From NCBI GenBank assembly GCA_019358895.1, contig JAHHIG010000010.1, positions 27,510 to 91,509 of the forward strand: a stretch of DNA of 64,000 nucleotides. Direction: 5' to 3'. Source of the stretch: Tildeniella nuda ZEHNDER 1965/U140 (GTDB lineage Bacteria > Cyanobacteriota > Cyanobacteriia > Leptolyngbyales > Leptolyngbyaceae). Of the stretch, positions 1-64,000 are shown in pieces (positions within the stretch are counted from its first letter, which is position 1; every line of letters begins with the position of its first letter). The notes under the pieces are model-generated. The model saw only the letters and a program-made list of their open reading frames with translations, made no database searches and was not told the origin of the DNA. Both the position numbers and the translations under genes were made by a program.

Positions 1-1647
1 GGTGATCAAAACTATTTAATTGCTACTGGACCTGCTGCCAGCGAAGTGTTTGAAGGTATTAACGCTGACGGTCTGGGCAACAAAATCATTGGTACTGCCT
101 ACAATTGCTCTGGCGGCACTAGCCCTTGGGGAACGATTTTGACAGCGGAAGAGAACTTCCAGGGTTCGACGGGTGCGTTTTTCGTGGGCGTACAGGAAAA
201 TGTCAAGCCTGACGGCACTCAAACTGGGTATGCCACAGGTACGACGGGTGCCGAATTTGGTCTGACAGGGGAAAAATACGGCTGGATGGTTGAAATCGAT
301 CCAGCAAATCCTGACTATCGACCCCGCAAACACACCTGGTTAGGTCGCTACCGCCATGAGAACATTGCGATGCGTGTGCAGGCTGGCAAGAAGCTGGTTG
401 CCTATTTGGGCGACGATCGCCGGGGTGGGCACACCTGGAAGTTTGTGAGCAATGGCACGGTCAAGAATCCCAAGAACAAAGGCAACAGCAAGCTTTTTGA
501 AGACGGGACTCTGTACGTTGCGAAATACAATGCTGACGGCACAGGCACCTGGCTGCCGTTGCTGCTCTCGTCACCCACTAACCCTGTTAGCCCCACTGAG
601 CTTACGTCTAACGACCCACTGAAGCTCAGAAGCGGCAGCACACGGTTCCCAAGACGTGCAGGCATTGCTGGTCAGACCACTGATGGTGGGTCGGTTGTGG
701 TGGCACTCACACAGCTAACTACTACCACAAACGGTGTTACGACTGTTACAGCCGTGGCTGAAAGTGAGGCGTTACCCGGCTATCAGGGCAAGAAGCTAAG
801 CGACTTCTACACCAGCCAGGGTGCCATCCTGGTCGATGCGTTCCTTGCTGCCAATTTAATTGGTGGCACTCCCACTGCCCGTCCTGAAGACATTGAAATT
901 AACCCTAGAAACGCCAGGGAAGTCTTCATTGCATACACCGATGGCGCTCCGGGCAGCGATGGCTACCCCGATTCCCGTGTCTTTGTGGTTGGCAAGTATA
1001 GCGCAGCCGTTAATGACACGCAGCAATCAGGTGGTCTCTACAAGATCATTGAAGACAGCGCTGATGGTACGGGCAATACTTTCCGCTGGGAGCGCTTTGT
1101 TCAAGGTGGTGAGGCTGGAGCCGAAAGCGGTGCTGGCTTGGCAGCGATCGACAACCTGGTGTTCGACAACCGGGCAAACATCTGGGGCGTAACCGATATG
1201 TCAACGGCTACTCACAATGGCTTTGCCACTGGTGCCGCTGGTACACCCAACGCGATCGACCACACTAGAACGGGCGATGTGTCTGCCTTTACGGGCGTAT
1301 TTGGCAACAACTGGTTGTTTTACATTCCCACCACTGGTGCCGACGCTGGACAAGTGGTGCCGTTTGCCTACGGTCCAACGCGCTGTGAAATGACGGGACC
1401 CACATTCGTTGGCGACACACTGATTATTGCAGTGCAGCACCCTGGTGAAGATTGTCCGTTCACGCCAAACCCAACCTTAAGCCGCACGATCGAGCTTTTA
1501 GCTCTGGACGGCACGTTGTTCAACCAGACGCGCACTGTTTCACGCGGTAGCAACTGGCCCAGCAACATTCAGGGGCAGGCAGACGGACCACCCAAGCCTT
1601 CGGTGATTGGCATTCGCCGGAAGCAATCAAACGGTCAATTTGTCTAA
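1..1647 (+). CDS. phoX: PhoX-family (DUF839) alkaline phosphatase, 5'-truncated by the window edge
   Basis: Frame is open from base 1. Motifs NCSGGTSPWGTILTAEEN, LGRYRHEN, YLGDDRRGGH, RPEDIE, EMTGPTF and AVQHPGE are typical of PhoX. Confidence 0.9.
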   Translation, partial: GDQNYLIATGPAASEVFEGINADGLGNKIIGTAYNCSGGTSPWGTILTAEENFQGSTGAFFVGVQENVKPDGTQTGYATGTTGAEFGLTGEKYGWMVEIDPANPDYRPRKHTWLGRYRHENIAMRVQAGKKLVAYLGDDRRGGHTWKFVSNGTVKNPKNKGNSKLFEDGTLYVAKYNADGTGTWLPLLLSSPTNPVSPTELTSNDPLKLRSGSTRFPRRAGIAGQTTDGGSVVVALTQLTTTTNGVTTVTAVAESEALPGYQGKKLSDFYTSQGAILVDAFLAANLIGGTPTARPEDIEINPRNAREVFIAYTDGAPGSDGYPDSRVFVVGKYSAAVNDTQQSGGLYKIIEDSADGTGNTFRWERFVQGGEAGAESGAGLAAIDNLVFDNRANIWGVTDMSTATHNGFATGAAGTPNAIDHTRTGDVSAFTGVFGNNWLFYIPTTGADAGQVVPFAYGPTRCEMTGPTFVGDTLIIAVQHPGEDCPFTPNPTLSRTIELLALDGTLFNQTRTVSRGSNWPSNIQGQADGPPKPSVIGIRRKQSNGQFV

Positions 1648-1891
1648 CGCAATTCCTGCACGAGAAAGGGTGCGATCGTGCCCTTTCTCGTGCCAATATT
1701 GTGGGCAGTACGATTCAAGCAAGCTTCAGGGTCGGTTGAATCAGTACCGACTGCTAACGCAAAGCTTCTCTCTGCTTGTGGATAAATTCGTTCATAAATC
1801 CAAGCGATCATTGACAGCGTATACAGTTGCAGGTTTATTATACGAGGCACGATCGCCTTGTCTTTTCAATGTTTTATTGCCTTAAGAAATC

Positions 1892-3601
1892 ATGCAGGCT
1901 TCTACCGCTCCGACTTCGGCTTGGCAGCAACTCAAAAAGCGTGACATTAGCTATGACGAAGCCATTGCTCTTTTAGTGAATCAGCAGGGCATTGTTAACC
2001 TTCAGTTGCTCGATCGTGAGGTGACGTACCGTTTTCTGAAGCAGTTTGCGGATCGGCGATCGCTGCCACCTGTCATTCCTTTGTTGCTGTGGCGCAATTG
2101 TTATTATCTGGGCACCCCCACGGCTCTCAGTGAAACAGCGATCGCCAGCCTGCGAGAGCAGACCGCAATGGCAATTCATGTGATTGCGATCGCCGAGCAA
2201 AGCTACCGTGCTTGGTTCCACTCCCAAAACTTTGACCAGAATCGGATCAACGCTGATGCCGCAACGAACCCACTGACCGGAGAAATCGAGCAAGAAAACA
2301 TTGGCAAGATGACGGAGTTACATCTGTCGAAAGCCACTGACCAGATTGGGCGTATCAAAACTCTGATCTCAGGAGCCTTGCGAAACCGCGCCAGCGACAT
2401 TCACCTGGAACCAACTTTAGACGGGTTGCGTGTGCGCTATCGCATTGATGGGATTCTTCGTAACATCACAACACTGCCTCTAGATGTCAGTCGGCGGGCA
2501 GTCGTCGCCCTCAAAGTGATGGCAGATATGGATATTTCCGAGAGTCGCCGTCCGCAAGATGCCCGCATCAGCGAAAAGTACGTCTCGGAGACCGAAGCCG
2601 AAGTCGGACTCGATATGCGAGTGAGTACGCTGCCCTGCGTAGGCGGTGAAAAAGCGGTGATTCGCTTGCTGCCTCGCCAAAATCCGTTCTCTAGCATTAA
2701 CGAACTGGGGTTTTCTGACAAAGCGCTGGTAATTTACAAAGGTTGGTTGGCACAGCCACAGGGCATGGTGATCTTTACAGGACCCACAGGTTCGGGGAAG
2801 ACCAGTACGCTGTACACCAGTTTACAGGCGATCGCCACCGAACACGTCAACGTCGTCACCGTCGAAGATCCCGTTGAGTATGTGCTGCCGTGCATTACAC
2901 AAACGCAAGTGCATGAGCCTGCTGGCATGACCTTTGCTGCGGGGCTACGCGCTATTTTGCGGCAAGACCCCGACATCATCATGTTGGGTGAAATCCGCGA
3001 CCACGAAACGGCTGAAACCGCGATTCGTGCAGCTCTAACAGGGCATTTAGTCCTCACAACGTTACACACCAACGATGCGACCAGCGCCATTCCTCGTCTA
3101 AAAGATATTGGACCTGATCCGGGGTTGATTAGCGATGCGCTGCTCGGCATTGTGGCACAACGATTGGCACGTAAAGTTTGTACCCACTGTGCCGAACCTT
3201 ACACGCCAACAGAGCGCGATTTGAATGTACTGGGGCTGGAACTGAAACAGGCAAATGCAGCAGCGTGGCGGCGCGGTCGCGGTTGTGCCCGCTGTTTTAA
3301 CTCTGGCTATTTGGGCAGAGAAGCCTTGATCGAGATGCTGAATATTGACACGACAGTCCGACAAATTATTTACGAAGGCAGCATGACAGACCTTCACCGT
3401 TACTTGAGTGACACAGGGTTTCAATCCTTTCAGATGGCAGCGATCGAAAAAGTCACGACTGGCAGAACCACTGTGGACGAGGTGTTGCGTGTGCTACCCC
3501 ATAGTGCGCTGTATCGTAAACGTGGTGCGATCGTACAATCAGACGCACCACCAAAACTGATCGTCACCAACGGCTTAAAAGAAAAAACGGCTCTCAATTA
3601 G
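1892..3601 (+). CDS. GspE/PulE/PilB-family secretion/pilus ATPase
   Basis: ASDIHLEP, Walker A GPTGSGKT, Asp box TVEDPVE, Walker B IMLGEIRD, His box TTLHTN, and Zn site CTHC...GCARC. Confidence 0.92.
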   Translation: MQASTAPTSAWQQLKKRDISYDEAIALLVNQQGIVNLQLLDREVTYRFLKQFADRRSLPPVIPLLLWRNCYYLGTPTALSETAIASLREQTAMAIHVIAIAEQSYRAWFHSQNFDQNRINADAATNPLTGEIEQENIGKMTELHLSKATDQIGRIKTLISGALRNRASDIHLEPTLDGLRVRYRIDGILRNITTLPLDVSRRAVVALKVMADMDISESRRPQDARISEKYVSETEAEVGLDMRVSTLPCVGGEKAVIRLLPRQNPFSSINELGFSDKALVIYKGWLAQPQGMVIFTGPTGSGKTSTLYTSLQAIATEHVNVVTVEDPVEYVLPCITQTQVHEPAGMTFAAGLRAILRQDPDIIMLGEIRDHETAETAIRAALTGHLVLTTLHTNDATSAIPRLKDIGPDPGLISDALLGIVAQRLARKVCTHCAEPYTPTERDLNVLGLELKQANAAAWRRGRGCARCFNSGYLGREALIEMLNIDTTVRQIIYEGSMTDLHRYLSDTGFQSFQMAAIEKVTTGRTTVDEVLRVLPHSALYRKRGAIVQSDAPPKLIVTNGLKEKTALN

Positions 3602-3730
3602 AAGCCAGTACCCAGTAACGCTATCTCTTCTGCTCCAACGTGTCTAGCAGCGATTTAGGGCAAGATTGTTGGTATGTTTGTAGCGCGCGATCGTGCCGCA
3701 TCGATTTGCAGTCGACTCTCAGACGTTACC

Positions 3731-4222
3731 TTACTCAGTCGATTCTAAAAACTGCCTGATCGAGTCAGCAATCTGCTCATATTTTTGTCTATCAGGATTA
3801 TCAACAGTTTCCCGAAGACATAGCGTTTCGCCTGAATGTAAGACAAGATTAACGACGTAGAAGCGTGAGCGATCGCTATCTTCTTGCTCATCGACTTGCA
3901 CGGCAGCGATATCTTGCAACCGCCGTTCAATTGTTTGACTACGCAACACATATTGTTGTTGTAAAACGACAACCCCTCGCCTTTGATCAAAGGTGTAGAC
4001 AGTGAGCCATGCAACCGAGAATAAAGCCACAAGCGTTGTCACACTACCTGTTACCAGCATAGCTGCTGCGTAAACCAGATTGATTGGTTGCAGCCCACCC
4101 GAACGTAGCCAGGATAATCCAATCAGCAAGCAGAGCATTCCTACCAACAAAAAGAGCCAGATCCATCCAGTACCGATGCTCTTGAGTTGCAGATAATTAG
4201 GTGTGTGCTTAACGATTTTCAT
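3731..4222 (-). CDS. Hypothetical membrane protein (2 TM helices plus soluble C-terminal domain)
   Basis: 163-aa ORF with two hydrophobic segments followed by a PH-like tail. Confidence 0.7.
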   Translation of the reverse strand: MKIVKHTPNYLQLKSIGTGWIWLFLLVGMLCLLIGLSWLRSGGLQPINLVYAAAMLVTGSVTTLVALFSVAWLTVYTFDQRRGVVVLQQQYVLRSQTIERRLQDIAAVQVDEQEDSDRSRFYVVNLVLHSGETLCLRETVDNPDRQKYEQIADSIRQFLESTE

Positions 4223-5111
4223 ATCGTCTACTGAATAGTTTTTCTAAAGTAGCAAATTTAGAACTTTAGGTATTACTTTTTTTCTTAATCAGGTTGTCAA
4301 TGATGACCGTTCGAAGCAGTTTGTGTACCCGAAAACAGTTGAAGCAGTCATTATTTAGATCAGTAAAATGTAGTTCTGAGTAACGAGCTGATTGTATTAA
4401 CTACGATCGTTACACTTCAAAATCATCAACACAATGATAAATTGCTTTTGCGGTTCGTAATTTTATGACTTACAAGCGATCGTGCTTTGTTAGCACAAAT
4501 CACTCAATTGAGTGTGGACAGACAGGCTTCAGAGCGGTACAAGCGTATTGTATCTAGCGATGGATTAGAGATATTCTCAGTCTGCCTACTGCTGCTACAA
4601 GGTAGCTGAACCATAAGTTTTAGGAGTGAGAAGCCTTTACTGACTGCTCTGTTCTCATGTGCTAAACGAGGCATCGTCAAAACTCCGTAAAACAGGCGTA
4701 TAGCCTTCAGAGAGGAGTGTTGGCGTGAGAGCTGTAAGGGATCGTCAGAAGGGACAGACTATGTTCACAAATTTTCCACTTTGGGAAAATAACATCTTTT
4801 ATGCGTAATCCTGGAATTTACGTTGTAACCATTAGTAATAGTTTATTAAAGCTAAGAAACGTTGAATGTTGCCCTTAAAAGCACAGTGCTCTCTTGCTTC
4901 CACTCAATGTATTACTTTTTCTTACGGTTGACCGGATAACGATCGTGCAACGTATGAATCATAAAGAATACGAGGAAGTGGTTAGGCAGTAGAGCAGTCA
5001 TAGCAAAAAACGTTTTGGTATCAAAGCGATGGTGCGAAAGAGTTGAGTTCTATCGTTTGCTCAACCATTTTTTGCTTCAGTAAAGCAACAGAACGTTCAT
5101 TTCAGCCCCCA

Positions 5112-5690
5112 ATGAACATGACAACTATGAAGTATTTAGAAAGCCTGGACAGTCTACTACAGTCGGTGCTGGAAAGTTTGATCGATGGTGTTTTAGTCAT
5201 TACCGATCAGCATGATCTGGTTTATGCCAACACAACGGCACACGCCATCTACTCGCAGCTATGGCATGACGCTACAGACCCCTTACCACGTGAAATTCAG
5301 CGTGTCTGTCAGGCGTTGCTCGATAGCAAGAGCCGCTATCCCAGTCGACCAGTCGTGCTCGAATCGGAAGTGGTGACCCCAAAGACAACCTTCCGCATTC
5401 GAGCACAGTGGCTGGCACTGGAAGTTGCCTCACGTCCCTGTCTCCTGCTGCGACTGCAAGACCAAACCCAGTCGTTACAGGGTCTAGCGATCGCCGAAGC
5501 ACAAAAATGGGGACTCACGCCCCGTGAAACTGAAGTTTGGCTGCAACGACGATCGGGTTACAGTCGCAAGGCGATCGCTGCCAACCTACATATCGCGCTA
5601 GACACCGTTAAGAAGCACCTGAAAAATGTTCACCTCAAACAGCAGACAGCCAGTGACGGAGAAGAATGGCAAGCCAGTCAAGCATCGTGA
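5112..5690 (+). CDS. LuxR-type HTH transcriptional regulator with PAS-like N-terminus
   Basis: C-terminal GLTPRETEVWLQRRSGYSRKAIAANLHIALDTVKKHLKN; N-terminal ESLIDGVLVI...YAN; ATG 5112 chosen over the ORF start at 5043. Confidence 0.85.
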   Translation: MNMTTMKYLESLDSLLQSVLESLIDGVLVITDQHDLVYANTTAHAIYSQLWHDATDPLPREIQRVCQALLDSKSRYPSRPVVLESEVVTPKTTFRIRAQWLALEVASRPCLLLRLQDQTQSLQGLAIAEAQKWGLTPRETEVWLQRRSGYSRKAIAANLHIALDTVKKHLKNVHLKQQTASDGEEWQASQAS

Positions 5691-5771
5691 TGGTTGGATG
5701 CAATTAGCGACTCAATCTTTCAGAGTTCGCTAATATTGGGAAGCTTGTGTAACGTAGATGAGCTTCTCGTT

Positions 5772-6545
5772 ATGAAACGATTTTTCATTGCTGTCTCTTT
5801 AGCGGTCCTTGGGGTTGGTGCGGTTGCCTTCTACTATTGGCAGCAAGCTACCCAATTGCCCGCTTGGTATACTGCCAATCAAATTGAGCCGACGCGTCAG
5901 CCGGGTCAACCAGCCTCCGTTGATCCAACGATTGCTGCCGATCTTGATCGACCCAACGATCGCACTGCAAGCGGTAAGCCAGCATCAGCTCCAACCAGCT
6001 CACCGTCGAGTAAGCCAAAGGCAACCGCTGATGCCACACCACCAACGGCTCAAAAGCAGCCAGTTAAGAAACAACTCCACCAAAACGAACTCACGCAGCT
6101 TTTCACGACTGAAATTGCGCGTAAGGCAGAAAGTAGAAAACTTGGTGGCGCGTTAAAGGGCGCAAACACAACGATGCAGAATGGCACGGTTGAAAGCGGT
6201 GCTGTGGTCAACCTTGGCGATATTTCGCCCGATCAGCTACCTCCTGACGAACGCGCGTTCTTTTCTAAATTGGTGACTGCCTTTCCTGAATTAAGCCGTC
6301 AGAGCTTTTATATTGGCGTTGAAGGCAAGCCAACGGTGAAAAACGGTCAAGCTCAGTTGGGCGAAGACCTCCGGGTCAAGTTGGGTAACCTCAGTTTTAC
6401 GCCAGCGCAACTCTCTGAACGATTGGGTATTCCTGAAGAACAGATTCGTCAGCAGCTTCAACTTCAAGTGCAGTTGGGCAATCTGAAAGCCAAAGGATCA
6501 CAATTGGCAGACGATCGCCCAAGCGACGGGAACGGCTCCAACTAG
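5772..6545 (+). CDS. Hypothetical protein with N-terminal signal/anchor and Pro/Ser/Thr-rich linker
   Basis: MKRFFIAVSLAVLGVGAVAFYYW start; long ORF with host-like composition. Confidence 0.7.
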   Translation: MKRFFIAVSLAVLGVGAVAFYYWQQATQLPAWYTANQIEPTRQPGQPASVDPTIAADLDRPNDRTASGKPASAPTSSPSSKPKATADATPPTAQKQPVKKQLHQNELTQLFTTEIARKAESRKLGGALKGANTTMQNGTVESGAVVNLGDISPDQLPPDERAFFSKLVTAFPELSRQSFYIGVEGKPTVKNGQAQLGEDLRVKLGNLSFTPAQLSERLGIPEEQIRQQLQLQVQLGNLKAKGSQLADDRPSDGNGSN

Positions 6546-6682
6546 ACTCACCTTAGCGGATGGTTTAAAGGTCTGGCGGCTCGCCAATGCTAGTCGCTGC
6601 TTCAGTTCAATAAGAGCTGTTGCTTTTTGACTAACAGCAATACACTAAAAAGCAACTGTGCTTCTAAATGTATTGCTTTCTC

Positions 6683-8740
6683 ATGACGAATCGACTTGCC
6701 CAAGCCAAAAGCCTTTACCTGCGGAAACACGCCGAAAATCCGATCGATTGGTGGAGCTGGTGCGATGAAGCACTCGAAACCGCTCGACGCGACAATAAGC
6801 CTATCTTTTTGTCGATCGGCTACTCTAGCTGCCATTGGTGCACGGTGATGGAAGGAGAAGCTTTCTCCGATCTGGCTGTCGCTGAGTTTATGAATGCGAA
6901 CTTTCTGCCGATTAAGGTCGATCGTGAAGAGCGTCCCGACCTGGACAGCATTTACATGCAGGCAGTGCAACTCATGATTGGGCAAGGCGGTTGGCCCCTC
7001 AACGTCTTTATTTCCCCTGAAGACCTGGTGCCCTTTTATGGTGGTACTTATTTTCCAGTGGAGGCGCGCTACGATCGACCTGGCTTTTTGCAGTTGCTCC
7101 AATCGATTCGCCATTATTACGATACACAGCCAGAGAAGCTGCAAGCCATCAAAGGCGAAGTCCTGACGCACCTTCAAGGGGCAGCAACCCTTCAGTCGGG
7201 TCAGTTGGGGGCTGACATCTTGCAAAATGGGCTGGAGCACAATACGGGTATTCTTGCCTCCAAAAAGCCCGGTCCCAGTTTCCCGATGATTCCCTATGCA
7301 GAAGTGGCGCTGCGATCGAGTCGGTTCACCTCCGATCGCTACAATGCTGGCGCTCTGAGCCGCCAACGCGGGTTGGATCTAGCCCTGGGCGGCATCTTTG
7401 ACCACGTAGGCGGCGGGTTTCATCGCTATACGGTTGACCCCACGTGGACAGTGCCGCACTTCGAGAAAATGCTCTACGACAACGGGGCGATCGTCGAATA
7501 TCTGGCGAATCTATGGTCATCTGGCGTGCAGGAACCTGCGTTTGAGCGGGCGATCGTCCTCACCGTCCAGTGGCTTCAGCGGGAAATGACCGCTCCCGAA
7601 GGCTACTTCTACGCGGCTCAGGATGCTGACAACTTTACCGATCCCACTGCTGCTGAACCGGAAGAAGGAGCCTTCTATGCATGGGATTACCAGACGTTGA
7701 TGGAACATCTGACGGCTCCAGCATTAGCAGAACTCGCCGATCAGTTCACTGTGACCGAAGGCGGTAACTTTGAAGGCTTCAACGTCCTCCAACGGCATCG
7801 TTCTGGCAAACTCAGCGAGACCTTGGAAACTACTCTAAGCAAGCTCTTTGTCGTGCGCTATGGTGCTGCCGCCAATGTTCTTCCAACTGTTTCCCCTGCC
7901 CGCGACAACCAGGAAGCGAAGACGACAAGCTGGGCAGGGCGTATTCCGCCTGTTACCGACACCAAGATGATCGCCGCCTGGAATAGCTTGATGATTTCTG
8001 GTCTTGCTCGTGCCGCCAGTGTTTTTCAGCAGCCACACTACCTGGAGTTGGCAGCGAAAGCCGCTCACTTCATCCTCCAGCACCAATGGGTAGAGGGACG
8101 CTTCCATCGTGTCAACTACGGCGGCAAACCCGCTGTCCTGGCTCAATCGGAAGACTATGCACTGTTCATCAAAGCGTTGCTGGATATTGATCAGGCTTCC
8201 AGGGCAGGAATGCAGGCGTTAGAAAGTAAACCTGATGCATGGCTCGATCGCGCCGTCACAATCCAGGCAGAATTCGACGATCTCTGGAGCATTGAAATGG
8301 GCGGTTACTACAATACCCGTGCCAGCGATAACTTGCTGCTGCGAGAACGAAGCTACATCGACCATGCCACCCCGTCAGCAAATGGAGTGGCGGTAGCGAA
8401 TTTGGTACGCCTGTCGCTACTGACCGAAGACCTGAGCTACCTCGACAAAGCAGAACAAACGCTACAATCCTTTGGCACCGTGCTGGAGCGATCGCCCCAG
8501 GCGTGCCCTGGTCTCTTTGCTGCGCTTGACTGGTTCCACAACCACATTTTGATCCGCACTACGGCTGACCAACTGACCGCGCTTTCGACGCAATACCTGC
8601 CCACGGCTGTTTACAAGCTAGAGGCTGATTTACCTGACGGTGTCGTTGGTTTAGTCTGTCAGGGCTTGAGCTGCCGGGAACCTGCTTGCACTCAAACACA
8701 GCTACGAGAACAGGTGCAGCTAAGTCAGGTGAGGAGCTAA
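6683..8740 (+). CDS. Thioredoxin-domain protein, YyaL/DUF255 (SPATA20-like)
   Basis: NRLAQAKSLYLRKHAENPIDW, GYSSCHWCTVME, KVDREERPD, GGWPL, PHFEKMLYDN. Confidence 0.93.
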   Translation: MTNRLAQAKSLYLRKHAENPIDWWSWCDEALETARRDNKPIFLSIGYSSCHWCTVMEGEAFSDLAVAEFMNANFLPIKVDREERPDLDSIYMQAVQLMIGQGGWPLNVFISPEDLVPFYGGTYFPVEARYDRPGFLQLLQSIRHYYDTQPEKLQAIKGEVLTHLQGAATLQSGQLGADILQNGLEHNTGILASKKPGPSFPMIPYAEVALRSSRFTSDRYNAGALSRQRGLDLALGGIFDHVGGGFHRYTVDPTWTVPHFEKMLYDNGAIVEYLANLWSSGVQEPAFERAIVLTVQWLQREMTAPEGYFYAAQDADNFTDPTAAEPEEGAFYAWDYQTLMEHLTAPALAELADQFTVTEGGNFEGFNVLQRHRSGKLSETLETTLSKLFVVRYGAAANVLPTVSPARDNQEAKTTSWAGRIPPVTDTKMIAAWNSLMISGLARAASVFQQPHYLELAAKAAHFILQHQWVEGRFHRVNYGGKPAVLAQSEDYALFIKALLDIDQASRAGMQALESKPDAWLDRAVTIQAEFDDLWSIEMGGYYNTRASDNLLLRERSYIDHATPSANGVAVANLVRLSLLTEDLSYLDKAEQTLQSFGTVLERSPQACPGLFAALDWFHNHILIRTTADQLTALSTQYLPTAVYKLEADLPDGVVGLVCQGLSCREPACTQTQLREQVQLSQVRS

Positions 8741-8903
8741 GGGAGCATGTCACCTTTGCGCCCTCACCCTTTTCTTGTATGCCGCAAGGATTCAAAGTCC
8801 CTCTCCCCAGGGAGAGGGACTTTGAATCCTTGCTCCCTTCTCCTGGGGGAGAAGGGTTGGGGATGAGGGCAGAATCTAGCACTTGCGAAAGTGACATGCT
8901 CCC
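8741..8903. mobile_element. MITE-like element, family A, copy 1
   Basis: TIR GGGAGCATGTCAC...GTGACATGCTCCC; 8-bp direct repeat GGAGCTAA at 8733-8740 and 8904-8911; perfect 24-bp internal stem at 8784-8833; second copy at 26913-27072. Confidence 0.88.
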
Positions 8904-8919
8904 GGAGCTAACGTCCTCC

Positions 8920-9528
8920 TCAACGGATAGCTTCATAGAACGCTTTGACCGCTTCCGGTTGGTTGAGCGGTCGCGCGTAGCTTGCCAGCAATGTTAAGTC
9001 TAAGTCGGGTAGTAATTCACTGCGAGTGATCGGTTCATAACCGCGATCGCGCAACCGATAAACAGAAAGCTGTTGATCTTGCCAGAACCAGACTTCTGAA
9101 ACACCCAGACCTGCGTAAACCGCTAGTTTGTCGAGCCCACCGCTGGTAATAACGACTTCAATGGCTAGATCAGGTAATTCTTTGGATTGTTCAAGACAAT
9201 AACATTCATCTGGTTCCAAGCCCCTTGCTAGAGCTTCCTTGCGATACGTCGTCGAACCATAGCCATGCAGACTGATCGTTTTGGCAAAGGCGTAAATTTC
9301 CAGCAACCGGGCGATCGTCTTTTTCGCTAACTCATGCTCTGGGGAATTGGTCATGATTTCGAGCATCCCTTCCAGATACGTCAACCGCAAACCAGGAAAG
9401 CTCTCCAACAAGGAATCCAGCGCCAGGTACTGCTGCCAATCCACCCCAGGTAGAATCAACCGCTGCTCTGTTTTCAGCTCAAGCCGTTCAAGATTTCTAG
9501 CATCCACTAGCTCAGCATCCATTGGCAA
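8920..9528 (-). CDS. Uma2-family (DUF820) putative endonuclease
   Basis: LTYLEGMLEIM, GLEPDECY, PDLAIEVVITS, LGVSEVWFW. Confidence 0.9.
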   Translation of the reverse strand: MPMDAELVDARNLERLELKTEQRLILPGVDWQQYLALDSLLESFPGLRLTYLEGMLEIMTNSPEHELAKKTIARLLEIYAFAKTISLHGYGSTTYRKEALARGLEPDECYCLEQSKELPDLAIEVVITSGGLDKLAVYAGLGVSEVWFWQDQQLSVYRLRDRGYEPITRSELLPDLDLTLLASYARPLNQPEAVKAFYEAIR

Positions 9529-9755
9529 TGTCTCCTGGATCTGATGTTTCTTTCTACTTTAGCTGTGGTGGGGCGATCGCAATAGGGCTGATAACGTCGG
9601 GTTTATCAAGCTGAAGAATCTCGCAAGGCAACTTTTAAGCCATCTGTATGGAGCGAGAAGATTACGATAGAGAAGGGGCAACATACGATCAAGCAAATCG
9701 TGCCAAGCGCTGAACTTGCGCTATTTTTCTCTGTCTACAATTCTCCCTGCCTACA

Positions 9756-11288
9756 ATGCCAAGTGATTCCATTGAGCCATTTTCTGATAACTGGGCGTAC
9801 TTAAGGGCAGAGTTACTCTGGCTCGATCGGCTTCTAAGCATGGCGATCGCACGGCAGCGGCACGAGACAAAAGTGGTCGATCAGGCGGCACGTTCTCGCG
9901 TCGATCGCGTCACGAGTCACTGGTGGAAAGGTTTAGTCACACTGGAAGGAGAGACTTCGTATGACTCTCCGGCTGAGCATCCACGCAGTCGATCGACCAC
10001 ACCGAAAGCCAGTTACCAGCAGCAGTTAGACGCAAAAATTCAGGTCAGCCAACAGCGCGGCGTTTTGCTGGGCGTACCATCCTTGTGCAACCGCTTACAG
10101 TTGAGCGTTCCTGAGAAAAACCTGGTGCTGATGGCACTTGCGCCCGAAATCAGCCGTCGATACGCGCGACTCTACAACTACCTGCAAGAAACCGAGCATC
10201 CCAGTGCCACAGGTCTACCCACCGTCGATCTCATCCTGCGGATGCTTTGCCGCACCGATGCTGAGTGGCGATCGCTCCGGCGCTGCATGACCGGAGATTC
10301 TACCCTGGTACAGCATCAACTCCTGGAACTGCGATCGACCCAAGCCGATCCGCTCCTGGCTCGTCTAGTCCGACTCTCTGATCCCTTAGTCAACTACCTC
10401 TTAGCCGATCGACCTGAAAGCGATGCTCTAGAAACACTAGTGCAACCCTCCACTCCCCACTCCCCACTCCCCACTCCCCACTCCCTATTCCCCATTCCCC
10501 ACTCCCTATTCCCCATTCCCCACTCCCCACTCCCCACCCTCTCCGCTCCCTCCCAAAACCTCTGGTCAAACCTCATCCTCCCTCCCCCCTTGATGGCAGA
10601 CCTTGAGCACCTGTGTCATCGTGTACAGTTTGCTCAACAGGTCGATGAAGACTGGGGTTTTGCATCGGGTGATGGCACACCGCAAACGGTCAAAACGGGA
10701 ACGATCGCGCTGCTCTGTGGAGCCTCTGGGACAGGCAAAATGATGGCAGCAGAGGCGATCGCCCAACGGCTGCAAACCTCCTTGTGCTGTCTTGATTTAG
10801 CGCAATGGCATCCGAATGATACGCCTCGCCTCTTGCAAGAAATCGCCGTACAAGCCCCAACCATCCTGTTGCTTAAGTCTGCTCAATACTGGTTTGGTCG
10901 TATACCATTGCTGCCAGAAGCTGCGCTCCAGCAGTTTCTTCAGACGCGGCAGCACCATAACGGCATCACCTTGCTCAGCGTTCATCAAAAGCACCACGTC
11001 ACTGCCCAATGGCGACGACCGATGAATCCAGTGCTAGATTTCCCCTTACCCGATCGAGCCAGTCGTCTCAAGCTCTGGCAGCAGGCATTTCCAGAAAACG
11101 TGCCCCTTGATGCCGCGATCGCGTGGGACAGTCTAGCGCAATTCGTCTTAAGTGGTGGCGATATTCGTGCGATCGCCCGCGATGCCGCTATCCATGCCGC
11201 TGCATTAAAGACTAAACTCACCACCGAACATTTGGTGCAAGCGTGTGAACGGCTGAAGGGAAAATGCAAGAAAGGGCAAAAGTTTTAA
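9756..11288 (+). CDS. AAA+ family protein (Pvc15/Afp15-like architecture) with degenerate ATPase motifs
   Basis: Walker A-like GASGTGKMMAAE; C-terminal PLPDRASRLKLW...LSGGDIRAIARDAA; N-terminal winged-helix-like region (LVLMALAPEI, PTVDLIL). Confidence 0.75.
   Translation: MPSDSIEPFSDNWAYLRAELLWLDRLLSMAIARQRHETKVVDQAARSRVDRVTSHWWKGLVTLEGETSYDSPAEHPRSRSTTPKASYQQQLDAKIQVSQQRGVLLGVPSLCNRLQLSVPEKNLVLMALAPEISRRYARLYNYLQETEHPSATGLPTVDLILRMLCRTDAEWRSLRRCMTGDSTLVQHQLLELRSTQADPLLARLVRLSDPLVNYLLADRPESDALETLVQPSTPHSPLPTPHSLFPIPHSLFPIPHSPLPTLSAPSQNLWSNLILPPPLMADLEHLCHRVQFAQQVDEDWGFASGDGTPQTVKTGTIALLCGASGTGKMMAAEAIAQRLQTSLCCLDLAQWHPNDTPRLLQEIAVQAPTILLLKSAQYWFGRIPLLPEAALQQFLQTRQHHNGITLLSVHQKHHVTAQWRRPMNPVLDFPLPDRASRLKLWQQAFPENVPLDAAIAWDSLAQFVLSGGDIRAIARDAAIHAAALKTKLTTEHLVQACERLKGKCKKGQKF
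10450..10537 (+). repeat. STRR1-like heptamer tandem repeat (CCCCACT/CCCCATT/CCCTATT), in frame within the AAA gene
   Basis: About 12 heptamers seen directly; they translate as PHSPLPT/PHSLFPI. Confidence 0.9.
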
Positions 11289-11293
11289 GTGGA

Positions 11294-11447
11294 TCAGCTT
11301 TTAGCTTTCAGCTTTCAGCTCTCAGCTTTCAGCTTTCAGCTTTCAGCTCTCAGCTTTCAGCTTTCAGCTCTCAGCTTTCAGCTCTCAGCTCTCAGCTTTC
11401 AGCTTTTAGCTTTCAGCTTTTAGCTTTCAGCTTTCAGCTTTTAGCCT
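11294..11447. repeat. Heptamer tandem array (TCAGCTT/TCAGCTC/TTAGCTT), about 22 units
   Basis: Seen directly in the convergent intergenic region. Confidence 0.95.
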
Positions 11448-11480
11448 TTAACGATGGCAACCAACAAGCTCTCCTAACCA

Positions 11481-11532
11481 CTGACCGCTGACCGCTGACC
11501 GCTGACCGCTAACCGCTGACCGCTGACCGCTA
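11481..11532. repeat. Heptamer tandem array (CTGACCG), about 7 units
   Basis: Seen directly. Confidence 0.95.
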
Positions 11533-11537
11533 ATTCC

Positions 11538-11897
11538 TCAAGGCAAGCGATCGCCCAATTTACTCACGATCGGCAACCGCAACGCTTTGCGCCGCCACAG
11601 TTGCACCATCAACCAGAGATTCACCAAAAAGTAACCAGAGGTGAACAAGCTACTCGTGATCAAGAGCGGCAGAGACAGCGACTCAGAAGCATTTGCGCCT
11701 GCGCCTAACAGCATATAGCCCACGAGCCAACCCAGTGCCAGTGTCACTACAAGACGACTCAGATTCTTCTGTTGCCGTGTGCCGTGCCCTCGGTAGAGCG
11801 TCCAGAGCGCTGGGAAGAAGCCTACGACAGGAACGAGGTATAGAAAGAGCTGAAGACGCTTAAAGTCTTGGTTCTCAAATGGTTCCAGGTCATGCAT
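11538..11897 (-). CDS. Hypothetical membrane protein
   Basis: 119-aa ORF with three hydrophobic segments. Confidence 0.75.
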   Translation of the reverse strand: MHDLEPFENQDFKRLQLFLYLVPVVGFFPALWTLYRGHGTRQQKNLSRLVVTLALGWLVGYMLLGAGANASESLSLPLLITSSLFTSGYFLVNLWLMVQLWRRKALRLPIVSKLGDRLP

Positions 11898-12051
11898 ACG
11901 GCTTCACTCACAGGATTTTCTCACTCCTGGACGGTGGAAACCTGACCGTACGGTGCGATCGTCCAGGACAAATCAATAATAGCTCTCGCGCTTCGATAGT
12001 TTGCGTCGGCTAACTTTGGTTCCTTAGGAATGAGGCTTCAATGACGTACGC

Positions 12052-12189
12052 GATATGCAACTTTCCTAAAATACCTGCTGAGACCGCCATTACCTTAGCC
12101 CTATCCCAGCAGGAGAGGGAACCGGAAACGCCCGAAAGCCTTTCTACCTGAAGAGAAGCGTGGGAATGAGGGCAAACTTCGTTGCACAT
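12052..12189. repeat. Degenerate palindromic dispersed repeat related to the family A internal motif
   Basis: gccctatcccagcaggagaggga...gggaatgagggcaaac, flanked by a weak inverted repeat GAT(A/G)TGCAAC. Confidence 0.4.
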
Positions 12190-12277
12190 CACGTTAAGAA
12201 AAGAATGCAGCAATTCTCCTGCTGTTAAGGGCGATCGGGAGTATTGCTGCACTAGCCATGTGATTTAATTGCGATCG

Positions 12278-12697
12278 CTACTTTTCAATCTTGACTGAAA
12301 TGATCTTGTCACCCTTGCGGAGAGCATTCACCACATCCATATCCTGAGTTTGACCAAAGGTTGTATGTACACCGTCCAGATGCGATTGAGGAGAATGGCA
12401 AATAAAGAATTGACTGCCGCCTGTGTTTGCACCTGCATGAGCCATCGATAGTGTGCCAGCAAGGTGCTTATTGTGGTTAAGCTCATCCTTAATTTTGTAG
12501 CCTGGTCCACCTGTGCCTGTGCCTAGCGGACAGCCTCCCTGCACCATAAAGTCGGGAATGACGCGATGGAAGGTTAGCCCGTTGTAGAAGCCTTTCTCAG
12601 AAAGATCGACAAAGTTTTTGACAGTATTCGGTGCATCGGCATCGAATAAATCGAGATGAATAGTACCCTTTTCAGTTTCCATAATGGCGCGGGTCAT
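12278..12697 (-). CDS. Cyclophilin-type peptidyl-prolyl cis-trans isomerase
   Basis: [47 protein letters not shown]. Confidence 0.95.
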
Positions 12698-12848
12698 GAT
12701 ATCTCCTTAGTCCGGCGTGCGGTCGTTAGTTGAGAAAAGTCCATCTAAGATCCTAACGCTAGATGCGCCTTACAGTCTTTGATCTGAAAAATCCTTGTGA
12801 GTCTGCGCCTTGGGGTCTGTAGCTGCATCTGGTGAGGAGCGGTACCAC

Positions 12849-13358
12849 TCACGCAGACTCAGGGTTGAGTTTGTCCATTGCCCACGTGGTATACGTGCCG
12901 ATCGGACCCCACAGAAGGTACGGCACCAACAGTAGCGCTGCCCAACCTGAGACTTGCCAAACGGCGAGAGTCAAAAGCAACCCAATCACGACACCAACAC
13001 CACCAACGATCGTGCCAGCCTTTAAGCTTCGTAACCAAAGTGTTGCAGGAGAATACAGGACGATCGCCACTTCTAGCAGCGCATACGCTCCCATGAGAAA
13101 CCAAGTCTTGTCACTACCAGGGTCGCGTTCCCACACCATGTAAGCTGACCAAGCTCCACAGATTAGAATGATCGTCCAAATGATTGGAATCAGTGCCTCA
13201 AAGGTCAGCCAACGTGGTCGTTGTAGCCGTGCAAACCATTTGACATCTTTAGGTCGCAGAATGCTGCTGGCAAACGCGATTAAGAACGTTACTCCTCCAA
13301 TCACCATCCAGGACTTAAGCATACTTTTCGATACTCCACAGGCAGGGTGTCTACACAT
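12849..13358 (-). CDS. TspO/MBR-family membrane protein
   Basis: WFARLQRPRWLTFE, IWTII, LLVPYLLW; five TM segments. Confidence 0.9.
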   Translation of the reverse strand: MCRHPACGVSKSMLKSWMVIGGVTFLIAFASSILRPKDVKWFARLQRPRWLTFEALIPIIWTIILICGAWSAYMVWERDPGSDKTWFLMGAYALLEVAIVLYSPATLWLRSLKAGTIVGGVGVVIGLLLTLAVWQVSGWAALLLVPYLLWGPIGTYTTWAMDKLNPESA

Positions 13359-13432
13359 CGCAGTGCAGATTCACCAATTATGTCAGGACAGGGAAATAAC
13401 TCAATCTGTCCTTGGTGCGATCGTGAGCAGCA

Positions 13433-13999
13433 TCATTCAGCTTGGCAGTACTGATTTACTTCTTGCACTAACGCGCCTTCACGAGCCTGCGTTTCAATCA
13501 ACATCCGATTCACCTGACTGACAACTTTTAAGTTGTTGACAGGCGCAGTTACTACTTGACCGCTTGCTTTACTGGTATCGCGATACAACTGCATAAACTG
13601 CGACTGAAACGCCTGAATATGCGGGTTAGCAAATTCCATCAGTTCCAGCTGATCAGCATAGCCATTGAGCTTGATCGCTGTCTTTAACAAGCGGCGGTTA
13701 TCGTCGGCGATCGATAGCCCTAGCGCATCCGGCTGTGCTTCAGCCGCTTCGTTAACGATCGCCACCAACTGATTGCATTGCGAAACCTTGCTCTTTGCAT
13801 GGTGCGCGATCGCAATCGTCAGAATACAAGCACCTGCGAACAAACAGGCATACCTGCGGGTAAAAAAAGTTGCCTTCCTCGTTGCCTTAGCTTCAAGGCG
13901 ATCGCGAATGACGGTTTTCACTGAGGTTTTCCAGAAAAGGTGTATGAACTGGATGCGAAAAGCCGTATTCACACGGGGGCAAGAGCGAATACAAGCCAA
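13433..13999 (-). CDS. Hypothetical membrane-anchored helical protein (true start probably downstream of 13999)
   Basis: TM segment, then SKVSQCNQLVAIVN...EVNQYCQ with paired Cys. Confidence 0.6.
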   Translation of the reverse strand: MACIRSCPRVNTAFRIQFIHLFWKTSVKTVIRDRLEAKATRKATFFTRRYACLFAGACILTIAIAHHAKSKVSQCNQLVAIVNEAAEAQPDALGLSIADDNRRLLKTAIKLNGYADQLELMEFANPHIQAFQSQFMQLYRDTSKASGQVVTAPVNNLKVVSQVNRMLIETQAREGALVQEVNQYCQAE

Positions 14000-14076
14000 G
14001 TGTCACACAACACAATACTGACCAGCAAGTGAAAATCCGTAGAAACCGCGAAGATTGCGTGAGGTTTTGCTCAGCG

Positions 14077-15339
14077 TTAGCCAAAAATACTGCCAAAGAA
14101 CTCGACGGCTTCTTTCAACGACACAATGAATACATCAATCTCTTCACGCGTGTTGTAAAAGTAGAGGCTTGCTCGTGCAGTGGACTGTGCCCCGATGTGC
14201 CGATGCAAGGGTTGGGTGCAGTGATGTCCAGCCCGAATCGCCACGCCTGCCTGATCCAGAATCGTCGAGAGGTCGTGGGGATGCACATCACCAGCCGTGA
14301 ACGCTGCCAGCGCTGCCCGTCCGCTCCCATCGGCATTCGGTTTAGGACCATACAGCCTGAATGCAGGAATTTGTTGCAACTGCTGGAACAGGTAGCCAGT
14401 CAGCTCTTCTTCGTAAGCATGAATGGTATCCATGCCGATCGCGCTTAAATAATCCACTGCGGCACCCAGCGCGATCGCCTCGGCAATGGCAGGTGTTCCC
14501 GCTTCAAATTTGTGAGGCAGATCTGCGTAGGTCGCATGATCTAAAAACACATCCGCAATCATCTCGCCACCACCCAGAAAGGGAGGCATAGAGCGGAGGA
14601 GAGCCAATTTGCCGTAGAGAAAACCGATCCCCGTTGGGGCGCACATCTTATGCCCAGAGGCTACCAGCCAATCGCAGTCGATATCTTGTACGTCGATCGC
14701 CATGTGGGGGACGCTCTGGCAGGCATCAATGAGCACTTTTGCACCGTACTGGTGGGCGATCGCACAAATTTCTTTCACCGGGTTAATGCAGCCCAACGTG
14801 TTAGACACATGCACCACCGAAACCAGCTTCGTTTTATTCGACAGCAGTGACTTGAAGTGGTCTAGATCAAATTCTTCAGCTTCCGTTAGCTCAACGAACT
14901 TCAGCACTGCACCCGATCGCTGTGCCAGCAGTTGCCAGGGGATCAGGTTGCTGTGGTGCTCCATCACCGAGAGGATGATTTCATCGCCCTGCGTCACATT
15001 GGCATTCCCCCACGCATAGGCAACCAGATTAATCGCCTCACTCGCATTGCGGGTGTAGACAATCTCTTGCCGCGATGCCGCATTCACAAACGCCGCGACC
15101 TTATCCCGTGCTCCTTCATAGGCATCCGTTGCCCGTGAACTCAGGGTATGCACACCCCGATGCACGTTAGCGTTGTCGTGTTCGTAGTAATGGCGGAGGG
15201 CGTTGAGCACCGCGATCGGCTTTTGTGAAGTCGCCGCATTATCCAGATACACCAACGGCTTATCGTGAATCTGTTCGTTCAGAATCGGAAAATCAGCGCG
15301 AACTCCAGCAGCAAGGGGCTTGGTTTGAATGAGGGTCAT
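14077..15339 (-). CDS. sufS: SufS cysteine desulfurase
   Basis: [17 protein letters not shown] (PLP lysine), RAGHHCTQP; operon context. Confidence 0.97.
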
Positions 15340-15349
15340 AGCAAGAGAA

Positions 15350-15495
15350 GGATAAGGGATGAAGAATGAAGGATGAAAGGCTAAAGGATAAAGGCTGAAG
15401 GATGAAAAGCTACAAGGATGAAGGTTTTTAGTTGAGACAGCTAGCAGTTTTTACCTTTTACCTTCTGCCCTCTGCCTTCTGCCTCCTGCCTTCTT
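15350..15495. repeat. Inverted pair of degenerate heptamer arrays (GGATGAA-type and TTCTGCC-type) between sufS and sufD
   Basis: Seen directly. Confidence 0.75.
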
Positions 15496-15499
15496 CACT

Positions 15500-16843
15500 T
15501 CACGCTTGCTGTTCACGCACGATCGCCGCCAATTTCTCTCTCAGCGACGCAACGGGAATTTCACGAATGACCTCATACGCAAAGGCGTAGGTCAACAATT
15601 TACGAGCGCTGTCTTCGTCGATGCCACGACTTTGCAGGTAAAAGACTTCATCGCTGTCGAGCTGGCTAACGGTTGCGCCGTGGGTACACTTCACATTGTC
15701 AGCCGTGATTTCGAGTTGGGGTTTGGTATCGACTCGTGCTTTCGGTGACAGCAACAGATTGCTGCTGAGTTGCTTTGCATCAGTCAGTTGAGCGGCTTTA
15801 GGGACGTAGACTTTGCCATTGAAGATAGCATGAGCGCGATCGTCCACAATGCACTTATGAATCTGATTGCTGCTGCCGTGGGGATGGGTATAGGCGATCG
15901 TGCTGTGCGTATCGGCTACCTGCTCACCATTGATGATCGTCAAGCCGTGCAACGTTGTTTCAGTCTGCTCTCCAGTGTGATGAACCTCTAAATTGTGGCG
16001 CGAGAGTTTTGCACCGAGGCTCACGGCATTGCAGGTATAGCGAGAATCCCTCGCTTGCGAAACAGCGGTTTTGCCAATATGAAATGCTTCGGCGCTATCA
16101 CGCTGGATGCGAGTATGGTTCACTTCAGCATTTTCACCAACCCAAATTTCTGTCACGGGATTAGCGAAATAAGCACCGTCGTAAAGCGTCACATACTCTT
16201 CAACAAGCGTTAGCTTGCTACCTGATTCCGCAATCACAATGCAGCGAGGATGAGCGATCGTGGGCTGTGTTGCGGTTGAAAGGTACAGAATTTGGATGGG
16301 TGATGCGATCGCCTGATTTTTTTGCACCCAAACAACTGCACCATCCGTCAAGCTGGCAGTATTCAGCGCCGTGAAGGTTTCTTCTGAACCCTGCTGTTTC
16401 GCTAGGTAGTTTGGCAAGTCGCTCAGGAGTTCTGCACCAGCCGCGAGACTTGTGACCATCACACCATCGGGCAAGTCATCTACACTCGACAACGCCGGAT
16501 CGTACTGTCCATCCACAAAAACTAGGCGACTACTGACCGCTTCTGGCAGAATGAACGGCTGGATCGCGTCAAAGCTCAGGGTGGGCGCTTGCTTACTGCC
16601 TGCCTGAAAGCGAATTTGCAAAAGATCTGATAGATCGGTAAAGCGCCATTCTTCGTCACGGGTGGACGGAATTGCGAGTTCTTGCACTCTGGCAGTGGCA
16701 CGATCGCGAATCTCTTTCATCCAGATCACCGACTCATCCAGGGCGGGACGCAAACTTAATAGTTGCTGGAGAGATGCAGCGCGATCGTTCTTAGCCTTAC
16801 CATTACCGACCACAATATCGGACACGGTTGATTGAATCGTCAT
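15500..16843 (-). CDS. sufD: SufD Fe-S assembly protein
   Basis: [49 protein letters not shown]. Confidence 0.96.
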
Positions 16844-17631
16844 CGTGCACCGACCTCCGCTGCTTCCTCTTCGCGTACCCAGTCGTAGCCACGCGCTTCC
16901 AGCTCTAGCGCCAGTTCTTTGCCGCCTGTGGTGAGAATGCGTCCGCCTTCCATGACGTGGACATAATCGGGAGTGATGTAGTCGAGCAGGCGCTGGTAGT
17001 GGGTGATGAGGACGATCGCATTTTCCGCATTCGCCAATTGATTCACCCCATTCGACACAATCTTGAGTGCATCAATGTCCAGACCCGAATCGGTTTCATC
17101 CAGAATGCCAAGCGTCGGCTCCAGCATCGCCATCTGCAGAATTTCGTTGCGCTTTTTCTCACCACCCGAAAAGCCTTCATTCAAGCTACGGCTGAGAAAT
17201 GCGGGATCCATTTTGACGATATCCAGCTTTTGCTTAACCAGATCATCAAAATCGAAGGCATCCAGTTCTTCTAAGCCCTGATGTTTGCGTTTGGAATTGT
17301 ACGCCACGCGCAAGAAATCTAAGTTGCTGACACCCGGAATTTCAATGGGGTATTGAAAGGCGAGAAAAATACCCGATCGTGCTCGTTCTTCTGCCTCTAA
17401 TTCCAGCAGATTTTTGCCCTGAAAGTGGATTTCTCCACCTGTCACGGTGTAATCAGGATGACCCGCCAGCACTTTAGAAAAGGTGCTTTTACCAGAGCCA
17501 TTGGGTCCCATAATCGCGTGAATTTCACCCGCTTTGACTTCCAGATTCAATCCTTTGAGGATCTGAATCCCATCCACTTCAGCGGTCAGATTTCGCACTG
17601 AAAGAATTACTTCACTATCGTCACGAATCAC
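16840..17631 (-). CDS. sufC: SufC ABC ATPase
   Basis: [45 protein letters not shown]. Confidence 0.97.
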
Positions 17632-17657
17632 GTTTTAGCCTCTCTCACAAATATTTT

Positions 17658-18278
17658 TTACAGTTGTCCAATATGCTTCAAAATTGCCACAACACTGTAG
17701 AGATCATTTCCAGGATTACGAATTTCAAAGATCCTAGAAATTGCATACTGACTCACATTGCCTTGAACTAGCTTGACAAACATGAAGCTACCTCCCGTGA
17801 CGATCAAACCAAAACTAGGCTTGCTTGGGTGAGGATTTGCCAGCATATACGCCAACAATTGGGCAAGACCTGCTTCGATCGAGAAAGACGCTTCCTTCGA
17901 TTCGATCGCCATTACCCATAGCTGCTCTTTCAAGAGAATCAGATCTGCTTGCCCCCGAATAGTTATGCCCTCATCTTCGGCAGAAATTTCAACTGATCTT
18001 TCGGCTTGAATATGAAAGGGCGGCAAGAAGAAATTAGCAACGAACAAAACGGGACCAAGAATCGCAATTTGAACTGCTTTCTCTAACAAAGGTGGGTGGT
18101 CAATCAAATTGAAATACCCTTCTTGTACCTTATCCAGAAATTGCTTCTCTGCATCGGTAATGTCAGGCAATACATCTTGCCACTCTCGAAAAAATTGCTC
18201 ATCACGAATAAGCTGAAGCCCAAAATTATCAATTAAGTGGCGTAGAGTGACGTTTCTAGCTTGTAAGGTTTGAACCAT
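17658..18278 (-). CDS. HsdR_N-like PD-(D/E)XK nuclease domain protein
   Basis: RGQADLILL...AIESK...QLLAYM and GLIVTGGSFMF; widespread small cyanobacterial family. Confidence 0.75.
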   Translation of the reverse strand: MVQTLQARNVTLRHLIDNFGLQLIRDEQFFREWQDVLPDITDAEKQFLDKVQEGYFNLIDHPPLLEKAVQIAILGPVLFVANFFLPPFHIQAERSVEISAEDEGITIRGQADLILLKEQLWVMAIESKEASFSIEAGLAQLLAYMLANPHPSKPSFGLIVTGGSFMFVKLVQGNVSQYAISRIFEIRNPGNDLYSVVAILKHIGQL

Positions 18279-18279
18279 T

Positions 18280-19299
18280 TCATTCGCCCCGCATCAACAA
18301 CTCTGTGGTAGTGGCTGGATTTTTCCGCAAGGCTGACAGCGGCACATATCGTTGACCTTGAGTAAAAGCGTAGGGTCTACCCGCCTCATTCTTAAGGTCG
18401 TTTTTTATAGCTTGTGTCAGCTTAATTGTATCTGGCGAAGTGGGAGAAGATAGGAAAAACACCTTTAATTTGACACCATATCTAGAGCTGCTGTGTTTTT
18501 TAAGCTGCTTAACCAATTGAAGCAGATCCTGCTTCGTTTCTAACGAAAGTTGAGCCTCTTCAATCGCTTCTTCTGTTAAAGTAACATCTTCAATCGGTTT
18601 GCCAATGATCTTAGGAATGTATTGATCGATCACGCCGCCGTGATAAAAGCCGATATATTCAACAGGCTGAAACGAGCGGTTGGGCTGGCAAACGTAAACT
18701 GAAAAGCTTCGATAGTCCTGAATTGCTGATCTGGCTGGAACAATCAGAACTGCATCAGACTTGCCACTGTTGATCAATCTTTCAGCCAGTAGCATTTGTA
18801 CCAGTTCACGGAGCAAGAAGCGCTCCTGTTCACTGGGAAGCGGCAAGTCTGACGTTAGCCATGATTCGTCTGTAGCAGTGATTTCAGCGATCGCATCATT
18901 GAGAGCGTTAAAACTTGCCCAGACAATCAAATCCGAATTCAACTCCTTAATCACTACAGGTGTCTCATAATCCGGTGTCAGAACAAGCAGCTTTTTTTTG
19001 TAAAAATTAGACAGTTTTAAGGCTTCTAAATGGTCTTCCAGTTGCTTCTTCACAACTGAATTCTGAACGACTTTTGTTTCGATTAAATAGGGAAATGAGG
19101 CTTGTATTGCGCCATCAGGAATTGATTTATCAGACTTAATCTGATTCTTGATCACCAACAGAGGCAGATTTGGCTCTTCACACAAGATCTGCAAGATGCG
19201 CTCTACCAATGCAAAAGAAATTCGCTCAAATACTGCAAGAATACTTGCGGTAACGCGATTTTCCCCTTGGCTGTAGCGCGAAAACAGTGGGTTAGGCAT
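18280..19299 (-). CDS. Putative PD-(D/E)XK nuclease with an additional C-terminal domain
   Basis: SQGENRVTASIL, IPDGAI-x-LIETK...QLEDH; AT-rich coding sequence. Confidence 0.65.
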   Translation of the reverse strand: MPNPLFSRYSQGENRVTASILAVFERISFALVERILQILCEEPNLPLLVIKNQIKSDKSIPDGAIQASFPYLIETKVVQNSVVKKQLEDHLEALKLSNFYKKKLLVLTPDYETPVVIKELNSDLIVWASFNALNDAIAEITATDESWLTSDLPLPSEQERFLLRELVQMLLAERLINSGKSDAVLIVPARSAIQDYRSFSVYVCQPNRSFQPVEYIGFYHGGVIDQYIPKIIGKPIEDVTLTEEAIEEAQLSLETKQDLLQLVKQLKKHSSSRYGVKLKVFFLSSPTSPDTIKLTQAIKNDLKNEAGRPYAFTQGQRYVPLSALRKNPATTTELLMRGE

Positions 19300-19322
19300 T
19301 AGATAGAGCGTTAAAAAGAAAC

Positions 19323-19775
19323 TTACATCAACATCATGCGGGCAACATTGGGGCTTTCAGGATTCACGATTAAACGTTCGCGTTTTGGATCAACTAATAC
19401 GTCCATCCCTTCCATTGGCATCGCTCCTAATAAAACAGTCCTGGAGTTTGGAACCACTAATGCCTCAACGCTAGTGCGCCGATTCTGAAATCTCACTTCA
19501 ACTGGACCGACCACTTCAAAGGTTGATGCTGATCTGTCTGCCAATTCTGCTTCAAGCTCAGTTACTTTTTGCAAATCCAATTGTTGCTTGACAAATTCTG
19601 GAATTGTAAGCATGGTCGCACCGCTATCCACCATTGCCCGAACTGTACAGCGATGTATCTGATCCACTTGAAGACGACCGCGCCGAAAAAAGGCTAAATC
19701 ATCGCCACTGAGCAGTTCAATCTCAGCAAATACTAAACCCATGCTTGCGAATGCCATTGGTTGAGTTCCTTCCAA
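19323..19775 (-). CDS. Clan AA (retropepsin-like) aspartic protease; probable start at 19742
   Basis: AMVDSGATMLTIP catalytic motif; VLLGAMPMEGMDVLVDP. Confidence 0.88.
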   Translation of the reverse strand: MEGTQPMAFASMGLVFAEIELLSGDDLAFFRRGRLQVDQIHRCTVRAMVDSGATMLTIPEFVKQQLDLQKVTELEAELADRSASTFEVVGPVEVRFQNRRTSVEALVVPNSRTVLLGAMPMEGMDVLVDPKRERLIVNPESPNVARMMLM

Positions 19776-19787
19776 AAGGACGTTCCC

Positions 19788-21224
19788 TTACCCGACGCTG
19801 CCTTCAAGCTTGAGGCTGAGGAGGCGATCGGCTTCTACGGCAAACTCCATCGGCAACTGGTTGAACACATCTTTGCAAAAGCCGCTAATCATCATAGAGA
19901 TTGCGTCTTCGGAGGAGATGCCGCGCTGGGAGAAGTAAAACAACTGGTCTTCGCCAATTTTGGACGTGGACGCTTCGTGTTCTACCTTGCCTTTGTTGTT
20001 CTGCACCTGGATGTAGGGGAAGGTATTCGCCTGGGCATTATCGCCAATCAGCATAGAATCGCACTGCGAATAGTTCCGTGCGCCCGTTGCCTTCGGACCA
20101 ATTTTGACCAAGCCGCGATAGCTATTTTTCGACTGTCCCGCCGAAATGCCTTTGGAAATAATGGTGCTGCGGGTGTTCTTGCCAATGTGCACCATCTTCG
20201 TACCCGTATCCGCCTGCTGGTGATGGTTCGTCAGCGCGACGGAGTAGAATTCGCCCACCGAGTTATCGCCGACCAGCACACAACTGGGGTACTTCCATGT
20301 GATGGCAGAACCCGTTTCTACCTGTGTCCAGGAGATCTTAGAGTTTACGCCCTGACATAACCCACGCTTGGTCACGAAGTTATAGATGCCGCCTTTGCCG
20401 TTGGCATCGCCTGCATACCAATTCTGCACGGTGGAGTATTTGATGTCGGCATTGTCTAATGCGACCAGTTCCACCACAGCGGCGTGAAGCTGATTGGTGT
20501 CGAACATTGGCGCGGTACAGCCTTCCAGGTAGCTCACGGAACTGCCTTCTTCGGCAACAATCAGCGTCCGTTCAAATTGACCCGAATCGCCGTTGTTGAT
20601 GCGGAAGTAGGTAGAAAGCTCCATCGGGCATTTAGTGCCTCTAGGAATGTAGACGAAGGAACCATCGCTGAAGACCGCGGAATTGAGTGCCGCAAAGAAA
20701 TTATCGCCAGCAGGAACGACGCTGCCAAGATACTTCTGGATCAGTTCAGGATGCTCTTGTACGGCTTCGGCAAACGAGCAGAAGATGACACCGTCTTCGG
20801 CTAATTTTTCTTTGAAGGTGGTGGCGATCGAAACGCTGTCAAAAATGGCATCCACTGCCACATTCGTGAGGCGCTTTTGTTCAGAGAGCGAAATACCCAA
20901 CTTCTCGAAGGTGTCCAGTAGTTCAGGATCGACTTCTTCGAGGCTCTTCTTCTTCTCCTTGAGCTTGGGTGCAGAGTAGTAGACGATGTTTTGGTAGTCG
21001 ATCGCCGGGTAGCTTGCATTCTGCCAGTTTGGCTCCGTCATTTTCAACCATTGACGGTATGCCTTCAGCCGAAACTCCAGCATGAACGGCGGCTCTTCTT
21101 TCTTTGCCGAAATCAGCCGCACGACATCTTCGCTCAGCCCACGCGGAATCGCATCGGACTCAATGTCAGTCACGAAGCCGTACTTGTAGGGCTGGTTAAC
21201 TAAGTTTTGAACAGTTGGACTCAT
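19788..21224 (-). CDS. sufB: SufB Fe-S assembly protein
   Basis: [48 protein letters not shown]. Confidence 0.97.
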
Positions 21225-21282
21225 GAGCAGTGTTCTCTAGTCTACGTAGGGGATCGAGTAGTAAAAGCAATGGGCAGAACGA

Positions 21283-21675
21283 TCAGGCATGTTGCTGATT
21301 CGTTACCGTTCTAATTTCGTCGAAGGTAATGTCTTGCTGATCGCCTGCAAAGTCATGGTCAGGCGTGAGAAATAGCAGGCAATGGCACTCTTTGCGTTCA
21401 CGCATGGGCACACAGGGACAGTTCCAGTAAGCCGCTTCAACCTCAGCCGCCTTATCTTCGTAATGACGACAGGGACAAAGGGGCGAACCTAAATCATCCT
21501 TGTGCTTTGCCAAGCCTTCAATCACTACGGCTGTCACCCCAGGATCGACACAAAAGTAGGTGCCAGTCCGCTTTGCGTAGGTGATGGAAAAGTGCCTCAT
21601 CGCTTCGAGGCTTTTGTCGGTAGATTGGGCAGCTTTTGGGGGTTGAGTCTCTGAGTTCATGAGGCAGCGCGACAA
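21283..21675 (-). CDS. ftrC: Ferredoxin-thioredoxin reductase catalytic subunit
   Basis: CPCRHY, CPCVPM and CHC cysteine motifs. Confidence 0.95.
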   Translation of the reverse strand: MSRCLMNSETQPPKAAQSTDKSLEAMRHFSITYAKRTGTYFCVDPGVTAVVIEGLAKHKDDLGSPLCPCRHYEDKAAEVEAAYWNCPCVPMRERKECHCLLFLTPDHDFAGDQQDITFDEIRTVTNQQHA

Positions 21676-21702
21676 GACGACAGATCGATTCTATAATTAA
21701 AA

Positions 21703-21756
21703 CAACATAGATGTTGCTTAACTACATTGTAAAGTACTTTAGCAACAACGTTGTTG
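21703..21756. promoter_or_regulatory. Two SufR operators, CAAC-N6-GTTG
   Basis: CAACATAGATGTTG (21703-21716) and CAACAACGTTGTTG (21743-21756), 26 bp apart, between the divergent sufR and ftrC-sufB; matches the described cyanobacterial SufR site layout. Confidence 0.9.
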
Positions 21757-21903
21757 CTAAAGTCGAGATTGTCTTAAATTTAGTACGCTTTAATAGAATG
21801 CGATCGCGCATTTAGGTTGATGCAGAGTTGCTATTTCTGAAACGATCGCTACCCTGTGCAAACCTAGGTGAATCTAGCTGTCAGCTTTACCGCTGGGAAA
21901 AGA

Positions 21904-22557
21904 ATGACAACTGTCCAACAACCCTCTACAAAGCAGGATATCCTGCACCACTTGCTCAAGCAAGGACAGTCAACAGCGCAAGAGTTGGCTGAACGGTTAC
22001 ACATCAGTTCACAGGGCATTCGACGACACTTGAAAGATTTGGAAGCTGATGGATTGATTGTCCATCAAGTATTACAGACGGGGATGGGTCGCCCTAACTA
22101 CAGCTATGCACTCAGTCAAGCTGGGCGCGATCGCTTTCCCGATCGCTACGATGACTTTGCCGTTTCGCTATTAGATACGCTGGCAGCAACGGTAGGTGCC
22201 GATCAAATGGGTTCGATCTTGCGGAAACAGTGGGAACGCAAGGCAATGGAGTACCGCGATCGCATTGGCAATGGTTCACTCAAAAATCGTGTGCATCAAC
22301 TTGTAGAATTGCGTCGTGCTGAGGGCTACATGGCTGAGTGCCATGCGATCGACGCAAACGGAGTCGTCACTAGCGAAGGCACCCGTTTTATTTTGACGGA
22401 ATATAACTGCGCCATTTCCCATATTGCCGAATCGTTTCCTAGCGTTTGCGGGCATGAGCTGGAAATGTTTGCAGTAGCGCTGGGTTGCACCGTTGAACGC
22501 ACCCATTGGCTCGTGAATGGTGAACACCGCTGCGGCTATTTGATCCAGCCCAAGTAG
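21904..22557 (+). CDS. sufR: SufR, Fe-S-binding repressor
   Basis: N-terminal HTH with GMGRP; EYNCAI, SVCGHEL, GEHRCGY. Confidence 0.95.
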   Translation: MTTVQQPSTKQDILHHLLKQGQSTAQELAERLHISSQGIRRHLKDLEADGLIVHQVLQTGMGRPNYSYALSQAGRDRFPDRYDDFAVSLLDTLAATVGADQMGSILRKQWERKAMEYRDRIGNGSLKNRVHQLVELRRAEGYMAECHAIDANGVVTSEGTRFILTEYNCAISHIAESFPSVCGHELEMFAVALGCTVERTHWLVNGEHRCGYLIQPK

Positions 22558-22639
22558 CGCTCGGCGATCAAACGCCTGCTGTTACTGTGTCTTCTGCTCA
22601 TCTACGCTAATCGCTGACTGCTGATCGCTGAGAGCTTCT

Positions 22640-23029
22640 ATGCAACCATCTACGGAATTTTTAACGCCTGACGAATGTGCTGAAGTTGACAAGGCGCTGT
22701 TAACTTCGCGGGAGAAATTTTCGGCGCGAGTGGCGATTTATGCCCTGCGATCGCTCAAGCAAATCGCCCAAGAAACTGGGATCACGATTACGCAACTAGA
22801 ACCGTACCAGATTGAGGACTGGGTCTATCAAGACGAAAGTTTGCAGACGGGCACCGATCGCGAGTTTCGACAGTTTTTTGCACAATTAGTGCTTGCCTCA
22901 TTCAAACCCTTGAAACAGTCCGCTCAAATAGCTGGGGTATCGATCGAGGCACTCACCGTTGCTCAAGTCATTGTCTGGTTTGAGCAGCAAGCGAAGTTAA
23001 CCTTGGGCAAAACGAATCCAGACCGCTAG
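22640..23029 (+). CDS. Conserved hypothetical protein
   Basis: 129-aa ORF, EFLTPDECAEVDKALLTSREKFSARVAIY; host-like composition. Confidence 0.75.
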   Translation: MQPSTEFLTPDECAEVDKALLTSREKFSARVAIYALRSLKQIAQETGITITQLEPYQIEDWVYQDESLQTGTDREFRQFFAQLVLASFKPLKQSAQIAGVSIEALTVAQVIVWFEQQAKLTLGKTNPDR

Positions 23030-23050
23030 AGTGATGTCTCAGATTCAGAT

Positions 23051-23191
23051 TATAGTGGCTCCCAACCAGGTGAAGTATAGTGGCGAAGAGGCAAAAGGTA
23101 GAGGGCAGAAACAAAGAGGAGCACTGGTTTCCTTCTGCCGTCTGCATTAAAACCTGAGAACGTGTATCGCACTCAAACGAGAACCGCTACA
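23051..23191. mobile_element. MITE-like element, family C (TA(T/C)AGYGG ends, internal heptamer-like core)
   Basis: Reverse complement aligns by eye with 44207-44353; ends tatagtggctccc...gagaaccgctaca. Confidence 0.65.
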
Positions 23192-23250
23192 AGCTTTTTG
23201 GTTCATAGCAAAGCCACAGAATGCTGCCCTAGCAAGAAACTGACTGAATG

Positions 23251-23380
23251 CTAGGGGCTGTCATCAATTACAACTACACATGACTTGCAACAAAGGTTCC
23301 AGCCCCTAGCCTCATGTGTTGGGGCGGGCGCGATCATGCTGATACCAATGTTTTGGAGCTGAATTAATGACGCGCCCTAG
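23251..23380. mobile_element. MITE-like element, family B, flanked by CTAG
   Basis: ctaggggctgtcatcaatt...aattaatgacgcgccctag imperfect TIR; homologous copy at 38536-38667. Confidence 0.75.
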
Positions 23381-23772
23381 GGCGATCGCTTGACTTCAAT
23401 AGGTGTTGAAGTCGGTTGGGGCAAAGTCTTGTGCTTTATGGGCACGTTCTGTATAAGAAATACCGCCGTGCCCACAAAAATCGCGCTACCCAAAGCCATC
23501 CACATCATTGACGGAACGACTGACTTAAAATCGCGCTGGATACGTGCAAGAGGGCGGCTTTCACGACGCAGCATCTGACCTGTAGCGATGCGATTAAGAG
23601 TGAAAGGATCACGCACATAGTGACCGCTCCAGCTAACAACTAGTCGCTCACGGCAATTTTGGCAGGTAAGCAACCCTTTAAGGAGTTTGTGAGGCTTGAT
23701 GACACCAGCGCGATGACAAATTGGACACACAGGAGGAGCGTTATCAAATGTATGAGCATTCATCTCAGTCAT
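23377..23772 (-). CDS. Hypothetical protein with CxxC..CxxC zinc-ribbon-like motif and C-terminal TM helix
   Basis: CPIC...CQNC; hydrophobic tail. Confidence 0.7.
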   Translation of the reverse strand: MTEMNAHTFDNAPPVCPICHRAGVIKPHKLLKGLLTCQNCRERLVVSWSGHYVRDPFTLNRIATGQMLRRESRPLARIQRDFKSVVPSMMWMALGSAIFVGTAVFLIQNVPIKHKTLPQPTSTPIEVKRSP

Positions 23773-24205
23773 TTACTGTTGTGGAAGCTTACTTAACTAA
23801 TCTGACTAGTTAACTTGGCGGTCGAGACCTTGAAAAATCTGCGCATCACAGTTCATCAATTCAACTTTTGACTAACCAGAAACATCCTCCATGTACACTG
23901 TACGCGTTTTTTGAGAGTGTATATGTGATCAAAATAAGCCTATCGCAGGTATTTGAGAGATCAGTCCTAGCGTTATTGCGGCTCTATTGTCGTTACCTGT
24001 AGATCCGCAATGACGATCGCGCTTAGCGCCACTTGGATGCAGCGATTGCCTCGCCTAGTGTAACCTGCGTTAAGCCGGGTTGAGAACCCTTCCAGCGATC
24101 CTGTTTGATTTTTTAACCTTGAAAGGCTTGGCGTGAAAAATGAGTGAAAATAAGAACATCAGTCATAAAAGTCAAATCGTATTCTATAGCTAGTCCTGCT
24201 ATCTG

Positions 24206-26131
24206 ATGATCGCCAGCCCTCCCCCTGATGCTCCGACTTCCCCAACAACAAGCTTTCAGCCATCTTCTCTATTGCTAACCAGTACACTTAACCGCCTTCA
24301 GCCTGCACCTGAAACGCTTGTACTGCTGCTAGCGCTGGTCATTGGTAGCAGTACAGGGTGCGCTGTTGTCCTTTTTCATTATCTCATTCAGCATCTTCGT
24401 AGCTTCATGCTAGAAGAGGTCATGGGGGTCATTGCGCCTCTGGGCTTCTGGACTTTTGCCTGTATTCCTGTCTTGGGCGGACTGGTCGTGGGGATCATGC
24501 GCTGGCTGCTCCAGGATTTTGGTCCCAGTCTCTCAGCGCTGATTGCAGCCGCGCAAGGTCTCGGTAGCATTTCACCATTGCGGGCGAGTGCGAAAGCGGT
24601 TGCCGCCTCAGTGTCGCTGGGCACAGGTGCCTCGCTGGGTCCTGAAGGTCCAAGCGTTGAGATCGGTGCCAATATTGGGGTCCTGATTGGACAGGCGCTG
24701 CAAATGTCGAAGGAACGCCAGCGGCTGTTGCTAGGAGCCGGGGCAGCGGCTGGGTTGGCGGCTGGCTTTAATGCACCGATCGCGGGTGTCTTTTTTGCCT
24801 TAGAAGTAGTTTTGGGTGCCACGTTCGCAACGTCTGCTGTCAGTGTAGTGCTGCTGTCGGCTGTGGTTGCTGCATTGATCGCTCAAATTGGGTTGGGTGG
24901 ACAACCCCCCTTTACGCTGCCTAGCTATGAAGTTCGCAGCCCGCTGGAACTGCCGCTATATCTTGGACTGGGACTCTTTGCTAGTTTGGTGTCGATCGCG
25001 TACACGCAGTCGATTCAGATGGCACAACAGTTTTTTGACGGGAAAGCTCCCAGGCTGGGCTGGATGGGTCGGGTGCCAGTAGCCCTGCGTCCCGTGATCG
25101 GTGGTTTGTGCGTTGGCATTGTCGCGCTGCAATTTCCCCAAGTGTTAGGCATTGGCTACGAGACGGTGGAAGCGATGCTACGGGATGTGCAATTTTCGCT
25201 GCCGCTGTTGCTCAGTCTCCTGGTGGCGAAGCTGACGATGACAGCGGTGAGTTTAGGTAGCGGGCTGGTAGGCGGCTTGTTTGCGCCAGCTATGTTCCTT
25301 GGTGCCTCTCTCGGTGCAGCTTATGGCAAAGTAATGGCGATCGTGCTGCCGATCGCGCCCGGTGGTATTGCGGCTCCGCCTGCTTATGCGATGGTGGGTA
25401 TGGCAGCAGTGCTGGCAGCGAGTGCCCGGGCACCCTTAACAGCCATTTTACTGCTGTTTGAGTTGACCCGTGACTACCGCATTATTTTGCCACTGATGGC
25501 GGCTGTGGGCTTGAGCGTCTGGCTGGCTGACCGTCTCCAGCCGATCGCGCCCAGCGGGGCAGCGGCTCAATCAACGGGGCTACCGCTACAACCTGATCAG
25601 GATTCAGAAGTATTGCACCAGCTTTCTGTGTTGCAGGCGATGCATCAAAACGTTCTGGCGTTACCTGGTTCGCTATCGGTTTTGCAAGCAGGCTTGGCGA
25701 TGACCCAAAACCAGTCTCGTAGCGCCCTAGTTGTCAATGCCGCTGAGCAATTGGTTGGCATTGTGACGTTACAGGACATCCATCGCTTTATTTCTCGTTG
25801 GGAAGCGCACCTTCATACGCACGTGCCAATTGATGCCCTTAGCCCTAGCCCAGTGCTGCAAACTCTGGACGCTATCTGCACGAAAGATTTGCTTTGTGCA
25901 TACGAAGACGAATCAATCCATAACGCTTTGATGCGTATGTCTATGCGAGGATTGCGGCAGCTACCCGTTGTCGATCGCAACGACCCGCACCATATTTTAG
26001 GTCTATTAGAGCGGGAAAAAATCACCCTGGTGTGCAGCTTGACACTGATGCAGCAATCACTTCGTCCTTACCTAGAAGCGCCGCTTGCAACGGAGCCGTT
26101 AAATTTACCTCAAGCGCAAGCGCCTGTCTAG
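24206..26131 (+). CDS. ClC-family chloride/proton transporter with CBS domains
   Basis: GPEGP, GLAAGFNAPIAG, GGLFAP; C-terminal CBS pair (LVGIVTLQDI, LPVVDR). Confidence 0.93.
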   Translation: MIASPPPDAPTSPTTSFQPSSLLLTSTLNRLQPAPETLVLLLALVIGSSTGCAVVLFHYLIQHLRSFMLEEVMGVIAPLGFWTFACIPVLGGLVVGIMRWLLQDFGPSLSALIAAAQGLGSISPLRASAKAVAASVSLGTGASLGPEGPSVEIGANIGVLIGQALQMSKERQRLLLGAGAAAGLAAGFNAPIAGVFFALEVVLGATFATSAVSVVLLSAVVAALIAQIGLGGQPPFTLPSYEVRSPLELPLYLGLGLFASLVSIAYTQSIQMAQQFFDGKAPRLGWMGRVPVALRPVIGGLCVGIVALQFPQVLGIGYETVEAMLRDVQFSLPLLLSLLVAKLTMTAVSLGSGLVGGLFAPAMFLGASLGAAYGKVMAIVLPIAPGGIAAPPAYAMVGMAAVLAASARAPLTAILLLFELTRDYRIILPLMAAVGLSVWLADRLQPIAPSGAAAQSTGLPLQPDQDSEVLHQLSVLQAMHQNVLALPGSLSVLQAGLAMTQNQSRSALVVNAAEQLVGIVTLQDIHRFISRWEAHLHTHVPIDALSPSPVLQTLDAICTKDLLCAYEDESIHNALMRMSMRGLRQLPVVDRNDPHHILGLLEREKITLVCSLTLMQQSLRPYLEAPLATEPLNLPQAQAPV

Positions 26132-26245
26132 CGATTACTTATTACGAATGGTCCAAATATTGCTGAACATCATCAGTAAGCCGCCAACAAAGATGGCGAT
26201 CGCCAACCCAGCAGGCAAAACGGTCATCCAATCGATCGTTTCCAT

Positions 26246-26638
26246 TTATGCGTCTTCATCCAGTTGGTCAAGTTGCTTGAGATGAATATGCTTACGCCCT
26301 AAGGAGATTTCAAACTCATCACCGGGCTTTAGTTCCATCTGCTTTGTATAAGCAGAGCCAATCAGGAGGTTGCCATTAGACTGAACACTAATCCGATAGC
26401 TCGCACTACGACCACCACGACCGTTTGCGTTTTGCTTGCCGTCAAGCTCGATCCCTTCAGCGTCAATCAACGCATTCAGGAACTTCATCATGTTGACACG
26501 CTCTACACCGTTTTTTGTCACTGTGTAGTAGCCGCACTCCCGCGCTTTTTCTTCCTTGCTGTGATGCTCTAACTCTTTCACTTTTTTGAGCAGCGCTTCA
26601 CCTGTAAGAGGCTCAATTTTTTTCTTTTTACTCATCAA
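26246..26638 (-). CDS. Cyanobacterial AbrB-like regulator, cyAbrB1/CalA type
   Basis: PLTGEALLKKVKEL; SYRISVQSNGNLLIGSAYTKQM...PGDEFEISLGRKHIHL. Confidence 0.92.
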   Translation of the reverse strand: MMSKKKKIEPLTGEALLKKVKELEHHSKEEKARECGYYTVTKNGVERVNMMKFLNALIDAEGIELDGKQNANGRGGRSASYRISVQSNGNLLIGSAYTKQMELKPGDEFEISLGRKHIHLKQLDQLDEDA

Positions 26639-26912
26639 CTTAGCTCGGAATTATATGGAGTGGATTTCAGATTCACTGACATTTGCCAGAAGGTAAACGC
26701 TTTAACTTCGCTCCTGCCTATCAGATCATAGTACACCGTCCCTATGGTTTTTCTACTGTTCCAACTGCTAATTTATTCAGCTATTTTCTGTAAGAGTGAA
26801 GGCGCACCGTTGCTGATGACTACCGACACTGATCCACTGACAGTAACTATCGAAAGCATACGAGTGCTGGCTGCAATCAAATAACCCCCTTCGGAATTAT
26901 CTCTACACGTTC

Positions 26913-27072
26913 GGGAGCATGTCACTTTCGCAAGTTGCTGCCTTTGCCCTCATCCCCAGCCCTTCTCCCCAAGGAGAAGGGAGCCAGCCTCAAAGTCCCT
27001 CTCCTTGGGGAGAGGGCTTAAAGCCTTGCGGCATACAAGAAAAGGGTGAGGGCGCAAAGGTGACATGCTCCC
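26913..27072. mobile_element. MITE-like element, family A, copy 2 (opposite orientation)
   Basis: Same TIRs as copy 1; 9-bp direct repeat TACACGTTC at 26904-26912 and 27073-27081. Confidence 0.88.
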
Positions 27073-27606
27073 TACACGTTCTCTAGTTTTGATCAACAGG
27101 CTTCTCACTTCACTCTGGCAACGAGAATGCATGTGCTATACGGTCAAGTCCGCTACTCAAGGCTAGATCCAGCGATCGTTTGACCGTTGGTAGAGGCGCT
27201 TCAGCGCTTGCGTGATAGACACGCCAAACTGGAGCTACCGTTGTGTTGTGGTGTACCCATTCTGCAAGCGCTGAAGTGGCTGCGATCGCACGTTACTGGA
27301 GATGAAATTGCAAAAAAGTGTGGCGATCGCGTCTCGTCACACTTCGGCAGGGCAATGATTGGATCAGAGCCTGATTGGAATGCCACCGCTGGCACTGCAA
27401 AAGCTTTATACAGGCGAAAAGACGGGCAAGCTGGAGAGATTTGAGCAAACTGGCAGGCGACTATGAAAGCGATCTAGAACGCTAATTGAAACACCTGCAG
27501 GCAATCCTACAACCATTGGTGAGCGAGGCAGCAGACACTCCAAGGCTGCTCGTTGGCATTCAAGCAGTAACCTCATTGTTCAAATCACTGCCCGATTAAG
27601 CCGCAC

Positions 27607-27716
27607 TCTAGCAGTTTCTACTTGAGTGGAACAATAGATATGAAAAGGCAGGAGGCAAAAACAAGCCAACTGTGGCTTTCCTTCTGCCTCCTGCCTTGTG
27701 CCTTGTGCCTTAAAAC
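27607..27716. repeat. Truncated family C-like element with heptamer core
   Basis: ctagcagtttctacttgagtgg...aggcaggaggcaaaaac...ttccttctgcctcctgcc...taaaac resembles 23051-23160. Confidence 0.45.
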
Positions 27717-27718
27717 GG

Positions 27719-28870
27719 CTACTTTTTGCCAACCGTTTCTTCGATCTGGTCAAAAACGGCACCGTCTTCAAAGAACTTCTTCTGAAAGTCGCTCCAACCG
27801 CCGTAGTCTTTGATGGTTCCTAACGTTTTTACGGGTGGGAATTTAGCGGCATTTTCCTTCGTTTTTGCAGTGTCGGCATCAAGCGGTCGATAGCCTTGCT
27901 TCACGAACTCTGCCTGTGCTTCTGGAGTGAACAGGTATTTCACGAACCCTTCAGCAGCTTCACGAGTGCCATGCTTATCGACGTTTTTGTCCACAACGGC
28001 AATGGGGATATCGATCGACACATTGATGTCAGGCACCACGTATTCCGCCTTCTCACCCTTACTTTGAGCCAGAATGATTTCGTTTTCGTAGTTCAGCAAT
28101 GCATCGCCTTGACCTTGCTTCACAAAAGAGTCCGTCGATTCACGCGCATCTTTTGCCAGCACGGCAACATTCTTGAACGCTTTAGTCACAAACTCCTTGG
28201 TTTTAGCCTCATCCTTAGTGGTTTTCAATCCGTAATCCCAAAGTGCAAGGAAGTTCCAGCGGGCACCGCCGGACGTTTTGGGGTTCGCGGTAATCCACTT
28301 TACGTCATCTCTGGTCAAATCTGTAAACGTCTTGATATTTTTAGGATTGCCTTCGCGGGTTACGATCGCCACCACCGATTTTGCCACAATCCCGTTGTTA
28401 GGCACTTTTGTCGTCCAGTCGGGACTCACAAAGCCTGCTTTGACCAGCTTTTCGGTATCCGCTCCGATTGCCAAATGTGCGATATCTGCTTCCAGACCAT
28501 CGATAATGGCGCGAGTTTGAGTCCCAGAACCACCATAGCTTTGCTTAAAAGTGACAGTTTGACCACCATGTTCTGCCTTCCATTTTTCGACAAACTTCGG
28601 AATAATGGCATCGTGGGCGGCTTTGGGGATGGCATAAGCAACGAGCGTCAGTTCAACATCCTTTTTTTGATCGGCAACGGGACTGGCGCTACCAGAGGTA
28701 CCAGGAGCTGAAGCGTTATTGCCAGACGAGCAGGCAGCGATCGCAACACTGAGCACAACGCCCACAACCATGAGAGAGATAAACTGCTTGAAGGAAGCAA
28801 ACTTGAATTTGTTGGTGAATTGGTGAATCAACGTACCCAGAGGATTGGGCTTAGGCTGCCGAACGGTCAT
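27719..28870 (-). CDS. sbpA: Sulfate ABC transporter substrate-binding protein
   Basis: QSYGGSGTQTRAIIDGLEAD, ANPKTSGGARWNFLA, GDALLNYENE; lipoprotein signal IAAC. Confidence 0.93.
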   Translation of the reverse strand: MTVRQPKPNPLGTLIHQFTNKFKFASFKQFISLMVVGVVLSVAIAACSSGNNASAPGTSGSASPVADQKKDVELTLVAYAIPKAAHDAIIPKFVEKWKAEHGGQTVTFKQSYGGSGTQTRAIIDGLEADIAHLAIGADTEKLVKAGFVSPDWTTKVPNNGIVAKSVVAIVTREGNPKNIKTFTDLTRDDVKWITANPKTSGGARWNFLALWDYGLKTTKDEAKTKEFVTKAFKNVAVLAKDARESTDSFVKQGQGDALLNYENEIILAQSKGEKAEYVVPDINVSIDIPIAVVDKNVDKHGTREAAEGFVKYLFTPEAQAEFVKQGYRPLDADTAKTKENAAKFPPVKTLGTIKDYGGWSDFQKKFFEDGAVFDQIEETVGKK

Positions 28871-28986
28871 GCCATGTCTCCTTAATATGCGGTTAGTCAG
28901 TCGGAATAGTGTAGCTTGTTCAACAACGACTAATCATACAAAGAAATGTCAGCAAACACAATATAAACCCACGTTAGCGCATCGGA

Positions 28987-29778
28987 TTACGGGAATTTAA
29001 CTGGTTCAGCGATAAAGACGATCGTGCGATGTACAAGATGGATCGCGCCTGCCTCCTCGATCCATCGCTCATGCAGTTGGGTAATGTCAGCAACGAGCTG
29101 CTCATAGATTGCACCTGTTTGGGGCAGGTAAGACGTACTTCTGACGCGCCCAATCAGCGTTTGCAGATTAACAGACTGGCAGTAACGAAACTGACGATGG
29201 CGAACGTTCTGGAATAGCAGACTGGATGCCAGTGACTGGGATGCCAGCGTCTGTACGTGGCGGGTCTCAGCTGGATGCTCATCAGAAGCAGTGCGAATGA
29301 GCTGAGTGTATTGAGCCGTAAACGGATCGTCCTGGTCACGATCGTTCCAAACCAACGCTAACCGACCAGAGGCTCGCAAAAGGCGGCGGAACTCTGTCAA
29401 ACTTCTGGCTGGCTCAAACCAGTGAAACGACTGAAAGCACGTCACGACATCGATCGATGCTGTTGCTAAGCCCGTCTCTTCTGCGGTGCCTACTTGAAAC
29501 GTCACGTGTGGATGTGGGAGAGCTGCTTGTTGCATAGCAGCATTGGGTTCGATCGCCCAGACACGAAGACCTCGATCAGCCAGCAACCGTGCCGAAATGC
29601 CCGTACCAGCTCCAATATCCGCAGCCGTTAAGTGTGATGGCTCACCTAACTCGGCAAGTATAGCCGTGATCGCTTCTGTGGGGTAGCTGGGTCTGTATTT
29701 GGCATAATCCTCAGCACGATCGCAAAAGCGGCTTAGGGGACTCATTTGGTGTAGCGGTATGCGATCGTCTGGATACAT
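28987..29778 (-). CDS. Class I SAM-dependent methyltransferase
   Basis: YAKYRPSYP, DIGAGTG, FQSFHWF. Confidence 0.92.
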   Translation of the reverse strand: MYPDDRIPLHQMSPLSRFCDRAEDYAKYRPSYPTEAITAILAELGEPSHLTAADIGAGTGISARLLADRGLRVWAIEPNAAMQQAALPHPHVTFQVGTAEETGLATASIDVVTCFQSFHWFEPARSLTEFRRLLRASGRLALVWNDRDQDDPFTAQYTQLIRTASDEHPAETRHVQTLASQSLASSLLFQNVRHRQFRYCQSVNLQTLIGRVRSTSYLPQTGAIYEQLVADITQLHERWIEEAGAIHLVHRTIVFIAEPVKFP

Positions 29779-29905
29779 GGCTATGTTGCCTCACAGTCTC
29801 TGGCTTCTAGCTTAAAGCGCAGCACACCATGTTTAGCTGTCAGGCGAGTAGTTAGCTGAATGAATCTGCGTCCAGAATGCTACCACTAGCACTTGACTCA
29901 GCCCC

Positions 29906-30865
29906 TCAAGCGGTTGCCGTCGCTTGATAAGTTTGGTGATACATTGCCATAATGTGTTCTCCAGCGGTAAGCGGCGCATACTTGGGCAGATTTTCTGCTC
30001 CGTAGCAGGTGGGTAGACAATCCACCAGTGCATGATAGTTTGGGTCAAAAAAGAAGGGGATGGAATAGCGCTCTTTGCCTGATCGGTTCAGGACTCGGTG
30101 CGGCGTAGACTGATAATAATCGTTCGTCCAACGTGCCATCATATCGCCCAGATTGATCACAAACGTGCCTGGAATGGGATCAGCATGAATCCAACCGCCA
30201 TCAGCATTGCAGACTTCTAACCCGCCCGCATTGTCTTGCAGCAGGATTGTAATGCATCCCCAATCGGTATGTGCGCCACAGCCAAGTTGGTTTGCCATTG
30301 CATCAATCGGGTGTGGTGGATAGTGCAGCAGGCGCAAGATGGACATGGGGTTGTCAATCATGACATCGAAGTAGTGTTCATCGAGATCCAGCGACAGTGC
30401 CAGTGCCGCCATCAGTTGAGCAGAGAGCGTTTGCATCATGTCGAAGTATGCTTCAAAATGCGCCTGCCATCCTGGTAAATTTGTCGCCCATTGATTCGCG
30501 CCATGATTCGGTATTCCAGCCAGCACTAGCGGGTCGTCGGCTTTCCGCTCGACCCCGATGTAGTACCCTTCTTTCAAATCAGGCGTTTGATCGAGCGCCT
30601 GTTGCCCGATCGCTTCGTAGCCTCGTGAAATCGAAGATTGCGTGATGGAAACCGCGTTTTTCAGCGCTAACGGTTGGTCAAAAAAGCGTTTTGTCTGAGC
30701 GAAGGTTGCCGCGATCGTGTCCTCCGAAACACCATGATTCGCAATGTAAAAGAAACCAACCTCGTGGCTGGCTTGGCGAATATCGGCGGCTACAGCTTGG
30801 CGAGCGCGTAATGAGTGCGATCTCAAACCACCGATATCGATCACGGGAATCTGCGAAAACGTCAC
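29906..30865 (-). CDS. 2-oxoglutarate/Fe(II) dioxygenase, isopenicillin N synthase family
   Basis: HEVGFFYIANHG, HTD...H facial triad (STPHRV), RYSIPFF. Confidence 0.92.
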   Translation of the reverse strand: MTFSQIPVIDIGGLRSHSLRARQAVAADIRQASHEVGFFYIANHGVSEDTIAATFAQTKRFFDQPLALKNAVSITQSSISRGYEAIGQQALDQTPDLKEGYYIGVERKADDPLVLAGIPNHGANQWATNLPGWQAHFEAYFDMMQTLSAQLMAALALSLDLDEHYFDVMIDNPMSILRLLHYPPHPIDAMANQLGCGAHTDWGCITILLQDNAGGLEVCNADGGWIHADPIPGTFVINLGDMMARWTNDYYQSTPHRVLNRSGKERYSIPFFFDPNYHALVDCLPTCYGAENLPKYAPLTAGEHIMAMYHQTYQATATA

Positions 30866-30989
30866 GGTCGATCGCCTCCTATATCAGTGCAGCTCCAGAT
30901 TGTGGCATCCTGTCTAAACAATATGCCGAGTGAACAGACTGCAAGACCTACCAGAACTCAAGCAAGTACAGAAAGCAGCTTGCAAAATT

Positions 30990-31555
30990 TTACAGCAAGG
31001 TTTTCAGTAGAGATCGAAGTTGTCCGGGTGCATTGATAGTAATAACTCGACTTCCGAACCGTTGCCATAGCAATGCTTCGACTAATGTAGCTTTTCGCTT
31101 TCTGCCTAAGTTAGTTCCCCAAATAGCTAGGTCTGGATCACCCTGAGCTTTCCAACGGTTGAATACGTCTTCAAGATGAGAATCAGACTCCAATTTTTGT
31201 AGTCGTTTCGATTTATCATCTGCACTCTCTAGGTCGGCTGAAAGATAAACACCTAGCTTAATCAGCGCGTCGCCTGCCTGCGCTTCAACGTTTATCTCTC
31301 CCCATTGAATTAAGAATCTGTATGCTCGTTATGCACTTGATCAAGGGCAGCCTGTGCCGCTGCAATGTCAGCATCAGATTTACGTTGCGCTTCACCAATG
31401 CCCTGAACTGTGCGACCATCAGGGAACTTGACTGTCACAGTTGAACGGTGGAGATTAGGAAAAGATATAAGCGTAGATTGAAAGACAGCACAATCCTCAC
31501 AGCATCCAAGATCTTTGAGTAATTCTAGAAGTTGGTTCTTTGCATTTTCACTCAT
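30990..31555 (-). pseudogene. Frameshifted gene: N-terminal dsRNA-binding domain plus C-terminal Mini-III/RNase III-like domain
   Basis: 31555-31310 encodes KNQLLE...G..QRKSDADIAAAQAAL (dsRBD). A -1 shift near 31313 continues as LIQWGEINVEAQAGDALIKLG...KRKATLVEALL to the stop at 30990. Confidence 0.7.
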
Positions 31556-31662
31556 ACATGCCTCTGAGCTATTGGGAGAGTATGCTCTTCTGACTCTTCA
31601 ATAGAACACGATAGCCAAGCTCATACCGAGTCCACAAGTTTACAGTACACTCGTCCCTCGCT

Positions 31663-31810
31663 ATAGATTGAGTTGAATTTACAGAACCCAACATCTACAG
31701 ACATTCAAACGCTGAGTGAATTGGATAAATAAGGGCAAAACCAGCCAGTTAGATCATTGTTCTTTAGGGAGTTGGGAATGTTGGGCTTCCTGTCGTCAAC
31801 CCGATCGACG
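31663..31810. repeat. Degenerate REP-like doublet (...AACCCAACAT / ATGTTGGG...CAACCC)
   Basis: Similar to the better-preserved element at 61974-62071. Confidence 0.5.
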
Positions 31811-31861
31811 CTGTTAGGTGTTTGTGCAATCTTGGTGCGCTTAAGAATATCTAGCGACAGC

Positions 31862-32092
31862 ACATGCAAATGTAATGGCAATATGTCCGGAGGTTAGGAC
31901 AGGACATGCAAATGTAATGGCAACATGTCCGGAGGTAACCACGACAGGTTCTGTGGTTACTACAACAAGTCTTGTGGTTACTACAATAAGTTCGGAGGTT
32001 ACTACAGCAAGTTCGGAAGTAACTACAGCAAGTCTTGTGGTTACTACAGCAAATCTGGAAGTAAGGACAACACCTTCTATCGTTAGAGCGGT
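31862..32092. repeat. 21-bp tandem repeat array, about 11 units, beginning with a 42-bp duplication
   Basis: Units such as aagtcttgtggttactacagc and aagttcggaggttactacagc; open frames on both strands (31875-32135 +, 31841-32233 -). Confidence 0.85.
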
Positions 32093-32340
32093 TGAGACAG
32101 TTCTTGCGATCGCCCCTGTAATGCTGAACTTATAGCCTGAAGAACTAAAAAGTTCACAGCGATGGTGCGCAAATGGGTTATCGTGCTGCCGCAATCCCAC
32201 CTGGCTACTGCTGTTGCGGTGGTCACCACACATACTGTTCTGTGGTCTACTGTGTTCGATCGACTACTGTTTTAGTCGCTACTTTCTTCTAAAGTCAAGT
32301 TCCAACACTAGGTCGAGTCAAGCCTAAATCTATAGTTCTC

Positions 32341-33354
32341 ATGCTAATTACTCAACAGCCTGTCCTCAAGCGCTTCTGGTATCCCGTGATGCCGATCGCC
32401 TCCCTCCAGGATGCTCCCCAGGCATTCACATTGCTGGGACAACCGTTAGTGCTGTGGCTAGATGGAGACGGCAAGCCAGTGGCAACAGCCGATCGCTGCT
32501 GCCATCGATCGGCGCAACTCTCGAAGGGACAGGTGATCGACGGTAACATCCGCTGTCCGTATCACGGGTGGTCATTTGATGGCAGTGGTGCCTGCGTTAA
32601 AGTGCCCCAACTTACCAGCGACAACATTCCCCGCACGTATAAAGTTAGTGGGTATCGTTGCCAGGAACGCTACGGCTACGTATGGGTCTGCATGGGTGAG
32701 CCACTCAACGACATTCCCACGATTCCCGAAGCCGACGAGACGGGCTTTCGTCAGATTCACGAGTTCTACGAAACCTGGCACGCCAGCGGACTGCGGATCA
32801 TGGAAAACTCGTTTGACAGCGCTCACGGTAACTTTGTTCATGCGAGTTCTTGGGGAGACATGAGCAATCCAGTGCCGCCGCCGATCGACGAAATTGCCGA
32901 TACCGCAACAGGCTTTGTGATGAAGCATTGGGTGGAAGTGCTCAATCCCGACCTGCAAAAACAAAACTTGGGCATTCAAAACGAGAAAACCATCCGCACG
33001 AACGAGCGTCGCTGGTTTATGCCCTTTGCTCGCACACTCAAAATTCAATACCCTAACGGTTTGATTCACCTCATCTTTTCTGCCGCTACGCCGATCGATG
33101 ACAAAACCTCTCAACTGATTCAATTCTGCTTTCGTAACGACACTGAAGCGGATGCGAAGGCGGCAGATATTATTGCCTTCGATCGCACCGTTACGCAAGA
33201 AGACCGCGAAATCCTGGAAACCACTGATTACGATGCGCCGCTCGACATCCGCGAAGAGCAACACATGGCATCCGATAAACCTGGTATTCTAATGCGGCAT
33301 AAGCTCGCTGCCCTGCTGAAAGCGCATGGAGAAGTTGAGCGTCGCCAGGATTAA
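32341..33354 (+). CDS. Rieske non-heme iron oxygenase (VanA/KshA-like alpha subunit)
   Basis: DRCCHR...CPYHGWSFD Rieske motif; MENSFDSAHGNFVH mononuclear Fe motif. Confidence 0.92.
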   Translation: MLITQQPVLKRFWYPVMPIASLQDAPQAFTLLGQPLVLWLDGDGKPVATADRCCHRSAQLSKGQVIDGNIRCPYHGWSFDGSGACVKVPQLTSDNIPRTYKVSGYRCQERYGYVWVCMGEPLNDIPTIPEADETGFRQIHEFYETWHASGLRIMENSFDSAHGNFVHASSWGDMSNPVPPPIDEIADTATGFVMKHWVEVLNPDLQKQNLGIQNEKTIRTNERRWFMPFARTLKIQYPNGLIHLIFSAATPIDDKTSQLIQFCFRNDTEADAKAADIIAFDRTVTQEDREILETTDYDAPLDIREEQHMASDKPGILMRHKLAALLKAHGEVERRQD

Positions 33355-33356
33355 TC

Positions 33357-34760
33357 GTGACTTATACCCTTCGTTCGGCTCTGATTCCCGTTGATGATGC
33401 CTACGCTACGGTTGATGTCCAAATTGTGGACGATCGCATTGCGGCGATCGGCTCCGATTTGCCAACAGTAGGAACGGCGATCGATGCTGAAAACAAGCTG
33501 TTGCTGCCCGGTTTTGTCAACGGACACGCCCACTCCGTTCAATTCTGGCAACGTGGACTCATTCCCCAACTGCCGCTAGAACTGTGGCTGGCAGATGTCT
33601 TTGATACCGCTCCAACCGAGCTGGAGCAGACCTATCTAGGCGCATTGGGCACTGCCATTGGCACTTTAATGTCGGGTGGCACCTGCGTGATGGATCACTT
33701 GTATGTGATTGCGGGTCACGAAGTGGAAAGCGTTGCGGCGGCTGCCCGTGCGTATAAAGAAGTCGGCATTCGCGCCTTCATTGCGCCGTTGATTCAAGAC
33801 ATGCCCTTTGTGGCTGGCTATCCCGAAGGGTTGAAAACACTGCCTCACAAGCCCTATCACCAGTCCACTGCCGCTATTCTGGCAATCATGGAGACGATCG
33901 TCACCGAACTCCATGAACCCGACGCAGGCATTCAGATTGCAGTGGGTCCTACTGGGTTCCATCGCTGCACCGATGCATTATTTGAGGGCTGTCGAGACTT
34001 GAGCGATCGCTACAATCTCTGTCGTCACATTCACCTGTTAGAAACGAAAGCACAGAAAATGTTGGCTCAAGAGCGCTATGGCGGTAGTGGCGTGAAACAC
34101 CTCCAGCAACTTGGTTTTCTCGATCACCGCACCTCTCTGGCGCACTCTATCTGGTTGGATGAACCTGATATGGCGATTCTGGCAGAAACCCAATCCACTG
34201 TTGTTCACAATGCCCTTAGCAATCTGCGCCTCGGCAGCGGCATTGCACCTGTGCTGAAGTACTTGCAAGCGGGAGTCAACGTCTCGTTTGGCTGCGATGG
34301 AGCCGCCAGTAACGACGGTCAAGATATGCTCGAGGCCATCAAAATTGGCTCCCTTTTGCATAACGTCACCGACCCAGACTATCAGCATTGGATTACACCC
34401 AGAAAGGCGATCAACATGGCAGCGATCGGCGGCTTCACTGGAGTCAATCTAGCAGACCAGGTTGGCTCTTTAACGGTTGGGAAGCAAGCCGACTTGGTAC
34501 TCTACGATCTCAAAAATCTGTCCCTGCTGCCTCGCACTGACCCTGTAAAGCTACTTGTTTTGGGCAGACCAACTGCCGCAGTCGATAGCGTCTGGGTGCG
34601 CGGTCAGCGAGTCGTTGCTGACGGCATCTTGCATACAGTGGATGCCAGTCACTTTACACAAACGGTCTTCGATTACAGTCAGGGATATAGCAAGCCCCAC
34701 TATCAGACGATCCATCAAGTCGAAGCTCATTATCGCCGAGTGATGGGTTTGACTGATTAA
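33357..34760 (+). CDS. Metal-dependent amidohydrolase (AtzA/SsnA/deaminase-like)
   Basis: PGFVNGHAH, HIHLLET, SLAHSIW, GCDGAASND; GTG start 2 bp after the Rieske gene. Confidence 0.9.
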   Translation: MTYTLRSALIPVDDAYATVDVQIVDDRIAAIGSDLPTVGTAIDAENKLLLPGFVNGHAHSVQFWQRGLIPQLPLELWLADVFDTAPTELEQTYLGALGTAIGTLMSGGTCVMDHLYVIAGHEVESVAAAARAYKEVGIRAFIAPLIQDMPFVAGYPEGLKTLPHKPYHQSTAAILAIMETIVTELHEPDAGIQIAVGPTGFHRCTDALFEGCRDLSDRYNLCRHIHLLETKAQKMLAQERYGGSGVKHLQQLGFLDHRTSLAHSIWLDEPDMAILAETQSTVVHNALSNLRLGSGIAPVLKYLQAGVNVSFGCDGAASNDGQDMLEAIKIGSLLHNVTDPDYQHWITPRKAINMAAIGGFTGVNLADQVGSLTVGKQADLVLYDLKNLSLLPRTDPVKLLVLGRPTAAVDSVWVRGQRVVADGILHTVDASHFTQTVFDYSQGYSKPHYQTIHQVEAHYRRVMGLTD

Positions 34761-34767
34761 CGGCTCT

Positions 34768-34914
34768 TATAGCAATTCTATCTGGTGTGTGATCAGTAAT
34801 CAGCGGTCAGCGGTCAGCGGTCAGTAACCAGCGGTCAGTAACCAGCGGTCAGCCGGATGAAAGCTGACCGCTAAAACCGATGCCTACATTTCATGAATGA
34901 TTTGGGGCTGCTAT
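34768..34914. mobile_element. TATAGC-ended MITE-like element carrying a CAGCGGT heptamer array
   Basis: tatagcaattcta...tcatgaatgatttggggctgctat; internal (cagcggt/cagtaac)n at about 34792-34855. Confidence 0.55.
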
Positions 34915-35062
34915 CTCTCCAGCCGTAAACACGAATATTGTTAAAACTCACCTTCTTATTGCTTTCGTGCCGCGATCGTGAAAGCGTTATTTCTCACTCC
35001 CGACCCCTCACTCCTTGCTATTGTCTTAAAAGAGACACACAGTTAAGACGATTTGAGACAGC

Positions 35063-36661
35063 ATGGGCATCGCGATCGACTTTGGGACTAGCAATACTGT
35101 CATTGCCCGCTGGAATCGGGCGACACAACAACCAGAAACGCTTGCTTTAACTGGCATGAGCGATCGCTCCAGTCAGAATCCACCGCTGATTCCCAGTTTG
35201 ATCTATGTCGAAGATGCCAGTCAGGGAATGGTGGTGGTTGGTCAGGCAGTGCGCGATCGTGCCCTTGATTTGTCCACTGACCCACGGTTCTTCCGTAACT
35301 TCAAGCGCGGTATTGGCTCTAGTGTGCAAGGTTTTTTGCCTGAGCTAGATGGACAGACCGTGCGCTTTGAACAAGTGGGGCAATGGTTCCTCACTCAGCT
35401 GGTGCAGCAGCTTAAGACCATGGAGCCGGAAGCCGGACAGTCGATCGTTTTTACCGTGCCTGTAGATAGCTTTGAGGCGTATCGTCTCTGGCTAGGACAG
35501 GTCTGTGAATCGCTGCAAGTAGAACACGTGCGAATGCTGGATGAACCGACCGCAGCGGCACTGGGTTATGGCTTGGCAGACCAGGAAATGCTTTTGGTGA
35601 TTGACTTTGGTGGCGGTACACTGGATCTCTCCTTAGTACGGCTCGACACTGCTCAGACACAGACGAAACCACTCGGCTTTATCCTCAAATGGGGACAAAA
35701 ATCGTTTGCAGAACAGTCGGGGCAGAAGCCAAAAATAGCCAGAGTGTTGGCGAAAGCAGGACAAAATCTGGGCGGTTCGGATATTGACAACTGGTTAGTG
35801 GACTACTTTGCTGAAACGCAAGCACTAGCCGTGACTCCGTTGACGACACGGCTGGCGGAGCGGTTAAAAATTCAGCTTTCGTTGCAAACGCAGGCGCAGG
35901 AGGTGTATTTTGACGACGAAACGTTTGAGAGTTACGAACTGCAACTGAGCCGTGACCAATTTGAGGACATTCTGAAGCAGCGCCAGTTTTTTGAGCGGTT
36001 GGATGCCTGTCTGTCTCAGGTGGTGCAGCAAGCCCGACGACAGGGGATGGAACTTGCCGACATTGATGCGGTACTTTTAGTCGGTGGCACCGCGCAGATT
36101 CCGGCAGTGCAAGCTTGGATACAACAATACGTTGAAGCGGGAAAGGTGCGCTGCGAAAAACCGTTTGAAGCGATCGCGCACGGTGCACTACAACTCAGTC
36201 AAGGCATCGATATCGAAGACTTTCTTTATCACGGCTATGGCATTCGCTACTGGGATCGCCGTCATAACGCCCATAATTGGCATCCGTTGATCAAGCCTGG
36301 ACAGGCATACCCGATGAGCAATCCAATAGAGCTGCTACTAGGTGCCTCGTTAGACAATCAGCCGAGCATTGAATTGGTGATCGGGGAATTGGGCATAGAA
36401 GCGAATCAGACAGAGGTTTATTTTGACGGCGATCGCCTGTTGACTCGGCGCGTTGACAGTAGCCAAATGCAGGTGCAACCGTTAAACGATCGCGACGATG
36501 CCCGCAAGATTGCTAAACTTGAGCCGCCAGGACAGCCAGGAAGCGATCGCGTAAAGGTGCTGTTTCGCGTCGACAACCAACGCTTTCTTCGTATTACGGT
36601 TGAAGACTTGCTGGCACTGCAAACGCTCATTGATGACCAACCCGTTGTGCAGTTGAGTTGA
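35063..36661 (+). CDS. Hsp70-family protein (non-canonical, cyanobacterial type)
   Basis: IDFGTSNT, DEPTAAALGY, IDFGGGTLD, LGGSDID, LVGGTAQIP. Confidence 0.9.
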   Translation: MGIAIDFGTSNTVIARWNRATQQPETLALTGMSDRSSQNPPLIPSLIYVEDASQGMVVVGQAVRDRALDLSTDPRFFRNFKRGIGSSVQGFLPELDGQTVRFEQVGQWFLTQLVQQLKTMEPEAGQSIVFTVPVDSFEAYRLWLGQVCESLQVEHVRMLDEPTAAALGYGLADQEMLLVIDFGGGTLDLSLVRLDTAQTQTKPLGFILKWGQKSFAEQSGQKPKIARVLAKAGQNLGGSDIDNWLVDYFAETQALAVTPLTTRLAERLKIQLSLQTQAQEVYFDDETFESYELQLSRDQFEDILKQRQFFERLDACLSQVVQQARRQGMELADIDAVLLVGGTAQIPAVQAWIQQYVEAGKVRCEKPFEAIAHGALQLSQGIDIEDFLYHGYGIRYWDRRHNAHNWHPLIKPGQAYPMSNPIELLLGASLDNQPSIELVIGELGIEANQTEVYFDGDRLLTRRVDSSQMQVQPLNDRDDARKIAKLEPPGQPGSDRVKVLFRVDNQRFLRITVEDLLALQTLIDDQPVVQLS

Positions 36662-36672
36662 AGTCAAACCAT

Positions 36673-38247
36673 CTAAACCGTAAAAGGGTCAAGCGCGTAA
36701 TCATCCCATTGCTTGTGAAACCGTTCTGCCACATACGGACGCACGACAAACGTTGGTGGTGTTCCTGCTTGCACATCAATCCGAATGAACGAATAGGGTC
36801 GTCGTCGATGCGATCCTTGCCCGCTACGTCCGACAAACAGCTTCGATCGTGCAACCAGCCGTTCTTCACCATCGCCCACTTGACCAAAAAATTCCTTTAC
36901 ATCGGGTCCTTCCTCGCGCTGTCGCCGCAAGCTGAAGCCACTGCCGCCGCAGACAATCCAATTGGTGTTCGCGTCAGCATGACCAGTCTCCAGGGTGCGT
37001 AAATACTCCAAGCAGTGAGCATGACCGTTGAGCACTAGGTCTACGATCGACCGACCTTTGGCACGATCGCCGACTGTTGCCGCTACAGCATCCAGCACTT
37101 GTCGCAGTCGATAGCGTACTGCCAGCGTTTGTGCCTGATGCCATTTGGTTGCCTCAGTGACATAGGGTGGGTGATGGAAAAAGAGTACCCGTCCCCTCAC
37201 AGCATCGGTGTTCCACGACTCTATAAGCTTTTGTTGGAGCCAATCTAGCTGGTGCAAATCTGTTTCTGTTGTTTCATTTGATTCCAGTTGTTTGATGATG
37301 TCTTTTTTAACTTCGGTTAATTGTTCTAGCTTGGCTTGCAGGTCATCCATCCGTTCCGCATCATCCGGTTCGTCCGGTTTGAGCTTCGCCAGCGTAATCA
37401 AAATTTCCTGCATCTGGTTATCCATATCCGATCGCTGGTGCTCTAGATGGCGACGGTACTTTTCTCCAGCGGGGTTATCTGGCAGGGGAATCGGTGCATT
37501 GATGGTGTTTGAATCCAGCGCAAAAAAGTCAATGCCGCCTGATCGAAACGTGTAGTAACGGTTTGGGAGACGGGTAAAGCGCCCTGGCTGGTAGCTCAGG
37601 CAGCGTCCCGTCTCAGTTTTAGCCGTATAGTGCTTGTCTAGATGTCGTTCTAGCTCAGCACCCGGCTTAAGAACCTTGAGGTAGTCAAGAAAGGCGCGGG
37701 CATATGCATTGCCTTGCACTGAGCCACGCCAGCTCACATCCAAATCGAGGCGAGACTGGAGCAATTGACGCAGCGGTAGCGTGAGCTGTGACAACATGCC
37801 GTAGAGAAGTGGCATGTCGTAGTAGTCGTGGTTGCCGAGGACGGGTAAAAAGGGCAGATTGAAGACCATGCGATCGTACGCAATGCGCTTAAAATCTTCG
37901 CCCCCTACCAAAAACTCTCGATATGGCTCAATAAAGTTGGGCGGATAGTAAGCGCTCGATCCAGTTAAGTAGATTACGTCGCCTGTATGCAACACAAAAC
38001 GGCACTCGTGTTGATGCTCCAGCATTTGTTCGGCAATGCGTCGCTGTGGGTTATGCCCTCGATGCGGTCCAGAGCCACTATCGCCCAGCACCAGAAAAGA
38101 GAACTCTGGGCTGTCTTCCCGTCCGTCGTCTAGCGCGAGGCGAGTCTGGTCAATGCCCCGCTGCACGATCGCAGGGTCATGCCAGCGTACGCGTTGATCC
38201 ATTTTGCGGATTTTGGTGGCGATCGGTGGGTCGAGCACAAATTCCAT
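36673..38247 (-). CDS. Calcineurin-like metallophosphoesterase with coiled-coil insertion
   Basis: LGDSG, HTGDVIY, LGNHDYY, FFHHPPY, LNGHAH. Confidence 0.88.
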   Translation of the reverse strand: MEFVLDPPIATKIRKMDQRVRWHDPAIVQRGIDQTRLALDDGREDSPEFSFLVLGDSGSGPHRGHNPQRRIAEQMLEHQHECRFVLHTGDVIYLTGSSAYYPPNFIEPYREFLVGGEDFKRIAYDRMVFNLPFLPVLGNHDYYDMPLLYGMLSQLTLPLRQLLQSRLDLDVSWRGSVQGNAYARAFLDYLKVLKPGAELERHLDKHYTAKTETGRCLSYQPGRFTRLPNRYYTFRSGGIDFFALDSNTINAPIPLPDNPAGEKYRRHLEHQRSDMDNQMQEILITLAKLKPDEPDDAERMDDLQAKLEQLTEVKKDIIKQLESNETTETDLHQLDWLQQKLIESWNTDAVRGRVLFFHHPPYVTEATKWHQAQTLAVRYRLRQVLDAVAATVGDRAKGRSIVDLVLNGHAHCLEYLRTLETGHADANTNWIVCGGSGFSLRRQREEGPDVKEFFGQVGDGEERLVARSKLFVGRSGQGSHRRRPYSFIRIDVQAGTPPTFVVRPYVAERFHKQWDDYALDPFTV

Positions 38248-38474
38248 CGCAGCTTTGCTCCCTGTTTCAGCGGTTAAGGCTATTGTTAGCGATCGCTCAT
38301 GTTGATTGTAACGACCAAGTTAACATCGCTTCAATCAGTAATCGGCTGAAATTCCAGCTAGGTCGCGGCGATCGAACTGGGGTTCTGTCCTCCTTCGCCA
38401 TTCCTCTATCTTCAGGCAGAGTCAAAGTATTGCCATTTCTTTTAACGTCATAGGTGCAAAGAGCTGATGACTCC

Positions 38475-38500
38475 AAAACCCCAGGGCAACCTGGGGCTTT
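38475..38500. terminator. Possible intrinsic terminator hairpin
   Basis: aaaaCCCCAGG-gcaa-CCTGGGGcttt. Confidence 0.4.
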
Positions 38501-38535
38501 CATACTTTAAACTGGCGTACATTAGAGCCTTAACA

Positions 38536-38667
38536 CTAAGGGCTGCCGTCGATTACGACTACACATTACTTGCAACCAGGGTTCCAGCCCCTAGCCTGGT
38601 GTGTTGGGACGGGCGCGACAATGCTGATACCGTAAGGTTTCGGAGCTAAATTGATGACGCGCCCTGG
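38536..38667. mobile_element. MITE-like element, family B, copy 2 (more diverged ends)
   Basis: Aligns end-to-end with 23251-23380; shared core gttccagcccctagcct...gggcgcga...atgctgatacc. Confidence 0.72.
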
Positions 38668-38736
38668 AAGCTGCGCACGAGAAGCATTCGTAGTTAGGCT
38701 TGTCTTCCAAAAACTTCAAGCTTCCACCTTTTTTAA

Positions 38737-39642
38737 TCAGACCTTTGATTCGTAGGTGATTTGATCAGAGGTGTAGCCAGGTGGCTCAAGGTGAATGAGG
38801 ATACGAGCCGGACCGAAGCGTTCTTCCAAGCGCTCTTCCACTTCTTCAGTAACCTGGTGAGCCGTTTCGACATCAGGTGCACCGACAATCAGATGCATTT
38901 CGATAAAGGTTTGACGACCAACCACGCCTCTAGACGCAATATCGTGGCAGTTCAACACACCCGGAACTTGCATAGCGATCGTGTGAATCGCTTCGGGAGC
39001 GATCGCCATCTCATCCACCAACGACGGCAAATTGTCCTTCAATACTGACCAACCGCTTGAAAAGACCAGCACGGCAACCGGAAATGCCAGCGCAACGTCT
39101 AGCCACTGCAACCCCCACGCCCAGATGCCGATCAAACCGCCCAAGACACTAATCGTGACCCAAATATCACTCATCGTATGTTTAGCATCAGCGATTAGAA
39201 TGGCACTCCCGATACGCATTCCCTCATGCCGCTCGTAAAAAGCAACGAAAATGTTGACTCCCAGCACAATGAGCAGTAGCCATAGTTCTTGAGGAGAGAT
39301 TTTAACTGGATCATGATGCGGAGTCATCAGATGCTCGATCGCGCCTTGCAAAATCTCAAAGCAGGCAATGCCTAGAAAAGCGGCAATGCCCAACGCGCCG
39401 ACAGCCTCAAATTTTTGGTGTCCATAGGGATGGTCACGATCGGGTTCTGGCGACGAAAAGCGGCTGGCGACCAAGCCTAAAACGTTGTTGGCGCTGTCGG
39501 TTACACTATGCAGCGCATCCGCTAGTAAGCTGAGTGACCCCGTAAGCCAGCCAACTCCAGCTTTTAGCACCATGACAAACAGGTTAAGCAGTAGAGTGAT
39601 CAGCAGCACTTTACGTACGCGCGATCGATTATCTATAGCCAC
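38737..39642 (-). CDS. Cation diffusion facilitator (CDF) transporter
   Basis: SLLADALHS, PDRDHPYGH, ADAKHTMSD, EMHLIV. Confidence 0.93.
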   Translation of the reverse strand: MAIDNRSRVRKVLLITLLLNLFVMVLKAGVGWLTGSLSLLADALHSVTDSANNVLGLVASRFSSPEPDRDHPYGHQKFEAVGALGIAAFLGIACFEILQGAIEHLMTPHHDPVKISPQELWLLLIVLGVNIFVAFYERHEGMRIGSAILIADAKHTMSDIWVTISVLGGLIGIWAWGLQWLDVALAFPVAVLVFSSGWSVLKDNLPSLVDEMAIAPEAIHTIAMQVPGVLNCHDIASRGVVGRQTFIEMHLIVGAPDVETAHQVTEEVEERLEERFGPARILIHLEPPGYTSDQITYESKV

Positions 39643-39900
39643 AGCTTTCCTTAAACTTATTTACCCTCACTGTAGGACAGCAATCGCCCCTTCACCACTG
39701 GCGTTTAACCCTTACCAGTAAACTTTCTCAGTAGTTAAGAAACGCTGCAATTGTCCAGTGGCAGCAGCAATGCAGCAGCATGACGGCTACGGCATGATTG
39801 AAGCTATTTGCTATTTCATTGTCTGATTCGTAAAGAGAAGATCTTTTCAGTTACCATCGCTAGTACCATTTAGAGTGCCGATCGTTGGATTTCGCCCCGC

Positions 39901-40254
39901 ATGTCTGTATCTCGGTTTACCATCAATCTCGTTGAAGGGTCTGTGGCAATGAGCTTTACGCCCCAGGCTGCCAGAGAGTTACAGCTAGCGCTCTCTCAGC
40001 TTATGGACAGCCTCAAAGCCATTGCCACCAAAAAAACCGCTCCTGGAGCGCGCGCAACGCCTCAAAAGCCGATGGAGTACCAGTATACGGGTGATGTCTT
40101 TCTCGAAGTTTTTTGTAACCCTAATATCTGGTCAACCCCATTTGCTGCCAAAGTTTTGATTACTCTAAGGGACGATCGCATTCGCCTGACAACCGAAGCT
40201 GAACTCAGCCGTTTGATAGAAGACATCAATCAATATTTAGAGCAATATGCGTAA
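39901..40254 (+). CDS. Conserved hypothetical protein
   Basis: 117-aa ORF, FLEVFCNPNIWSTPFAAKVL. Confidence 0.8.
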   Translation: MSVSRFTINLVEGSVAMSFTPQAARELQLALSQLMDSLKAIATKKTAPGARATPQKPMEYQYTGDVFLEVFCNPNIWSTPFAAKVLITLRDDRIRLTTEAELSRLIEDINQYLEQYA

Positions 40255-40420
40255 GGCATTGGGCTTATGCATCGGCTCAAAGATACTGAACAGCAAAGCA
40301 GCAGCACTAATCAAAGCAACTCACTAGAAGACTCTTTTTCCTCCGAATTTCAACATCTTCTACCTGTATTTGTAAAGTAGGCTTAAACTGTCCGCATGAT
40401 GCTTAAAGGATACGATCGCG

Positions 40421-40795
40421 ATGAATTCTGACAACCTTGTGCAACTGGTTCAAAAAGGGTTTCGTGTCACGCTTGGGGCGACAGCGTCTCTAGTAGAAGT
40501 GCTGCAAGATTCGGAAAAGCGCGGCGAGAATTTCTCTAGACTAAACCAAGAGTGGAGCGAGCTATCAGCCAAGTGGGCAGAGAAGGGCGAAGTAACCGAG
40601 CAGGAGGCACGCAACTTCGTCGATACGCTACTTTCCCAACGCTCTCAGCCGCCTGCTTCAGGGCAGACGAGTACTGTCTCGACAACACCGTCTGCCCCTC
40701 CAGGGATTCAGCTAGAGCTACAGGAGTTAACAGCACAAATTGTGGCTATGCGGGCTGAACTAGAGCAGATCAGGAATGAAGGCACATCATCCTAA
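40421..40795 (+). CDS. Conserved hypothetical helical protein (phasin-like, tentative)
   Basis: QKGFRVTLGA, KGEVTEQEARNFVD, C-terminal coiled coil. Confidence 0.75.
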   Translation: MNSDNLVQLVQKGFRVTLGATASLVEVLQDSEKRGENFSRLNQEWSELSAKWAEKGEVTEQEARNFVDTLLSQRSQPPASGQTSTVSTTPSAPPGIQLELQELTAQIVAMRAELEQIRNEGTSS

Positions 40796-40820
40796 TTTGC
40801 TTCTTCTGGCTTGAACTCAG

Positions 40821-41042
40821 CTAGTCGTTGTCCCACTGTTCACGACCGACGAGATCACCGATACGATCGCGGAGCAGAAAACTGCATCGTTCCAGTTCGC
40901 ATTCGACCAGCGCCCATTCGCGCGCTGGAATGAATTGGCAAAGAATGTAGATCGGCTGCTGACGGCTGACTTTACCTTTACGGACGAGTTCACGCGCCTC
41001 GTCTTGAATCACGCTGAGAGAATACTGTGCAGACTGAAGCAT
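40821..41042 (-). CDS. DUF4327 family protein
   Basis: YSLSVIQDEARELV...SRQQPIY...PAREW...DRIGDL...WDND. Confidence 0.85.
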   Translation of the reverse strand: MLQSAQYSLSVIQDEARELVRKGKVSRQQPIYILCQFIPAREWALVECELERCSFLLRDRIGDLVGREQWDND

Positions 41043-41443
41043 AATATCACCCTTGTACTGGCTAATGGAATTTTGGTGAGGAGAGGGAGCTTGTATGGAG
41101 CGACTTGAAGTAGCTGTAGGAGTAGAAATAAGTTAAAACTAAGGCTTAATTTAGAGGAAAGAGATTGTAGTCCTCTATACTGAACTCGTTTCATTTTCGC
41201 GCTAAACCCTCTTTGATTGTATTAAGAACTGTTGAAAAAGTCATCAAATCCTAACTAGATTCCGCAAAATCCTGGTATTAAAGCATCTAGCGATCAGTGG
41301 ATTCGAGGAACGATCAAGGGATCTGTTGCGGAAGCTTAAAGAACGTGAACCTTGTCAGAGCCTTGAGCAAATTTACGCGCACTGCCTTACTCCTAGCTTT
41401 CGCAGGGGCTTTCTATGAGGCACGATTGCCTGATGCTTTGGTG

Positions 41444-42571
41444 CTAAATTTTACTCAGGAGCGGATTCAAAACGGCTGCCATCCGACGCTTCTGACGCTT
41501 GTAACACAGTTCTGCCGCCAACTCTAGCGCGGCTCTCATACTGGTTGCTTCTGCTTTGCCCTGCCCGGCAATGTCAAAGGCTGTACCGTGATCGGGCGAT
41601 GTACGCACAAAGGGCAACCCGATCGAGGTATTGACCGCTCGATCGAACGCCATCAGTTTAACTGGAATCAGCCCTTGATCGTGATAGAGCGCCAGATAGG
41701 CATCGGCAGGATTAACGCTTCGAGAAGACGCAACTGTTGTACCCTCTACGTCCTGATGTCTCCCAAACCACGCTTGCCCTGGTTTTACCCATAGTGTGTC
41801 AGGCGGAATAGGTCCCTCTAATTGAAGTTGAGGAAGACGATCGCGCGTCTCGTCAAGCCAGGGAATCAGCCAGTCTTGTTCCTCCTGCCCTAATTTGCCC
41901 TGTTCGCCGCTGTGAGGGTTGAGTCCGGCGATCGCAATGCGGGGTGTTTCTAAACCAAAATCTTGTCGCAAACATTCGATCAGTAGATCGAGCTTGCGAG
42001 TGAGTAAGGCTGGAGTGAGGGCATCGGCAACCTGACGTAGGGGAATGTGAGTCGTTGCCAGTAGCGTTCTCAAAATCCAGCCTGTATAGGGCGATCGAGC
42101 GACAAACAACATACCAAAGCGGTCAACGCCTGCCCGTTTTGCCAGCAGTTCAGTCTGTCCAGGATAGGCATGTCCGGCTGCACTCCAGGCGGCTTTGGAA
42201 ATGGGTCCGGTGACAATACCGTGAAACGTTCCATCTAAAGCATGGGCGATCGCAGTTGCTAGATAGCGAAAGCTGGTGGCTCCACTGGCAGCGCTTTCCT
42301 GTCCAATCATAATTTGCTCTTCTACAGAGGCATCCAGCGCCACGTCAAGGATATTTAGGTAATCTGGATTCGCCAGGGCAAGGTGTGAGTGGCGCGATCG
42401 CAACTGCTGGTAGGTAGCTATAAGACGCGATCGACTACCAACGATCGTCACGTCACAGTCCGCAAGTGGCATTGCCAGTGCTTTAAGTACCACTTCTATA
42501 CCAATGCCTGCTGGATCGCCCAGCGTAACAGCCAATTGAGGGCGATAGGAGGTTGTGTCAGACATGATCAA
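41444..42571 (-). CDS. pdxA: 4-hydroxythreonine-4-phosphate dehydrogenase
   Basis: [40 protein letters not shown]. Confidence 0.96.
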
Positions 42572-42640
42572 ATTTGTTCTTACTGCACCCTAGACCACTG
42601 TAGCGAGATTCAGCACTCGATCGCTTGACCGTATGTTGCG

Positions 42641-43981
42641 CTAGTGTCGCTTGTTATGCCCTTTGGCGGTCACATCGTCTAACTCAGCATACGCGGGTAA
42701 GGTCGTATCGATCGCCCTGCCAGCGCGTAACACAACGCGATCGTGCTGCGATCGCGACAGCAATTCACTATAGCGGCGTGCCTTAAAGAGCACGAGATCG
42801 GCAGGAAGACCCGCGCCAATGCGCCCTACAGTTGGCAAGCCCATGAGGTCAGCCGGAGTCATTGTAATGGCACGACACCATGTTCCATAAGGACGATCGA
42901 GGTGGGCAATTTTGACTGATAAGCTGAAAATCTCTAAACCATCGTGGTCACCAAAGCCATGAAACGGGTCGCGGCAGTTGTCGCTGGCGATCGCAACGGG
43001 TACACCTGCTTGCTTGAATTCGTGCAGCAGCGTCACCCCACGCCAGCGAGGGGTGCGCCCTGTTTGCCGATCTTGTAGATATAGATTGCACATGGGTAAG
43101 CTGACAATACCAATCTTTGCCTGCTTGACGAGGGCGATCGTTGCGATCGCCGTTTCCGGTGACTGTACCGCCAAACTACAGCAGTGCCCACACACAATTT
43201 GCCCCTGAAATTGGTGTCGAATCGCCGTCTCAGCAATGATACGTAGAGTTTCTGCATTGGGGTCGTTAGTTTCGTCCGCGTGAAAGTCCAGATTAAGGCG
43301 ATGGGCTTTTGCCAGCGTGAAGGCGCGATCGACCTGTGCCTCAATGTCTGGGTTCATGTAAGCAACACCACCCAAAATGCCGCCAACCTCAGCAACTTGC
43401 TCAGCCAGTTGTTCACCCGCTTGCGTGCAATAGTATTCCAATGACACCAAAGAAGCGGCTTGCAGGGTCAGCCGCGCTCTCCATTCTGATTGGAGGGCTT
43501 TAAAGACGCTCAGGCTGATGGCTGCTTGTTCGCCCGCTGAGTCAATGTGGGTACGAAGTGCTTTTGTGCCATGAGCATAGCTACACTTCAGTCCGAACTC
43601 CATACGACGATACACATCATCCGCATCCCAATGTTTTTTAGCATCGGTTTGGCTGGTATCGATCGCGCCATCGAAGGTGCAGTCAGGATTGGGTGTCCGT
43701 TCCCAGATGTGCCCTTTGTCTAAGTGGGTATGTAGATCAACAAAGCAGGGAAAGACAATGCCGCCACCGAGGTCAACGGATGGTTGTTCATCGTTGGTTC
43801 TGCCTGCTGGAGCGATCGCGCCGATCGTACTGCCGTCAATTTCAACATCAACGAGAAGAAAGTCTGGCTGTGAGGCGCTCTGAGTAGCGGGTATAGGAAG
43901 GAGGTCGTTTGGACTTTGATCTAGCAGGGGTAGTGGAACGTGGGCATTTTTGAGCCAATAGCGATCGGAAGCCGGAATCAT
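42641..43981 (-). CDS. codA: Cytosine deaminase
   Basis: FVDLHTHLDK, RTHID, DFHADET, GHCCSLA, ASDNCRDPF. Confidence 0.88.
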   Translation of the reverse strand: MIPASDRYWLKNAHVPLPLLDQSPNDLLPIPATQSASQPDFLLVDVEIDGSTIGAIAPAGRTNDEQPSVDLGGGIVFPCFVDLHTHLDKGHIWERTPNPDCTFDGAIDTSQTDAKKHWDADDVYRRMEFGLKCSYAHGTKALRTHIDSAGEQAAISLSVFKALQSEWRARLTLQAASLVSLEYYCTQAGEQLAEQVAEVGGILGGVAYMNPDIEAQVDRAFTLAKAHRLNLDFHADETNDPNAETLRIIAETAIRHQFQGQIVCGHCCSLAVQSPETAIATIALVKQAKIGIVSLPMCNLYLQDRQTGRTPRWRGVTLLHEFKQAGVPVAIASDNCRDPFHGFGDHDGLEIFSLSVKIAHLDRPYGTWCRAITMTPADLMGLPTVGRIGAGLPADLVLFKARRYSELLSRSQHDRVVLRAGRAIDTTLPAYAELDDVTAKGHNKRH

Positions 43982-44156
43982 GAAGCCTGTCTCAATGGAT
44001 GATCAAAGTCCAGCCGTTTTAAGGCTACCTGCATGTCGTTCTGTATGAACTACGTCGATTAGTTGTCCTAATGTATCGCAAGGTTTGATTTAAACCATCA
44101 CCCGTGCAAAGCATCTCTGTGTTGGCATACTGTACGCACCTTAAAGCGCCCAAACA

Positions 44157-44183
44157 AAAGGGTGAGCCTTCGCCCACCCTTCT
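44157..44183 (-). terminator. Intrinsic terminator downstream of the peroxiredoxin gene
   Basis: Minus strand AGAAGGGTGGGCGAAGGCTCACCCTTTT: stem followed by a U-tract. Confidence 0.6.
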
Positions 44184-44206
44184 ATTCGTGTCTAACTCAA
44201 CTCTGA

Positions 44207-44353
44207 TGTAGCGGTTCCCATTAGCGTGCGGTACAAGGGTTGGGGTTTTAAGGCAGAAGGAAAGCCGCCGTTCTCTTTAACTTAACTTCTGCCCTCTGCC
44301 CTCTGCCTTCTACCTCTTTGCGACTGTACTTCACTGGATTAGGAACCGCTGTA
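44207..44353. mobile_element. MITE-like element, family C, copy 2
   Basis: tgtagcggttccc...aggaaccgctgta TIR; internal (ctctgcc)n; homologous to the reverse complement of 23051-23191. Confidence 0.65.
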
Positions 44354-44368
44354 ACGGATAGTCAAACG

Positions 44369-44968
44369 TTATACGGCTGCGAAGTATTCCTTCGACTTTT
44401 TGGGATCGGGGTTCATGGTTGCATCACCGGGCTTCCAACCAGCGGGGCACACTTCATCGGGATGAGATTGCACATACTGAATTGCCTGCAACGTCCGTAG
44501 AGTTTCGTCAACGCTGCGACCGAAGGAGAGGTTGTTGATAGTGGAATGCTGAATGATGCCGTCTTTATCGATGATAAATAGACCCCGTAGAGCGACACCT
44601 GCATCAGGGTCAAGCACGTTGTAAGCCGCGCTTACTTCTTTCTTAATGTCAGAAACGAGGGGATAGTTGAGGTCGCCCACACCACCGCTCTTACGATCGG
44701 TTTGAATCCATGCCAGATGAGAAAATTCGCTATCAACCGACGCGCCTAGCACTTCGGTACCGATTTGCTTAAACTCGTCGTAGCGATCGCTAAACGCAGT
44801 AATTTCAGTCGGGCAAACAAAGGTAAAGTCGAGCGGATAGAAAAAGAGCACAACGTACTTGCCACGGTAGTCAGACAGCTTAATCGTCTTAAACTCTTGA
44901 TCTACTACAGCCGTTGCTGTGAAGTCGGGAGCAGATTGCCCAACGCGCAAGCATCCTTCTTGAGTCAT
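44369..44968 (-). CDS. Typical 2-Cys peroxiredoxin (AhpC/Prx1)
   Basis: [25 protein letters not shown]-terminal YF motif. Confidence 0.96.
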
Positions 44969-45106
44969 GAGATTACAGTCTCCTTATCTTTGGGTATATT
45001 GGGTGCGTCTTGATCTTTGTCAGCGCGTTTGGTTCGCAGAACAATCAGTAAAGTCAGCCCAGCACTGGTTCGGTACGCACAACGACCGACAACTTAAGGA
45101 CTGACC

Positions 45107-45123
45107 TGACTATATCATAGTCA
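45107..45123. promoter_or_regulatory. Perfect 7-3-7 palindrome TGACTAT-ATC-ATAGTCA upstream of the peroxiredoxin gene
   Basis: Seen directly; overlaps a TATGAT -10-like hexamer on the minus strand. Confidence 0.5.
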
Positions 45124-45646
45124 TAACGATTTTGAGTAAGGCGTTGATCAAGGAGATCCGATCCAGTCAGGCGCGATCGCGCCTTTGCCCGAACCTTCTT
45201 AAAAAGCTATGTTATCGCCCTTTAAGATCACCAATGTTCGCTTGAGGTCGGCGGTTAACTATCAAGTTGTGAGGGGCGATCGCTTCATCACATGCACTCT
45301 TCTCATGAAAGCCAATCGCTCTGTACTGCTGACGGAGTTGACGGCAAGGGCAACACACTCAAACATAAACTTGTCGTCTAGAACCTTAGGGCTTTGCGAT
45401 TTAATCACCGACCAATTAACCAGGTTTCAGCTACGCTCAACCTTCAGTCATAGCGGGTTGAGCAGAGCCGAAACCCAAACCACTGGTATCTTCTTTTCTT
45501 GCAATCCCCTTAACGTTGTAAACGATCGAGCAAGTTGCAGAAACGGTCTAGTAGAATAGACTACCCGGAAGGGTAATTAAATAATGACTTCGACTCACTC
45601 ATAATGTGGGCGTATAGCCCCCGCTTAAAGAGAGAGGAGAACCCGA

Positions 45647-47188
45647 TTGCACCAGGAAACTGCTAAGCAAGTCAGTCCTTTTGGAGAAGCTGACTGTGAA
45701 TCTGAAGTGAAGCTCCTCAAGCAAGATTACAGCGAATATTTCTTTTACGAAACTCGATTTAATAGCCTAGCGCTCGACCCAAATGTCTTCCTCATTGTGG
45801 GCAGAAGAGGATCGGGAAAAACGGCGCTCTCTCAATTCTTCTCCTTTCAAAAGCAGCTTCGTAACACGATCGCAATCGATGTCGATGAGCCTGTAGCCTT
45901 TGAACAAATTCTGGAGAAAGTTTCTAAACTCACCATGCAGTCCCGTGAGGTTGCCATTCCTAAGATTGCAAAAATATGGGATTTTCTCATTTGGCTGATC
46001 ATCTTTAGACAGTTAAAAGGTCAGGATCTTCGGATTCAAGCTGCCTGTATTTTCGGCGACCATAATGGTAAAGTTTCCAACTTTATTCGCCATACGCTCA
46101 GCGCTCTGGTTAATCACTTTTTGGATACTGAAGGCGACTTATTGAGCGAACTAGAAGCCATTCTTTCAGATGAGAGAATTGCCGCAGGTAAAGTGGCTGT
46201 ACTGGAACTAGCGCGCAAAAAACCGATTATTGTAGCGATTGATACCCTGGAAAACTATGCCGTTAATGATGACATCATGATGCGGACAACCGCAGCACTG
46301 ATTCAATGCGGTTCTGAGTTTAATCGAGATCATGCCAGAAATGGAGTGCATTTGAAGATTTTTGTGATGGCTGAAGTATTTCCTTATCTGAAAGAAGAAG
46401 TCATTCTCAATACGCTGAAATTTGTGCGGCATGAAGTCTATCTACATTGGCGACCCAAAGATCTGATGCGGCTCATTAGCTGGCGCTTTCACCACTATTT
46501 GCGTGCGGTAGATCAGCTCTCTCAAGAGTCTATCAACATCAAATGGGACGACTATAACGAAGTCCGCGAGAAGATGTGGAATCCCTATTTTGGCAACAGC
46601 TTGCGGAATGATGGAGGCTTACCTGAGCTGACGTTTCCCTACGTGCTACGACACACACAGATGCGTCCTCGGCAATTGATTGTCCTTTGCAATACGATCG
46701 CCGCTAGAGCCGCTAGAGAAAAAAAATTCCCAGCTTTTCATCCAGAAACAATCATTAAAGCTGTTGCAGAAGGTGAATATGCCCTAGCAGAAGAAGTGCT
46801 TAACTCTTACAGTGCCGTTTACCCTAAAGTTGGCAGAATTGTGGAAGCGCTATCAGGTTTGCCAATGATCTTTAAAGGGAATGAATTGGACAAAAGAGCA
46901 TCGCTCACCGCATCGGAATGGCCCTCTGGAGAATACTCTCCTTTCGCGTTTCGACAACTCATAGCTGAGTTGGGTATCATCGGACGGGTACGGACGATTG
47001 ATCAGAAATCGGGCTTTGTAGAAGCAGATTTTGAATATAGTTCAAGAATAAGATTACCGCTGCTCGTTACAGATTACTGTGTGGTGCATCCAATGTTCTA
47101 TCGGAGGCTCAATATCAACCTGAAGCCTAATCTACGGGTTTACCCTTTTCCTGAACATGAGGAGTTTAAGGAACTTGCCTATCGGTAA
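45647..47188 (+). CDS. Stand-alone P-loop NTPase (Sll1717/FunZ-like, tentative)
   Basis: LIVGRRGSGKTAL, IIVAIDTLE, MRPRQLIVLCN, C-terminal ELGIIG...VHPMF; AT-richer than the flanks. Confidence 0.7.
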   Translation: MHQETAKQVSPFGEADCESEVKLLKQDYSEYFFYETRFNSLALDPNVFLIVGRRGSGKTALSQFFSFQKQLRNTIAIDVDEPVAFEQILEKVSKLTMQSREVAIPKIAKIWDFLIWLIIFRQLKGQDLRIQAACIFGDHNGKVSNFIRHTLSALVNHFLDTEGDLLSELEAILSDERIAAGKVAVLELARKKPIIVAIDTLENYAVNDDIMMRTTAALIQCGSEFNRDHARNGVHLKIFVMAEVFPYLKEEVILNTLKFVRHEVYLHWRPKDLMRLISWRFHHYLRAVDQLSQESINIKWDDYNEVREKMWNPYFGNSLRNDGGLPELTFPYVLRHTQMRPRQLIVLCNTIAARAAREKKFPAFHPETIIKAVAEGEYALAEEVLNSYSAVYPKVGRIVEALSGLPMIFKGNELDKRASLTASEWPSGEYSPFAFRQLIAELGIIGRVRTIDQKSGFVEADFEYSSRIRLPLLVTDYCVVHPMFYRRLNINLKPNLRVYPFPEHEEFKELAYR

Positions 47189-47740
47189 TCTATGGCTGTT
47201 TTCAAATCGGTAAACTACAACTTCTTTGAGAGGTATTGTATTGGTTCATCTCCTTTCAGTACCGACTGAAGGCTTGCTCGTTTTTAGTGACTTCTTCAAC
47301 TGATTCTAATTAATGAAAGAATTCAAGCTGTAAACAACTTGCCACCGCTTACCTTTTGCGCGATCGACTCCAAAGCCAAAAAAGACTGAGCCTAACGTCA
47401 TGCTGATGCATCCCAGCCAAAGCCAAACCTGTATCATCAATTTCAGCCTCGAACATACTTTTATATGTTGAGGAGGCAGTCAAAAAGAATCGTCTACCCA
47501 ATGAAGGAGATATTCTTGTAAGTTGATGCCTGTCTTTAACTGAGGGTACTGTTCATTAACTGCCGCTTCTGATACCTGTGGCTAATTTTTGGTAGGAACG
47601 CGATCGCGACCTTTGAAGGTATGGCACGATCACTCTCCTGTGATGACTGCTTCGAGAGCAATCATCTTTGTTGTTGGCAAGCATTATGCAACAGCGATCG
47701 TCTATGGTCGTAGCAGGGAACAACACAAAGGAGCTTAACC

Positions 47741-48553
47741 GTGAGTAGTCAGCAAGCGCAAACCTGGCAGACGACTGCCTTATTGGTGATCGTCGGTCTT
47801 GTGGCACTGCTTGGGCTGAATGCCTTTGTCATCGTCAATCCAGGCGAAGCTGGAGTGATTAGCATTTTGGGCAAGGCACGTGACGGTGAATTGCTGGAAG
47901 GTATCCATCTCAAACCACCGTTTGTCTCAAAGGTCGATATTTACGATTTGACCGTGCAAAAGTTTGAAGTACCTGCTCAAAGCTCCACTAAAGATTTGCA
48001 GGATCTAACTGCCAGCTTTGCGATTAACTTCCGCTTAGACCCAACGCAGGTTGTGAACATTCGACGATCGCAAGGTAGCTTGCAAAATATTGTGTCGAAG
48101 ATTATTGCGCCTCAAACTCAGGAGTCCTTCAAGATTGCGGCGGCTCGTCGCACCATTGAAGAAGCGATTACCAAACGTGATGAGTTGAAGCAAGATTTTG
48201 ATCTGGCGCTGGGTACTCGTCTGGATAAGTACGGCATCATTATTCTTGATACTAGCGTGGTCGATTTAAAGTTCTCGCCTGAATTTTCCCATGCGGTTGA
48301 AGAAAAGCAGATTGCCGAGCAGCGAGCGCAACGGGCTGTTTACGTGGCTCAAGAAGCTGAGCAAGAAGCCGAGGCAACGGTCAATCGCTCTAAGGGGCAG
48401 GCAGAAGCACAGCGCTTGCTGCGAGAGACGCTAACACCAGAACTATTACAGAAACAGGCGATCGAAAAATGGGATGGCAAGTTTCCACAGGTGATGGGCG
48501 GCAATGGTGCGCTGCCATTCATTAACCTGGAGGTTGCCAAGACTAAGGGTTGA
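47741..48553 (+). CDS. Prohibitin/SPFH (band 7) family protein
   Basis: N-terminal TM, NPGEAGV, EGIHLKPP, AVEEKQIAEQRAQRA, IEKWDGKFP. Confidence 0.92.
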   Translation: MSSQQAQTWQTTALLVIVGLVALLGLNAFVIVNPGEAGVISILGKARDGELLEGIHLKPPFVSKVDIYDLTVQKFEVPAQSSTKDLQDLTASFAINFRLDPTQVVNIRRSQGSLQNIVSKIIAPQTQESFKIAAARRTIEEAITKRDELKQDFDLALGTRLDKYGIIILDTSVVDLKFSPEFSHAVEEKQIAEQRAQRAVYVAQEAEQEAEATVNRSKGQAEAQRLLRETLTPELLQKQAIEKWDGKFPQVMGGNGALPFINLEVAKTKG

Positions 48554-48563
48554 AGCGCCTGTG

Positions 48564-49343
48564 ATGCCGTTGACGGGTGCAGTGGGTACTGCGATCGCTA
48601 AACCGCTACGAATCCTCATTTTGGGCGGGACGGGTGATGCTGCTGCGCTGGCAATGCAACTTTCAACGCTTTCGGGTATCACAGTCATCACTTCGCTGGC
48701 AGGTCGGACTCAGCACCCATCAACGCTAGCAGGAGAGGTGCGAGTCGGCGGCTTTGGCGGCTCCAATGGTTTGGTCACTTATCTTCAAGAGCAGCGGATC
48801 GATGTCTTGATCGATGCGACGCATCCCTTTGCCGCAAAAATGTCCTGGAATGCAGCAACAGCGGCGATCGCGCTTGATATGCCTCATCTTATGCTCATGC
48901 GACCAGCGTGGGAGAAAGTTGCGGGCGATCGCTGGCTTGAAGTTGAGAGCGTCGAAGCAGCCGCGAAAGCCGTACCAGCCCATCTAAAACGGCTCTTTCT
49001 GACTATCGGCAGGCAGCAACTGGCTCCTTTTGCAACATTGACGGAGTATTGGTTTTTGATGCGATCGATCGATCCACCTGATCCCAGCGTGGCACTGCCC
49101 AACGGTAAATTGCTCCTCGATCGCGGTCCGTTCACGTTGGAAAATGAAATCGCACTTTTGAAGCAATACCAGATTGACGCGATCGTCAGCAAAAACAGCG
49201 GCGGTGATGCGACCTACGCCAAAATTGTTGCAGCAAGAAAGCTAGCGTTGCCGATATTTATGGTTCAGCGTCCTGCTATGCCTGAGGGCGATCGAGTAGC
49301 AGATGTTTCAAGCGCGGTGGAGTGGCTCAAACGATTGTCGTAG
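48564..49343 (+). CDS. cobK: Precorrin-6A/cobalt-precorrin-6A reductase
   Basis: ILILGGT, RVGGFGG, IDATHPFA, LTIGRQ, VSKNSGG. Confidence 0.93.
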   Translation: MPLTGAVGTAIAKPLRILILGGTGDAAALAMQLSTLSGITVITSLAGRTQHPSTLAGEVRVGGFGGSNGLVTYLQEQRIDVLIDATHPFAAKMSWNAATAAIALDMPHLMLMRPAWEKVAGDRWLEVESVEAAAKAVPAHLKRLFLTIGRQQLAPFATLTEYWFLMRSIDPPDPSVALPNGKLLLDRGPFTLENEIALLKQYQIDAIVSKNSGGDATYAKIVAARKLALPIFMVQRPAMPEGDRVADVSSAVEWLKRLS

Positions 49344-49545
49344 TAGGGCTTTCAGCGGTCAGCTTTCAGCGGTCAGAGATTTTTGAGATCTATTTTGGTG
49401 CTTCTTTAGTGCGTCGGGCGCGATCGCCTAGTAGCCGTTAAGTTTCTAGTTTTTAGTAAGCTACACTAATCGAGCGATTGGTCTAACAACCAACAACCTT
49501 TGTGGTATGCCCAAAGGGCTTTACAACTAATTACCTCACAAATCC

Positions 49546-50064
49546 TTACTTGAGGACTGGAAACTGCGTTTGTAGAAGTGTTTGAATCGCTTGTTCAATG
49601 TCTTCTGGCTTGGTTAGTGAGGAGTAGCGTTTAACCACATTGCCAGCGCGATCGACCAAAAATTTCGTAAAGTTCCACTTGACGGACTCGGTGCCCAAAA
49701 GACCTGGAGCTGCTTTCGTCAGGTATTGATAGAGCGGATGAGCATTCTGACCATTCACATCGATTTTCTGAAACAGCGGAAATGTGACACCAAAGCGCAT
49801 CTCGCAAAAGGATTGAATTTCAGCCGTGCTGCCTGGTTCTTGCTGCCCAAATTGGTTGCAGGGAAAGCCCAGGATCACAAAGCCCTGCTTTTCGTACTTT
49901 TCATAAAGTGCTTGCAGCCCCTTGTACTGCGGTGTAAAACCACAGGCGCTGGCAGTATTCACAATTAGCAACACCTGATCTCGATAGGTGCTCAAGCTAA
50001 TGGGCTTGCCATCTATGCTCGTAGCGGTGAAGTCGTAAAGGGATTGGGGCGTTGAGGCGGTCAT
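49546..50064 (-). CDS. Glutathione/thioredoxin peroxidase (Gpx/BtuE family)
   Basis: VNTASACGFTPQY, GFPCNQFG, KWNFTKFLV. Confidence 0.95.
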   Translation of the reverse strand: MTASTPQSLYDFTATSIDGKPISLSTYRDQVLLIVNTASACGFTPQYKGLQALYEKYEKQGFVILGFPCNQFGQQEPGSTAEIQSFCEMRFGVTFPLFQKIDVNGQNAHPLYQYLTKAAPGLLGTESVKWNFTKFLVDRAGNVVKRYSSLTKPEDIEQAIQTLLQTQFPVLK

Positions 50065-50097
50065 AGCGATAGATGCTTAACAAAACTAAATGGTTCT

Positions 50098-51303
50098 TCA
50101 CTCTAACTTTACCACTGTCCATTGTGTGATTGGTGCCAGCGATCGCCAGCCCAAAAACTGACCGATCGGCTCGGCGCGTTGAATCGCAATACGAGTAAGG
50201 GTTCCGCCTACGTTTTGTTGCCACTGAAAAAGCTGCTGTTCACCCGCGATCGTGACTACATTGGCAACCAGACGACCGCCAGATGGCAGCGCCTCCCAAC
50301 AGGTTTCGATCATGCCGTCTGTTGTGATGCCACCACCAATGAAGATGGCGTGCGGCTGAGGCAGATCCTTGAGCACGGCAGGCGCTTTACCATCGATAAT
50401 GTGTAACCCCGGCGTACCAAGTGCAGCGGCATTATCAGCAATGTATTGAGTTCGGGCTTTCTCAACGGCGATCGCACGGCAGCGAGGATGGCTTCGCATC
50501 CATTCAATGGCGATCGAACCACAGCCTGCACCGACATCCCACAAAAGTTCTCCTGGCATGGGTGCGAGGGCTGAGAGGGTGAGCGATCGCACCTCGCGTT
50601 TGGTCAGTTGCCCGTCATGATGATAGGCACTGTCTGGTAGTCCCGGTGTGCGTGGTAATGGTACTGTGCCTGGATCAGCGACACACTCGACCGCGATCGC
50701 GTTGAGGTCTGCTAAATCCGTTTCGTGCCAGGTAGACGCAATACCTGTAACGTGTCGTTCGTGAGCGCCACCCAACCGTTCTAAAACGGTCATCGCACTG
50801 TTGCCAAAACCGCGTTGAGACAGCAAATCGGCAACGATCGCGGGGGTTTGCTTACCCTCACTCAAAATCAAGAGTTTCGCACCAGGATAGAGATAGGGAT
50901 GCAGTAGTGCAGGCGGACGATTGCACAAGCTGACCGTTTCGACCTCCGTGAGCGACCAGCCAAGTCGGGCACAGGCAAGGCTAAACGTCGATGGTGCCGG
51001 AAGAAGTGTCATTTCCGCCAGGGGAATGCGACGGAGTAACGTTACGCCAATGCCGTAGCACATGGGGTCTCCACTCGCTAAGACGCAAACGGCTTGCCCT
51101 CGCCGACGCAAAATTTCCTCGATCGACTCACGCATCGGTGCTGTCCAAACCAACCGCTCACGATCGTCAGTAGGCAGCATCGCAAGATGTCGATCGCCCC
51201 CCACCAGCACTTCAGCGCGATCAACAAGAGCACGTGCGATCGGGCTTAAGCCTTCCAACCCATCCTCACCAATGCCCACCACCGAAAGCCATTTTTGAGT
51301 CAT
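50098..51303 (-). CDS. cobL: Bifunctional CbiE/CbiT precorrin-6Y C5,15-methyltransferase (decarboxylating)
   Basis: VVGIGEDG, LASGDPMCYG, GQLTKREVR, WDVGAGCGSI. Confidence 0.95.
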   Translation of the reverse strand: MTQKWLSVVGIGEDGLEGLSPIARALVDRAEVLVGGDRHLAMLPTDDRERLVWTAPMRESIEEILRRRGQAVCVLASGDPMCYGIGVTLLRRIPLAEMTLLPAPSTFSLACARLGWSLTEVETVSLCNRPPALLHPYLYPGAKLLILSEGKQTPAIVADLLSQRGFGNSAMTVLERLGGAHERHVTGIASTWHETDLADLNAIAVECVADPGTVPLPRTPGLPDSAYHHDGQLTKREVRSLTLSALAPMPGELLWDVGAGCGSIAIEWMRSHPRCRAIAVEKARTQYIADNAAALGTPGLHIIDGKAPAVLKDLPQPHAIFIGGGITTDGMIETCWEALPSGGRLVANVVTIAGEQQLFQWQQNVGGTLTRIAIQRAEPIGQFLGWRSLAPITQWTVVKLE

Positions 51304-51519
51304 AAAGTCGTTTTAAATTGCGTGTGAGAAGATAACAATACTTGAGCGGTCAGCGGTCAGCTTTAAAGACATACCCTGACGATCAATCATGCCAGCGTTA
51401 CTCTGACTGAATATTCTGCCTGCTAGTCTTTTCGCTAAGAGCGAAAGATTGAGGGCTGATAGCTGATAGCTGATAGCTGCTTATTACAAAAAATGGCATC
51501 TCACGCGTCCACTGCTTTC

Positions 51520-51660
51520 TCATGCTAAGTTACTGAAGCCTAGAGTCGGGAAAGTCCGGTGTGATTCCGGTACTGTGCCGCAACTGTAATGAAGCGTTTT
51601 GAATGCTTTTAAGTCAGAATGCCGACTGGGTGGTATCTGCGGGATGCCTTTATTGTCTAC
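51520..51660 (+). ncRNA. Cobalamin (B12) riboswitch in the cobG leader
   Basis: GGGAAAGTCCGGTGTGATTCCGGTACTGTGCCGCAACTGTAA...AAGTCAGAATGCC core. A downstream hairpin (ctccctg...caggggag, about 51659-51684) covers the GGAGGAG SD. Confidence 0.9.
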
Positions 51661-51692
51661 TCCCTGCGTCGCACAGGGGAGGAGTTAGAGCT

Positions 51693-53189
51693 TTGTCATC
51701 ATTCGCACCATCAGAATTTGCACCATCAAAATTTGCAACTTGCCCCGGCTTGTTTCAGCCATCAGTTGCGCGCGATGGGTTGCTGTCTCGCCTGAGAATA
51801 CCAGGTGGGCTGCTAACAGTGTCCCAGTGTGAAGCGATCGCTGACCTTGCCGATCAAGCGGGTGGCGGCTATGTAACAGTGACGAATCGTGCCAATGTGC
51901 AAATCCGTGAGCTTCAGGTAAGCATTGATGGCGATCAATTGGCGCACTTACAAGCGGTAGGATTAGCCTCTCCTGTTACCGAGATTGATGCACTTCGCAA
52001 CATCATGTGCAGTCCCACAGCAGGTATCGATCGCCAGCAATTGCTCGATACACGCCCGTTTGTCGCTGAGTGGAATCGTTATCTTACAACGCGTCCCGAT
52101 TTTGCCGTGTTATCGCCTAAATTTAGCGTGTGTTTTGATGGTGGCGAAACGGTTTCGGTGCGCGATCGACCCAACGACATTAGTTTGGTAGCAGTGGCGA
52201 TCGATGATGAAATTTACTTTCGTTTGCATTTGAGCTTGGGCGATCGTGGAGCATCGCCACGTGAAACAGACATTCTCATTAGACCAGAAGAGAGTCTGCA
52301 AGTGCTAATAGCGATGACAGAGGTTTATCGTGACTACACAATGCAAACGCTCGGTAATAGTAGCCGACAAAAACCGCGTTTAAGAACGCTTTTACACGAC
52401 TGGGGTTTAGAAACATATCTGCGAACCATAATAAGTCGCCTGCCGTTTTTATTAGAACAAAAGGCAAGAATTCTGCTTCAGGGAAACGAAGAAATTGATC
52501 ATAACTCATTCTCTAACTCATATCATCATTTAGGGATACATGCTCAACGTCAGCCTGGACTTTTTTATGTTGGTGTTGTTCTACCGCTGGGTCGCTTAGA
52601 GACGACACAACTGCGCGGATTAGCAACAATAACAGCACGATATGGCAGTGGCATTTTGCGAATAACGCCGTGGCAGACTGTGTTACTTTCTGATCTTCCA
52701 ACGTCAGAAATATCAGTAGTAATGCAGGAAGTTGAACAGTTAGGATTAAGCGGATCATCCACACATTCTCACAGCGCGATCGTTGCCTGTTCTGGTACAA
52801 CAGGTTGCAAGTCATCGGCTACTAACACGCAAGCAGATGCTCTAGTACTAGCGGCTCATCTAGAACAACATATCGTGCTTGATCGTCCGATTAATATCCA
52901 TTTCAGCGGGTGTGAAAAATCCTGTGCTCAACACTCTGCCAGTGATATTACATTGCTTGGCATTACAACAGAACGTTACCGCGTTTATGTGGGAGATGGC
53001 GATTCAAATTTTGGTCGATTACTCTACCAAAACTACCGTTCTACACAACTGCCTGACCTAGTTGAGCAAATACTACGAGTTTATCAAACGTGTCGATCGC
53101 ATTGGCATGAAACCTTTAGAAGCTTTGTTGATCGACATACGATCGTGGAACTGCAGCAATTACTTGATCAAGCTCGATTGACACCATGA
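51693..53189 (+). CDS. cobG: Precorrin-3B synthase
   Basis: CPGLFQ...DGLLSRLRIPGG, RNIMCSP, LSPKF, CSGTTGC...SGCEKSCA; TTG start after the SD. Confidence 0.92.
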   Translation: MSSFAPSEFAPSKFATCPGLFQPSVARDGLLSRLRIPGGLLTVSQCEAIADLADQAGGGYVTVTNRANVQIRELQVSIDGDQLAHLQAVGLASPVTEIDALRNIMCSPTAGIDRQQLLDTRPFVAEWNRYLTTRPDFAVLSPKFSVCFDGGETVSVRDRPNDISLVAVAIDDEIYFRLHLSLGDRGASPRETDILIRPEESLQVLIAMTEVYRDYTMQTLGNSSRQKPRLRTLLHDWGLETYLRTIISRLPFLLEQKARILLQGNEEIDHNSFSNSYHHLGIHAQRQPGLFYVGVVLPLGRLETTQLRGLATITARYGSGILRITPWQTVLLSDLPTSEISVVMQEVEQLGLSGSSTHSHSAIVACSGTTGCKSSATNTQADALVLAAHLEQHIVLDRPINIHFSGCEKSCAQHSASDITLLGITTERYRVYVGDGDSNFGRLLYQNYRSTQLPDLVEQILRVYQTCRSHWHETFRSFVDRHTIVELQQLLDQARLTP

Positions 53190-54319
53190 CTATAGTTCTG
53201 CACTTTACTGGATTTATAAAAGGTGTTAAGTATAGAGCTTGTTTGACAGAAAGTCTAGCAAAAGGCGCTTTTGCAGACTTTGACATCAATCAATCCAGCG
53301 CTTACGGAATCATACAGACAGATAGTTCAGAGCTAGCTTACTCAAAATGGGTTTCACCAAAACGAACAAGAAGCTACCCGTTTGCAAGAATTTATAATAC
53401 TTACAACGCCGCAAAAATCCTAACTGTAATTCCTGTCATTAAAGACGAAGGAAGAGATGGAGATTTAGACAAGCTTCAGTATTCAACAATTTCATGGATG
53501 AATTTACTGAATACGTATATCGTTCTTGGATACTATGAAAATGCAGAAAAAAGTTATAAAGATAAGCAATCTACTAAGAATAAGCTCACCAAACAACGAT
53601 TTAACAATGAATTTATAAAGTCTCAAATTCAAGAAATATTAGATTATAAGCAGAGTGCTTTGCATTGGAACAGAAGCTTGTTTGAGGAGCGCTTTGTCGA
53701 AATTTTTAGAAAAGCTCTCGACTCATACGCAGTTATATCGAGGCAAATTAATGTACCACTTCACTCTCATGCTGGAATGGAAAAGTATTTGCAGGCGATC
53801 ATTAAGGATTTTGAAGAATTCAAGAATATTTCTTTGAAAGGATCGCGGGGTGCAAGTAGGCGAGAGGCAGCAACATCTCATAAGCTTGAATATCTCATTG
53901 ATGGCATGAAAGCGACCTTCTGCATTGAAAACTATTTGGGAGGGACTTATTACTTGACACCAGATGAAATGATTCACGTAGACGAGAGTTACATTATCCA
54001 AGAATCGAAAAACTCGACTCGAAAAGCTTTACCAGAGTTGAGCGATATCCAAGATGGTCTTTTCAAGCTAATTGTATACTCAAATATAGATGCCTTACAG
54101 TTGAACGGTCATCGCGTCAACTTTTCTGTAAGACTGAGGCTTACAGGTAGAGGTATTAAGGATTCAATCATTTTACCTTGGTCCCCAGAAAAATTAGAAG
54201 AGTTTATTAGAGTCAATTCATTAGTGTTTAGTAAAAAGGAAGAGAGTACTATTAGAAAATTGTTGCTTGAGGTTGAGCACAATGAAAACGTAGAAATTGA
54301 GATCAGAGCAAATCGTTAG
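53186..54319 (+). CDS. Putative Type II restriction endonuclease
   Basis: LTPDEM-x-IIQESKN PD-(D/E)XK motif; AT-rich; no HIP1 octamer seen; directly upstream of an adenine methyltransferase. Confidence 0.72.
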   Translation: MTIVLHFTGFIKGVKYRACLTESLAKGAFADFDINQSSAYGIIQTDSSELAYSKWVSPKRTRSYPFARIYNTYNAAKILTVIPVIKDEGRDGDLDKLQYSTISWMNLLNTYIVLGYYENAEKSYKDKQSTKNKLTKQRFNNEFIKSQIQEILDYKQSALHWNRSLFEERFVEIFRKALDSYAVISRQINVPLHSHAGMEKYLQAIIKDFEEFKNISLKGSRGASRREAATSHKLEYLIDGMKATFCIENYLGGTYYLTPDEMIHVDESYIIQESKNSTRKALPELSDIQDGLFKLIVYSNIDALQLNGHRVNFSVRLRLTGRGIKDSIILPWSPEKLEEFIRVNSLVFSKKEESTIRKLLLEVEHNENVEIEIRANR

Positions 54320-54324
54320 TTATT

Positions 54325-55149
54325 ATGGCTCAAATCAAAAGTCCACTTCGCTATCCGGGTGGAAAATCAAAAGCCCTCGATAAAATAATCCCCTATATTC
54401 CGCTAAGCATTAATGAATATAGAGAGCCTTTTGTGGGTGGGGGATCAGTTTTTCTTGCAGTGAAGCAACTGTTCGGTAGTCGAATCAAGCAGTATTGGCT
54501 CAATGACTTAAATTTTGATTTGTATTGTTTCTGGCTTGCTGCTAAGGATGATATTGCAGAGCTTGTAGATGAAGTAGATAAGATCAAGCAAAAATATACG
54601 AACCAAAAATATACGAACGGTAGAGAACTGTTTAATTATTTCACCTGCCCAGATTTAAAACTTAGTGAGTTTGAGCGAGCAGTACGCTTCTTTGTCTTAA
54701 ATCGCATTACATTTTCAGGCACGGTTGACTCTGGTGGCTATTCGCAACAAGCTTTTGAAAGAAGATTTACAGATTCGTCGATCGAACGCTTACGCAATCT
54801 TTCTGTTCATTTAGCCTCAATTCGCATTACTAATGGCGACTATGAAAACTTGCTATTCCAAGATGGAGAAAAAGTTTTTATCTTTCTCGATCCACCTTAT
54901 TTGAGTGCTACACAATCGAAGCTCTATGGTTTTCGAGGACAATTACACACTTCTTTTGATCACGAACGCTTTGCCAAAAATATGCGCGCATGTCGGCACA
55001 GATGGCTAATCACATATGACGACTCTCCTGAAATTAGAAAGCTCTTTGACTTCGCCAATATTACTGAATGGACGCTTCAGTATGGCATGAATAACTATAA
55101 GCAAAAAAATGCCGCTGAGGGGCAGGAATTGTTGATAAAAAACTATTAA
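54325..55149 (+). CDS. Dam-family (D12 class) DNA N6-adenine methyltransferase
   Basis: LRYPGGKS, EPFVGGGSV (motif I), DPPY (motif IV), WLITYDD. Confidence 0.93.
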   Translation: MAQIKSPLRYPGGKSKALDKIIPYIPLSINEYREPFVGGGSVFLAVKQLFGSRIKQYWLNDLNFDLYCFWLAAKDDIAELVDEVDKIKQKYTNQKYTNGRELFNYFTCPDLKLSEFERAVRFFVLNRITFSGTVDSGGYSQQAFERRFTDSSIERLRNLSVHLASIRITNGDYENLLFQDGEKVFIFLDPPYLSATQSKLYGFRGQLHTSFDHERFAKNMRACRHRWLITYDDSPEIRKLFDFANITEWTLQYGMNNYKQKNAAEGQELLIKNY

Positions 55150-55184
55150 ATTGCTTCTTTTCTCTGTTTAAACAACCGCTTAAA

Positions 55185-55814
55185 ATGATTGACTACATTC
55201 GGGACGGCAATGAAATTTATCAACACTCTTTTGCCATCATTCGAGCTGAGGCAAATTTGGCAATGCTGCCAGCCGCTTTAGAAACGGTAGCCGTGCGGCT
55301 GATTCATGCCTGCGGTATGACTGATATTGTCCAAGATTTAGCCTATTCCACTAATGCAGCAGAGGCGGGACGATCGGCACTCATCAACGGCGCACCAATC
55401 TTGTGTGACGCTCAGATGGTGGCAAATGGGGTCACTCGTCAACGCTTGCCTGCTAACAATGCGGTTATTTGCACGTTGAACGATCCAGAAGTGCCCACGA
55501 TCGCCCAAACCATCCAGAACACACGGTCGGCAGCGGCTTTGGAACTGTGGCGATCGCACTTGAATGGCGCAGTGGTGGCGATCGGCAATGCCCCAACTGC
55601 TTTATTTCGCTTGTTGGAATTACTTGATGAAGGTGCGCCAAAACCAGCGCTAATCTTGGGTTTTCCGGTTGGGTTTGTGGGTGCTGCCGAATCAAAAGCC
55701 GCACTGGCAGAAAACAGCAGGGGTGTGCCCTTTCTGACCATTCAGGGTCGTCGGGGTGGTAGTGCAATGGCAGCCGCAGCCGTGAATGCGTTAGCAAAGG
55801 AGACTGAGTTATGA
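55185..55814 (+). CDS. cobH: Precorrin-8X methylmutase
   Basis: IYQHSFAII, TRSAAA, IGNAPTALF, PVGFVGAAESK, RRGGS. Confidence 0.96.
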   Translation: MIDYIRDGNEIYQHSFAIIRAEANLAMLPAALETVAVRLIHACGMTDIVQDLAYSTNAAEAGRSALINGAPILCDAQMVANGVTRQRLPANNAVICTLNDPEVPTIAQTIQNTRSAAALELWRSHLNGAVVAIGNAPTALFRLLELLDEGAPKPALILGFPVGFVGAAESKAALAENSRGVPFLTIQGRRGGSAMAAAAVNALAKETEL

Positions 55815-56677
55815 CTGAAGCAGGAATAGGGAGTGGGGAGTGGGGAGTGGGGAATAGGGATAGGAAACAAGAGGGGGCAGGGGACGGGGAACAAGGGCTA
55901 AGGGGAGCAGAGGGGGCAGGGGATGCCAATCAATCCCCAAAACTCTCTTCCCCCGCACCCCACACCCCACACCCTACACCCCCTGGAAGACTCTACGGCT
56001 TAGGCATTGGTCCCGGCGATCCGGAGCTGCTGACGCTCAAGGCACACCGCATTTTGACTTCGGTGCCTGTCATTGCTTATCCCACAATGGAAAGTGGCAA
56101 AGTGCTGGCGCGGGCGATCGTCGCCGATTTCATTCGCCCAGAGCAAATCGAAGTGCCCATGCCGCTACCGTTTAGCGTGGAGCGATCGTCGCAACCCTAT
56201 TACGACACTGCGGCTGAGACTATTGCCCAACATCTCACAGCGGGACGCGATGTAGCGGTTCTTTGTGAGGGCGATCCGTTGCTGTATGGCTCGTTTATGT
56301 ACATCTTTAACCGTCTGGCGGGACGCTTTGATACTGAAGTGGTGCCAGGGATTTCTTCGACCTTTGCTAGTGCTGCGATGTTAGGTGTACCCCTCACCTA
56401 CCGCAACGATGTGCTCAGCATTATGCCTGCTACGTTGGATGAAGCGACCTTGCGCGATCGCCTTGCCGTTGCCGACGCTGCCATCATCATCAAACTGGGC
56501 AGGCACTTCGCCAAAGTTCGCACCATTCTGGACGATTTAGGCTTGCTGTCACGGGCACTGTATATTGAACGGGCAACGATGCCGAACCAGCAGATTCGTC
56601 CGATCGCCGCCATGAATCCGGCTGACGTTCCCTACTGGGCACTGATTCTCATCCCCAGCCAAACTCGACCGCAATAA
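55811..56677 (+). CDS. cobI: Precorrin-2 C20-methyltransferase with a repeat-derived N-terminal insertion
   Basis: GRLYGLGIGPGDPELLTLKA, CEGDPLLYGSF, VVPGISS; ATG overlaps the cobH stop (ATGA). Confidence 0.94.
   Translation: MTEAGIGSGEWGVGNRDRKQEGAGDGEQGLRGAEGAGDANQSPKLSSPAPHTPHPTPPGRLYGLGIGPGDPELLTLKAHRILTSVPVIAYPTMESGKVLARAIVADFIRPEQIEVPMPLPFSVERSSQPYYDTAAETIAQHLTAGRDVAVLCEGDPLLYGSFMYIFNRLAGRFDTEVVPGISSTFASAAMLGVPLTYRNDVLSIMPATLDEATLRDRLAVADAAIIIKLGRHFAKVRTILDDLGLLSRALYIERATMPNQQIRPIAAMNPADVPYWALILIPSQTRPQ
55828..55980. repeat. Inverted pair of STRR1-like heptamer runs inside the cobI 5' end
   Basis: gggagtggggagtggggagtggggaataggg...ccccgcaccccacaccccacacccta. Confidence 0.8.
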
Positions 56678-56816
56678 AATTACTGATAATGGGTGCATAG
56701 ACGCGATTGAATCAGATTAGCGTTTGGCTATCAGCGTTCAGCCGTCAGCGTTCAGCCTGATTAGGTCTACACTGTTGCTTCAACTTCATCCCACCTCAGC
56801 TATTGGGACTGTTGCT

Positions 56817-57560
56817 ATGACTTCTTCCCTGCCTCAAACTACTGCCTCTCAGTTGAAGGGGGTGGCGTTGCCGCCACTGGAGAACGGCGATCGCCTGACG
56901 CGTCCCGAATTTGAGCGTCGCTACAACGCCATGCCCAACGTGAGAAAAGCAGAACTAATTGAAGGAGTCGTCTACATGGCATCGCCGTTACGTTTTACAC
57001 CCCACGCTGAACCGCACGGTGATCTTATCGGCTGGTTATGGACATATAAAATTGCTACGCCAGAAGTAAGGATGGGTATTGAGCCAACCATGCGTCTGGA
57101 TATAGACAACGAACCACAACCAGATGGCGTGCTGTTGATTAGTCAGTCAAGTGGTGGACAGGCAACACTCAGTGACGATAGCTATCTGGAAGGCGCAGCC
57201 GAACTGGTTGTAGAGGTTGCGGCGAGTAGTGCAGCCATTGACCTGGGCGATAAAAAACGTGCTTATCGGCGCAGTGGCGTACAGGAATACATTGTTTGGC
57301 AGGTGTATGACCAGAAAATCGACTGGTTTCAGTTGCAGGACGGGGATTATGTTTCGTTAGTGCCGGATAAACAGGGTGTCATTCACAGCAAGGTGTTTCC
57401 GGGCTTGTGGTTGAACGTGGAGGCAATGCTGCAGGGCGACATGCGATCGGTCTTAGCCGTCCTGCAAACCGGGATCGATAGCACAGAGCATCAAACCTTT
57501 GTGCAGCAACTTGAGGATCTGCGGCTCAAAGCGATACAAGCAGGCGATCGACCGCAATGA
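56817..57560 (+). CDS. Uma2-family (DUF820) putative endonuclease
   Basis: LENGDRLTRPEFERRY, AELIEGVVYM, EPQPD, ELVVEVA, GVQEYIVW. Confidence 0.92.
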   Translation: MTSSLPQTTASQLKGVALPPLENGDRLTRPEFERRYNAMPNVRKAELIEGVVYMASPLRFTPHAEPHGDLIGWLWTYKIATPEVRMGIEPTMRLDIDNEPQPDGVLLISQSSGGQATLSDDSYLEGAAELVVEVAASSAAIDLGDKKRAYRRSGVQEYIVWQVYDQKIDWFQLQDGDYVSLVPDKQGVIHSKVFPGLWLNVEAMLQGDMRSVLAVLQTGIDSTEHQTFVQQLEDLRLKAIQAGDRPQ

Positions 57561-58975
57561 AGCCCCCTGTTATCATCATTCTGAGCGAAAGCAGCGTAGC
57601 GATCGCGCAACAAATCCAGGCAGCCTTACCCATCGCTACGATCTACGGGTTAGCAGGACGTACCCAATCGGTTGATGCGTCCTACACCAAATTTGGCGAC
57701 ACAGTACGAGACTTATTCAGCGAGGGAACGCCGATCGTTGGCATCTGTGCAGCGGGGATTTTGATTCGATCGCTGGCTCCCCTACTAGCCGACAAACGAG
57801 CCGAACCACCCGTGATCGCCGTGGCGGAAGATGGTAGTGCCGTTGTCCCGCTGTTGGGAGGATTGACGGGTGCGAATGAGTTGGCAACCGCGATCGCCCA
57901 TGCCTTCAACAGCAAAGCCGCGATTACTGCAACTGGGCAACTGCGGTTCAATGTTGTGTTGGAAGCGCCGCCATCTGGTTACCGATTGACAAATCCAGAA
58001 CACGCTAAAGCCTTCACCTCTGATCTCATCGCTGGAGCGACAGTGAGACTCATGGGTGATGCCGATTGGCTTCGTCAAAGCAATCTCCCCTTTACAGCAG
58101 ACGGCACACACACGATCGAAGTGACCGATCGCCCAATCATAGGCAGTGCAACCCATCTGGTCTATCAACCTGTTGTCGTTCAAGGCAAGCTAGCGATCGT
58201 GGGTACAGGTCCCGGAGCGGCTGAGTGGATGTCGCCAGAAGTCAAGGCAATTCTGCAAGCTGCTACAGATTTAGTCGGCTACAAAACCTATTTAGATCTA
58301 GTCGGTACGTTTGCTCAAGGAAAGCGGCACGAGTCGGATAATCGCGTGGAGATCGATCGCGCCCGACAAGCGTTAGATCTGGCTGCCGAAGGTCGATCGG
58401 TCGTGGTCGTTTCTTCTGGTGATCCCGGCATTTATGCAATGGCAGCGGCAGTGTTTGAAGTGATCGATCGTGACGCAAACCCTTCCTGGGAGCAGCTTGA
58501 TATCCACGTCGCGCCCGGAATTTCAGCCATGCAAGCGGCAGCAGCGGCGATCGGTGCACCGCTGGGGCATGACTTCTGCGCCATCTCCCTTTCCGACATC
58601 CTCAAACCCTGGTTGGTGATTGAACAACGTCTTGCAGCAGCGGCTCAAGCTGATTTTGTTATCGCGTTCTACAATCCCGTTTCTAAACAGCGAACGTGGC
58701 AACTCGATAAGGCAAAAGAGATTTTAAGGCAATGGCGATCGTCCACAACACCTGTCGTCTTGGCACGCAATTTGGGGCGATCGGGTCAATCTGTACAGGT
58801 CATAACGCTTGATCAGCTTGTGTCAGCAGATGCAGATATGCGAACAGTTATTCTCGTCGGTTCTAGCCAGACCCGCACGATTGCGCGATCGGATGGTAGC
58901 GTATGGGTTTACACTCCACGGCATTATCAAGACGATCTCCAAACGAACCATCACGATCAAACGGCGATCGTGTAA
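57557..58975 (+). CDS. cobJ: CbiG_N-CobJ/CbiH fusion, precorrin-3B C17-methyltransferase
   Basis: N-terminal GILIRSLAP...EPPVIAV...LLGG; C-terminal VGTGPG, SSGDPGIYAMA, HDFCAISLSD, FYNPVS. Confidence 0.93.
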   Translation: MKPPVIIILSESSVAIAQQIQAALPIATIYGLAGRTQSVDASYTKFGDTVRDLFSEGTPIVGICAAGILIRSLAPLLADKRAEPPVIAVAEDGSAVVPLLGGLTGANELATAIAHAFNSKAAITATGQLRFNVVLEAPPSGYRLTNPEHAKAFTSDLIAGATVRLMGDADWLRQSNLPFTADGTHTIEVTDRPIIGSATHLVYQPVVVQGKLAIVGTGPGAAEWMSPEVKAILQAATDLVGYKTYLDLVGTFAQGKRHESDNRVEIDRARQALDLAAEGRSVVVVSSGDPGIYAMAAAVFEVIDRDANPSWEQLDIHVAPGISAMQAAAAAIGAPLGHDFCAISLSDILKPWLVIEQRLAAAAQADFVIAFYNPVSKQRTWQLDKAKEILRQWRSSTTPVVLARNLGRSGQSVQVITLDQLVSADADMRTVILVGSSQTRTIARSDGSVWVYTPRHYQDDLQTNHHDQTAIV

Positions 58976-59007
58976 ATTACTGGGCGTAATTAAACTAAAG
59001 ATGATTC

Positions 59008-59065
59008 TGGGGGTGGAGGGGGTGGAACCCCCTGCCTGGGGGCAGCGCCCCCAAACCCCTACCTC
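59008..59065. repeat. GC-rich cruciform palindromic repeat
   Basis: gggggtggaaccccc and gggggcagcgccccc hairpins nested within ggggt...acccc. Confidence 0.55.
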
Positions 59066-59250
59066 ACAACTAATTGTGACTACCTACTTAATGTGCCTGA
59101 AATTCATGCTGTCTGATGGCTCAAGCAACGGCTCTAGGAGGGCGATCGAAACCAAAAGGAGAATTGCGATAAAATCAGAAGACTCATGGGGCAAAATGGT
59201 AGGGTAACGCTGTTATTTCCAGGAGAACTGCTGGGTTTTGAGGATGTCTT

Positions 59251-60243
59251 ATGTCTAAGGGTCTTGTCAGTCGTCGTCGCACCGCTCCCTGGATGCATCG
59301 CTGGTCGCGCCCACTGATTGGCGGCGTTGCGATTCTGGGCGCACTCAATACTGCCTATCTCACCATCACCAGGTTCACCAATACCGAAACAGCTTGCCCT
59401 ACAGGCGGCTGTGAGCAGGTGCTTTCTAGTCCTTACGCCACCGTCTTTGGATTGCCTTTAGCGCTGTTTGGGTTAGTGGCATACATCAGCATGGCGATCT
59501 TTGCGTTCGCACCCCTGGCGATTCAGGGCGATCAGCAAAAAGAACTGCGATCGAAACTGGAAAACTGGACCTGGTTACTGTTGTTTGCCGGATCAACCGC
59601 CATGCTAATCTTTAGCGGCTATTTGATCAGCATCATGGTCACCAAGTTTGTGATGCCTTTCGGCGTAAAAGCTATCTGTTATTACTGCATTGCCTCAGCG
59701 GTTTTTGCGCTCAGCCTTTTTATCCTCACTCTTTTAGGTCGCGCCTGGGATGATGTTGGACAACTTTTTTTCACAGGCATCATCGTTGGCATGGTGACGC
59801 TTGTAGGGACGTTGGCGATTTTTGCGCCTGTAGGCAAACCTGTTGCGGATGCTTACAATATTGCGTCTAGCAGCGGACAAGTGTTTTTTACCATCAAAGA
59901 CACGTCTGGCGAGTCAGAAAGGCAGCTTGCCCGTCATCTCAAACAAACTGGCGCAAAAATGTACAGCGCCTACTGGTGCCCGCATTGTTACCAACAAAAA
60001 AAGCTGTTTGGGGTTGAAGCGCTCAATGATTTACCCGCTGTTGAATGCGCCTCGGATGGCAAAAACAATCAAACGGCTGTTTGTCAAGAAGTCGCTGCCA
60101 GAGCCGAGAAGCAACTGGGGCAGGGGTTTGGGTTTCCTACCTGGGAGATTAATGGCAAGTTTTATTCTGGTCAGGCAGCATTGCAAGAATTAGCCGATCG
60201 CTCTGGCTACACGGGACCGCGTAGTTTTAAGAATACTCTTTAG
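59251..60243 (+). CDS. VKOR-family disulfide-bond protein fused to a thioredoxin-like domain
   Basis: CPTGGCEQVLSS, ICYYC (CxxC), then AYWCPHC...GFPTWEING. Confidence 0.93.
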   Translation: MSKGLVSRRRTAPWMHRWSRPLIGGVAILGALNTAYLTITRFTNTETACPTGGCEQVLSSPYATVFGLPLALFGLVAYISMAIFAFAPLAIQGDQQKELRSKLENWTWLLLFAGSTAMLIFSGYLISIMVTKFVMPFGVKAICYYCIASAVFALSLFILTLLGRAWDDVGQLFFTGIIVGMVTLVGTLAIFAPVGKPVADAYNIASSSGQVFFTIKDTSGESERQLARHLKQTGAKMYSAYWCPHCYQQKKLFGVEALNDLPAVECASDGKNNQTAVCQEVAARAEKQLGQGFGFPTWEINGKFYSGQAALQELADRSGYTGPRSFKNTL

Positions 60244-60366
60244 TGTAGGACTCGCGCCAACGCCTTCTCTACGTGAGCTTCATGGCGGAACGGAGCAAAA
60301 CCCTGGTACTGACAGCAACCGATCGCCGTAGACTGAGTTACGGTCGTTAGCCAGGTTCAGGAGTTT

Positions 60367-61773
60367 ATGCTTTCCCTTTTTGCCAGTGTGTTGCTTGCTC
60401 AGACTGTACCGATGCCTCCCATCTTGCCGCAAGAAATCGTCATTCCCCAACAGACGCGACCCTTACCCGGTGGGCTGGATCAGGTGCCCGTATTCAATAG
60501 CAACAACCCAGAAATCGTGAAGACGGAGGGCATTTTGCTCTCAACGTTTCCACCGCAGGGCAAGCGGGTGCCGGGTGCCCATCTCGATTTTCCGTTTCGG
60601 GGGCGGTTTGATCTGTTCTCGCACCACATTGCACGGGCGATCGAAACGCCCAACGATTTACGATCGCTCTATCTGGGCGTGATTGTTTACAATCCAGGCA
60701 ACGAACCCGTCACGGTGGATGTGCTGCAAGCTGCAAGCTATCTCAGCCAGCCGGATGCTCCATTTATTGCGTTGCCACCACAGCTTGAGAATGCCTTGGG
60801 TACGGTTTACGCAGGACCGGGCGATCGCGCGATGAATGACGTTCTGCGAGGGCGACGGCAAGATGGCTGGAGCGATCGCTTGATCATTCCAGCCAAGCAA
60901 AGCCGGATGTTGATGAATCTGCCGATTCCCGTGCGTACCTTGACCCCACCGTTGAATGGGCGATCGACGTTAGTACGGCTCCACAGCAATGGTGCCGTCT
61001 ACATGGCAAATCTGGCAATGTTTGCCAAGCAAAATCCAGACGGTAGCGAACGGGCACCCACCCTGGAAGAATGGGAGGCACTGCTAGAGGCAGGCGACTT
61101 TGCTGGACCGCGTGAAACCGCTCCTAGCCCACCCGATCGCCTGACAGGAGCAGAAATCTATGGTCGGGTTGCAGCAGTCGCGCAAGGTTCCCAGTGGCGG
61201 ACTCAAGTAACTGACCCAGATAGTCGTCTGTTAGCCATTCCACAGCGCGGACAGTCTTATTCCTACGGCTTGAGCACACTTCTGGCTGGCAAGATGGGCA
61301 CGGGACAAAACCAGAGCGCCACCCTGCTCACTCGCTATCCAGGCACAGCTTATCAGGCGCACGGCAACTATGGCATTGAATACAGCCTCACCATGCCCTT
61401 AGTCAACAATACGGAGGCACCCCAAACAGTACAGGTGCTGATGCAAACACCGCTAAAAGAAGACACGTTAAGCAAACCAGGTCTGCGGTTCCGGCAACCA
61501 CCCTATCCAAATGTGTTCTTCCGAGGCACGGTTCGCATCCGCTATAACGACGATCGCGGTCTTCCTCGTACCCAGTACTGGCATCTGGTACAGCGTCGGG
61601 GGCAAGTGGGAGAAGCGCTGGCAACATTTATGATGCCTCCGGGCGATCGGCGTTTAGTGCAAGTCGACTTCCTGTATCCACCAGATGCCACGCCACCTCA
61701 GATGCTCACCATCCAAACGTTGAGCACACCACAGTTGCAGCAGTCATCAGGGGACAATCGCTTGTCTCCATAA
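60367..61773 (+). CDS. DUF3370 family protein
   Basis: PLPGGLDQVPVFNSNNPE, GILLSTFP, HGNYGIEY, YPPDATPPQ. Confidence 0.85.
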   Translation: MLSLFASVLLAQTVPMPPILPQEIVIPQQTRPLPGGLDQVPVFNSNNPEIVKTEGILLSTFPPQGKRVPGAHLDFPFRGRFDLFSHHIARAIETPNDLRSLYLGVIVYNPGNEPVTVDVLQAASYLSQPDAPFIALPPQLENALGTVYAGPGDRAMNDVLRGRRQDGWSDRLIIPAKQSRMLMNLPIPVRTLTPPLNGRSTLVRLHSNGAVYMANLAMFAKQNPDGSERAPTLEEWEALLEAGDFAGPRETAPSPPDRLTGAEIYGRVAAVAQGSQWRTQVTDPDSRLLAIPQRGQSYSYGLSTLLAGKMGTGQNQSATLLTRYPGTAYQAHGNYGIEYSLTMPLVNNTEAPQTVQVLMQTPLKEDTLSKPGLRFRQPPYPNVFFRGTVRIRYNDDRGLPRTQYWHLVQRRGQVGEALATFMMPPGDRRLVQVDFLYPPDATPPQMLTIQTLSTPQLQQSSGDNRLSP

Positions 61774-61973
61774 ACCTGCTTGTATCAAGACAGACAGCTT
61801 TGAGGTATGTTGCAGCTCTATGCCTTTAGCTACTGAAGACAAAGGACGCTAGCAAAGAACAGGCGATCGAGAAAAGCGTGCAAGCGATTAAGCTCAAAGC
61901 GATTGCTTGTATTCGTGCAACTTTTTAGGGCAGCTAGAGACTTATGAGCTGGTTGACTGACAAATCTACTTTT

Positions 61974-62071
61974 GTAGGTTGGGTTGTAGCTTGCTTCTGC
62001 GTAGCAGCACAACGTGAGACCCAACACTAGCTTAGGTTCTGTTGGGTTACGCTATCGCTAACCCAACCTAC
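61974..62071. repeat. REP-like doublet with GTAGGTTGGGTT...AACCCAACCTAC ends
   Basis: 12-bp perfect terminal inverted repeat and internal hairpins. Confidence 0.7.
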
Positions 62072-62174
62072 GCAAGCATCGGGGTTTCGAGAGTTTTGTC
62101 AGTCAATCAGGACTTATGAGTCTAAAACAAGCTCTAGACTGCCGTTAACCTCACTTGCGCCTTAGAGCAAACAG

Positions 62175-62534
<360 letters not shown>

Positions 62535-62589
62535 CTACCAGTAAATTGTCTAGCAAAACACTTTCTATCACCGTCAAAAGCGTCTGTTT

Positions 62590-62605
62590 TGTAGATAAAG
62601 ATACA
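62590..62605. promoter_or_regulatory. NtcA-binding site upstream of glnB
   Basis: TGTA-GATAAAGA-TACA matches GTA-N8-TAC. Confidence 0.75.
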
Positions 62606-62693
62606 ATTTATCGTGATGCATGGCTATCTTTCGGTAGAAACTCGCGTGTCACTCTACTAAAAGTTTGATCTCCCCACCAGTGTCCTTTACATT

Positions 62694-63368
62694 TCAGCGT
62701 GAGGGTAGCAACGGACGAACAATGAAAAATCCCGTACCAAAGGCAGAGATGACGATGAAGCAAATCACGATCGCCAGCCACCAACCACCCATTTCTGCAC
62801 TCCGCTCTTTCGATGCGGACTGCCGCAGTTTACCTTCTTGCTCTGTGAAGAGTGGTTTTTGGGCAGGTGGTTCGGGTTTTTCTACAACACCCGCAGCAGT
62901 CATCGGCATAGCAGCAGGTGGTTGAAAGTGAAGTTCCAAGCCCTGTAAGGCTGTAGGCACTGTAGGCAACTGGTTTACAAGCAACTGGTTAGCAGGTAAA
63001 TGGGCATCAGCAGTTTGGCGAAGCTGTAGAGCCGACTGCACAACCCGCTCAATTTCTACCCGTAACTGCTGGTTTTGCTGCGTCAACTGCTGATTTTGCT
63101 GCGCGAGCGACTCCATTTTTGTCTGAGTCGCCTTTAGCTCAGTCGCCACTTCCCGATACAGTGAGATGGGCACTGACGGCGCGTGAGGGTTGGCTGAAAT
63201 TTTTTGAACATTGGAGCCTTGAGCCTTTCGTGGAGACTGCTTGGCGTTTATTCTAGATGTCATAGGTTTACGTCTGAACGCTAGAGTCGATAAACTACGC
63301 TCACAATAGCCGCAATTAGAGCGATCGCCGCAAAATTTGTCAAGAAATTCTCTAAAATCCGCAAACAA
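62694..63368 (-). CDS. Hypothetical coiled-coil protein with C-terminal TM anchor (true start probably downstream)
   Basis: SVPISLYREVATEL...QQNQQL; C-terminal WWLAIVICFIVISAFGTGFFIVRP. Confidence 0.75.
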   Translation of the reverse strand: MFADFREFLDKFCGDRSNCGYCERSLSTLAFRRKPMTSRINAKQSPRKAQGSNVQKISANPHAPSVPISLYREVATELKATQTKMESLAQQNQQLTQQNQQLRVEIERVVQSALQLRQTADAHLPANQLLVNQLPTVPTALQGLELHFQPPAAMPMTAAGVVEKPEPPAQKPLFTEQEGKLRQSASKERSAEMGGWWLAIVICFIVISAFGTGFFIVRPLLPSR

Positions 63369-63382
63369 TTTTACGCATCACC

Positions 63383-63820
63383 ATGAGCCACCCCGAAACG
63401 CAACAATTCTCAACTGCTGAATTTGAGACTCAGGATCAGACTGCTGAACCCAAGTATGGTGAGCGACACATTGCTCAGGGTGAACTCATTACCTTTCCGA
63501 ATCCCAGAGTGGGGCGACGATATGATATTCACATCACGCTGCCGGAGTTTACCTGCAAGTGCCCGTTTTCCGGCTACCCCGATTTTGCCACGATCTATCT
63601 ATCCTATGTGCCGAATCAACGGGTCGTGGAACTGAAGGCAATCAAGCTGTATATCAATAGCTACCGCGATCGCTACATCTCCCACGAAGAATCCGTCAAC
63701 CAAATTCTGGATGACTTCGTTGCCGCCTGCGATCCCCTGGAGGTAAAAATCAAAGGCGATTTCTTACCGCGTGGCAACGTGCATACCGTGATTGAGGTCG
63801 CGCATAAGAAAGAAACATAG
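63383..63820 (+). CDS. queF: NADPH-dependent 7-cyano-7-deazaguanine reductase
   Basis: PEFTCKCPFSGYPDFA, VELKAIKLY, ISHEE, PRGN. Confidence 0.96.
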   Translation: MSHPETQQFSTAEFETQDQTAEPKYGERHIAQGELITFPNPRVGRRYDIHITLPEFTCKCPFSGYPDFATIYLSYVPNQRVVELKAIKLYINSYRDRYISHEESVNQILDDFVAACDPLEVKIKGDFLPRGNVHTVIEVAHKKET

Positions 63821-63830
63821 TAGATAACTT

Positions 63831-64000
63831 ATGGCAAAAATCGGAGACGACGTTGATCCACAGGAATTGCAGTCTTTTACTCAAAAGGCATCCCACTTTG
63901 AATCATTGGCTTCGCAGCCTTTAATTGGTTGGATGTTAGACGTAACGAAATACTTTGTCCTACTGCTGGCAACTCTGGTTGCTGTAGCTTCTACTGTTAT
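63831..64000 (+). CDS. Hypothetical membrane protein, 3'-truncated by the window edge
   Basis: ATG 10 bp after queF; open to the end of the window; MAKIGDDVDPQELQ...YFVLLLATLVAVAS. Confidence 0.55.
   Translation, partial: MAKIGDDVDPQELQSFTQKASHFESLASQPLIGWMLDVTKYFVLLLATLVAVASTV

Follow-up and report, generated by a model that had tools for sequence, protein, structure and literature searches.

A three-gene insert of 2.1 kb separates sufB from sufC in the suf operon of Tildeniella nuda ZEHNDER 1965/U140, and we consider it rather probable that this junction is an old, exchangeable slot in many Leptolyngbya-type cyanobacteria, filled mostly by nuclease genes. The insert would then be the local filling of that common slot. 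In cyanobacteria, sufBCDS is regarded as an operon both fixed and essential (PMC7058544), and the literature searched yielded no previous account of genes located between sufB and sufC in these bacteria. The suf locus lies on the minus strand of the window, that is, the whole 64-kb stretch of DNA that was analyzed, and the ORF list gives the order sufB, AspP, P339, N206, and sufC along the direction of transcription. The features of the locus are as follows.

21868..22557, plus strand: sufR, ORF of the divergently transcribed repressor gene, with tblastn orthologues at the same position in all related loci
21703-21716 and 21743-21756: two CAAC-N6-GTTG palindromes in the sufR/suf control region (21703..21756)
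21283..21675, minus strand: ferredoxin-thioredoxin-reductase catalytic-chain-like gene (PF02943, E=2.2e-42), which opens the transcription unit and lies upstream of sufB in relatives too
19788..21224, minus strand: sufB, ORF, left conserved flank of the slot, 85-100% amino-acid identity across the surveyed species
19323..19757, minus strand: AspP, 144 aa (the ORF 19323-19775 encodes 150 aa from a TTG at 19775)
18280..19299, minus strand: P339, ORF of 339 aa
17658..18278, minus strand: N206, ORF of 206 aa
16840..17631, minus strand: sufC, right conserved flank of the slot, with a GTG start 26 nt past the N206 stop
15500..16843, minus strand: sufD, ORF downstream of the inserts
14077..15339, minus strand: sufS, ORF downstream of the inserts

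The initial annotation of this DNA had placed three genes between sufB and sufC on the same strand, with successive gaps of 12, 23, 1, and 26 nt, and the ORF coordinates agree. The families that it named, a protease, a PD-(D/E)XK protein, and a nuclease of the HsdR-N type, hold broadly; what probably changes is the start of AspP. Because the AspP homologues are 144 aa long and the alignments begin there, the ATG at 19757 (MAFASMG...) is the likely start rather than the TTG at 19775, which makes the first gap 30 nt. The sequence GGAAGGA sits 9 nt upstream of this ATG. The inserts had also been described as richer in AT than the suf genes, and both their GC content (0.42-0.46 vs 0.50-0.54 for sufB/C/D/S) and their GC3 (0.40-0.44 vs 0.52-0.65) are indeed lower. 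The view that they are foreign-looking cargo within an otherwise contiguous essential operon is supported, in line with the earlier suggestion of cargo protected by such an operon.

Promoter-like and terminator-like matches were no more common in the region than in shuffled sequence, and nothing pointed to the internal promoter or terminator that, according to the initial annotation, might have uncoupled them from the suf genes. A search of Rfam revealed no known RNA element in the operon. The CAAC-N6-GTTG sequence occurs six times in the 64 kb against 1.35 expected matches, and two of the six fall in the 192-nt sufR/suf intergenic region, where a promoter-like match overlaps them. In view of Shen et al. 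2007, we take these palindromes to be probable candidate SufR operators. As neither a promoter nor a terminator specific to the inserts is visible and SufR-type palindromes lie in the sufR-proximal region, we infer as the most reasonable interpretation that they are co-transcribed with the suf genes under SufR. Expression of sufD and sufS would depend on transcription through the inserts.

AspP is identifiable from its sequence as a retropepsin-like (clan AA) aspartic protease. It scores above the gathering threshold of PF13650 (Asp_protease_2; 33.7 bits, cutoff 24.3) and contains a D-[ST]-G-A motif, which at residues 50 to 53 of the 150-aa ORF reads DSGA, not DTGF. The match to TIGR03698 (clan_AA_DTGF) is a near miss, with 54.8 bits for a cutoff of 57.35. 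The genome has a single copy of the gene.

P339 has 906 homologues, and no functional name or Pfam domain is attached to any of the 120 that were listed; sequence searches of Pfam, NCBIfam, PADLOC, and the PDB likewise returned no match for the protein. In an alignment of 16 sequences, residues D62, E74, and K76 are invariant, as is a YxCQPNRxF...FY block. The N-terminal domain, with its catalytic triad and restriction-endonuclease-like core, is a predicted PD-(D/E)XK nuclease. A structural model (pLDDT 80.5) matched a phage/viral “PD-(D/E)XK nuclease superfamily protein” in Foldseek with E=1e-8. Against the PDB, the best matches were YTH domains, TTHA0113, MspJI, and VcaM4I, all of them weak (E 0.014-0.3, probability up to 0.93). 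From these weak scores (E ~1e-2), the C-terminal domain is predicted to be PUA-like (YTH/ASCH/EVE-like). P339 represents an uncharacterized new family and is most likely a solitary modification-dependent nuclease of the restriction type. The predicted combination of a PD-(D/E)XK nuclease with a PUA-like beta-barrel that carries conserved aromatic residues would be shared with the type IV enzymes MspJI (4f0p) and VcaM4I (6yex), and the gene is likewise solitary, no methyltransferase adjoining P339 in any gene context seen. In contrast, P339 has no sequence similarity to MspJI or VcaM4I, the Foldseek scores of its reader domain are weak, and MspJI has the two domains in the reverse order. The 13 cyanobacterial loci found by a P339 search all lie between sufB and sufC. 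Outside cyanobacteria the homologues are solitary and occur away from suf genes in variable regions, where their neighbors include a ParE toxin, an ORF resembling reverse transcriptase, and another nuclease.

N206 scores 14.2 bits against HSDR_N (PF04313), under the gathering cutoff of 25.1, and also has weak matches to PDDEXK_1 and Cas4. Twelve of 15 relatives match HSDR_N (E up to 1, best 1.5e-5), and by these scores N206 is a distant relative of that family, not a curated member. In the alignment, E126 and K128 are invariant and D112 is nearly so (at least 90% conserved), a D...ExK motif that characterizes N206 as a predicted PD-(D/E)XK nuclease of the HsdR-N type. PADLOC-DB 2.0 gave weak matches to Cas4 (E 2.7e-4) and PD_DExK (E 1.4e-3), with no CRISPR context. 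A PDB profile search yielded a chance match and nothing else, and the single-sequence model (pLDDT 46) was too poor to use.

We surveyed the occupancy of the sufB-sufC gap in 102 species, made up of 60 genomes among the approximately 150 listed with coordinates in a class-wide SufC search, plus earlier relatives; the sample is biased toward relatives of the window, was chosen in part via P339, and is not a census. The gap is empty in 46 species (-4 to 266 nt, median 99), whereas 50 hold cassettes or remnants of them; two have unexplained gaps of 370-390 nt and a further four are unresolved. sufB and sufC bound the slot at every occupied locus, the length of which ranges from 0.4 to 2.5 kb. The contents comprise at least seven gene types plus the empty state among some 100 species. 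N206, the most common resident, almost always adjoins sufC. Intact contents consist of N206 only (8), AspP+N206 (4), P339+N206 (4), or all three genes (5), and P339 only, AspP+P339, and AspP only each also occur; AspP is the sole occupant in Leptolyngbya sp. NIES-3755 and in a 6.76-Mb metagenome contig. Decayed fragments are found as well, with N206 remnants alone in nine species. Uma2, GNAT, and mscL genes are occasional other cargo. The closest matches of N206 (at least 53% identity) are nearly all suf-linked copies inside a multi-copy family, and the AspP, P339, and N206 lineages appear each to occur almost only in the sufB-sufC slot.

These combinations bear on the proposal of the initial annotation that the three genes form one defense module, protease-activated or induced by stress. 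Four other species (loci L014, L017, L063, and L078) have the full trio in identical order, so that the genes do co-occur elsewhere and the refuting condition set by that annotation, taken literally, does not apply; the 1-nt spacing between the P339 stop and the N206 start suggests translational coupling; and all three genes are intact and constrained. However, every sub-combination, each gene alone included, exists with intact genes under purifying selection (dN/dS of 0.08-0.15 for AspP, 0.05-0.27 for P339, and 0.03-0.16 for N206, hence 0.03-0.27 overall). Across 12 genomes of the genus, N206 is present in six, AspP in two, and P339 in one, and the three gene trees follow the host to differing degrees: distances follow those of sufB fairly well for P339 (rho 0.73) and barely for AspP (rho 0.29). 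PADLOC-DB 2.0 identified no known anti-phage defense system, AspP and P339 being without any match. A single module is thus strongly disfavored, and it is the independence of the units that was borne out. AspP, P339, and N206 would be separate units, retained, lost, or decayed independently, rather than parts of one system.

The order AspP-P339-N206 is kept in about 20 multi-gene arrays, and the two exceptions both involve a very divergent N206. This constant order and the correlation of P339 with sufB also fit a single ancestral array with differential loss, which indicates that part of the pattern is vertical.

Strictly vertical descent of such an array, with lineage-specific erosion and no horizontal exchange, would in addition account for the many remnants and for the agreement of several N206 clades with host clades (e.g., g36 and g39), but we regard it as very improbable. 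While the sufB tree follows taxonomy, the N206 tree does not: five congeneric sequences are spread over three clades common to other genera and families, and monophyly of N206 in the window's genus was rejected by an AU test (delta lnL 162, p-AU 2.5e-19). Phormidesmis forms a tight sufB clade, yet it harbors three divergent N206 lineages. For three of the four close pairs in which both could be measured, dS is lower for N206 than for the sufB flank (e.g., 0.41 vs 1.42). Finally, sister species differ in whether they have a cassette or a conserved 100-nt “empty” spacer, which deletion could not have recreated.

Exchange of alleles through the flanks would explain these observations. Carriers and non-carriers are interleaved within the genus on the sufB, sufS, and vWA trees. 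The flanks of genome G003 are mosaic, in that the nearest relative changes over the final 60 nt of sufB and the initial 39 nt of sufC, a switch that rests on short windows (4 vs 9 and 5 vs 12 mismatches). Sliding-window identity revealed no long gradient of co-conversion adjoining the slot, and short switches were seen in G003 only. The insert consists of three ORFs only, with no mobility gene or integrase among them. Searches for terminal or flanking repeats, target duplications, and attC-like sites returned only short imperfect chance repeats. Integron gene cassettes were considered and rejected, as att sites would not fit into gaps of 1-30 nt, inverted repeats of the attC type are missing, and there is no integrase ORF. 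A transposon was discarded as well, neither terminal repeats nor target duplications having been found.

We favor, as somewhat more probable than all other readings together, an explanation that combines a slot of the minimal-mobile-element type, independent promoter-less cargo, SufR-controlled read-through, and recombination in the flanks. Read-through from the SufR-controlled suf promoter would transcribe the cargo, and alleles, the empty one included, would pass between species via homologous recombination in the conserved sufB and sufC sequences. The cargo would need no mobility genes of its own to move, and its essential flanks may shelter it from large deletions. It would consist of selfish and/or defensive nuclease genes that act outside Fe-S assembly.

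A role within that process, as accessory factors of Fe-S biogenesis or of an oxidative or iron stress response such as stress-linked DNA repair, appears the least probable of the interpretations considered. It would fit the stability of the suf linkage over several cyanobacterial families and the probable expression from a SufR-controlled promoter. Nevertheless, approximately half of the related species, including six of 12 congeners, do without all three genes, and the inserts are of foreign composition. The alignments show a single conserved cysteine in P339 and none in N206, and both proteins therefore lack the conserved cluster-binding set of nucleases of the Cas4/AddB type. In addition, the non-cyanobacterial P339 homologues are not near suf genes.

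We also considered whether N206, and perhaps P339 and Uma2, are free-standing selfish genes of the homing-endonuclease type that cleave sufB-sufC alleles lacking a cassette and are inserted during repair, AspP and GNAT hitchhiking with them. Where cyanobacteria are polyploid, conversion of one chromosome copy could then spread to the remaining copies. The coexistence of intact, degenerate, and empty states at one fixed site, together with an N206 tree unlike that of the host, is the classical signature of such a life cycle, and the conserved catalytic residues, the strong purifying selection, the short co-transferred flank tracts of G003, and a target flanked by extremely conserved genes all agree with it. 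Moreover, the N206 family is near all-or-none among congeners, with one to nine copies in carriers and none in four of the six non-carriers, and four carriers have, at a second fixed site, a paralogue that all six empty-site genomes lack. Conversely, in the 330 nt that cover the sufB end and the sufC start, where an “immunity” polymorphism was sought, only the sufC start codon splits carriers from non-carriers (GTG in all six occupied alleles of the genus, ATG in all six empty ones), and no protective change of the target site is evident. N206 has no recognizable sequence-specific DNA-binding module, and non-nuclease genes (AspP alone, MscL) occupy the same slot. With genes that lack promoters, expression from incoming DNA before integration is also hard to picture. 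Homing of this kind is possible but on balance unlikely. We are equally doubtful of its extension, in which the sufB-sufC junction would be a general homing target where unrelated nuclease folds (two PD-(D/E)XK families and Uma2) settle by cutting conserved suf DNA in cassette-less chromosomes.

Among known systems, the closest parallel to the slot is provided by the minimal mobile elements (MMEs) of Neisseria, such as the pheS/pheT site, which holds a restriction-modification system of type II (Saunders & Snyder 2002; Snyder et al. 2007, as reported in PMC3082526). Both lie in an essential operon, with a conserved gene on either side between which whole-gene cassettes differ or are absent, both lack integrase, transposase, and terminal repeats, their cargo is often a restriction-type nuclease, and exchange would proceed by homologous recombination in the flanks. 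Unlike MMEs, which vary among strains of one species, the suf slot spans genera and several families, stacks up to three cassettes in a fixed order, and has nearly slot-specific cargo lineages and frequent decayed remnants.

In T4-type phages, the free-standing homing endonuclease genes seg and mob (e.g., mobE; PMC2790892, PMC2988022) similarly represent nuclease genes in short gaps between conserved genes. With them and with the model of cyclical invasion, decay, and loss, the slot shares patchy presence, degenerate copies, and gene trees that depart from those of the hosts, and it may share flank co-conversion, of which short switches were seen in one genome. In contrast, its nucleases belong to the HsdR-N type of PD-(D/E)XK folds rather than to GIY-YIG or HNH, and it is located on a bacterial chromosome and shared with non-nuclease genes.

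The defense-island hotspots of Escherichia coli, Pseudomonas, and Vibrio likewise have conserved core genes on both sides of a fixed position at which the accessory or defense content varies. Those usually lie between operons, extend over many kb, and carry integrases or mobile elements, whereas the suf slot is inside an essential operon, measures 0.4-2.5 kb, and is promoter-less.

Approximately half of the species sampled from a large group of filamentous cyanobacteria hold one to three extra genes, mostly nucleases, in the middle of the suf operon, and production of sufCDS would always entail transcription of these genes. Anyone who annotates the suf locus of these strains, or who engineers with it or its flanks, should reckon with this polymorphism. 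The cargo adds three uncharacterized protein lineages with clear, testable catalytic residues, and the P339 family, with more than 900 members, may represent a novel kind of modification-dependent nuclease. The suf slot would provide a well-sampled natural system in which to study the persistence and movement of selfish or defensive genes that lack promoters and rely on conserved flanks alone, and a concrete test of whether gaps in essential operons are preferred targets of nucleases of the homing type. If the junction did prove to be a general homing target, it would amount to a gene drive inside a bacterial cell, within an essential operon, in which one converted chromosome copy of a polyploid cyanobacterium could drive the conversion of the others.

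The window comes from a filamentous cyanobacterium of the Leptolyngbyaceae type. We delimited the genes of its suf locus from their ORF coordinates:
14077-15339, minus strand, sufS
15500-16843, minus strand, sufD
16840-17631, minus strand, sufC
17658-18278, minus strand, N206, a 206-aa ORF (HsdR-N-type nuclease)
18280-19299, minus strand, P339, a 339-aa ORF (PD-(D/E)XK protein)
19323-19775, minus strand, AspP, a 150-aa ORF (retropepsin-like protease)
19788-21224, minus strand, sufB
21283-21675, minus strand, gene resembling the catalytic chain of FTR (FTRc-like; PF02943, E=2e-42)
21868-22557, divergent from the minus-strand genes, sufR

The gaps between sufB, AspP, P339, N206 and sufC are 12, 23, 1 and 26 nt, as the initial annotation had claimed, and the inserts are indeed AT-richer than sufB, sufC, sufD and sufS (GC 0.42-0.46 versus 0.50-0.54; GC3 0.40-0.44 versus 0.52-0.65). 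Neither promoter-like matches (10 versus 8.2±3.2) nor terminator-like matches (7 versus 9.0±3.1) exceeded those in shuffled sequence; the coding strand of the inserts is devoid of any terminator-like site, and no Rfam family was matched. Two CAAC-N6-GTTG palindromes, which we take to have the form of a SufR operator (Shen et al. 2007), lie within the 192-nt sufR-proximal control region, and the whole window contains six where 1.35 are expected. The FTRc-like gene opens the suf transcription unit directly behind these palindromes, and almost all of the related loci that were examined have it at the same position; it may be a redox-sensing FTRc paralogue coupled to Fe-S biogenesis and could merit separate study. 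The sufBCDS genes are described as essential and as forming a single SufR-repressed operon (PMC7058544). As sufCDS have no visible promoter of their own, the inserts are very probably co-transcribed with them under SufR.

The most likely start codon of AspP is the ATG at 19757, which gives a protein of 144 residues, because GGAAGGA lies 9 nt upstream, its homologues are 144 aa long and the alignments begin there. It contains the DSGA catalytic motif, passes the Pfam Asp_protease_2 profile (33.7 bits, cut-off 24.3) and falls narrowly below the cut-off of TIGR03698 (54.8 versus 57.35). N206 alone scored weakly against HSDR_N, PDDEXK_1 and Cas4; HSDR_N was matched by 12 of 15 relatives (best 1.5e-5), and the motif D112...E126-x-K128 is conserved. 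P339 had no match in Pfam, NCBIfam, PADLOC or PDB sequences, and of the 120 homologues listed, out of 906 in all, none is named for a function or carries a Pfam domain. Its invariant positions include D62, E74 and K76 and those of an aromatic-rich block (YxCQPNRxF...FY). An AlphaFold model built from a 16-sequence alignment (mean pLDDT 80.5) aligned over 260 columns with a phage 'PD-(D/E)XK nuclease superfamily protein' (E=1e-8); its best PDB matches, all weak (E 0.014-0.3), were YTH domains, the PUA-like TTHA0113 and the modification-dependent MspJI and VcaM4I. We read P339 as a PD-(D/E)XK nuclease domain in the N-terminal half, which is well supported, followed by a PUA-like domain that, as a lead, might read modified bases. 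The combination of a nuclease domain with a putative modified-base reader would make P339 a candidate for a solitary restriction enzyme of type IV. Nuclease activity is predicted for both N206 and P339.

Non-cyanobacterial P339 proteins (Anaerolineae, Bacteroidales, Cyclobacterium, Chlorobiota; 36-49% identity) are encoded by solitary genes in variable surroundings. P339 homologues adjoin a ParE toxin gene at locus L025 (349-648), a reverse-transcriptase-like ORF, by eye of the group II intron type, at L026 (1652-2944), and a PDDEXK_1 nuclease gene at L023 (about 2059-2735), and these neighbourhoods are typical variable or mobile regions.

A P339 profile scan of one genome per species returned 19 loci, of which the 13 from cyanobacteria all have P339, or a remnant of it, in the gap between sufB and sufC. 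We call this gap a slot, and a gene lodged in it a cassette. Its occupancy was surveyed in 102 species by anchoring on SufC in relatives and a class-wide sample and examining the DNA upstream. The sample is biased, 14 loci having been picked by way of P339 or N206 and the others being those species whose SufC is most similar to that of the window. In it, the gap held at least one cassette or remnant in 50 of the 102 species and was empty in 46 (-4 to 266 nt, median 99); two had an unexplained gap of 370-390 nt, and the state was not assignable in four. N206 occurred alone in eight species and as remnants alone in nine, with AspP in four (plus two arrays with an extra gene), and with P339 in four (plus two with a P339 remnant). 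AspP and P339 were paired in Alkalinema, and each was also found alone, AspP being the sole occupant in Leptolyngbya sp. NIES-3755 and a 6.76-Mb metagenome contig as well. All three genes were present in five cases, the window and loci L014, L017, L063 and L078. The trio thus recurs elsewhere, and its members are also found singly or in partial sets. Since the three genes assort independently, the proposal that they form one protease-activated module is not supported: the sufB-sufC site, not the gene trio, is the unit. The order sufB-AspP-P339-N206-sufC is almost always kept, the two exceptions having a very divergent N206 first.

Other cargo included Uma2 genes (4 species), a GNAT acetyltransferase (2) and a 137-aa gene without assigned family. 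In one species, of another family, mscL (PF01741, E=5e-44) lies between sufB and sufC (locus L138, genome G027), so the slot accepts ordinary housekeeping-type genes too. That the inserted genes act in Fe-S assembly is unlikely, given that half of the relatives do without them, that no cysteine is conserved in N206 and only one in P339, and that the P339 homologues found elsewhere do not neighbour suf genes. Matches to sufB at locus L136 (genome G019) are split over two frames (residues 5-42 and 41-478), an apparent frameshift in an essential gene that is most likely an assembly error of the draft genome.

Among the 12 genomes of the window's genus, six have an empty slot with a conserved spacer of about 100 nt. 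N206 is present in the other six (frameshifted in one, partial at contig ends in two), AspP in two and P339 in the window genome only. The empty spacer (L124, L126, L128, L130) carries a short hairpin-like CCTGG...CCAGG and, after it, a run of T residues that directly precedes the ribosome-binding site of sufC; this could be an attenuator setting the sufB:sufC ratio.

Intact cassettes are under purifying selection, with dN/dS of 0.03-0.16 for N206, 0.05-0.27 for P339 and 0.08-0.15 for AspP (sufB, 0.006-0.026). The sufB tree agrees with taxonomy. On the N206 tree of the same taxa, the five congeneric rows are spread over three clades, of which two have good support, and every one of these clades also includes other genera and even other families; constraining the genus to monophyly costs 162 log-likelihood units (p-AU 2.5e-19). 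Similarly, a tight Phormidesmis sufB clade bears three divergent N206 lineages. Synonymous divergence was lower in N206 than in the adjacent sufB for three of the four close pairs in which both were measured (dS 0.41 versus 1.42, 0.31 versus 0.57 and 0.28 versus 0.49), which points to exchange more recent than speciation; in the fourth it was higher (0.32 versus 0.21). Amino-acid distances of the cassettes correlated with those of sufB with rho values of 0.73 (P339), 0.58 (N206) and 0.29 (AspP), so P339 is mostly vertical and AspP the least so.

Congeners with and without N206 in the slot interleave on the sufB, sufS and unlinked vWA-gene trees, and G001, a carrier, is 95% identical in sufB to G005, whose slot is empty. 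In the carrier G003, the 3′-terminal 60 nt of sufB are nearest to G010 and the 5′-terminal 39 nt of sufC to the window, the remainder of both genes being nearest to G005 and G001; as these stretches are short, the switch is suggestive only. Recombination in the suf operon appears to extend beyond the slot: the 5′ half of sufD (window 16000-16843; L123-L131) is a mosaic among congeners (46-66% nucleotide identity versus 85-95% in sufC and sufS), and that of G010 is nearest to Kovacikia (G015).

The main rival explanation is that the slot nucleases are homing endonuclease genes, whose signature includes both the cycle of intact, decayed and empty states and the incongruence of the N206 and host trees. 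However, non-nuclease cargo shares the slot, the cassette genes have no promoters, and a protective target polymorphism was sought in the flanks and not found. Among the congeners, a single flank position, the initial base of sufC (GTG versus ATG), tells the six genomes with N206 in the slot from the six without.

The N206 family is multi-copy in cyanobacteria, a single genome having as many as 19 members. The closest matches are nearly all suf-linked (at least 53% identity), and other paralogues reach at most 46%. In two other genera, two tandem copies 53-57% identical to the window N206 lie directly upstream of sufC (G017:C68:27623-28885, G021:C210:5945-7215). The family is nearly all-or-none per congener genome, with 1-9 copies in carriers and none in four of the six non-carriers. 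A 44% identical paralogue lies just downstream of a vWA-domain gene on contig C35 of the window's own genome (79460-80065; L008 5440-6066, minus strand). Comparison of this site in L140-L150 showed the paralogue in G000, G001, G003 and G010, all carriers of the suf-linked N206, and its absence from all six empty-site genomes, a pattern that holds even though the two groups are intermingled on three gene trees. Sampled paralogues are often co-directional with adjoining housekeeping genes, at 4-40 nt, and nesting inside transcription units looks like a habit of the family.

By analogy, the sufB-sufC site is best described as a cassette slot of the kind known as minimal mobile elements in Neisseria, with cassettes presumably transferred by recombination in the sufB and sufC flanks. 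No terminal repeats, target duplications, attC-like sites, integrase or transposase were found. The classic Neisseria example, pheS/pheT, is likewise internal to an essential operon, with a restriction system as its cargo. In contrast to it, the suf slot is common to several genera and families, can carry as many as three cassettes one after another in a constant order, and abounds in remnants. Its cargo lineages are also almost slot-specific, as expected if movement is possible solely through the flanks. The suggestion of the initial annotation that an essential operon shelters this cargo is supported, and the slot nucleases may be either defensive, P339 being type IV-like, or selfish.
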